Shown here: piece by piece, positions 1 through 5,505 of the stretch
Position numbering within the stretch: position 1 is the stretch's first letter
Layout of the letters: every line of letters starts with the position of its first letter
IMG/VR virus record: IMGVR_UViG_2684622619_000010
Reading direction: 5' to 3' (one strand)
Source of the DNA: a virus
Taxonomy: Duplodnaviria > Heunggongvirae > Uroviricota > Caudoviricetes
Length of the DNA stretch: 5,505 bases
Made by a program: the position numbers and the translations under genes
The notes under the pieces: model-generated
Databases searched by the model: none
What the model was told of the DNA's origin: nothing
What the model saw: only the letters and a program-made list of their open reading frames with translations

Positions 1-110
1 GGCGTGCTGGGGAATTGACAGATAAGCAGAATATTTTGCTGAAAAATGCGGTTTGCTCACACGGGCGGATAACACGAAATCCTGCGAACTGGCAAAAACT
101 AAGTGAATAA
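1..110 (+). CDS. Possible 3' end of an upstream ORF entering the window (frame 3, ...RAGELTDKQNILLKNAVCSHGRITRNPANWQKLSE, stop TAA 108-110); product unknown, position would fit the endolysin of the lysis cassette
   Basis: Only + frame open from the window edge; the other two + frames hit stops within 25 nt. No motif I can recognise. Positional inference only. Confidence 0.2.
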   Translation, partial: RAGELTDKQNILLKNAVCSHGRITRNPANWQKLSE

Positions 111-114
111 AAGT

Positions 115-154
115 AAAAAACCCGTTTGTTAGCAGCAGGTGGGGTTTTGTGTTT
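115..154 (+). terminator. Weak hairpin with T-rich tail (possible low-efficiency intrinsic terminator or RNA structure)
   Basis: AAAACCC (117-123) pairs with GGGTTTT (142-148) around an 18-nt loop, followed by GTGTTT; begins 5 nt after the TAA at 108-110. Short AT-rich stem and long loop argue against a strong terminator. Confidence 0.2.
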
Positions 155-223
155 CCTGACTCCGGAAAAGTCAAAGGAGAAAGTGTGTTTGATTTTAGCA
201 AACTGATTCGGGAGATTTGAGTG

Positions 224-322
224 ATGGCTGAAAAATTATCTACCTGGAAGTTCATTCTTATCTGGCTGGTGTTTGTGATTATGGTCTCCGGTTATTTCAT
301 CGGTCAGATACGCTGGTGGTGA
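224..322 (+). CDS. Hypothetical 32-aa single-helix membrane peptide (MAEKLSTWKFILIWLVFVIMVSGYFIGQIRWW)
   Basis: ATG 224 preceded by GGAGA (211-215) at 8-nt spacing; same frame is closed just upstream (TGA 218-220), so the ORF is self-contained; hydrophobic core FILIWLVFVIMV with K upstream and RWW at the C-terminus; stop TGA 320-322 lies 1 nt before the Rz ATG. Confidence 0.35.
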   Translation: MAEKLSTWKFILIWLVFVIMVSGYFIGQIRWW

Positions 323-323
323 A

Positions 324-639
324 ATGAACCGCGTTCTGTGTGTGGTCATCATTGCCCTGCTGGTGGCCTGTGGTGCGCTTAGTCTGGGGCTGAATCATTA
401 CCGTGATAACGCCATAACCTACAAAGAGCAGCGCGATAAAAAAGTCAGTGAGCTGGAGCTGGCAAANNNNNNNNNNNNNNNNNNNNNNNNNNNNNNNNNN
501 NNNNNNNNNNNNNNNNGAACGGGATTATTTCATCCTCAGAGAACGGTTGATGACAATGCAGAAGCAGCTGGAAGGGGCGCAGGAATATATCCGCACTCAG
601 TGCACTAAGCTGGCTTTTTATTATCCGGAGGATACATGA
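324..639 (+). CDS. Rz: Rz-type i-spanin (inner-membrane spanin), interrupted by a 50-N run of wrong length
   Basis: N-terminal part MNRVLCVVIIALLVACGALSLGLNHYRDNAITYKEQRDKKVSELELA matches the TMD and the NHYRDNAITYK.QRDK block of lambda Rz as I recall it; after the N-run, frame 517-639 reads ERDYFILRERLMTMQKQLEGAQEYIRTQC..., matching the lambda Rz C-terminus (ERDYFTLRERLITMQKQLEGTQKYINEQCR). The reading frame changes across the N-run (324 is frame 0, 517 is frame 1). Confidence 0.85.
467..516. other. Run of 50 N: assembly gap or mask of unknown true length
   Basis: Directly visible. The Rz frame mismatch across it shows the true missing length is not 50 nt; a lambda-length Rz would need roughly 190-200 nt here. 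Confidence 0.95.
467..547 (+). CDS. Rz1: Rz1-type o-spanin, C-terminal end only (start codon and lipobox hidden in the N-run; start coordinate is a placeholder)
   Basis: Frame +1 relative to Rz after the gap reads NGIISSSENG then TGA at 545-547 (coding 518-547), matching the C-terminal tail of lambda Rz1 (...NGIISPSERG) from memory; embedded out-of-frame inside Rz as in lambda. Confidence 0.5.
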
Positions 640-724
640 AGAAATTACGGGTAACCGTAGAACCTTTTCAGGGAACAATTCCGTTCCGTATTTTGCAGCG
701 TGGTCGTGTTCTTGTTGAAGGTTC
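636..724 (+). CDS. 5' part of an unassigned ORF (MKKLRVTVEPFQGTIPFRILQRGRVLVEGS...) running into the second N-run; candidate accessory (moron) gene
   Basis: ATG 636-638 overlaps the Rz stop TGA 637-639 (ATGA), with GGAGGA at 626-631 upstream; open to the gap edge. No similarity I can recognise. It is not Bor-like: no lipoprotein signal, and it is on the + strand. Confidence 0.35.
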
Positions 725-774
725 NNNNNNNNNNNNNNNNNNNNNNNNNNNNNNNNNNNNNNNNNNNNNNNNNN
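725..774. other. Run of 50 N: assembly gap or mask of unknown true length
   Basis: Directly visible; TAA at 775-777 immediately follows. By analogy with the first run, the true length is probably not 50 nt. Confidence 0.95.
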
Positions 775-881
775 TAATCAAAAACGATACACACCGGGGT
801 TTACCGCGTTAACGGAGCGCGGCGTTGTCCCCTCATAGTCGCTGGTCCGGTGCGATGGTGGAAGAAACCGGACTACATTAC

Positions 882-902
882 AAATGATAACCATTATCAT
901 TT
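882..902. promoter_or_regulatory. Perfect 9-3-9 AT-rich inverted repeat AAATGATAA-cca-TTATCATTT, Fur-box-like operator candidate
   Basis: Arms 882-890 and 894-902 are exact reverse complements. The core AATGATAAcCATTATC matches 15 of 16 positions of the enterobacterial Fur box consensus GATAATGATAATCATTATC (positions 4-19). Lies about 35 nt upstream of the GC-rich candidate cosN. Confidence 0.3.
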
Positions 903-904
903 TT

Positions 905-1090
905 CGGGTCCTCCTGGTGTGGTGGGCCTGAACACGGGGCGGGCGGCGCGGAAAAAGGCGCATTTTTTGATTTTTATGGCACCATCACCACCAGTGTAAG
1001 TTGTTGATATATAGAAAAATAAAAATTTTTAGTGTCGAGTCTGGTTGTTTTTTGTTCATCACTGGTGTGTGTTTACATAATTTTCAGGGG
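905..1090. other. Candidate cos region: GC-rich cosN-like block (935-951) plus AT-rich cosB-like tract with repeats and IHF consensus, directly upstream of the small terminase gene
   Basis: ACGGGGCGGGCGGCGCGG at 933-951 resembles the lambda cohesive-end region (..ACGGGGCGGCGACCT.. as recalled). It sits about 145 nt upstream of the Nu1-like gene, as cosN does in lambda. CTGGTGTG occurs at 914-921 and 1062-1069, and its inverse CACCAGTG at 989-996. An IHF consensus lies at 997-1009. Confidence 0.45.
997..1009 (-). promoter_or_regulatory. IHF binding-site consensus
   Basis: Minus strand reads TATCAACAACTTA, a perfect fit to WATCAANNNNTTR, embedded in an AT-rich tract between the candidate cosN and the terminase start (compare site I1 in lambda cosB). 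Confidence 0.3.
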
Positions 1091-1095
1091 GAGTT

Positions 1096-1572
1096 ATGGA
1101 TCGTGAATTAAAAAATCTGCATCTGAATATTTCCCAACTGGCCGCATTATCCGGTGCTCATCGACAGACTGTTGCGGCTCGGGTAAAAAACATAAGCCCA
1201 GCCGGTGGTCATGAGAGCAATCTCAAACTGTACCGACTGACAGATATCCTTGCCGAGCTGATGAAAGCTCCTCTGCCTGTAGATAACGAGGAAATGGATC
1301 CTCATGCGCGTAAAGCATGGTACCAGTCAGAACGTGACCGACTGAAATTTGAGCAGGAAACTGGTCAGCTTGTGCCAGTCAGTGATGTCAGGCGGTCCTT
1401 TTCTGTCGTGGTGAAAGCGATAGTTCAGGTACTGGAAACCTGGCCTGACCGGCTGGAGAGGGACAGGGGGTGGACTGCATCACAACTGAATGAAGTACAG
1501 ATTGTGGTTGATGAGATCCGCGACACACTGGAAAAGGCAGTCATTGACTGTTGTGATGAGGCCGATATGTGA
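1096..1572 (+). CDS. Terminase small subunit (Nu1-like DNA-packaging protein), 158 aa
   Basis: Sits immediately 5' of the gpA-like large terminase and overlaps it by 4 nt; N-terminal helix-turn-helix-like segment LNISQLAALSGAHRQTVAARV; G-rich SD-like GGGGGAG just upstream of ATG 1096; size is typical for Nu1-type proteins. Assignment rests on position and HTH, not on strong remembered similarity to lambda Nu1. Confidence 0.75.
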   Translation: MDRELKNLHLNISQLAALSGAHRQTVAARVKNISPAGGHESNLKLYRLTDILAELMKAPLPVDNEEMDPHARKAWYQSERDRLKFEQETGQLVPVSDVRRSFSVVVKAIVQVLETWPDRLERDRGWTASQLNEVQIVVDEIRDTLEKAVIDCCDEADM

Positions 1573-3692
1573 ATCAGGTGAACGAGAGCCATAGCCGCGC
1601 ATCCGATATCTGGCGCGAAGTGGCCTCGCTGTTTCGCCCACCCAGCCGGTTACCAGTAGCGGAAGCCATCAGGCGTTATATGCGGGTTCCACGGGGAGCC
1701 AATACTTCCGGTCCGTGGGAGTCATCGCTGACGCCCTATATGATTGACCCCATTAATACATTATCAGCCCGTGAATATGACGCGGTGGTGTTTGTGGGAC
1801 CTGCGCGAACCGGGAAAACCGAAGGGCTGATTGATGGCTGGATTGTGTACGGCATCATCTGTGATCCGGCGGATATGCTGGTGGTGCAGATGACTGAGAC
1901 GAAGGCGCGTGAGCATTCCAGAACGCGTCTTTCCAGGACGTTTCGCCACAGTCCGGAGGTCAGCAAGCGCCTCAGTCCTTCCCGTAATGACAACAACGTC
2001 CACGATAAAATGTTTCTTGACGGCTCCTTCCTGAAGATTGGCTGGCCGTCGATCACCGTCTTTTCCTCTTCGGATTACCGTCGTGTGGCGCTGACGGATT
2101 ATGACCGTTTCCCTGAAAATGTGGACGGGGAAGGGGATGCCTTCACGCTGGCCTCAAAGCGTACCACCACCTTTATGTCCTCGGGGATGACCCTGGTCGA
2201 GAGTTCACCGGGGCGGGATATCACCGATACCAAATGGCGTTGTGGTGGCGCACATGAGGCACCGCCAACAACGGGGATCCTGTCACTGTATAACCGGGGA
2301 GACCGCCGCCGGTGGTACTGGCCGTGTCCGCACTGCGGGGAATATTTTCAGCCGGTGATGGATAACATGACCGGATACCGGAATAACCCGGATTTTGTGG
2401 CTGCCGGTCAGGCTGCCCGTCTGATGTGTCCGCATTGTCGCGGGCTGATTGCCCCTGAGCAGAAACGCGAACTGAATAACCAGGGGATCTGGCTTCGTGA
2501 AGGTGAACGGGCGGCGGCGGACGGCAGTATCACCGGAACGCCACGAAACTCCCGGATTGCGTCATTTTGGATGGAGGGGCCAGCTGCGGCGTTTCAGACC
2601 TGGGAACAACTGATTTTTAAACTGCTGGCGGCAGAAGAAGAGTATGAGCGAACCGGCAGTGAAGAGACCCTGAAAGCGGTGGTGAACACCGATATCGGAC
2701 GACCCTATCTGCCCCGTTCAGCCACGGAACAGCGTAAAAGTGAACTGCTTGAACAGCGTGCCGAGCCGTTTCCCCGGCGATCTGTGCCGGATGGTGTGCG
2801 TTTTATTGAGGCAACGGTTGACGTACAGGGCGGTAAAAATCGCCGTTTTGTTGTGCAGATCACCGGATACGGAGAGCAGGGGGAACGCTGGATTGTTGAT
2901 CGCTACAACATCCGGCATTCACTGCGCTGCAGTCCCAACGGTGAAAGTCTGCCGGTTGATCCGGCGGCATATCCGGAGGACTGGGATTTGTTGCTGACGG
3001 ATGTGTTCCATAAAACATGGCCGCTGGCTTCTGATCCGGATGTGCGCATGCGTCTGATGGCCATGGCGGTGGATACGGGAGGGGAAGCCGGGGTGACAGA
3101 TAACGCCTATCGTTTCTGGCGTCGTTGCCGGAGTGACGGACTGGGCAACAGGGTGTTTCTGTTCAAGGGGGATGGACTTCGCCGTGACAGGCTGATTAAC
3201 CGAACCTTCCCGGATAATACCGGCAGAAGTGCCCGCCGTGCCAGAGCCAGTGGCGATGTCGCGCTGTGGCTGGTTCAGACGGATGCGTTTAAGGATCGTG
3301 TAAATAATGCCCTGTGGCGTGACACACCAGGGCCGAACTATATCCACTTTCCCGACTGGCTGGGGCGGTGGTTTTACGATGAGCTGACCTATGAAGAGCG
3401 CGGCAGTGACGGAAAATGGCGAAAACCGGGCAGGGGCGCTAACGAAGCGTTTGACCTGCTGGTTTATGCGGATGCGCTTGCCGTTCTGCATGGTTACGAA
3501 AAGATCCGCTGGCCCTCCGCACCGGACTGGGCACAGCGGGAAACGTGGCTCGTCTTCCCGCAGGAGCGTTCTGGTGAAACGGTATCCCCGGAACTGACGG
3601 CCGGGGCAGAAAAACGCCGTCGCCGGAAGAAAAAACTGCGGACGGAGCGTGCGGAAGATAATCCATGGATAACATCAGGAGGCTGGTTGTGA
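1569..3692 (+). CDS. A: Terminase large subunit, lambda gpA family (ATPase plus nuclease), 707 aa, GTG start
   Basis: N-terminus ...SLFRPPSRLPVAEA aligns with lambda gpA ...SLFRPEPQTAVEWA; P-loop VFVGPARTGKTEG (1797-1820); paired CPHC motifs WPCPHCGEYF...MCPHCRG (2325-2438) as in lambda gpA (ACPHCGEE...); GTG 1569 overlaps the upstream stop (GTGA) with GAGG 7 nt upstream. Confidence 0.95.
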   Translation: MNQVNESHSRASDIWREVASLFRPPSRLPVAEAIRRYMRVPRGANTSGPWESSLTPYMIDPINTLSAREYDAVVFVGPARTGKTEGLIDGWIVYGIICDPADMLVVQMTETKAREHSRTRLSRTFRHSPEVSKRLSPSRNDNNVHDKMFLDGSFLKIGWPSITVFSSSDYRRVALTDYDRFPENVDGEGDAFTLASKRTTTFMSSGMTLVESSPGRDITDTKWRCGGAHEAPPTTGILSLYNRGDRRRWYWPCPHCGEYFQPVMDNMTGYRNNPDFVAAGQAARLMCPHCRGLIAPEQKRELNNQGIWLREGERAAADGSITGTPRNSRIASFWMEGPAAAFQTWEQLIFKLLAAEEEYERTGSEETLKAVVNTDIGRPYLPRSATEQRKSELLEQRAEPFPRRSVPDGVRFIEATVDVQGGKNRRFVVQITGYGEQGERWIVDRYNIRHSLRCSPNGESLPVDPAAYPEDWDLLLTDVFHKTWPLASDPDVRMRLMAMAVDTGGEAGVTDNAYRFWRRCRSDGLGNRVFLFKGDGLRRDRLINRTFPDNTGRSARRARASGDVALWLVQTDAFKDRVNNALWRDTPGPNYIHFPDWLGRWFYDELTYEERGSDGKWRKPGRGANEAFDLLVYADALAVLHGYEKIRWPSAPDWAQRETWLVFPQERSGETVSPELTAGAEKRRRRKKKLRTERAEDNPWITSGGWL

Positions 3693-3901
3693 GCACAGAA
3701 GAAGCCAGAGAAATGATACAGCGGTACCGTGAAGCGGAAATGGCCGTACTGGAGGGAAAGTCTGTCACCTTCAACGGGCAGCAACTGACGCTGGAAAGCC
3801 TTTCTCAGATCCGCGCCGGACGTCAGGAGTGGGAACGCAGGCTTGCCGCGATGGTGAGCCGCAGGCGGGGAAAACCGGGATTTAAACTGGCGAGGTTTTA
3901 A
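3689..3901 (+). CDS. W: Head-tail joining / head completion protein, lambda gpW family (about 70 aa from GTG 3689; the ORF track's ATG 3665 is an alternative start)
   Basis: C-terminus ...AAMVSRRRGKPGFKLARF matches the lambda gpW tail ...TQRRRGPAGFYV; AGGAGG at 3677-3682 is 6 nt upstream of GTG 3689, which overlaps the terminase stop as GTGA; a start at 3689 gives a lambda-like length (lambda W is 68 aa). Confidence 0.8.
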   Translation: MSTEEAREMIQRYREAEMAVLEGKSVTFNGQQLTLESLSQIRAGRQEWERRLAAMVSRRRGKPGFKLARF

Positions 3902-5403
3902 TGGCAATTATTGATGATGTGATCGGCGTGTTTTCCCCCGGGTGGAAAGCAGCCAGACTGCGTTCAAGGGCGTTAATCATGGCCTATGAGGCGGTGAAAC
4001 CGACCCGGACACATAAAGCCCGGCGGGAAAATCGCTCTGCTGATCAGCTCAGTAAATACGGTGCGGTTTCCCTGCGGGAGCAGGCCCGTTTTCTGGATAT
4101 CAATCATGACCTGGTGATTGGTGTGTTTGACAAGCTGGAAGAGCGGGTGATTGGTGCCAGGGGAATTATTGTGGAGCCTCAGCCATTACGAAAAAACGGG
4201 GAAATGGCGGCTGAGCTGGCTGCGGATATCCGCCGTTTGTGGGCTGAATGGTCCGTGAGTCCGGATGTGACAGGGCAGTATACCCGTCCTGTGCTTGAAC
4301 GTTTACTGCTGCGGACCTGGCTGCGGGATGGTGAAGTGTTTGCGCAGATGGTCAGTGGTGCGGGAAACGGTCTGGAACGGACAGCGGGAGTGCCATTCTG
4401 GCTTGAGGCGATGGAGCCGGATTTTGTTCCCATGCGCACTGATGAATCCGCCGGACTGAATCAGGGGGTTTTTCTTGATGAGTGGGGAAGACCGAAAAAA
4501 TATCTGGTTTATAAAAATTATCCGGTCAGCGGCCGGCAGAGTGATACGAAAGAAATCGCTGCCGGAAAAATGATCCACCTGAAGTTCACTCGTCGTCTGC
4601 ATCAGACGCGAGGCTCATCCATGTTATCGGGGGTGCTGATGCGGATCAGTGCCCTTAAGGAGTATGAGGATGCGGAACTGACAGCGGCGCGTATTGCTGC
4701 GGCGCTGGGACTGTATATCCGTAAAGGTGACGGACAGGACTATGAAGATCCGGGGATCAAAGAGACCGAGCGGGAAGTCCATATCACCCCGGGTATTATT
4801 TATGACGATTTGCGCAAGGGCGAGGATATCGGCATGGTCAAATCTGACCGTCCCAATCCCAACCTTGAAACTTTCCGCAACGGCCAGTTGCGTGCAGTGG
4901 CAGCAGGCAGTCGTCTGAGTTTTTCCAGTGCGGCGCGTAACTATAACGGCACCTACAGCGCCCAGCGGCAGGAGCTGGTCGAGTCCACGGATGGTTACCT
5001 GATCCTGCAGGACTGTTTTATTGGCGCGGTAACCCGCCCGGTGTACCGGACATGGCTGAATATGGTGGTTGCGGCAGGTCTGCTGAAAATTCCGGCGGAT
5101 GTGGAGATGAAAACGCTATATAACGCGACGTATTCCGGTCCGGTGATGCCGTGGATCGACCCGGTTAAGGAAGCTGAAGCCTGGAGAATTCAGATCCGGG
5201 GTGGTGCAGCGACAGAATCTGACTGGGTGCGTGCCGGTGGGCGCAATCCGGATGAGGTCAAACGTCGCCGCAAGGCTGAAATTGATGAAAACAGCAGACT
5301 GGGGCTGGTCTTTGATACTGACCCCGTCAACGACAAAGGAGGCAACAGTGCCGGAACTGAACGACAGTATCAGCGCGACACCGAAAGCCAGCATGAAGAA
5401 TAA
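3901..5403 (+). CDS. B: Portal protein, lambda gpB family, 500 aa
   Basis: Size and position between gpW and the prohead protease; the segment FSSAARNYNGTYSAQRQEL resembles the lambda gpB block LSRNYAQMSYSTARAS; ATG 3901 overlaps the W stop (TAATG) with GAGG 5 nt upstream. Confidence 0.9.
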   Translation: MAIIDDVIGVFSPGWKAARLRSRALIMAYEAVKPTRTHKARRENRSADQLSKYGAVSLREQARFLDINHDLVIGVFDKLEERVIGARGIIVEPQPLRKNGEMAAELAADIRRLWAEWSVSPDVTGQYTRPVLERLLLRTWLRDGEVFAQMVSGAGNGLERTAGVPFWLEAMEPDFVPMRTDESAGLNQGVFLDEWGRPKKYLVYKNYPVSGRQSDTKEIAAGKMIHLKFTRRLHQTRGSSMLSGVLMRISALKEYEDAELTAARIAAALGLYIRKGDGQDYEDPGIKETEREVHITPGIIYDDLRKGEDIGMVKSDRPNPNLETFRNGQLRAVAAGSRLSFSSAARNYNGTYSAQRQELVESTDGYLILQDCFIGAVTRPVYRTWLNMVVAAGLLKIPADVEMKTLYNATYSGPVMPWIDPVKEAEAWRIQIRGGAATESDWVRAGGRNPDEVKRRRKAEIDENSRLGLVFDTDPVNDKGGNSAGTERQYQRDTESQHEE

Positions 5404-5505
5404 ATCCTGGTTCAGGATGCAAGCTGGGGGGCCGGGTGACGCGGATATTTATATTTATGACGAGATTGGTTTCTGGGGAGTTACCGCGAAGCAGTTTGTC
5501 AGCGA
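5393..5505 (+). CDS. Prohead (head maturation) protease, ClpP-like serine peptidase, N-terminal fragment (lambda gpC position); start 5393 or 5417
   Basis: Open frame to the window end: MKNKSWFRMQAGGPGDADIYIYDEIGFWGVTAKQFVS; the ADIYIYDEIG.W....F pattern is typical of ClpP-family phage prohead protease N-termini. ATG 5393 overlaps the portal end by 11 nt; an in-frame ATG at 5417 is the alternative. SD weak for both. Confidence 0.65.
   Translation, partial: MKNKSWFRMQAGGPGDADIYIYDEIGFWGVTAKQFVS

Follow-up and report, generated by a model that had tools for sequence, protein, structure and literature searches.

The 32-codon open reading frame (ORF) between the R lysozyme and Rz genes of this O157:H7 prophage is the leftover of a conserved 45-codon phage gene after a stop-codon mutation. 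The gene belongs to PHROG 6632, a phage protein family listed with function unknown, and positions 115–322 of the window (by which we mean the whole stretch analyzed, 5,505 nt) are best read as one copy of a ~210-nt mobile cassette of late-operon gene junctions. Our preferred explanation, to which we give a probability of about 0.5, is that the cassette resembles a type I toxin-antitoxin system, is gated so as to be expressed late, and has been damaged in the window prophage.

On the plus strand, the 3′ end of R (1–25, stop TAA 23–25) and the i-spanin gene Rz (324–639) are placed by the RefSeq annotation of an identical O157:H7 locus (L001). R is followed by an AT-rich segment (26–114, GC 0.42) that is common to prophages with different R/Rz inserts and also lies 3′ of R in Sakai Sp15 and Salmonella phage SPN3UB, and the middle of Rz, including the embedded Rz1 start, is covered by a run of 50 Ns (467–516) standing in place of 229 nt. 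Read directly, the sequence agrees with the short ORF as the first-pass annotation described it: it runs from ATG224 to a stop at 320–322, encodes 32 aa (33 if counted from GTG221), has a GGAGA Shine-Dalgarno (SD) motif at 211–215, 8 nt 5′ of the ATG, and ends 1 nt before the Rz ATG at 324. That annotation had also called the ORF self-contained, which it is not. The reading frame opens at GTG185 behind an AAGGAG SD (174–179), an ancestral translation start (174–187, plus strand) that is the annotated start of the relatives WP_000459345.1 and CAH23245.1, with GTG, TTG or ATG at the equivalent site in all cassettes. The full 45-codon frame (185–322, plus strand) is interrupted in the window, where the first 11 codons read VFDFSKLIREI and codon 12 (218–220) is TGA instead of the CGA (Arg) of relatives, a C218T change by alignment. 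The frame is intact in 95 related loci, where it starts at the position of GTG185 behind a strong SD and encodes 45 aa with CGA at codon 12, whereas TGA occurs only in the window and the identical locus L001; the window allele is rare, with matches at 99% identity or more in 5 of 5,426 complete E. coli genomes. Given an in-frame TGA after 11 codons, the 32-aa ORF is what remains of the 45-codon gene 3′ of that stop. The nonsense mutation and the loss of the N-terminal 13 residues had both been missed at first reading.

A full-length 45-aa protein is impossible from the window copy. At most, an N-terminally truncated peptide of 32 or 33 aa might be made from the internal start signals (211–226, plus strand), which comprise the GGAGA motif, GTG221 and ATG224, the last being Met14 of the 45-aa protein. 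These signals are conserved, the Met14 ATG being kept in 30/30 close cassettes with GGAG or GAGG 5–15 nt upstream in every one of them; in distant family members Met14 becomes Ile or Leu. The remaining 32 codons of the window copy are free of further lesions, and their sole non-synonymous change relative to relatives is A34V, whose GTC codon is also carried by CP-1639.

The 45-aa protein of relatives matches the PHROG 6632 profile over positions 1–45 (E=6.4e-30), the 32-aa ORF of the window matches it over positions 14–45 only (E=5.6e-19), and distant members match it as well. Conservation in relatives had been proposed as a check on the ORF, and it was found, well beyond what chance would give, in 53 phage records; a profile search returned 66 cluster representatives at E<=1e-3, and homologues 40–100% identical occur in Escherichia, Salmonella, Yersinia, Pseudomonas and metagenomes. 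A contig scan with a narrow pattern, which under-samples taxonomic breadth, recovered 5 loci. The protein is under purifying selection, with dN/dS of 0.06–0.44 over codons 15–45 at saturated dS. Gene callers annotate the ORF only sporadically, and most records leave the gene uncalled. Such patchy annotation, together with a hairpin and U-tract downstream of R, might suggest that the region is non-coding, either the 3′ UTR of R, as the first-pass annotation had allowed, or an sRNA locus only. This is contradicted by amino-acid conservation under saturated synonymous change, by a frame that stays open in non-redundant cassettes of distinct lineages and contexts and by the very existence of a PHROG family, and we consider it barely credible.

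The hydrophobic helix and WW C-terminus noted at the outset are both present, with a Kyte-Doolittle 19-residue maximum of 2.26 over residues 24–42 (45-aa numbering), a net charge of +2 in the N-terminal 22 residues and a C-terminus of QIRWW. The window ORF (224–322, plus strand) retains a short linker, the transmembrane (TM) helix and the QIRWW tail. The best conserved part of the protein is the N-terminal 13 residues, which the window has lost; S5, K6, E10, R12 and M14 are invariant. The payload of an intact cassette would be a 45-aa tail-anchored inner-membrane protein, whose N-terminus (xDFSKLIRELRxMxEKL) is conserved, amphipathic and cytoplasmic and whose single TM helix is followed by a short aromatic end, QIRWW, in the periplasm. 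The ending IRWW-stop recurs in several leader-bearing small-ORF families. In the window, the codons for WW and the stop, TGG TGG TGA (314–322, plus strand), form an SD-like GGTGGTGA just 5′ of Rz ATG 324 and may serve as the Rz ribosome-binding site. Searches of Pfam, NCBIfam and PADLOC gave no credible match for close or distant members, and neither the peptide sequences nor phrog_6632 had a match in the literature searched. A literature search for a small ORF at the R/Rz junction found nothing, and the peptide appears neither in the supplementary data of the Sakai Ribo-seq small-gene paper nor in those of “The Cryptic Bacterial Microproteome.”

The junction at which the window carries this insert has no gene in lambda, as had been pointed out, and what occupies it here is a genuine, conserved gene for a small membrane protein. 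In H-19B-type Stx phages and SPN3UB the cassette lies between an R21-like lysozyme gene and Rz, adjoining a class II holin. With the same leader it is also found at baseplate-gene junctions in SEN34 and Rac-SA53, and further copies lie in a tail-module small-ORF island, 3′ of a tape-measure gene, and in the gap that separates a tail chaperone from the tape measure. Another follows a conserved tail-module gene (PF27730), 3′ of the capsid genes and at the close of a co-oriented block. Toxin-antitoxin islands that precede terminase carry it too, with ParE/RelB, HicAB and BrnA modules as neighbors. Outside lambdoid contexts the cassette is followed by a baseplate, tape-measure, portal or some other gene, and the phages that host the ORF are Salmonella, Escherichia, Pseudomonas and metagenomic phages. 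Tandem or degenerate copies occur at one locus (L016) and up to three hairpin cassettes per operon at another (L200). The gene is always co-oriented with the late genes and at gene junctions, the conserved unit starts at the hairpin, and the cassette has a GC content of 0.42 vs. 0.54 for the window. Unrelated small TM ORFs occupy the R/Rz junction in other prophages, an example being Sakai Sp15, which is without the cassette and has ant and a different small TM ORF (ECs_5741) there.

This distribution bears on the proposal, made in the first-pass annotation, that the peptide is a lysis accessory. The gene might encode an antiholin-like protein, a pinholin, a SAR-endolysin modulator or a spanin partner with dual 45-aa and 32-aa starts, as suggested by its place between the R21-like lysozyme gene and Rz beside a class II holin in H-19B-type Stx phages and SPN3UB, by the internal SD and Met14 in 30/30 cassettes, and by the unrelated small TM ORFs, such as ECs_5741, at the same junction elsewhere. 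Holins are known for dual starts, which lie 2–3 codons apart in lambda S105/S107 and phage 21 S68/S71. The cassette resembles them in having two potential in-frame starts (GTG185 and ATG224), each with an SD in 30/30 cassettes, and in its lysis-cassette position in lambdoid phages, but its starts are 13 codons apart, its protein has a single TM helix and its Met14 is not universal, being Ile or Leu in distant members. Nor does it have the charged hydrophilic C-terminal domain of holins, ending instead in the 5-residue tail QIRWW. Most lineages lie outside lysis cassettes and the gene adjoins Rz only in lambdoid contexts, the identical cassette and leader recurring among baseplate, tail and head genes and within toxin-antitoxin islands, all of them remote from lysis genes. 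We therefore consider a role specific to lysis very unlikely.

The leader of the 45-codon gene is ~40 nt long, not the ~110 nt of untranslated sequence described previously, which was measured to an ORF whose frame opens further upstream, at GTG185. The upstream hairpin that had been placed at 115–154 is well founded: a terminator scan gave a match at 121–143 with a T tail, and the GC-rich hairpin (HP1) folds over 117–148 at −10.6 kcal/mol, preceded by an A-run (115–120) and followed by a T-rich tail (145–154). HP1 is terminator-like on both strands. Downstream on the plus strand is a smaller hairpin (HP2, 158–172) formed by GACU 158–161 and AGUC 169–172 around a 7-nt loop, and enclosing it is a leader helix (152–180, plus strand) in which UUUCCU 152–157 pairs with AGGAGA 175–180, sequestering the SD. 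HP1 and HP2 lie upstream of the ORF in 29/30 non-redundant cassettes, with differing stem sequences; the HP2 stems of relatives include CCTTG/CAAGG, CCTG/CAGG, CGTTA/TAACG, CCTTCTG/CAGAAGG and GGCAG/CTGCC. The earlier suggestion that the hairpin is part of a regulated small-protein locus thus gains from its accompanying the ORF in all contexts but one. The SD is paired in the minimum-free-energy fold of 22/30 cassettes and in that of the window, the spacing between hairpin and start codon is near-constant (35–44 nt), and an A-tract is present on the 5′ side of HP1 in all lineages. Whole leaders in relatives fold at −25 to −41 kcal/mol, and the window folds are not significant vs. shuffles (z −0.8 to −1.6). 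These structures were taken from per-sequence folds; a MAFFT and RNAalifold consensus recovered part of HP1 only and missed HP2 because loop lengths vary. G-U vs. C-A asymmetry did not distinguish which hairpin strand is selected; folding favors the plus strand in cassettes of the E. coli type and the minus strand in those of the Pseudomonas type.

The first codons of the gene are constrained at synonymous sites. Synonymous divergence is 0–0.36 in codons 2–14 vs. 0.33–0.98 in codons 15–45, and the synonymous alternatives in codons 3–5 are never used. Codon 3 is GAT in 26/26 cases of Asp and never GAC, codon 4 is TTT in 24/24 cases of Phe while other Phe columns are ~50:50, and codon 5 is AGC in 28/28 cases of Ser (or ATC for Ile); Glu10 is always GAG, and Arg12 is CGA in 28/29. 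On the minus strand codons 3–6 spell an extended −10, TGnTAnnnT, which is in register in 31/31 cassettes related by descent, and so not 31 independent events, and which is kept in register even under the changed residues KYTK, DSSK, EHSK and KITK. In the window it reads TGCTAAAAT (192–200, minus strand), inside codons 3–6 (GAT TTT AGC AAA), and we predict an antisense promoter there. The −35 is poor (TCGAAT or TCGCAA, 3/6), so the extended −10 by itself carries the prediction. The A-run at 115–120, 5′ of HP1, is a U-tract on the minus strand. Together with the position of the −10, the minus-strand fold and the near-constant hairpin-start spacing, it points to a putative ~73-nt cis-antisense RNA (113–185, minus strand) that would start near GTG185, traverse the SD and HP2 and stop at HP1 and its U6 tract. 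Rfam searches of both strands at a permissive E-value gave noise only. Among known prophage RNAs, the Pas sRNAs map close to Q and the holin rather than to R/Rz (Zhu, Shabalina and Storz preprint), AgvB, AsxR and EcOnc03 differ in sequence, and a review of phage sRNAs (PMC12197685) lists nothing at the R/Rz cassette locus. The window's only promoter-scan match, on the minus strand (CTGACC-18-CATAAT, 307->278), is unconserved in relatives and at chance expectation. The sense-promoter scan covered three loci, with no sigma-70 match on the sense strand in the window or L019 and one sigma-70-like match in L016 (TTTACA-17-TATCAT, 3126–3154, 10/12), ~270 nt upstream of HP1 and within chance expectation.

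The same observations can be read more simply, as an ordinary moron-type accessory gene that lacks an antisense RNA and whose membrane protein is co-transcribed with the late genes. Several morons, among them lambda bor and lom and HK97 gp15, encode small membrane proteins used for exclusion. Classical morons reportedly begin with a promoter of their own, end in a terminator and are active in the prophage. The cassette is like them an extra gene of lower GC between otherwise adjacent genes in late regions (at R/Rz here and at baseplate, tail and head junctions elsewhere), but its hairpin is upstream, its stop abuts the next gene and no sense promoter adjoins it in the three loci scanned. On the simpler reading HP1 would be a hitch-hiking terminator, an insulator or an mRNA-stabilizing hairpin, and the 5′ codons would be held by translation initiation and the internal start. 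The constant co-orientation with late genes at junctions, the low GC, the want of a convincing sense promoter in the three loci scanned and the weak −35 are all in its favor, and the internal SD ahead of Met14, kept in 30/30 cassettes, accounts for Glu10 being GAG. AT-rich codons after the start codon are a general trend in bacteria, which the simpler reading can also invoke. Such a preference could explain GAT and TTT, but not AGC, GAG or CGA. What the moron reading leaves unexplained is the third-position C of Ser5 AGC (or Ile ATC), the CGA of Arg12 in 28/29, the TGnTAnnnT register under changed residues, and the fixed 35–44 nt hairpin spacing and 5′ A-tract in all lineages. We see it as a serious but doubtful contender.

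The type I toxin-antitoxin-like reading that we prefer would account for these features with a cassette that has no sense promoter of its own and is held by three locks. The first would be HP1, intrinsic-terminator-like on both strands and ~40 nt upstream of the start codon; the second the leader helix, in which an anti-SD (UUUCY) pairs with the SD; and the third the predicted ~73-nt antisense RNA, which would issue from the codon 3–6 promoter, cover the ribosome-binding site and terminate at HP1. The peptide may accordingly be silent in the lysogen and made only once antiterminated late transcription passes HP1 and out-titrates the antisense RNA, at which point it could be membrane-toxic or act late in some other way. 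A strong sense-strand terminator within late operons would demand antitermination or weak termination. In the window prophage the cassette is damaged by the codon 12 stop and five substitutions in HP1.

It was suggested from the start that the ORF might be a small membrane toxin of the type I kind, and the anatomy suits this idea: the protein is small and hydrophobic, its SD is sequestered, and a cis-antisense promoter with a terminator is predicted. Type I membrane toxins such as Hok, Ldr, TisB, Zor and Ibs are hydrophobic single-TM peptides of <60 aa, and the family protein, at 45 aa with one TM helix and a positive N-terminus, falls within this range. Systems of the Hok/Sok type have an SD in a structured leader, a cis-antisense RNA and terminator hairpin, and mobile, tandem or degenerate copies, and classical type I toxins have their own promoter. 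The cassette shares with them the single-TM peptide, the sequestered SD and the mobile, tandem or degenerate copies, and would share the antisense RNA as well. It differs in having no sequence similarity to them (no Pfam, NCBIfam or Rfam match), in its conserved amphipathic cytoplasmic N-domain and in lacking a mok-kind leader ORF or, in the three loci scanned, a convincing promoter of its own, and its toxicity is putative. The closest parallel for the predicted antisense geometry is SymE-SymR of E. coli, in which the antisense promoter reportedly lies within the first codons of the target ORF and the ~77-nt RNA is said to start beside the start codon, cover the SD and 5′ UTR and end at an upstream terminator. 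The geometry predicted for the PHROG 6632 cassette is identical. SymE, however, is reportedly a soluble protein of 113 aa that cleaves RNA and has an SOS promoter of its own, whereas the cassette encodes a 45-aa membrane peptide, lacks a convincing sense promoter and is mobile in late operons, and its RNA is a prediction. A looser analogy may be drawn with STnc6030 of the Salmonella prophage BTP1, which is antisense to the late tailspike gene region and gives superinfection exclusion (review PMC12197685). Here too a prophage-made RNA would act on late transcripts, but STnc6030 differs in locus and sequence and is not coupled to a small membrane ORF.

Whether the window copy still does anything is a separate matter. 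It may be a dead, decaying remnant in which the 11-codon stub and the 32-codon ORF alike yield no functional product, and we judge the chances of this to be even. The nonsense codon removes the invariant S5, K6, E10 and R12, and it clusters together with the HP1 substitutions in a pattern of co-decay: five of the window's differences from relatives fall within 121–141, and the HP1 so altered folds at the low stability given above. The allele is also limited to a handful of O157:H7 genomes. Against this, the internal SD and ATG are intact, the 32 codons have no further lesions and a TM-only peptide could still enter the membrane. This reading concerns the window copy only and is compatible with a type I toxin-antitoxin-like cassette as the best explanation for the family.

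We tentatively suggest, as a possibility clearly less probable than the reading of PHROG 6632 itself, that the family is one branch of a wider, previously undescribed class of promoter-less, type I toxin-antitoxin-like mini-cassettes at the gene junctions of phage late operons. Each would combine a terminator hairpin that works in both directions, a leader that sequesters the SD, an antisense promoter in the first codons and a tail-anchored peptide ending in “…IRWW,” and the class would range over Enterobacterales, Pseudomonas and environmental phages, with up to three per head operon. Two things might make such mini-cassettes tolerable: the hairpin would be ignored by antiterminated late transcription, and the SD of the next gene would come from the WW-stop codons (UGGUGGUGA). 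Their role would be that of self-gated modules for exclusion, lysis timing or addiction.

Even if there is no antisense RNA, a gene for a 45-aa membrane protein travels together with its intact leader among unrelated junctions of late genes, which is useful for annotation considering that the gene goes uncalled in most records. The rare natural nonsense allele with its degraded hairpin also offers a ready comparison with intact alleles, and would let one ask whether selection acts against the peptide once the proposed RNA lock has gone. If our preferred explanation is true, PHROG 6632 would represent a novel, widespread family of type I toxin-antitoxin-like modules that reside within phage late operons and are not stand-alone loci, and a PHROG of unknown function would acquire a regulatory logic. 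The hairpin, anti-SD helix and codon 3–6 promoter would provide a rule set with which any phage genome could be searched, one more prophage antisense RNA would join the enterohemorrhagic E. coli sRNA catalogue, and the recurrent unannotated R–Rz gap in Shiga-toxin phages would be explained.

The 32-aa open reading frame (ORF) with which the first-pass annotation was concerned is present in the sequence, running from ATG224 to a TGA ending at 322, with GGAGA at 211-215 at 8-nt spacing, one hydrophobic helix, a QIRWW end and a 1-nt gap between its stop and the ATG of Rz. Its description as self-contained has to be given up, as the same frame opens earlier at GTG185, 5 nt after the strong Shine-Dalgarno (SD) sequence AAGGAG (174-179), and reads VFDFSKLIREI before meeting a TGA at 218-220. 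Strain OkiPb01711, phage CP-1639 and H-19B carry CGA in place of this TGA, giving a 45-aa ORF whose product is annotated in relatives as WP_000459345.1 and CAH23245.1. CGA stands in the exact context in 95 collected loci and TGA only in the window and in the genome copy identical to it, while a match of at least 99% identity was found in 5 of 5,426 complete E. coli genomes. Judged by these comparisons, the reported 32-aa ORF is what remains after a recent nonsense mutation, and we hold it nearly certain (probability about 0.95) that a conserved coding gene is present in the window in truncated form.

That the ORF is conserved as a coding gene is borne out by its family, by homologues in several genera and by selection on its codons. 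The 45-aa protein belongs to PHROG 6632 (function not assigned), which it matches end to end (E=6e-30); Pfam, NCBIfam and PADLOC gave no match for it. Homologues occur in Escherichia, Salmonella, Yersinia, Pseudomonas and metagenomes, and when 1.84 billion representatives were searched with a profile, 66 matched at E<=1e-3; most are 32-65 aa long, and in the longest the same ORF seems to have been over-extended upstream. Between lineages, dN/dS in codons 15-45 is 0.06-0.44, with synonymous sites near saturation. The best-conserved part is an N-terminal amphipathic stretch with invariant S5, K6, E10, R12 and M14, and it is exactly this stretch that the window allele lacks; the window copy is a mutationally truncated, probably defective allele. 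Charge distribution and hydropathy predict a tail-anchored protein, N-in and C-out.

Lambdoid prophages of E. coli O157:H7 match the window with 100% identity, and the lysis region of Stx phage H-19B is ~97% identical to it. The RefSeq annotation of an identical locus ends the R lysozyme gene at window position 25 and starts Rz ("lysis protein") at 324, so the ORF sits in a 298-nt R-Rz gap. Rz is followed by a 74-aa hypothetical gene, a DUF1441 gene (the terminase small subunit by Sakai Sp15 annotation), TerL, a gpW-like gene and a portal gene. The 74-aa hypothetical, WP_000736383.1 (MKKLRVTVEPFQGTIPFRILQRGRVLVEG...), has no family in the annotation; it spans 636-724 and continues under a mask, its start shares 4 nt (ATGA) with the Rz stop, and it occupies the post-Rz position where lambda has bor, on the opposite strand. 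Two 50-N runs, at 467-516 and 725-774, replace 229 nt and 233 nt of the identical O157:H7 genome locus and are not length-preserving masks; being shorter than the DNA replaced, they shift window coordinates after 466 relative to the genome. The central part of Rz, with the start of the embedded Rz1 lipoprotein (MKLCVLMLPLVVSACG...), lies under the first run, and the end of the gene starting at 636 under the second. About 140 nt before the DUF1441 (TerS-like) gene, at 925-960, lies a GC-rich tract (GGGGCGGGCGGCGCGG) that recalls the cohesive ends of lambda and is a candidate cos region for the window prophage.

A lysis accessory role, antiholin-like or spanin-associated, had been suggested for the ORF, and Salmonella phage SPN3UB likewise carries it between R and Rz. 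Against this role stands the occurrence of the same ORF between baseplate genes (Salmonella phage SEN34, Escherichia phage Rac-SA53), within a cluster of small ORFs in the tail module (Pseudomonas phage YMC11/02/R656), behind a tape-measure gene, at the junction of tail chaperone and tape measure, downstream of the capsid genes and directly behind a conserved tail-module gene (PF27730) in a marine contig, and among ParE/RelB, HicAB and BrnA toxin-antitoxin modules that lie upstream of terminase. In phage late modules its orientation is that of the flanking late genes. Holin or spanin-accessory membership was rejected on both architecture and context, and by its genomic distribution the family is not a lysis gene. 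Instead, the ~210-nt unit of hairpin leader and 45-codon gene (115-322 in the window), with a GC content of 0.42 against 0.54 for its surroundings, is very probably a mobile cassette with a conserved structured leader. At the same R/Rz junction, Sakai Sp15 has an antirepressor gene and an unrelated 48-aa transmembrane (TM) ORF (ECs_5741). The window (26-114) and Sp15 (19749-20740, minus strand) share a ~90-nt AT-rich post-R segment, and the different inserts that follow it mark the junction as an insertion hot spot. SPN3UB (2236-2440) has an extra 35-aa hydrophobic ORF (MSKRDVSALCFLMAAAVAISGNDGWGWLIFAGIIIL) directly after R, before the AT-rich segment.

The upstream hairpin (HP1) was recovered both by a terminator scan (121-143, with T tail) and by folding (117-148), and its assignment to the small-protein locus stands, as it precedes the ORF by 35-44 nt in every context but one (L153). 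HP1, a GC hairpin, has an A-tract on one side and a T-tract on the other, and is followed by TTTCY and by a small hairpin (HP2; GACU 158-161 with AGUC 169-172 in the window) that abuts the SD. The leader stems vary between lineages with pairing preserved, those of HP2 including TGACT/AGTCA, CCTTG/CAAGG, CCTG/CAGG, CGTTA/TAACG, CCTTCTG/CAGAAGG and GGCAG/CTGCC. In the window fold, SD AGGAGA (175-180) pairs with UUUCCU (152-157) around HP2, and the SD is paired in the minimum free energy fold of 22 of 30 non-redundant leaders. The structure is based on per-sequence folds rather than on an RNAalifold consensus, which, run on a MAFFT alignment, captured HP1 only in part owing to variable loop lengths; folds of the window alone do not differ significantly from those of shuffled sequences (z -0.8 to -1.6).

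The same leader also precedes other small TM ORF families ending in IRWW, such as LFKYTPKYQVKVDGKMNSTDAGIVGRRLANAALILAAGFGSAALIWAIRWW and LRKYTKGKLTVSKQGIQFDGIFSPWLRFCVGLAIVLLALAPLIHAIRWW, at further collected loci (L016 5640-6060 and 4203; L200 3145, 4825 and 7119; L196 2280 and 4029; L260 5207 and 5418; L232 2435; L252 12683). In environmental contigs, cassettes lie at successive gene junctions of one head operon; the order is TerS, cassette, TerL, cassette, P22-type portal, cassette in L200 and TerL, cassette, portal, cassette, ClpP protease in L196. L016 also contains a degenerate tandem fragment. In YMC11/02/R656 a second small TM ORF (3171-3287; MNAKDAGIVGKRLANAALILATGVAIASIIAAIGVVLG) directly follows the PHROG 6632 homologue and resembles the C-terminal half of the second cassette family of L016, so two payload families co-occur. 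At 314-326 in the window the WW-stop codons TGG TGG TGA (TGGTGGTGA; SD-like GGTGGTGA) come directly before the Rz ATG at 324, and in lambdoid contexts they lie just upstream of the next gene's ATG. Since several cassette families share the IRWW-stop ending, these codons may also provide the next gene, whichever it is, with its ribosome-binding site, which would make insertion harmless to downstream translation.

Codon choice at the start of the gene is restricted, with some positions showing no synonymous variation at all. Among 30 cassettes (<93% identical), Asp3 is GAT in 26/26, Phe4 TTT in 24/24 (other Phe columns ~50:50), Ser5 AGC in 28/28, Glu10 GAG in 30/30 (Glu16 is GAA in 21 and GAG in 2) and Arg12 CGA in 28/29 (other Arg columns mixed); Leu, Ile or Ser at position 4 is encoded CTT, ATT or TCT. 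Synonymous divergence is 0-0.36 in codons 2-14 vs 0.33-0.98 in codons 15-45. On the minus strand, codons 3-6 read TTG(C/A)TA(A/G)N(A/C)T and fit the extended -10 consensus TGnTAnnnT in 31/31 cassettes. The motif keeps its register in leader-bearing cassettes with other N-terminal residues (KYTK, DSSK, EHSK, KITK), and the second L016 cassette has TATACT there without the upstream TG. A 17-bp spacer places TCG (from CGA) at the -35 position of the predicted promoter. Antisense transcription would start ~7 nt downstream of the -10, on the start codon, pass through the SD and HP2 and stop at HP1, where the minus strand has a U-tract opposite the 5' A-tract; the predicted window RNA runs ~185->113, roughly 73 nt. 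We give even odds to such an RNA being made from this promoter. In all 30 cassettes, Glu10 GAG with the preceding G also forms GGAG or GAGG 5-15 nt before an invariant ATG14 (ATG224 in the window), which makes internal initiation plausible as well in this subfamily; distant members have Ile or Leu for Met14.

A sense-strand promoter was not found by scanning the window and L019, and the one match in L016, ~270 nt upstream of HP1, is at chance level; the cassettes scanned have no convincing sense promoter. In a lysogen, three locks would keep the peptide silent: HP1 would stop read-through transcription, the SD would be sequestered and the antisense RNA would block the ribosome-binding site, until antiterminated late transcription released them. 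The geometry of the predicted antisense RNA is that of SymE/SymR and the payload resembles Hok-type membrane toxins, hence the label type I toxin-antitoxin-like, which fits the tandem and degenerate copies and toxin-antitoxin neighbors of L016-L018. Of the traits of a type I toxin-antitoxin system, the small hydrophobic protein is present and the antisense RNA is predicted from the minus-strand -10; a toxin-like or late membrane function of the 45-aa protein is a tentative reading. The classical moron definition was rejected on promoter and terminator placement, and by its predicted features the cassette is rated type I toxin-antitoxin-like and moron-like. Five of the ~12 substitutions separating the window from close relatives over 466 nt fall inside HP1 (121-141), lowering its stability to -10.6 kcal/mol, and are carried by the same allele as the nonsense mutation; joint decay of lock and payload would give such a pattern, here a single observation. 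No paper, supplement or RNA family among those searchable describes the element, and the damaged window allele reveals an undescribed, readily testable cassette family.

Follow-up and report, generated by a model that had tools for sequence, protein, structure and literature searches.

What does this prophage carry between its spanin gene Rz and its packaging genes, and how much of it lies concealed under a run of Ns at that very place? The window, as we call the whole stretch of 5,505 nt (5.5 kb) that was analysed, is the late region of a lambdoid, Stx-type E. coli prophage. It runs from the end of an endolysin gene through a small transmembrane (TM) ORF, Rz, the ORF in question (from 636; ORF74 hereafter), a non-coding stretch, the terminase genes and a gpW-like gene to the portal gene. 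Rz, the i-spanin gene, occupies 324..639 on the + strand (PF03245, E=1.7e-49; phrog_13, E=3.9e-76). At the far boundary of the region, the packaging module starts with a DUF1441-type small terminase subunit (1096..1572, + strand; PF07278, E=2.3e-49; phrog_141), followed by a lambda gpA-type large terminase (1569-3692). The non-coding stretch before the terminase genes contains, near 933-950, a cosN-like GGGGCGGGCGGCG; we take this segment, ACGGGGCGGGCGGCGCGG, to be similar to the lambda cosN region and presumably a cohesive-end site, if a putative one. Upstream, the small TM ORF (221-322; 33 aa, GTG start, one TM segment; phrog_6632, E=1.6e-19) ends just 5′ of the Rz start. It is annotated in CP-1639 and PPyecE_EH1910 and has no RefSeq annotation. 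Between the endolysin gene and this ORF, positions 116-148 form a strong hairpin with a T-rich tail (AAAACCCCG...CGGGGTTTT), which is terminator-like despite its position within the late operon.

The window contains two N-runs, each of exactly 50 N, at 467-516 (inside Rz) and at 725-774. The second interrupts ORF74, of which codons 1-29 and a further 2 nt can be read 5′ of the Ns (636..724, + strand). An earlier note on this DNA had described a Shine-Dalgarno GGAGGA (627-632, + strand, 3 nt 5′ of the ATG), the ATG (636-638) and an ATGA overlap with the Rz stop TGA (637-639), all of which are seen in the sequence; our reading of the N-terminus, MKKLRVTVEPFQGTIPFRILQRGRVLVEG(S), also agrees with that note. 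It had further proposed that a complete accessory gene, or more than one, may be missing from the assembly under the Ns. We mapped the three non-N segments of the window base by base onto a reference, NZ_CP038428.1 (L001 in the coordinates given here), in which Rz corresponds to L001 5629-6123. The segments differ from the reference by 1 mismatch, 0 mismatches (517-724) and 18 mismatches (4731 nt, 775-5505), respectively, and in this mapping the two N-runs replace 229 nt (467-516) and 233 nt (725-774). Under the first are most of the coiled-coil region of Rz and the beginning of Rz1, the embedded o-spanin, which has 56 aa and the lipobox LVVSAC (L001 5864-6034, ending at window 550). Of the 233 nt under the second (L001 6209-6441), 136 nt complete ORF74 (codons 30-74 and the stop), the next 15 nt are spacer and the last 82 nt are the beginning of a conserved element described below. 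The full ORF74 is 225 nt long, encodes 74 aa and ends at L001 6344; the 58-aa ORF (636-812) of the mechanical ORF listing is an artefact of translating through Ns. In a scan of the genome-contig collection, 109 peptide patterns matched and tblastn confirmed 0 relatives, though the gene is common in E. coli. The N-runs may be masks rather than assembly gaps, if that collection was masked at the locus.

The view that the second N-run conceals at least one additional complete cargo gene draws on two considerations: fixed-length N-runs do not report true size, and the slot holds several genes in other phages, such as a DUF4406 gene and two more in L010. Against it stands the length of the same interval in other genomes. 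A megablast search with window 517-1100 (584 nt) against complete E. coli genomes returned 74 genomes at 80% or higher query coverage, and in each of the best 20 of these, including two complete O157:H7 genomes with 100% identical flanks, the query spans 766-768 nt. Nor did inspection of all ORFs on both strands of the hidden stretch in L001 yield a further credible gene. Apart from the ORF74 3′ end, the other sizeable frame (66 aa, L001 6305-6505) contains in-frame stops in five divergent copies (L003/L007, L005, L008, L010) and was rejected as a gene. A further hidden gene is, in our judgement, very unlikely, and the missing-cargo part of the earlier interpretation does not hold: in the relatives with identical flanks, the gap amounts to 233 nt, that is, the remaining 45 codons and stop plus non-coding sequence. 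The 66-aa frame matches phrog_6954, which carries the PHROGs label 'Rz-like spanin'. The same label is found on an ORF over the conserved element in some GenBank records, e.g. VT2phi_272 (L110 1769-2014). Because the frame has stops in the five divergent copies, the label, in phrog_6954 as in these records, seems to be an annotation error that has spread, the element being non-coding.

ORF74 itself is by no means new to the databases. It is already catalogued as RefSeq WP_000736383.1 ("hypothetical protein"), as UniRef A0A0F4HGS4 and as a member of phrog_2571, and its exact sequence is present on at least 1000 contigs, without exception as a hypothetical or uncharacterised protein. We found it in 1244 of 5426 complete E. 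coli genomes, including that of O157:H7 EDL933, and, by tblastn, in 26 of 50,697 phage records. Among its homologs from E. coli and Salmonella, which are about 74 aa long and whose identity falls to 53-64%, the N-terminal half is strongly conserved and the length changes (indels) are in frame. The composition of ORF74 (GC 0.467, GC3 0.427) sets it apart from both Rz (0.539/0.552) and TerL (0.575/0.606).

Could ORF74 nevertheless be a chance ORF or a decaying remnant with no function? In favour of this view are its small size, the lack of a Pfam family and the fact that several phage records do not annotate it. The substitution pattern argues otherwise: among divergent copies, pairwise dN/dS (Nei-Gojobori) is 0.14-0.43 at dS 0.4-1.3, well below 1, the higher values for L008 being due to its frame-shifted C-terminus. 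The gene is shown to be under purifying selection. Furthermore, each of the 80 viral-contig loci retrieved contains an intact copy that begins with ATG, the predicted fold of the protein is confident, and relatives about 26-37% identical, of the same length and motif pattern, extend across Enterobacteriaceae phages. We consider a chance or decaying ORF extremely improbable. There is, on the contrary, little doubt that ORF74 is a real, complete and dispensable cargo gene and that the N-run hides nothing else.

The position of the gene is remarkably constant on one side only. Where the copies of ORF74 are 93-99% identical, Rz directly precedes the gene in all 78 loci with upstream sequence, and three unrelated packaging modules follow it (YnfO/HNH with an HK97-type terminase, lambda Nu1 and DUF1441); ORF74 is linked to Rz, not to the packaging module. 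A 74%-identical copy in Stx2c/Stx2a phages and a 64%-identical copy in Salmonella are likewise located directly after Rz, and in L009 a relative of ORF74 follows a different lysis cassette. The proposed translational coupling to Rz is real in the window, but it does not extend to the relatives: in L004, L005 and L008 the Rz stop lies about 21 nt 5′ of the ATG, and every copy compared has a GGAG-type motif 5′ of the ATG. In the lineage of the window (612-639), the usual Rz stop has been mutated, which adds nine residues (LAFYYPEDT) and creates the ATGA overlap. Judging from this comparison, the overlap is a derived state.

The expectation that the interval between Rz and cos would hold accessory cargo was borne out. 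In VT2phi_272, ev245 and ev017, bor is located on the reverse strand between Rz and the same downstream element that follows ORF74 in the window, and therefore ORF74 is an alternative occupant of the bor slot. Elsewhere there is nothing in the slot: in CP-1639, which is 98.5% identical to the window, L001 6088-6359 (272 nt) is replaced by 18 nt, which brings the Rz stop up to the conserved element, and Stx2_499 also lacks ORF74. Absence from close relatives had been named in advance as a sign against the ORF. Some of them do lack the gene, yet the polymorphism is one of clean presence or absence, as expected of a moron. The resemblance to Bor of lambda and of 933W-type and lambda-like phages comprises the identical slot, the status of optional cargo and the small size of the protein. 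Bor is encoded on the opposite strand, is an exported lipoprotein and is expressed in lysogens. ORF74, unlike Bor, is on the late strand, is coupled to Rz, has neither signal peptide nor lipobox and shows no sequence similarity to Bor. The anti-sRNAs AgvB and AsxR of EHEC prophages map to the pR′ moron site and not to the ORF74 slot.

Whether ORF74 should be called a moron depends to some extent on the definition. Among lambdoid phages, stx downstream of pR′ is an example of a late-operon moron. Like such morons, ORF74 is an extra gene of atypical composition between otherwise adjacent genes and would be carried on the late transcript; unlike them, it is located at the Rz end rather than at pR′, and its own promoter and terminator were not detected. 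A consensus scan, which is weak evidence in this respect, revealed no sigma-70 promoter-like site on the + strand of L001 5300-6800; terminator-like sites on the + strand were found only upstream of or inside ORF74, and none 3′ of it. In terms of the moron concept of Juhala et al. 2000, as cited in PMC4104026, ORF74 displays both the insertion between elements that are adjacent in relatives and the differing base composition, whereas the consensus scan did not reveal the promoter and terminator of its own that would allow expression from a repressed prophage. On balance, the original observation was sound and its moron-slot interpretation holds: ORF74 is an ordinary, catalogued but uncharacterised phage moron.

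The slot has a well-defined downstream boundary, formed by a conserved non-coding element of about 185 nt (L001 6360-6545). In the window, its visible 3′ part is at 775-878 (+ strand) and the other 82 nt are under the N-run. Copies of the element with 75-99% identity are present in 397 phage records, 933W-type podophages and lambda-like phages among them, and the element is also found in 79 of the 80 ORF74 loci, always 3′ of Rz, bor or ORF74 and 5′ of unrelated packaging modules. RNAalifold applied to 13 diverse copies predicted a multi-stem structure in which pairing holds in 97% of cells. Six of its pairs show double-sided changes as against 0-3 in slid controls, and out of 500 shuffles none reached the observed value for four of five measures (3 of 500 did for the fifth), values to be read with the proviso that the structure was derived from the same alignment on which it was tested and that the sequences are related. 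There are 65 G.U but only 5 A.C pairs, and therefore pairing holds better on the late-transcript strand (97.0%) than on the opposite one (85.8%). Folding of single sequences gave null z-scores (-0.28 and -0.19), and the search of Rfam returned no match to the element at E up to 1. We regard the element as a candidate structured RNA in the late transcript or, alternatively, a candidate recombination linker.

Homology search and structure prediction, now run on the full ORF as the earlier note had advised, yielded both a family and a confident fold. The match to phrog_2571 (E=2.7e-28) aligns ORF74 residues 1-73 with profile positions 100-172 of 291; PHROGs annotates this family as of unknown function. 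No matches to ORF74 were obtained in Pfam (E up to 1), NCBIfam or PDB sequences. The AlphaFold2 model, based on a 19-sequence alignment, has a mean pLDDT of 90 and a pTM of 0.76 and represents a compact small β-sandwich of seven strands and one short helix. No clearly specific structural match to it was found, any similarity to carbohydrate-binding, lectin or TNF-C1q-type jelly-roll domains could be of the generic β-sandwich kind, and its score against XepA falls among those of dozens of unrelated β-sandwiches. We found neither a TM segment nor a signal peptide or lipobox in the protein (the maximum 19-residue Kyte-Doolittle window is 0.76), and since it has no hydrophobic segment, it is predicted to be soluble and cytoplasmic. 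A disulfide or metal site is disfavoured because cysteines are not conserved in distant members. Similarly, members of the family differ widely in pI (4.9 to 9.5), which makes nucleic-acid binding unlikely as its common function. Full-text literature searches turned up nothing on WP_000736383.1 or its core sequence, a general search returned nothing specific, and a preprint on Pas sRNAs contained no terms relevant to the ORF74 locus.

A profile search for the wider family, covering 1.8 billion representatives, recovered standalone relatives of 70-81 aa with the pattern MKxLxVT..F.V.Q.G..L.ED..SGK...Y.VDA.D..L.VE. Multi-repeat matches (cystatin repeats, TQ-domain repeats and low-complexity proteins) were discarded as repeat-inflated false positives. 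The search also showed that a 280-aa E. coli prophage protein, P0065, embeds an ORF74-type domain at residues 95-162. P0065 and three further proteins, P0058, P0069 and P0071, match phrog_2571 as well. The genomic settings of the distant members are diverse. The P0065 gene shares the interval from Rz to the small terminase gene with a DUF4406 gene; that of P0058 is immediately upstream of a gene with the PF24729 Acb2_Tad1_hairpin domain, which is followed by Nu1; that of P0069 occupies the Q-holin slot and adjoins a GrlR-like gene; and that of P0071 is near Ail/Lom and BamE-like genes. P0061 is encoded in an immunity-region cluster (L101 1-4216), where an S24 repressor and a eukaryotic-type Ser/Thr kinase precede it on the same strand and ParDE adjoins it; we take this cluster to be reminiscent of the cI-stk arrangement of 933W. 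Some distant members are preceded by genes of about 200 aa, which share no homology among themselves. ORF74 shares with mEp237 gp60 and P0065 both the membership in phrog_2571 and the position 3′ of Rz. P0065 differs from it in that the domain is flanked by a helical N-terminal region and a C-terminal region; the P0065 model (pLDDT 55) was too poor for a fold search. Like the sponges of Acb2/Tad1 type, the ORF74 protein is small, soluble and without enzymatic motifs, and the family occurs in accessory clusters. Yet ORF74 is a β-sandwich and not a helical hairpin, it has no similarity to these proteins in sequence or fold, and the two are associated only by neighbourhood (P0058).

Many of the distant members do not stand alone. 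In seven independent contexts, a gene of phrog_4280 is located 39-68 nt 3′ of the phrog_2571 gene on the same strand; the cassette is found at L005 4001-4471 and L009 3001-3481, in L019/L020, L103, L104 and L105, and in the cultured phage mEp237 (L106 2696-3222), where the pair gp60-gp61 lies between Rz and the right genome end. The phrog_4280 products have 68-73 aa (89 aa in L103, with a diverged C-terminus), and their ribosome-binding region is conserved. The partner was the more conserved of the two genes in all 21 pairwise comparisons, with a median identity of 66% as against 37.5% for the phrog_2571 gene. The lineage of the window lacks the phrog_4280 gene that comes after mEp237 gp60 and after most distant members: tblastn revealed no match to phrog_4280 in L001 or any of the 80 viral loci, and no similarity was found that would identify the spacer 3′ of ORF74 as a decayed partner. 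Homologs of phrog_4280 with 39-47% identity are also present in Pseudomonas phages (L107 2189-2707; L108 2192-2683), antisense among tail genes. Each of these is preceded by a different small ORF, an arrangement of a constant gene with variable companions; the small ORFs are unrelated to the ORF74 family.

How might ORF74 act? Since neither a dedicated promoter nor a dedicated terminator was detected, it would be expressed from the Q-dependent late transcript, with its translation coupled to that of Rz, and the protein would accordingly be present in the cytoplasm late in lytic growth. There it would bind a partner, either a protein or a small ligand, rather than act as an enzyme or a nucleic-acid binder. 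Binding to a partner is the most likely mode of action suggested by the model and the family comparison, since the domain is very small, no residues that look catalytic are conserved in it, and neither its cysteines nor its net charge is conserved. As to the purpose of such binding, we tentatively favour a role in interaction with the host, such as counter-defence or exclusion, over one in lysis or packaging. This preference, which at the level of functional class is a cautious one, derives from the mobility between slots, from the accessory neighbours (Acb2/Tad1-type, Lom/Ail, GrlR-like, repressor-kinase) and from evolution much faster than that of phrog_4280. Taken as a whole, the explanation that combines a cargo gene with a late, binding-type, host-interaction role is probably correct.

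Two other roles deserve consideration. One is that of a lysis accessory, a regulator or helper of the spanins or of lysis expressed stoichiometrically with Rz. The properties of the protein speak against this. Lacking a signal peptide, lipobox and TM segment, the protein is predicted to be unable to reach the periplasmic domains of Rz and Rz1. Unlike the spanins themselves (Rz, Rz1 and the unimolecular type), it has neither an N-terminal TM anchor nor an outer-membrane lipoprotein signal, and genuine Rz and Rz1 genes are present upstream. Moreover, ORF74 is cleanly absent from close relatives that have the same Rz; distant members reside in the Q-holin slot, in the immunity region or beside Nu1, where the vicinity contains no lysis genes; and the XepA score, being one among dozens, gives such a role no backing. 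A lysis function appears quite unlikely. Somewhat less so, if still rather doubtful, is a factor that would be expressed from the prophage and act in the lysogen, in fitness, defence or superinfection exclusion. The products of bor, lom, rex and stk are prophage-expressed factors acting in the lysogen. ORF74 shares its slot with the first of these genes, and the surroundings of P0061 (S24 repressor, kinase, ParDE), P0071 (Ail/Lom and BamE-like) and P0069 (GrlR-like) fit the same picture. What argues against action in the lysogen is that no promoter-like site was seen on the + strand upstream of ORF74 in the window, that its translation is coupled to a late gene and that the protein, in contrast to Bor and Lom, is predicted not to be exported. 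In addition, PADLOC-DB contained no family matching ORF74, the phrog_4280 partner, P0065 or P0058 at E up to 1. Returning to the preferred host-interaction role, a more specific version of it may be sketched, one that we offer as speculative and do not think likely in full. The phrog_2571 and phrog_4280 genes might constitute an undescribed counter-defence or exclusion module, with the β-sandwich as its fast-evolving, target-binding half, that hops between the moron slots of enterobacterial lambdoid phages; the window would then carry a 'solo' derivative, placed in a slot whose boundary is a conserved, structured RNA element of the late transcript.

Overall, the N-run hides no cargo and the gene that it interrupts is an already deposited, widespread hypothetical gene, a negative but useful result. 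The element that marks the boundary of the bor/ORF74 slot deserves a closer look, as does the pair of phrog_2571 and phrog_4280. ORF74 is carried by nearly a quarter of complete E. coli genomes, O157:H7 EDL933 being one of them, and would be on the late transcript that is switched on when Shiga-toxin phages are induced; a defined role for it, be it counter-defence, exclusion or another, would therefore bear on the biology of STEC phages.

Follow-up and report, generated by a model that had tools for sequence, protein, structure and literature searches.

A Fur-box palindrome beside the cosQ signal of an Escherichia coli O157-type prophage and of its lambda-like relatives

What does a near-perfect Fur box do between the lysis genes and the cos site of a lambdoid prophage? 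The question is raised by a 21-bp palindrome, AAATGATAAccaTTATCATTT, at positions 882-902 of a 5,505-nt stretch of viral DNA (IMGVR_UViG_2684622619_000010), here called the window. An earlier note, made from the letters of the window alone, described the palindrome as Fur-box-like and suggested that it might place an accessory gene, possibly hidden under a run of N, under host Fur control, or that it might instead be the operator of a phage regulator or a cosQ-like packaging element.

The window covers the lysis-to-head junction of a lambdoid prophage of the E. coli O157 type. The 326 bases around the palindrome match E. coli O157:H7 chromosomes at 100% identity and the Stx1 phage CP-1639 at 99.1%, and this 326-bp query finds a median of 2 and a maximum of 10 matching places per genome. 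The gene order is Rz, a small ORF, non-coding DNA, a small terminase of the DUF1441 type, a large terminase of the gpA type, a W-like gene and the portal gene. The Rz spanin gene (324-639, plus strand) is interrupted in its middle by the N-run at 468-516, and a complete copy in the O157:H7 locus L001 (2188-2682) matches Pfam Phage_lysis. It is followed by the start of a 74-aa ORF (636-724, plus strand), the remainder of which lies under the N-run at 725-774; the complete ORF (L001 2679-2903) is annotated as a hypothetical protein and found no match in a Pfam search. The small terminase subunit (1096-1572, plus strand) belongs to the DUF1441 family rather than to Nu1 (Pfam PF07278, E = 2.3e-49) and carries the RefSeq label DUF1441 family protein. 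The large terminase subunit of the gpA family (1569-3692, plus strand) matches Pfam GpA_ATPase and GpA_nuclease, and the gene for a small W-like protein lies between it and the gene for a lambda-family portal protein (3901-5403). A strongly hydrophobic 33-aa ORF, MMAEKLSTWKFILIWLVFVIMVSGYFIGQIRWW, was also seen at 221-322, between endolysin and Rz; it is absent from the RefSeq annotation and found no match in a Pfam search.

The two N-runs, of 49 N (468-516) and 50 N (725-774), correspond to 228 and 233 nt of the O157:H7 locus of 100% identity, where the masked segments are L001 2332-2559 and 2768-3000. The runs are shorter than the DNA that they replace, and therefore window coordinates understate the true distances to the left of the palindrome. 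In the O157 locus, the masked DNA consists of the rest of Rz, the rest of the 74-aa ORF and about 100 nt of non-coding DNA.

The arms of the palindrome, 882-890 and 894-902, are 9 nt each, 100% complementary and separated by a 3-nt spacer, which confirms the perfect 9-bp inverted repeat that had been described. Its 7-1-7 core, TGATAAC-C-ATTATCA, occupies 885-899 with its centre at 892, has no strand of its own and differs from TGATAAT-N-ATTATCA at one position. The 16-mer AATGATAATCATTATC matches 883-898 with one mismatch, in agreement with the claim of 15 matches in 16 to the Fur core, and 0.04 matches of this 16-mer at three or fewer mismatches are expected in shuffled sequence. The full 19-mer Fur consensus is matched at 15 of 19 positions and hence gives no match at three or fewer mismatches.

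To score the site, a symmetrised Fur matrix of 21 positions was derived from 15 strong chromosomal sites of K-12, with nohA and nohB left out. The centre coordinates of the training sites were taken from Table 4 of Chen et al. 2007 (PMC2189734) and converted to current K-12 numbering. The palindrome agrees with the matrix consensus, AAATGATAATCATTATCATTT, at 20 of 21 positions, the variant base being a C in place of T at the position before the centre. Its score of 30.4 bits lies above those of all training sites (13.2-30.1 bits by leave-one-out); the next-best site in the window reaches 4.6 bits, with a window mean of -45 and a standard deviation of 13. This consensus-level score, combined with a position that is the counterpart of the sites in lambda/Qin and DLP12, strongly supports the Fur-box reading. 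Judged by its letters, the palindrome is very probably a genuine high-affinity operator, at which Fur is predicted to bind. The site itself is ordinary, being the O157-prophage version of the known nohA/nohB Fur sites.

The location given earlier also holds, in that the palindrome follows the second N-run and lies just upstream of cos. The core ends 6 bp before cosQ (906-912), and the palindrome as a whole 3 bp before it; some 45 bp separate the core from the predicted cosN nick. Between core and cosQ lies a T-rich spacer, TTTTTC (900-905, plus strand), the T residues of which at 900-902 are shared with the palindrome. The gap from core to cosQ is 3-8 nt in all box-bearing relatives among the matches listed, and a T run plus (G/A/T)C stands ahead of cosQ in box-bearing and satellite cos sites alike. 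The heptamer GGGTCCT (906-912, plus strand), which we take to be cosQ, the packaging-termination signal of lambda-type cos sites, is identical to lambda 48473-48479 and has equal spacing to box and cosN. The 12-nt cohesive end, GGGCGGGCGGCG, is predicted at 937-948 (plus strand); we infer the cosN nick positions from alignment to lambda ...TTACG/GGGCGGCGACCT/CGCGG. The occurrence of ACGGGGCGGGCGGCG about 21-22 nt beyond cosQ is the lambda arrangement, and the 7-bp cosQ is described as highly conserved (Feiss 2015). The interval between cosN and the small-terminase gene (949-1095, plus strand) is presumably cosB, the binding region of the small terminase, and contains repeats. A direct repeat, CTGGTGTG, at 914-921 and 1062-1069 and an inverted repeat, CACCAGTG/CACTGGTG, at 989-996 and 1060-1067 are candidate sites for the DUF1441 small terminase in cosB.

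In lambda, the counterpart of the box is found at bp 48449-48469, at the same distance to cosQ and cosN as in the window, with ATGATAATCATTATCA at 48451-48466, GGGTCCT at 48473-48479 and the cohesive end at 48502/1. The box stretch of the Qin prophage (nohA) is identical to that of lambda, and that of DLP12 (nohB/nohD) is ATGATAATTATTATCAT in the same layout. Like the window, all three have a 7-1-7 core 6 nt before GGGTCCT, the motif ATGATAA-N-TTATCA and the order box, cosQ, cosN, small-terminase gene. Unlike them, the window has C for T before the centre and A/T-richer flanks that raise its matrix score: by the same matrix, the window reaches 30.4 bits, lambda/Qin 21.1 and DLP12 25.3. The small terminase is DUF1441 in the window and Nu1 in the lambda type, and the large terminases share only about 24% identity. 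A leftward DUF3950 gene (ylcI/ynfO) lies upstream of the box in lambda, DLP12 and Qin, whereas the window has none. The box is also found 5-6 nt before cosQ in N15 and phi80; in both (N15, L215 610-640; phi80, L216 585-615), the stop codon of a rightward gp59-like ORF falls within the Fur box (GATAAC/GATAAT). Although cosQ of lambda immediately adjoins the box and is inherited together with it, cosQ proper is the 7-mer, a separate element from the palindrome. In the GenBank record of phi80, 'cosQ; aka R4 region' is the label given to all 55 bp left of the sticky end, a stretch that takes in the box.

The K-12 counterparts have a history as Fur sites. In the work of Chen et al. 2007 (PMC2189734), nohB (25.3 bits) and nohA (22.3 bits) are among the strongest Fur clusters of K-12, and an oligonucleotide of nohA (Qin, identical to lambda) was gel-shifted by 150 nM Fur. 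The same paper cites the earlier isolation of the nohA and nohB loci by in vivo Fur selection, and both are listed in the literature as Fur-regulated. Once converted, the coordinates of Chen 2007 coincide with the centres of the cosQ-adjacent palindromes in Qin and DLP12. In addition, Table 4 of Myers 2013, a table of operons 'known to be bound by Fur', gives an FNR ChIP-seq summit at 1634625, which is 1 nt from the centre of the Qin box (L006 ~3101). The half-site spacing of the Qin box misfits the FNR motif, and other pure Fur sites appear in the same table.

Two kinds of known Fur site can be compared with the box in the window. The classical operators (fhuA, entC, fepD-entS, sodA, ryhB and others) share the same 7-1-7/19-bp consensus, and the window score lies within or above their range. 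They overlap the -35/-10 elements of a defined promoter, whereas the box in the window has no conserved promoter and its neighbour is a packaging signal. The Fur site of the stx1 promoter likewise belongs to a lambdoid prophage from this E. coli lineage; it overlaps the stx1 promoter and controls the toxin gene. Unlike the stx1 Fur box, the box in the window stands at cos with no gene attached. In CP-1639, the closest phage record, stx1AB lies about 1.6 kb upstream.

To ask how widely the box accompanies cos, cos sites were collected blind to the box by searching IMG/VR for GGGTCCT followed after 18-26 nt by CGGGGCGG. Exact GGGTCCT and CGGGGCGG were demanded, so that cos sites with variant letters escape the search and cosQ is invariant by design. 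The collection holds at least 116 sites with a cosN-like continuation, or 67 after removal of near-duplicates. Among the matches listed, a box that scores 12 bits or more, with its centre 11-16 bp before cosQ, is present in 40 of the 67 distinct contexts. The scores are bimodal, with most of the 40 at 20-31 bits and the other 27 contexts at 1 bit or below (again among the matches listed). In 34 of the 40, the centre is 13-15 bp before cosQ, a spread as narrow as that of the cosQ-cosN spacing of 19-22 nt in the matches listed. The background rate is 29 positions of at least 13 bits in the 1.10 Mb of flanking phage DNA of the matches listed.

When the 40 contexts among the matches listed are anchored on the box, the information content is about 0 to the left and 1-1.9 bits per position inside the box, a figure somewhat inflated by the choice of the best matrix match in each context; the unbiased evidence is the bimodality of the scores and the background rate. 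Conservation thus falls to about zero left of the box, which makes the box the left boundary of the conserved cos module. The box accompanies both Nu1-type and DUF1441-type small terminases and two large-terminase lineages that are about 24% identical. Its upstream neighbours vary from the leftward DUF3950 gene to Rz or the 74-aa ORF to unrelated DNA. Rather than being conserved together with a particular flanking gene, the palindrome is kept beside cosQ whatever genes lie upstream, or none.

In contigs of one genome per species, the genuine box hits are all from Enterobacterales, and only matches from Enterobacterales carry cosN. The box-bearing genera are Escherichia, Shigella, Kluyvera, Serratia, Kosakonia, Buttiauxella, Trabulsiella, Sodalis and others. 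This pattern scan specified 18 bases in 596 Gb; about half of the matches are chance, as expected, and many are contamination with lambda control DNA.

The cos sites that lack the box are as informative as those that have it. Among the matches listed, 27 of the 67 distinct contexts are box-less, including satellites and lambda relatives at 99% Nu1 identity. Where enough flank is available among the matches listed, the box is present in 21 of the 33 contexts with a large terminase downstream and in 3 of the 12 without one, two of those three being the K-12 relics DLP12 and Qin. The 12 box-less contexts with a downstream large terminase include L087, a satellite. It has a ClpP-protease/capsid fusion gene and a cosQ-cosN-cosB of the window type, and is inserted in a large-terminase gene that is 99% identical to that of the window; L087 (1035-3463) looks like a helper-embedded, capsid-forming satellite. 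In satellite cos sites, an intrinsic terminator, a G+C-rich hairpin plus a T run, ends 2-3 nt before cosQ, at the position of the box. Given that the box is missing from satellites and from some close relatives of lambda, it is probably not an essential packaging signal. The earlier idea of a cosQ-like packaging element was therefore apt in that the box is the leftmost conserved piece of the cos module, but cosQ is the adjoining GGGTCCT and the box is probably dispensable for packaging.

Terminator-bearing loci of the satellite type are L087, L008, L023, L028, L036, L058, L068, L078, L101 and L109. A Gifsy-like group with DUF1441 small terminases (L015, L017, L021, L032, L036, L081, L095, L096 and L110) is without the Fur box and has a conserved ...CGTCA(C/T)GG(T/C)TGTCAGGCTG(T/A)C directly before cosQ, which is possibly the site of another protein at the same place.

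Several tests at the box address how it might act. A promoter scan of window positions 600-1300 found no promoter-like site; the best promoter match that overlaps the box reaches only 8/12, and the -10-like hexamers of the box itself yield many 8/12 matches. In the 40 box-bearing contexts among the matches listed, -35-like hexamers upstream of the box are not enriched relative to shuffled flanks (P = 0.1-0.4), so that the classical operator-over-promoter design is not the conserved feature. DLP12 has a rightward promoter match of 10/12, GTGACA-16-TATCAT, that overlaps its box. Two ORFs that run across the palindrome, of 61 aa (778-963, minus strand) and 49 aa (850-999, plus strand), were rejected, as both cross cos and neither has a Pfam match. 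At the level of RNA, the fold of 870-915 has a z-score of -3.3. The terminator scan at the palindrome found nothing and its stem has a single G-C pair; an Rfam search at E up to 1 gave no match and a tRNA search found none. Among the 40 boxes in the matches listed, departures from consensus are one-sided in 92 cases, compensatory in 4 and two-sided but non-complementary in 5. The prevalence of one-sided changes argues for a sequence-specific protein site rather than a hairpin. An intrinsic terminator in the palindrome was rejected on the single G-C pair, the negative scan and the 92 one-sided against 4 compensatory changes.

We favour a reading in which Fur acts at cos as a block to transcription. 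The left edge of the cos module would comprise the Fur box, the T-rich spacer, cosQ, about 21 bp and cosN. In an iron-replete cell, two Fur-Fe2+ dimers would cover about 30 bp, roughly 877-907, and so abut cosQ. Fur at the box would then, in an iron-dependent way, block or insulate against transcription that enters the prophage's terminase genes by way of cos from the lysis and accessory region. This is preferred because the box goes with phages and not with packaging in itself, because satellites put a terminator at exactly the position of the box, and because the K-12 counterparts are treated as Fur-regulated. A need for transcription to end immediately ahead of cos would fit with the satellite terminator. 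Other considerations weigh against the block. The reading assumes that Fur can stop an elongating RNA polymerase at the box. Because late transcripts have to run through cos, Q antitermination must override any block, and when iron is scarce an insulator that depends on it would not work. Many boxes score at or above the upper end of the chromosomal range, which would suit an architectural or titrating role too. Taken together, a genuine Fur operator with an iron-dependent transcription block is somewhat more probable than its negation, a grading that blends binding with role; the blocking role by itself is tentative and rather less likely than not.

Of the other roles that Fur could have at this place, the broadest is that of an unrecognised host factor of lambda-type morphogenesis that couples iron status to the function of cos; it might pause the packaging motor before cosQ, or gate terminase expression or cos cleavage. 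We consider this unlikely, if worth keeping in sight. A precedent is the IHF site I1 in lambda cosB, a host-protein site that is an accessory, non-essential part of cos (Feiss 2015), although I1 is found across cosN from the box, bends DNA and functions in initiation, and a role of Fur in packaging is undocumented. A more specific form of the idea, and a rather improbable one, is that a protein bound before cosQ, Fur or another, slows the arriving terminase and so aids recognition of cosQ and nicking of cosN. The box does lie on the side from which terminase approaches cosQ, with a spacing as tight as that of cosQ to cosN; it travels with cos and not with any gene, and its scores equal or exceed those of chromosomal operators. 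Mutations that slow packaging reportedly suppress mutations of cosQ, so a pause before cosQ is plausibly helpful. Yet satellites packaged by the same terminases, lambda relatives at 99% Nu1 identity and the whole Gifsy-like group do without the box, the published requirements for termination are cosQ, cosN and I2 only (Feiss 2015), and common descent across a 3-8-nt spacer is another way to account for the narrow spacing. Alternatively, at least 100 copies of this top-affinity box, made in lytic replication, could titrate Fur and derepress the iron regulon of the host, to the advantage of the phage, the position at cosQ being mere linkage to an indispensable site. The K-12 counterparts were indeed found by in vivo titration of Fur on multicopy plasmids (titration assay, direct cloning), the affinity of the box appears maximised, and satellites need no such function. 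There is usually one box per genome, however, and other Fur-like sites in phage DNA are at background level. Roughly 100-200 phage sites would face thousands of Fur molecules. The ratio of sites to Fur is thus marginal, and nothing beyond linkage accounts for the fixed location; we regard such a sponge as quite improbable.

The remaining explanations give the box to something other than Fur at cos. Recognition by some protein other than Fur (FNR, a phage regulator or terminase, for instance), with only a resemblance to a Fur box, draws on the FNR ChIP-seq summit on the Qin/lambda box and on the fact that the large terminase is the one protein family common to all box-bearing phages. It is very unlikely given that the consensus of the cos-linked box equals the Fur consensus at each position, that its half-site spacing misfits the FNR motif TTGAT-N4-ATCAA, that phages whose immunity regions differ (lambda, N15, phi80) share the box and that Fur shifts the lambda-identical oligonucleotide (PMC2189734). 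The proposed operator of a phage regulator is likewise not borne out, since the same box is present in lambda, N15, phi80, DLP12 and the window, and in each case it stands at cos, a long way from any immunity region. For the iron-controlled accessory or virulence gene that was thought to neighbour the box, possibly under an N-run, it can be said that the DUF3950 gene (ylcI/ynfO) starts about 150 nt left of the box, leftward, in lambda, DLP12 and Qin. In the 100%-identical O157 locus, by contrast, the masked DNA is the rest of Rz and of the rightward 74-aa ORF, and no hidden accessory gene is found there; the upstream genes of box-bearing relatives are unrelated or absent, conservation ends at the left edge of the box, and the box is independent of its upstream genes. 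An operator of this kind is scarcely credible. We give equally little credence to a palindrome that works by structure, whether as a DNA cruciform or, in the late transcript, as an RNA hairpin or a weak terminator. The perfect 9-bp stem followed by a T run, the fold z-score of -3.3 and the true terminators at this place in satellites would suit it, but the one G-C pair, the failure to find a terminator, the 92 one-sided against 4 compensatory changes and the lack of an Rfam match do not.

Transcription block or not, the pattern is noteworthy: a top-grade Fur box is position-locked to cosQ in lambda, phi80, N15 and many prophages of Enterobacterales. It spans two terminase lineages and is missing from the satellites that parasitise those terminases. 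In the literature searched, we found no paper that links a Fur box with cos, and papers on cos name only cosQ, cosN, I2 and cosB. If Fur does have a role at cos, a host iron signal would be added to a textbook packaging system. EHEC strains have several such boxes per genome, which could matter for studies of Fur occupancy.

Some minor observations emerged from the survey. Inverted pairs of cosQ-cosN occur in satellite-like contigs, as in L023 at 4162-4197 (plus strand) and 4722-4757 (minus strand) and likewise in L008, L028, L068, L099 and L105. The two sites of a pair are 0.5-0.9 kb apart and flank an AT-rich non-coding stretch or a small Nu1-like gene; we know of no described role for such pairs. 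Lambda-identical ends were met in assemblies of Cohnella, Brevibacillus, Arcanobacterium, Flavobacterium, Pedobacter, Polaromonas, Shewanella, Streptomyces and others, the Arcanobacterium case being a 'plasmid unnamed1' of 3566 bp. These lambda-identical contigs are contamination of public genomes: those of about 3.5 kb that end ...TTCCGGTGAAAAAAAAGGTACC... resemble the nanopore lambda control strand, and those of about 48.5 kb look like a lambda spike-in. The contaminated loci fall within L143-L214 (for example L157, L159, L170, L179, L185, L195, L196 and L209, and also L148, L178 and L183). Finally, some loci have one or two extra Fur-like boxes, scoring 12-27 bits, at most a few hundred bp further upstream than the canonical box, as in multi-box Fur operators; these are L067 (-64 and -124 from cosQ), L060/L104 (about -110), L066, L037, L082/L092 (-329) and L038 (-298).

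Follow-up and report, generated by a model that had tools for sequence, protein, structure and literature searches.

A predicted lambda-like cos site between the lysis and terminase genes of a Stx-type Escherichia coli prophage

The window, by which we mean the whole stretch of 5,505 nt analyzed here, spans the junction, in the late region of a lambdoid E. coli prophage, at which Rz-type lysis genes, in part masked by runs of N, are followed by the cos region, a small terminase subunit gene (terS, PF07278), a gpA-type large subunit gene (terL), a W-like head-tail adaptor and a lambda-family portal. A non-coding stretch of 320 nt (776-1095) separates the lysis genes from TerS, which starts at 1096, and the predicted cos site lies directly upstream of the terS-terL pair (Table 1). 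Both terminase reading frames are intact, and TerL has the two diagnostic Pfam domains of the gpA-type enzyme that the initial annotation had named. Over 776-1600 the identity is 99.5% with Stx1 prophage CP-1639 and 98.3% with Stx2 phage 1720a-02, and positions 880-1100 are 100% identical to a prophage in E. coli O157:H7 strain 611. Of 5426 complete E. coli genomes, 227 carry at least 80% of the cos region.

A cos annotation is absent from the five closest phage records inspected, and PGAP labels the small terminase merely as a 'DUF1441 family protein'. Within 776-1200 we found no promoter-like or terminator-like site and no Rfam family or structured RNA, so that no competing signal for cos is apparent in this region. 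A 49-codon open reading frame that spans cos (850-999) was considered as a gene and rejected, since 1-nt cosN indels among relatives break its frame.

Table 1. Predicted cos elements and adjoining terminase genes, in window positions; a slash within a sequence marks a predicted nick, and the cross-genus alignment is described in the text
Feature	Position	Strand	Description
Conserved right-arm block GATAACCATTATCATT	886-901	+	Homologous to lambda GATAATCATTATCAC just 5' of cosQ
cosQ, GGGTCCT	906-912	+	Same heptamer as lambda; starts 31 bp before the predicted top-strand nick (937)
cosN, ACG/GGGCGGGCGG(CG)CGG	934-951		Predicted terminase nicking site; left half-site and CG flanks conserved
Predicted 5' cohesive end	937-948	+	Predicted top-strand nick 936/937; overhang of 10 nt or 12 nt
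cosN-to-cosB spacer	951-975	+	Conserved block GAAAAAGGCGCATTTTTTGATTTTT, family pattern GGCnnnTTTTT; kept across genera (cross-genus alignment) and in 58 genome loci
R3-like TerS element TCACCACC (putative)	985-992	+	bp 49-56 from the predicted end; TCA.CAC (985-991) invariant in the cross-genus alignment
I1, putative IHF site TATCAACAACTTA	997-1009	-	Perfect WATCAANNNNTTR, 0 mismatches; between R3 and R2
R2-like element (putative), inverted	1031-1038	-	AGTGTCGA on plus strand, TCGACACT on minus strand; GTG..GA (1032-1038) invariant in the cross-genus alignment
Conserved T-tract GTTGTTTTTTGT	1044-1055		Precedes R1
R1-like element TCATCACT (putative)	1056-1063	+	TC..CACT invariant in the cross-genus alignment
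terS	1096-1572	+	158-aa DUF1441 small terminase subunit, PF07278
terL	1569-3692	+	707-aa gpA-type large subunit; ATPase and endonuclease domains; PF05876 E 2e-81, PF20454 E 6e-84

The two ends of the lambda chromosome can be laid on this region base for base. The last 50 nt of lambda (…GATAATCATTATCACTTTACGGGTCCTTTCCGGTGATCCGACAGGTTACG, including …CATTATCACTTTACGGGTCCT…TTACG), together with its first 18 nt (GGGCGGCGACCTCGCGGG…), align to window 886-951 (GATAACCATTATCATTTTTCGGGTCCTCCTGGTGTGGTGGGCCTGAACACG GGGCGGGCGGCGCGG). The initial annotation had seen a likeness to the lambda cohesive-end region in the GC-rich block at 935-951 (CGGGGCGGGCGGCGCGG), about 145 nt upstream of the small terminase gene; the alignment supports this likeness, and the block does end 145 nt before the TerS ATG. 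From the same alignment it follows that the lambda heptamer GGGTCCT is present at 906-912. In lambda this heptamer occupies bp 48473-48479, which we take, from the work of the Feiss laboratory, to be cosQ, the packaging-termination signal. The heptamer went unnoticed in the initial annotation. It is identical in the two phages and stands about 30 bp upstream of the predicted top-strand nick in both (31 bp in the window vs 30 bp in lambda). It is invariant in close relatives and lies 29-31 bp from the nick in most loci of the family, in line with the high conservation of cosQ across lambda-like phages (PMC4669245). The window has a single GGGTCCT with GGGCGG some 24-28 nt further on, a combination that none of 200 shuffled sequences contains.

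Positions 776-912 share 91-98% identity with phages that bear lambda Nu1 (PhiR5_1 and many Stx1a phages), and PhiR5_1 and those Nu1 phages carry GGGCGGCGACCT at the matching place after 912. The module of right arm and cosQ is thus common to different terminase types, with a mosaic joint between cosQ and cosN.

The GC-rich block is, by this alignment, homologous to lambda cosN, and it aligns likewise with ACG/GGGCGGCGACCT/CGCGGG of lambda and with the corresponding sequences of LLS, Fels-1, mEp460 and about 50 genome loci. The cos sites of lambda, LLS, Fels-1, mEp460 and Gifsy-2, related lambdoid phages of the kind that the initial annotation had proposed for comparison, can be aligned with the window. 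The left half-site (CG/GGGCGG), CG pairs flanking both predicted nicks and, if 12 nt are read, a partial two-fold symmetry are present. A top-strand nick after ACG (936/937) is well supported by the conservation of the left half-site. The bottom-strand nick may fall at either of two places, which would give a 10-nt end (937-946, GGGCGGGCGG) or a 12-nt end (937-948, GGGCGGGCGGCG). The 12-nt reading, ACG/GGGCGGGCGGCG/CGG, keeps the CG flanks and, by our count, 10 of 16 two-fold symmetric positions, the figure given for lambda cosN (PMC9026076). The 10-nt reading results when the conserved CGCGG[GA]A block is aligned, and has a precedent in phage Cr-LKS3, whose reported 9-nt end shows that ends of this length occur in the wider group.

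The distance between ACG and CGCGG, 10 nt in the window, is 12 nt in the family at large (lambda, LLS, Fels-1, the reference mEp460 and about 50 genome loci). Among E. coli prophages three lengths are found, 10 nt in the type of the window, 11 nt in that of VT1-Sakai and 12 nt in others, with the same downstream spacer, and of these lengths 10 nt is the one most often seen in the 80 E. coli prophage loci drawn from IMG/VR. The IMG/VR matches, mostly prophage regions of isolate genomes, include none that ends informatively at cos. The start of record LR595868 (mEp460_4F5), 5 nt before GGGCGG, was considered as a physical end and set aside as an end-of-assembly artefact, its cosN falling 3 nt short of the length in the reference mEp460. 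In ASU11, a 44-bp gap runs across cosN, which would at most hint at a physical end. In the Stx-phage literature examined, no ends were found for this type of terminase; the cos of Lys8385Vzw is of a different kind, with a 3' overhang, and the O157 Sakai paper treats only Sp4 and Sp14.

Downstream of the spacer, the layout is that of a lambda cosB. The comparison draws on 56 phage records with the same TerS family collected by tblastn, a genome scan that gave 58 loci (Enterobacterales and Pasteurellaceae) and the 80 IMG/VR loci. In about 90 distinct loci the blocks follow in the same order: C(A/G)CG, a G-rich 12-mer and CGCGG(G/A)A…GGCnnnTTTTT, and then an R3-like triplet-repeat, an IHF-like site, an inverted element, a T-tract, a direct element and the TerS ATG. 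An alignment across genera (Escherichia, Buttiauxella, Providencia, an Enterobacteriaceae genome and Salmonella Gifsy-2) leaves few invariant positions, namely CGCG of the cosN right flank, the T-run, TCA.CAC, GTG..GA, the T-tract and TC..CACT. In Gifsy-2 the three elements are near-identical 11-mers, TC(A/G)(G/A)CACTGAA, the middle one inverted, and its middle and third elements, the counterparts of R2 and its inverted partner R1, form a perfect 10-bp inverted repeat (CAGTGTCGAA / TTCGACACTG). The Gifsy-2 11-mers and the invariant positions together define a conserved repeat unit, TC[AG]NCA[CT][CT], shared by R3, R2 and R1. These R elements are short (8 bp) and degenerate, and the repeat finder run on the window alone did not report them; their assignment rests on comparison with relatives.

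The order R3 (plus strand), I1, R2 (minus strand), R1 (plus strand) is conserved in position and orientation across these genera. It corresponds to lambda cosB, where the order is R3-I1-R2-R1 with R2 inverted (PMC4669245, PMC9026076) and I1 lies between R3 and R2 (PMC4669245). The R3 equivalent is found at bp 45-49 in all family members, and at bp 47 in the window if measured from its CATCAC motif; lambda R3 occupies bp 50-65 (PMC9026076). Three putative R sequences, of which R2 is inverted, and an IHF site that separates R3 from R2 are thus recognized at the level of sequence, by the cross-genus alignment, a survey of 99 loci and the position of the IHF match.

The perfect IHF consensus reported in the initial annotation is confirmed, on the minus strand, and its suggestion of a lambda-like arrangement of R sites and I1 agrees with our comparison, in that the match stands at the lambda I1 position, between an R3-like and an inverted R2-like element, and is conserved in the family. 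The window holds one perfect match to WATCAANNNNTTR; taken by itself this is weak, because at least one match also appears in 31 of 200 shuffles, a chance of about 15% of finding one somewhere in the window. Its position is more telling, since a match with at most one mismatch, in the same orientation and at bp 61-64 from the nick, occurs in 74 of 93 distinct loci vs 6% of shuffled controls. IHF sites have an A/T tract 5' of the core. Here the A/T-rich segment 1010-1030 (ATATAGAAAAATAAAAATTTT) lies 5' of the core on the minus strand, and the predicted site therefore combines the core consensus with such a tract.

The small terminase encoded next to this array is a remote relative of lambda Nu1. 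The two align collinearly with 22% identity, and N11, Q14, L15, G20 and T25 of the helix-turn-helix are kept; hhalign of the TerS profile against Nu1 is likewise collinear but weak (E 0.0015, probability 16%) and serves as supporting evidence only. TerS falls in PHROG 141 (terminase small subunit) with a cross-match to PHROG 57, and Nu1 in PHROG 57 with a cross-match to PHROG 141. When PDB sequences were searched with a profile of the TerS alignment, the only match was weak and spurious (2ncg), so that sequence alone does not reach Nu1, and NCBIfam has no model for TerS. In the AlphaFold model of residues 1-65 (pLDDT 82), a strand and two helices (12-19 and 23-32) are followed by a wing (33-47) and then by a third helix; as modeled, the N-terminal domain is a Nu1-like winged-helix fold.

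Together, cosB and this domain behave as one unit. The identity of the window with VT1-Sakai is at least 85% as far as position 975, falls to 35-85% in the segment 976-1375 and is 100% beyond it, from 1376, and the divergent segment amounts to cosB plus roughly the first 70 TerS residues. A second pair of loci (L022 and L019) shows the same exchange pattern independently. Judged from these profiles, cosB and the TerS DNA-binding domain are swapped as one cassette, as in lambda vs 21, whose specificity is set by cosB together with the Nu1 N-terminus (PMC4669245). By analogy, we infer distinct packaging specificities for the window type and the VT1-Sakai type.

The recognition helix HRQTVAA is almost invariant, and the residues that co-vary with the R type fall in the predicted wing (about 34-46). 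All 31 distinct loci whose TerS wing reads …SNLK(L/I)Y, among them the window, mEp460 and Gifsy-2, have R2 and R1 of the CAC type, and 52-53 of the 53 loci whose wing reads …xKxK(L)Y, among them VT1-Sakai, Fels-1, LLS and mEp213, have the CAT type. This co-variation reflects the co-inheritance of a linked cassette and would fit a direct contact between wing and element, which is presumptive. In this regard, a wing of SNLK or xKxK type may read the C·G or T·A pair in the 8-bp R element (TC[AG]NCAC vs TC[AG]NCAT). We advance as a tentative proposal, one that we hold to be possible yet rather doubtful, that in lambda-like phages with a DUF1441 TerS the wing of this protein and not the recognition helix sets specificity and, in addition, that the length of the cohesive end varies (10, 11 or 12 nt) among near-identical Stx-type prophages. 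Such variation in length may arise because both nicks follow the conserved flanks and not a fixed 12-bp stagger. If the proposal is true, at least two insulated packaging specificities exist among prophages co-resident in pathogenic E. coli, and wing specificity and end length govern cross-packaging and end annealing between them.

These observations allow us to propose that window 906-1063 is a lambda-like cos site of a Stx-type E. coli prophage, most likely working as lambda cos does (probability about 0.85). In this model, TerS dimers would bind R3, the inverted R2 and R1 during late lytic growth, and a bend made at I1 by host IHF would place R3 next to R2. The TerS/IHF complex would position the gpA-type TerL on cosN, where it would nick the top strand at 936/937 and the bottom strand 10-12 nt further on, leaving a G+C-rich 5' overhang that starts with GGGCGG. 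The rightward DNA, with cosB and the terminase genes first, would then be pumped into the prohead until cosQ and cosN of the next cos signal the terminating cut. Packaging specificity would reside in the cassette formed by cosB and the TerS DNA-binding domain. We infer the TerS binding, the DNA bending, the nick positions and the overhang length from sequence comparison.

The site may conversely be the decayed remnant of a cryptic prophage, in which the shortening of cosN by 2 nt has abolished cutting and no virion ends are formed here. The near-identity with CP-1639, cryptic by its own record, speaks for this reading, as do the spacing of 10 nt, not 12, between ACG and CGCGG and the tolerance of lambda for changes of only 1-2 bp in the spacing between cosN and cosB (PMC4669245). 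However, cosN, R3, R2 and R1 are the same in phi1720a-02, whose I1 is likewise perfect, and this phage gives rise to infective virions that lysogenize new hosts. Moreover, the exact configuration of the window, with its 10-nt form, is the most frequent one among the 80 prophage loci, R3 stays inside the family range, and cosQ, I1, R2, R1 and both terminase frames are intact. We thus regard decay as unlikely and the cos site as probably functional, although this particular copy may be idle, CP-1639 being cryptic. Headful (pac) packaging, with the GC-rich block as a relic or a regulatory sequence, is by far the least probable alternative. We found nothing in the sequence that speaks for it, and it has to contend with a gpA-type TerL that carries both diagnostic domains, with a cosQ and a cosN left half-site that match lambda in sequence and spacing, and with members of the same TerS and TerL families whose cohesive ends are annotated (LLS) or reported (Cr-LKS3).

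A further question, which leaves the cos assignment itself in place, is which sequences TerS would recognize. The initial annotation had proposed as the TerS array a set of 8-mers, CTGGTGTG in direct orientation at 914-921 and 1062-1069 and CACCAGTG at 989-996 as its inverted copy, in place of TC[AG]NCA[CT][CT]. The direct repeat is where it was said to be, and CACCAGTG does stand at 989-996, but an exact inverted copy of CTGGTGTG would read CACACCAG, and CACCAGTG has only CTGGTG in common with the direct repeat; its own exact inverted partner is CACTGGTG at 1060-1067, 63 nt away, and these two make a perfect inverted pair. As exact sequences, the 8-mers occur in the window more often than expected: CTGGTGTG has 3 matches vs 0.24 expected, a number reached in 0 of 200 shuffles, and CACCAGTG with its inverted partner has 2 vs 0.17 expected, reached in 2 of 200. 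Two of them flank the IHF site, but they overlap only the 3' edges of R3 and R1 (R1 by 2 nt at 1062-1069 and by 4 nt at 1060-1067). The copy at 914-921 lies upstream of cosN, in the last-packaged arm between cosQ and cosN and hence outside cosB, it reads CTGGTGGG in CP-1639, 1720a-02, ASU11 and VT1-Sakai, and it is probably due to chance; a third CTGGTGTG inside terL (3323-3330, minus strand) shows that such 8-mers recur by chance here. The outer parts of the other two, AGTG of 989-996 and GGTG of 1062-1069, vary in close relatives (CACCACTA, CACCATTG, CACTGGCG, CACCGGA), whereas TCACCACC and TCATCACT next to them do not vary from genus to genus, and the set has no counterpart to the conserved inverted element R2, which the initial annotation had missed. 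We therefore consider it quite improbable, a little more so than decay of the site, that the 8-mers are the TerS sites, and prefer the R elements of Table 1.

The lambda-like cos site proposed here would show where the ends of the virion chromosome fall, and which array is recognized in packaging, in a common E. coli prophage family that includes Stx1 and Stx2 phages (CP-1639, 1720a-02 and VT1-Sakai). Its coordinates would allow the genomes of these phages to be linearized correctly, and would help in reading PhageTerm-type data and in predicting the cross-packaging of co-resident prophages or satellites. The site is an ordinary member of the well-understood lambda class, unannotated in the records inspected, and, being of the expected lambda type, changes no concept; only the 10/11/12-nt polymorphism of cosN and the exchange of the cosB/TerS-wing cassette are of specialist interest.

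In comparison with lambda, the left half of cosN (ACG/GGGCGG) is identical and the CG flanks are present; R3, the IHF site, the inverted R2 and R1 come in the same order, with R3 about 50 bp from the end; and the site stands between the lysis genes and terS-terL, with a gpA-type TerL and a TerS whose predicted N-terminal fold is Nu1-like. [quoted passage not shown] The cosB of the window is also more compact, with the TerS ATG at bp 160 vs 191 and the centers of R2 and R1 25 bp apart vs about 43 bp, and its TerS is a relative of Nu1 only at a remote level of sequence.

The pair formed by lambda and phage 21 (PMC4669245) has its parallel in the window and VT1-Sakai, and again in L022 and L019, which within each pair share cosQ, cosN, the TerS C-terminus and TerL at 92-100% and differ in cosB and roughly the first 70 TerS residues. 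Unlike in lambda and 21, the recognition helix is here near invariant, and the co-variation with R type falls in the predicted wing.

The closest known systems also include mEp213, LLS, Fels-1, Gifsy-2 and mEp460, with DUF1441 TerS and Gifsy-type heads, whose TerS belongs to the same family as that of the window (43-61% identity). They share with it ACG/GGGCGG…CGCGG[GA]A…GGCnnnTTTTT, R3, the IHF site, R2, the T-tract and R1, and have 12 nt between the flanks vs 10 in the window. Within this group the window sides with mEp460 and Gifsy-2 in the CAC class with an SNLK wing; LLS, mEp213 and Fels-1 belong, with VT1-Sakai, to the CAT class. The cos of LLS-type phages is about 30 bp shorter than that of the window and, unlike in the window, its R1 shares bases with the start codon of TerS. 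The LLS record annotates a 12-nt 5' cohesive end, GGGCGGCGCGCT, at bp 1-12, with TerS from bp 130; the cos of LLS has been discussed, its end having been inferred from mEp213 (PMC12315714). The record of Hafnia phage yong2 starts at CGCGGG, after the 12 nt. A more distant counterpart is the Cylindrospermopsis phage Cr-LKS3, whose host is a cyanobacterium and whose record starts at a reported 9-nt 5' end, GGGCTCGCG, followed directly by CGCGGAAG. It has a lambda-like genome layout and a DUF1441-like TerS (36% identity), its end begins with GGGC, and its right flank, CGCGGAAG…GGCAGTTTTT, is the same block as window 947-967.

In phage ASU11 (L004, ON416862.2), whose sequence was obtained following mitomycin C induction and is 97% identical to the window across this region, a segment of 44 bp that contains cosN and its flanks is exactly missing. 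If the gap arose where the two physical termini were joined when linear virion DNA was assembled, it would constitute indirect evidence that the ends map at cosN; alternatively, it could be a real deletion. In the record of mEp460_4F5 (L008/L016, LR595868.1), the sequence begins 5 nt before GGGCGG and cosN lacks 3 nt relative to the reference mEp460 (JQ182728). Both features probably stem from an end-of-contig artefact, the contig having ended where the virion DNA physically ends.

Features of the window discussed here
Feature	Position (nt)	Strand	Remark
Masked run (N)	467-516		50 nt
Masked run (N)	725-774		50 nt
Small ORF	636-812
Right-arm segment	776-912		cosQ at its end
49-codon ORF	850-999	+	spans cosQ, cosN and R3
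Segment missing from ASU11	929-972		44 bp
cosN, G-rich stretch and CGCGG flank	937-951
Small terminase subunit (TerS)	1096-1572

Length variation is also found within cosN itself. Among 80 E. coli prophage loci from IMG/VR (L075-L154), all of which have the downstream spacer in common, the G-rich stretch between the conserved flanks ACG and CGCGG measures 10, 11 or 12 nt, its sequence variants including GGGCGGGCGG, GGGCGGAGGGG, GGGCGGGCGGG and GGGCGGGAGGGG, among others. Such variation may represent a polymorphism in cohesive-end length. The 49-codon ORF across the cos region, which is labelled "hypothetical protein" in 1720a-02 and matches PHROG 5188, was rejected as a gene: it is probably an annotation artefact arising from the conservation of cos DNA, because 1-nt cosN indels among close relatives disrupt its frame. 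Because the two masked runs cover some of the sequence of the small ORF and of the ORFs in the Rz region, these genes are only partly readable in the window.

NCBIfam has no model for the small terminase subunit, and its RefSeq name is "DUF1441 family protein". PHROG 141, together with the predicted fold, identifies the product as a Nu1-like TerS, and the Pfam and PGAP name of the DUF1441 protein could be revised.

Across complete E. coli genomes, the cos region occurs at 527 places in 325 genomes, with up to five per genome. Both the CAC and the CAT classes of R element are found among E. coli Stx-type prophages; should the two classes occur in one genome, this would be relevant to cross-packaging.

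The right-arm segment shows 91-98% identity to phages carrying the lambda Nu1-type terminase, namely PhiR5_1 and many Stx1a phages, in which the lambda cohesive end is present. Since this segment is common to Nu1-type phages, the joint of recombination between the terminase types is located between cosQ and cosN.
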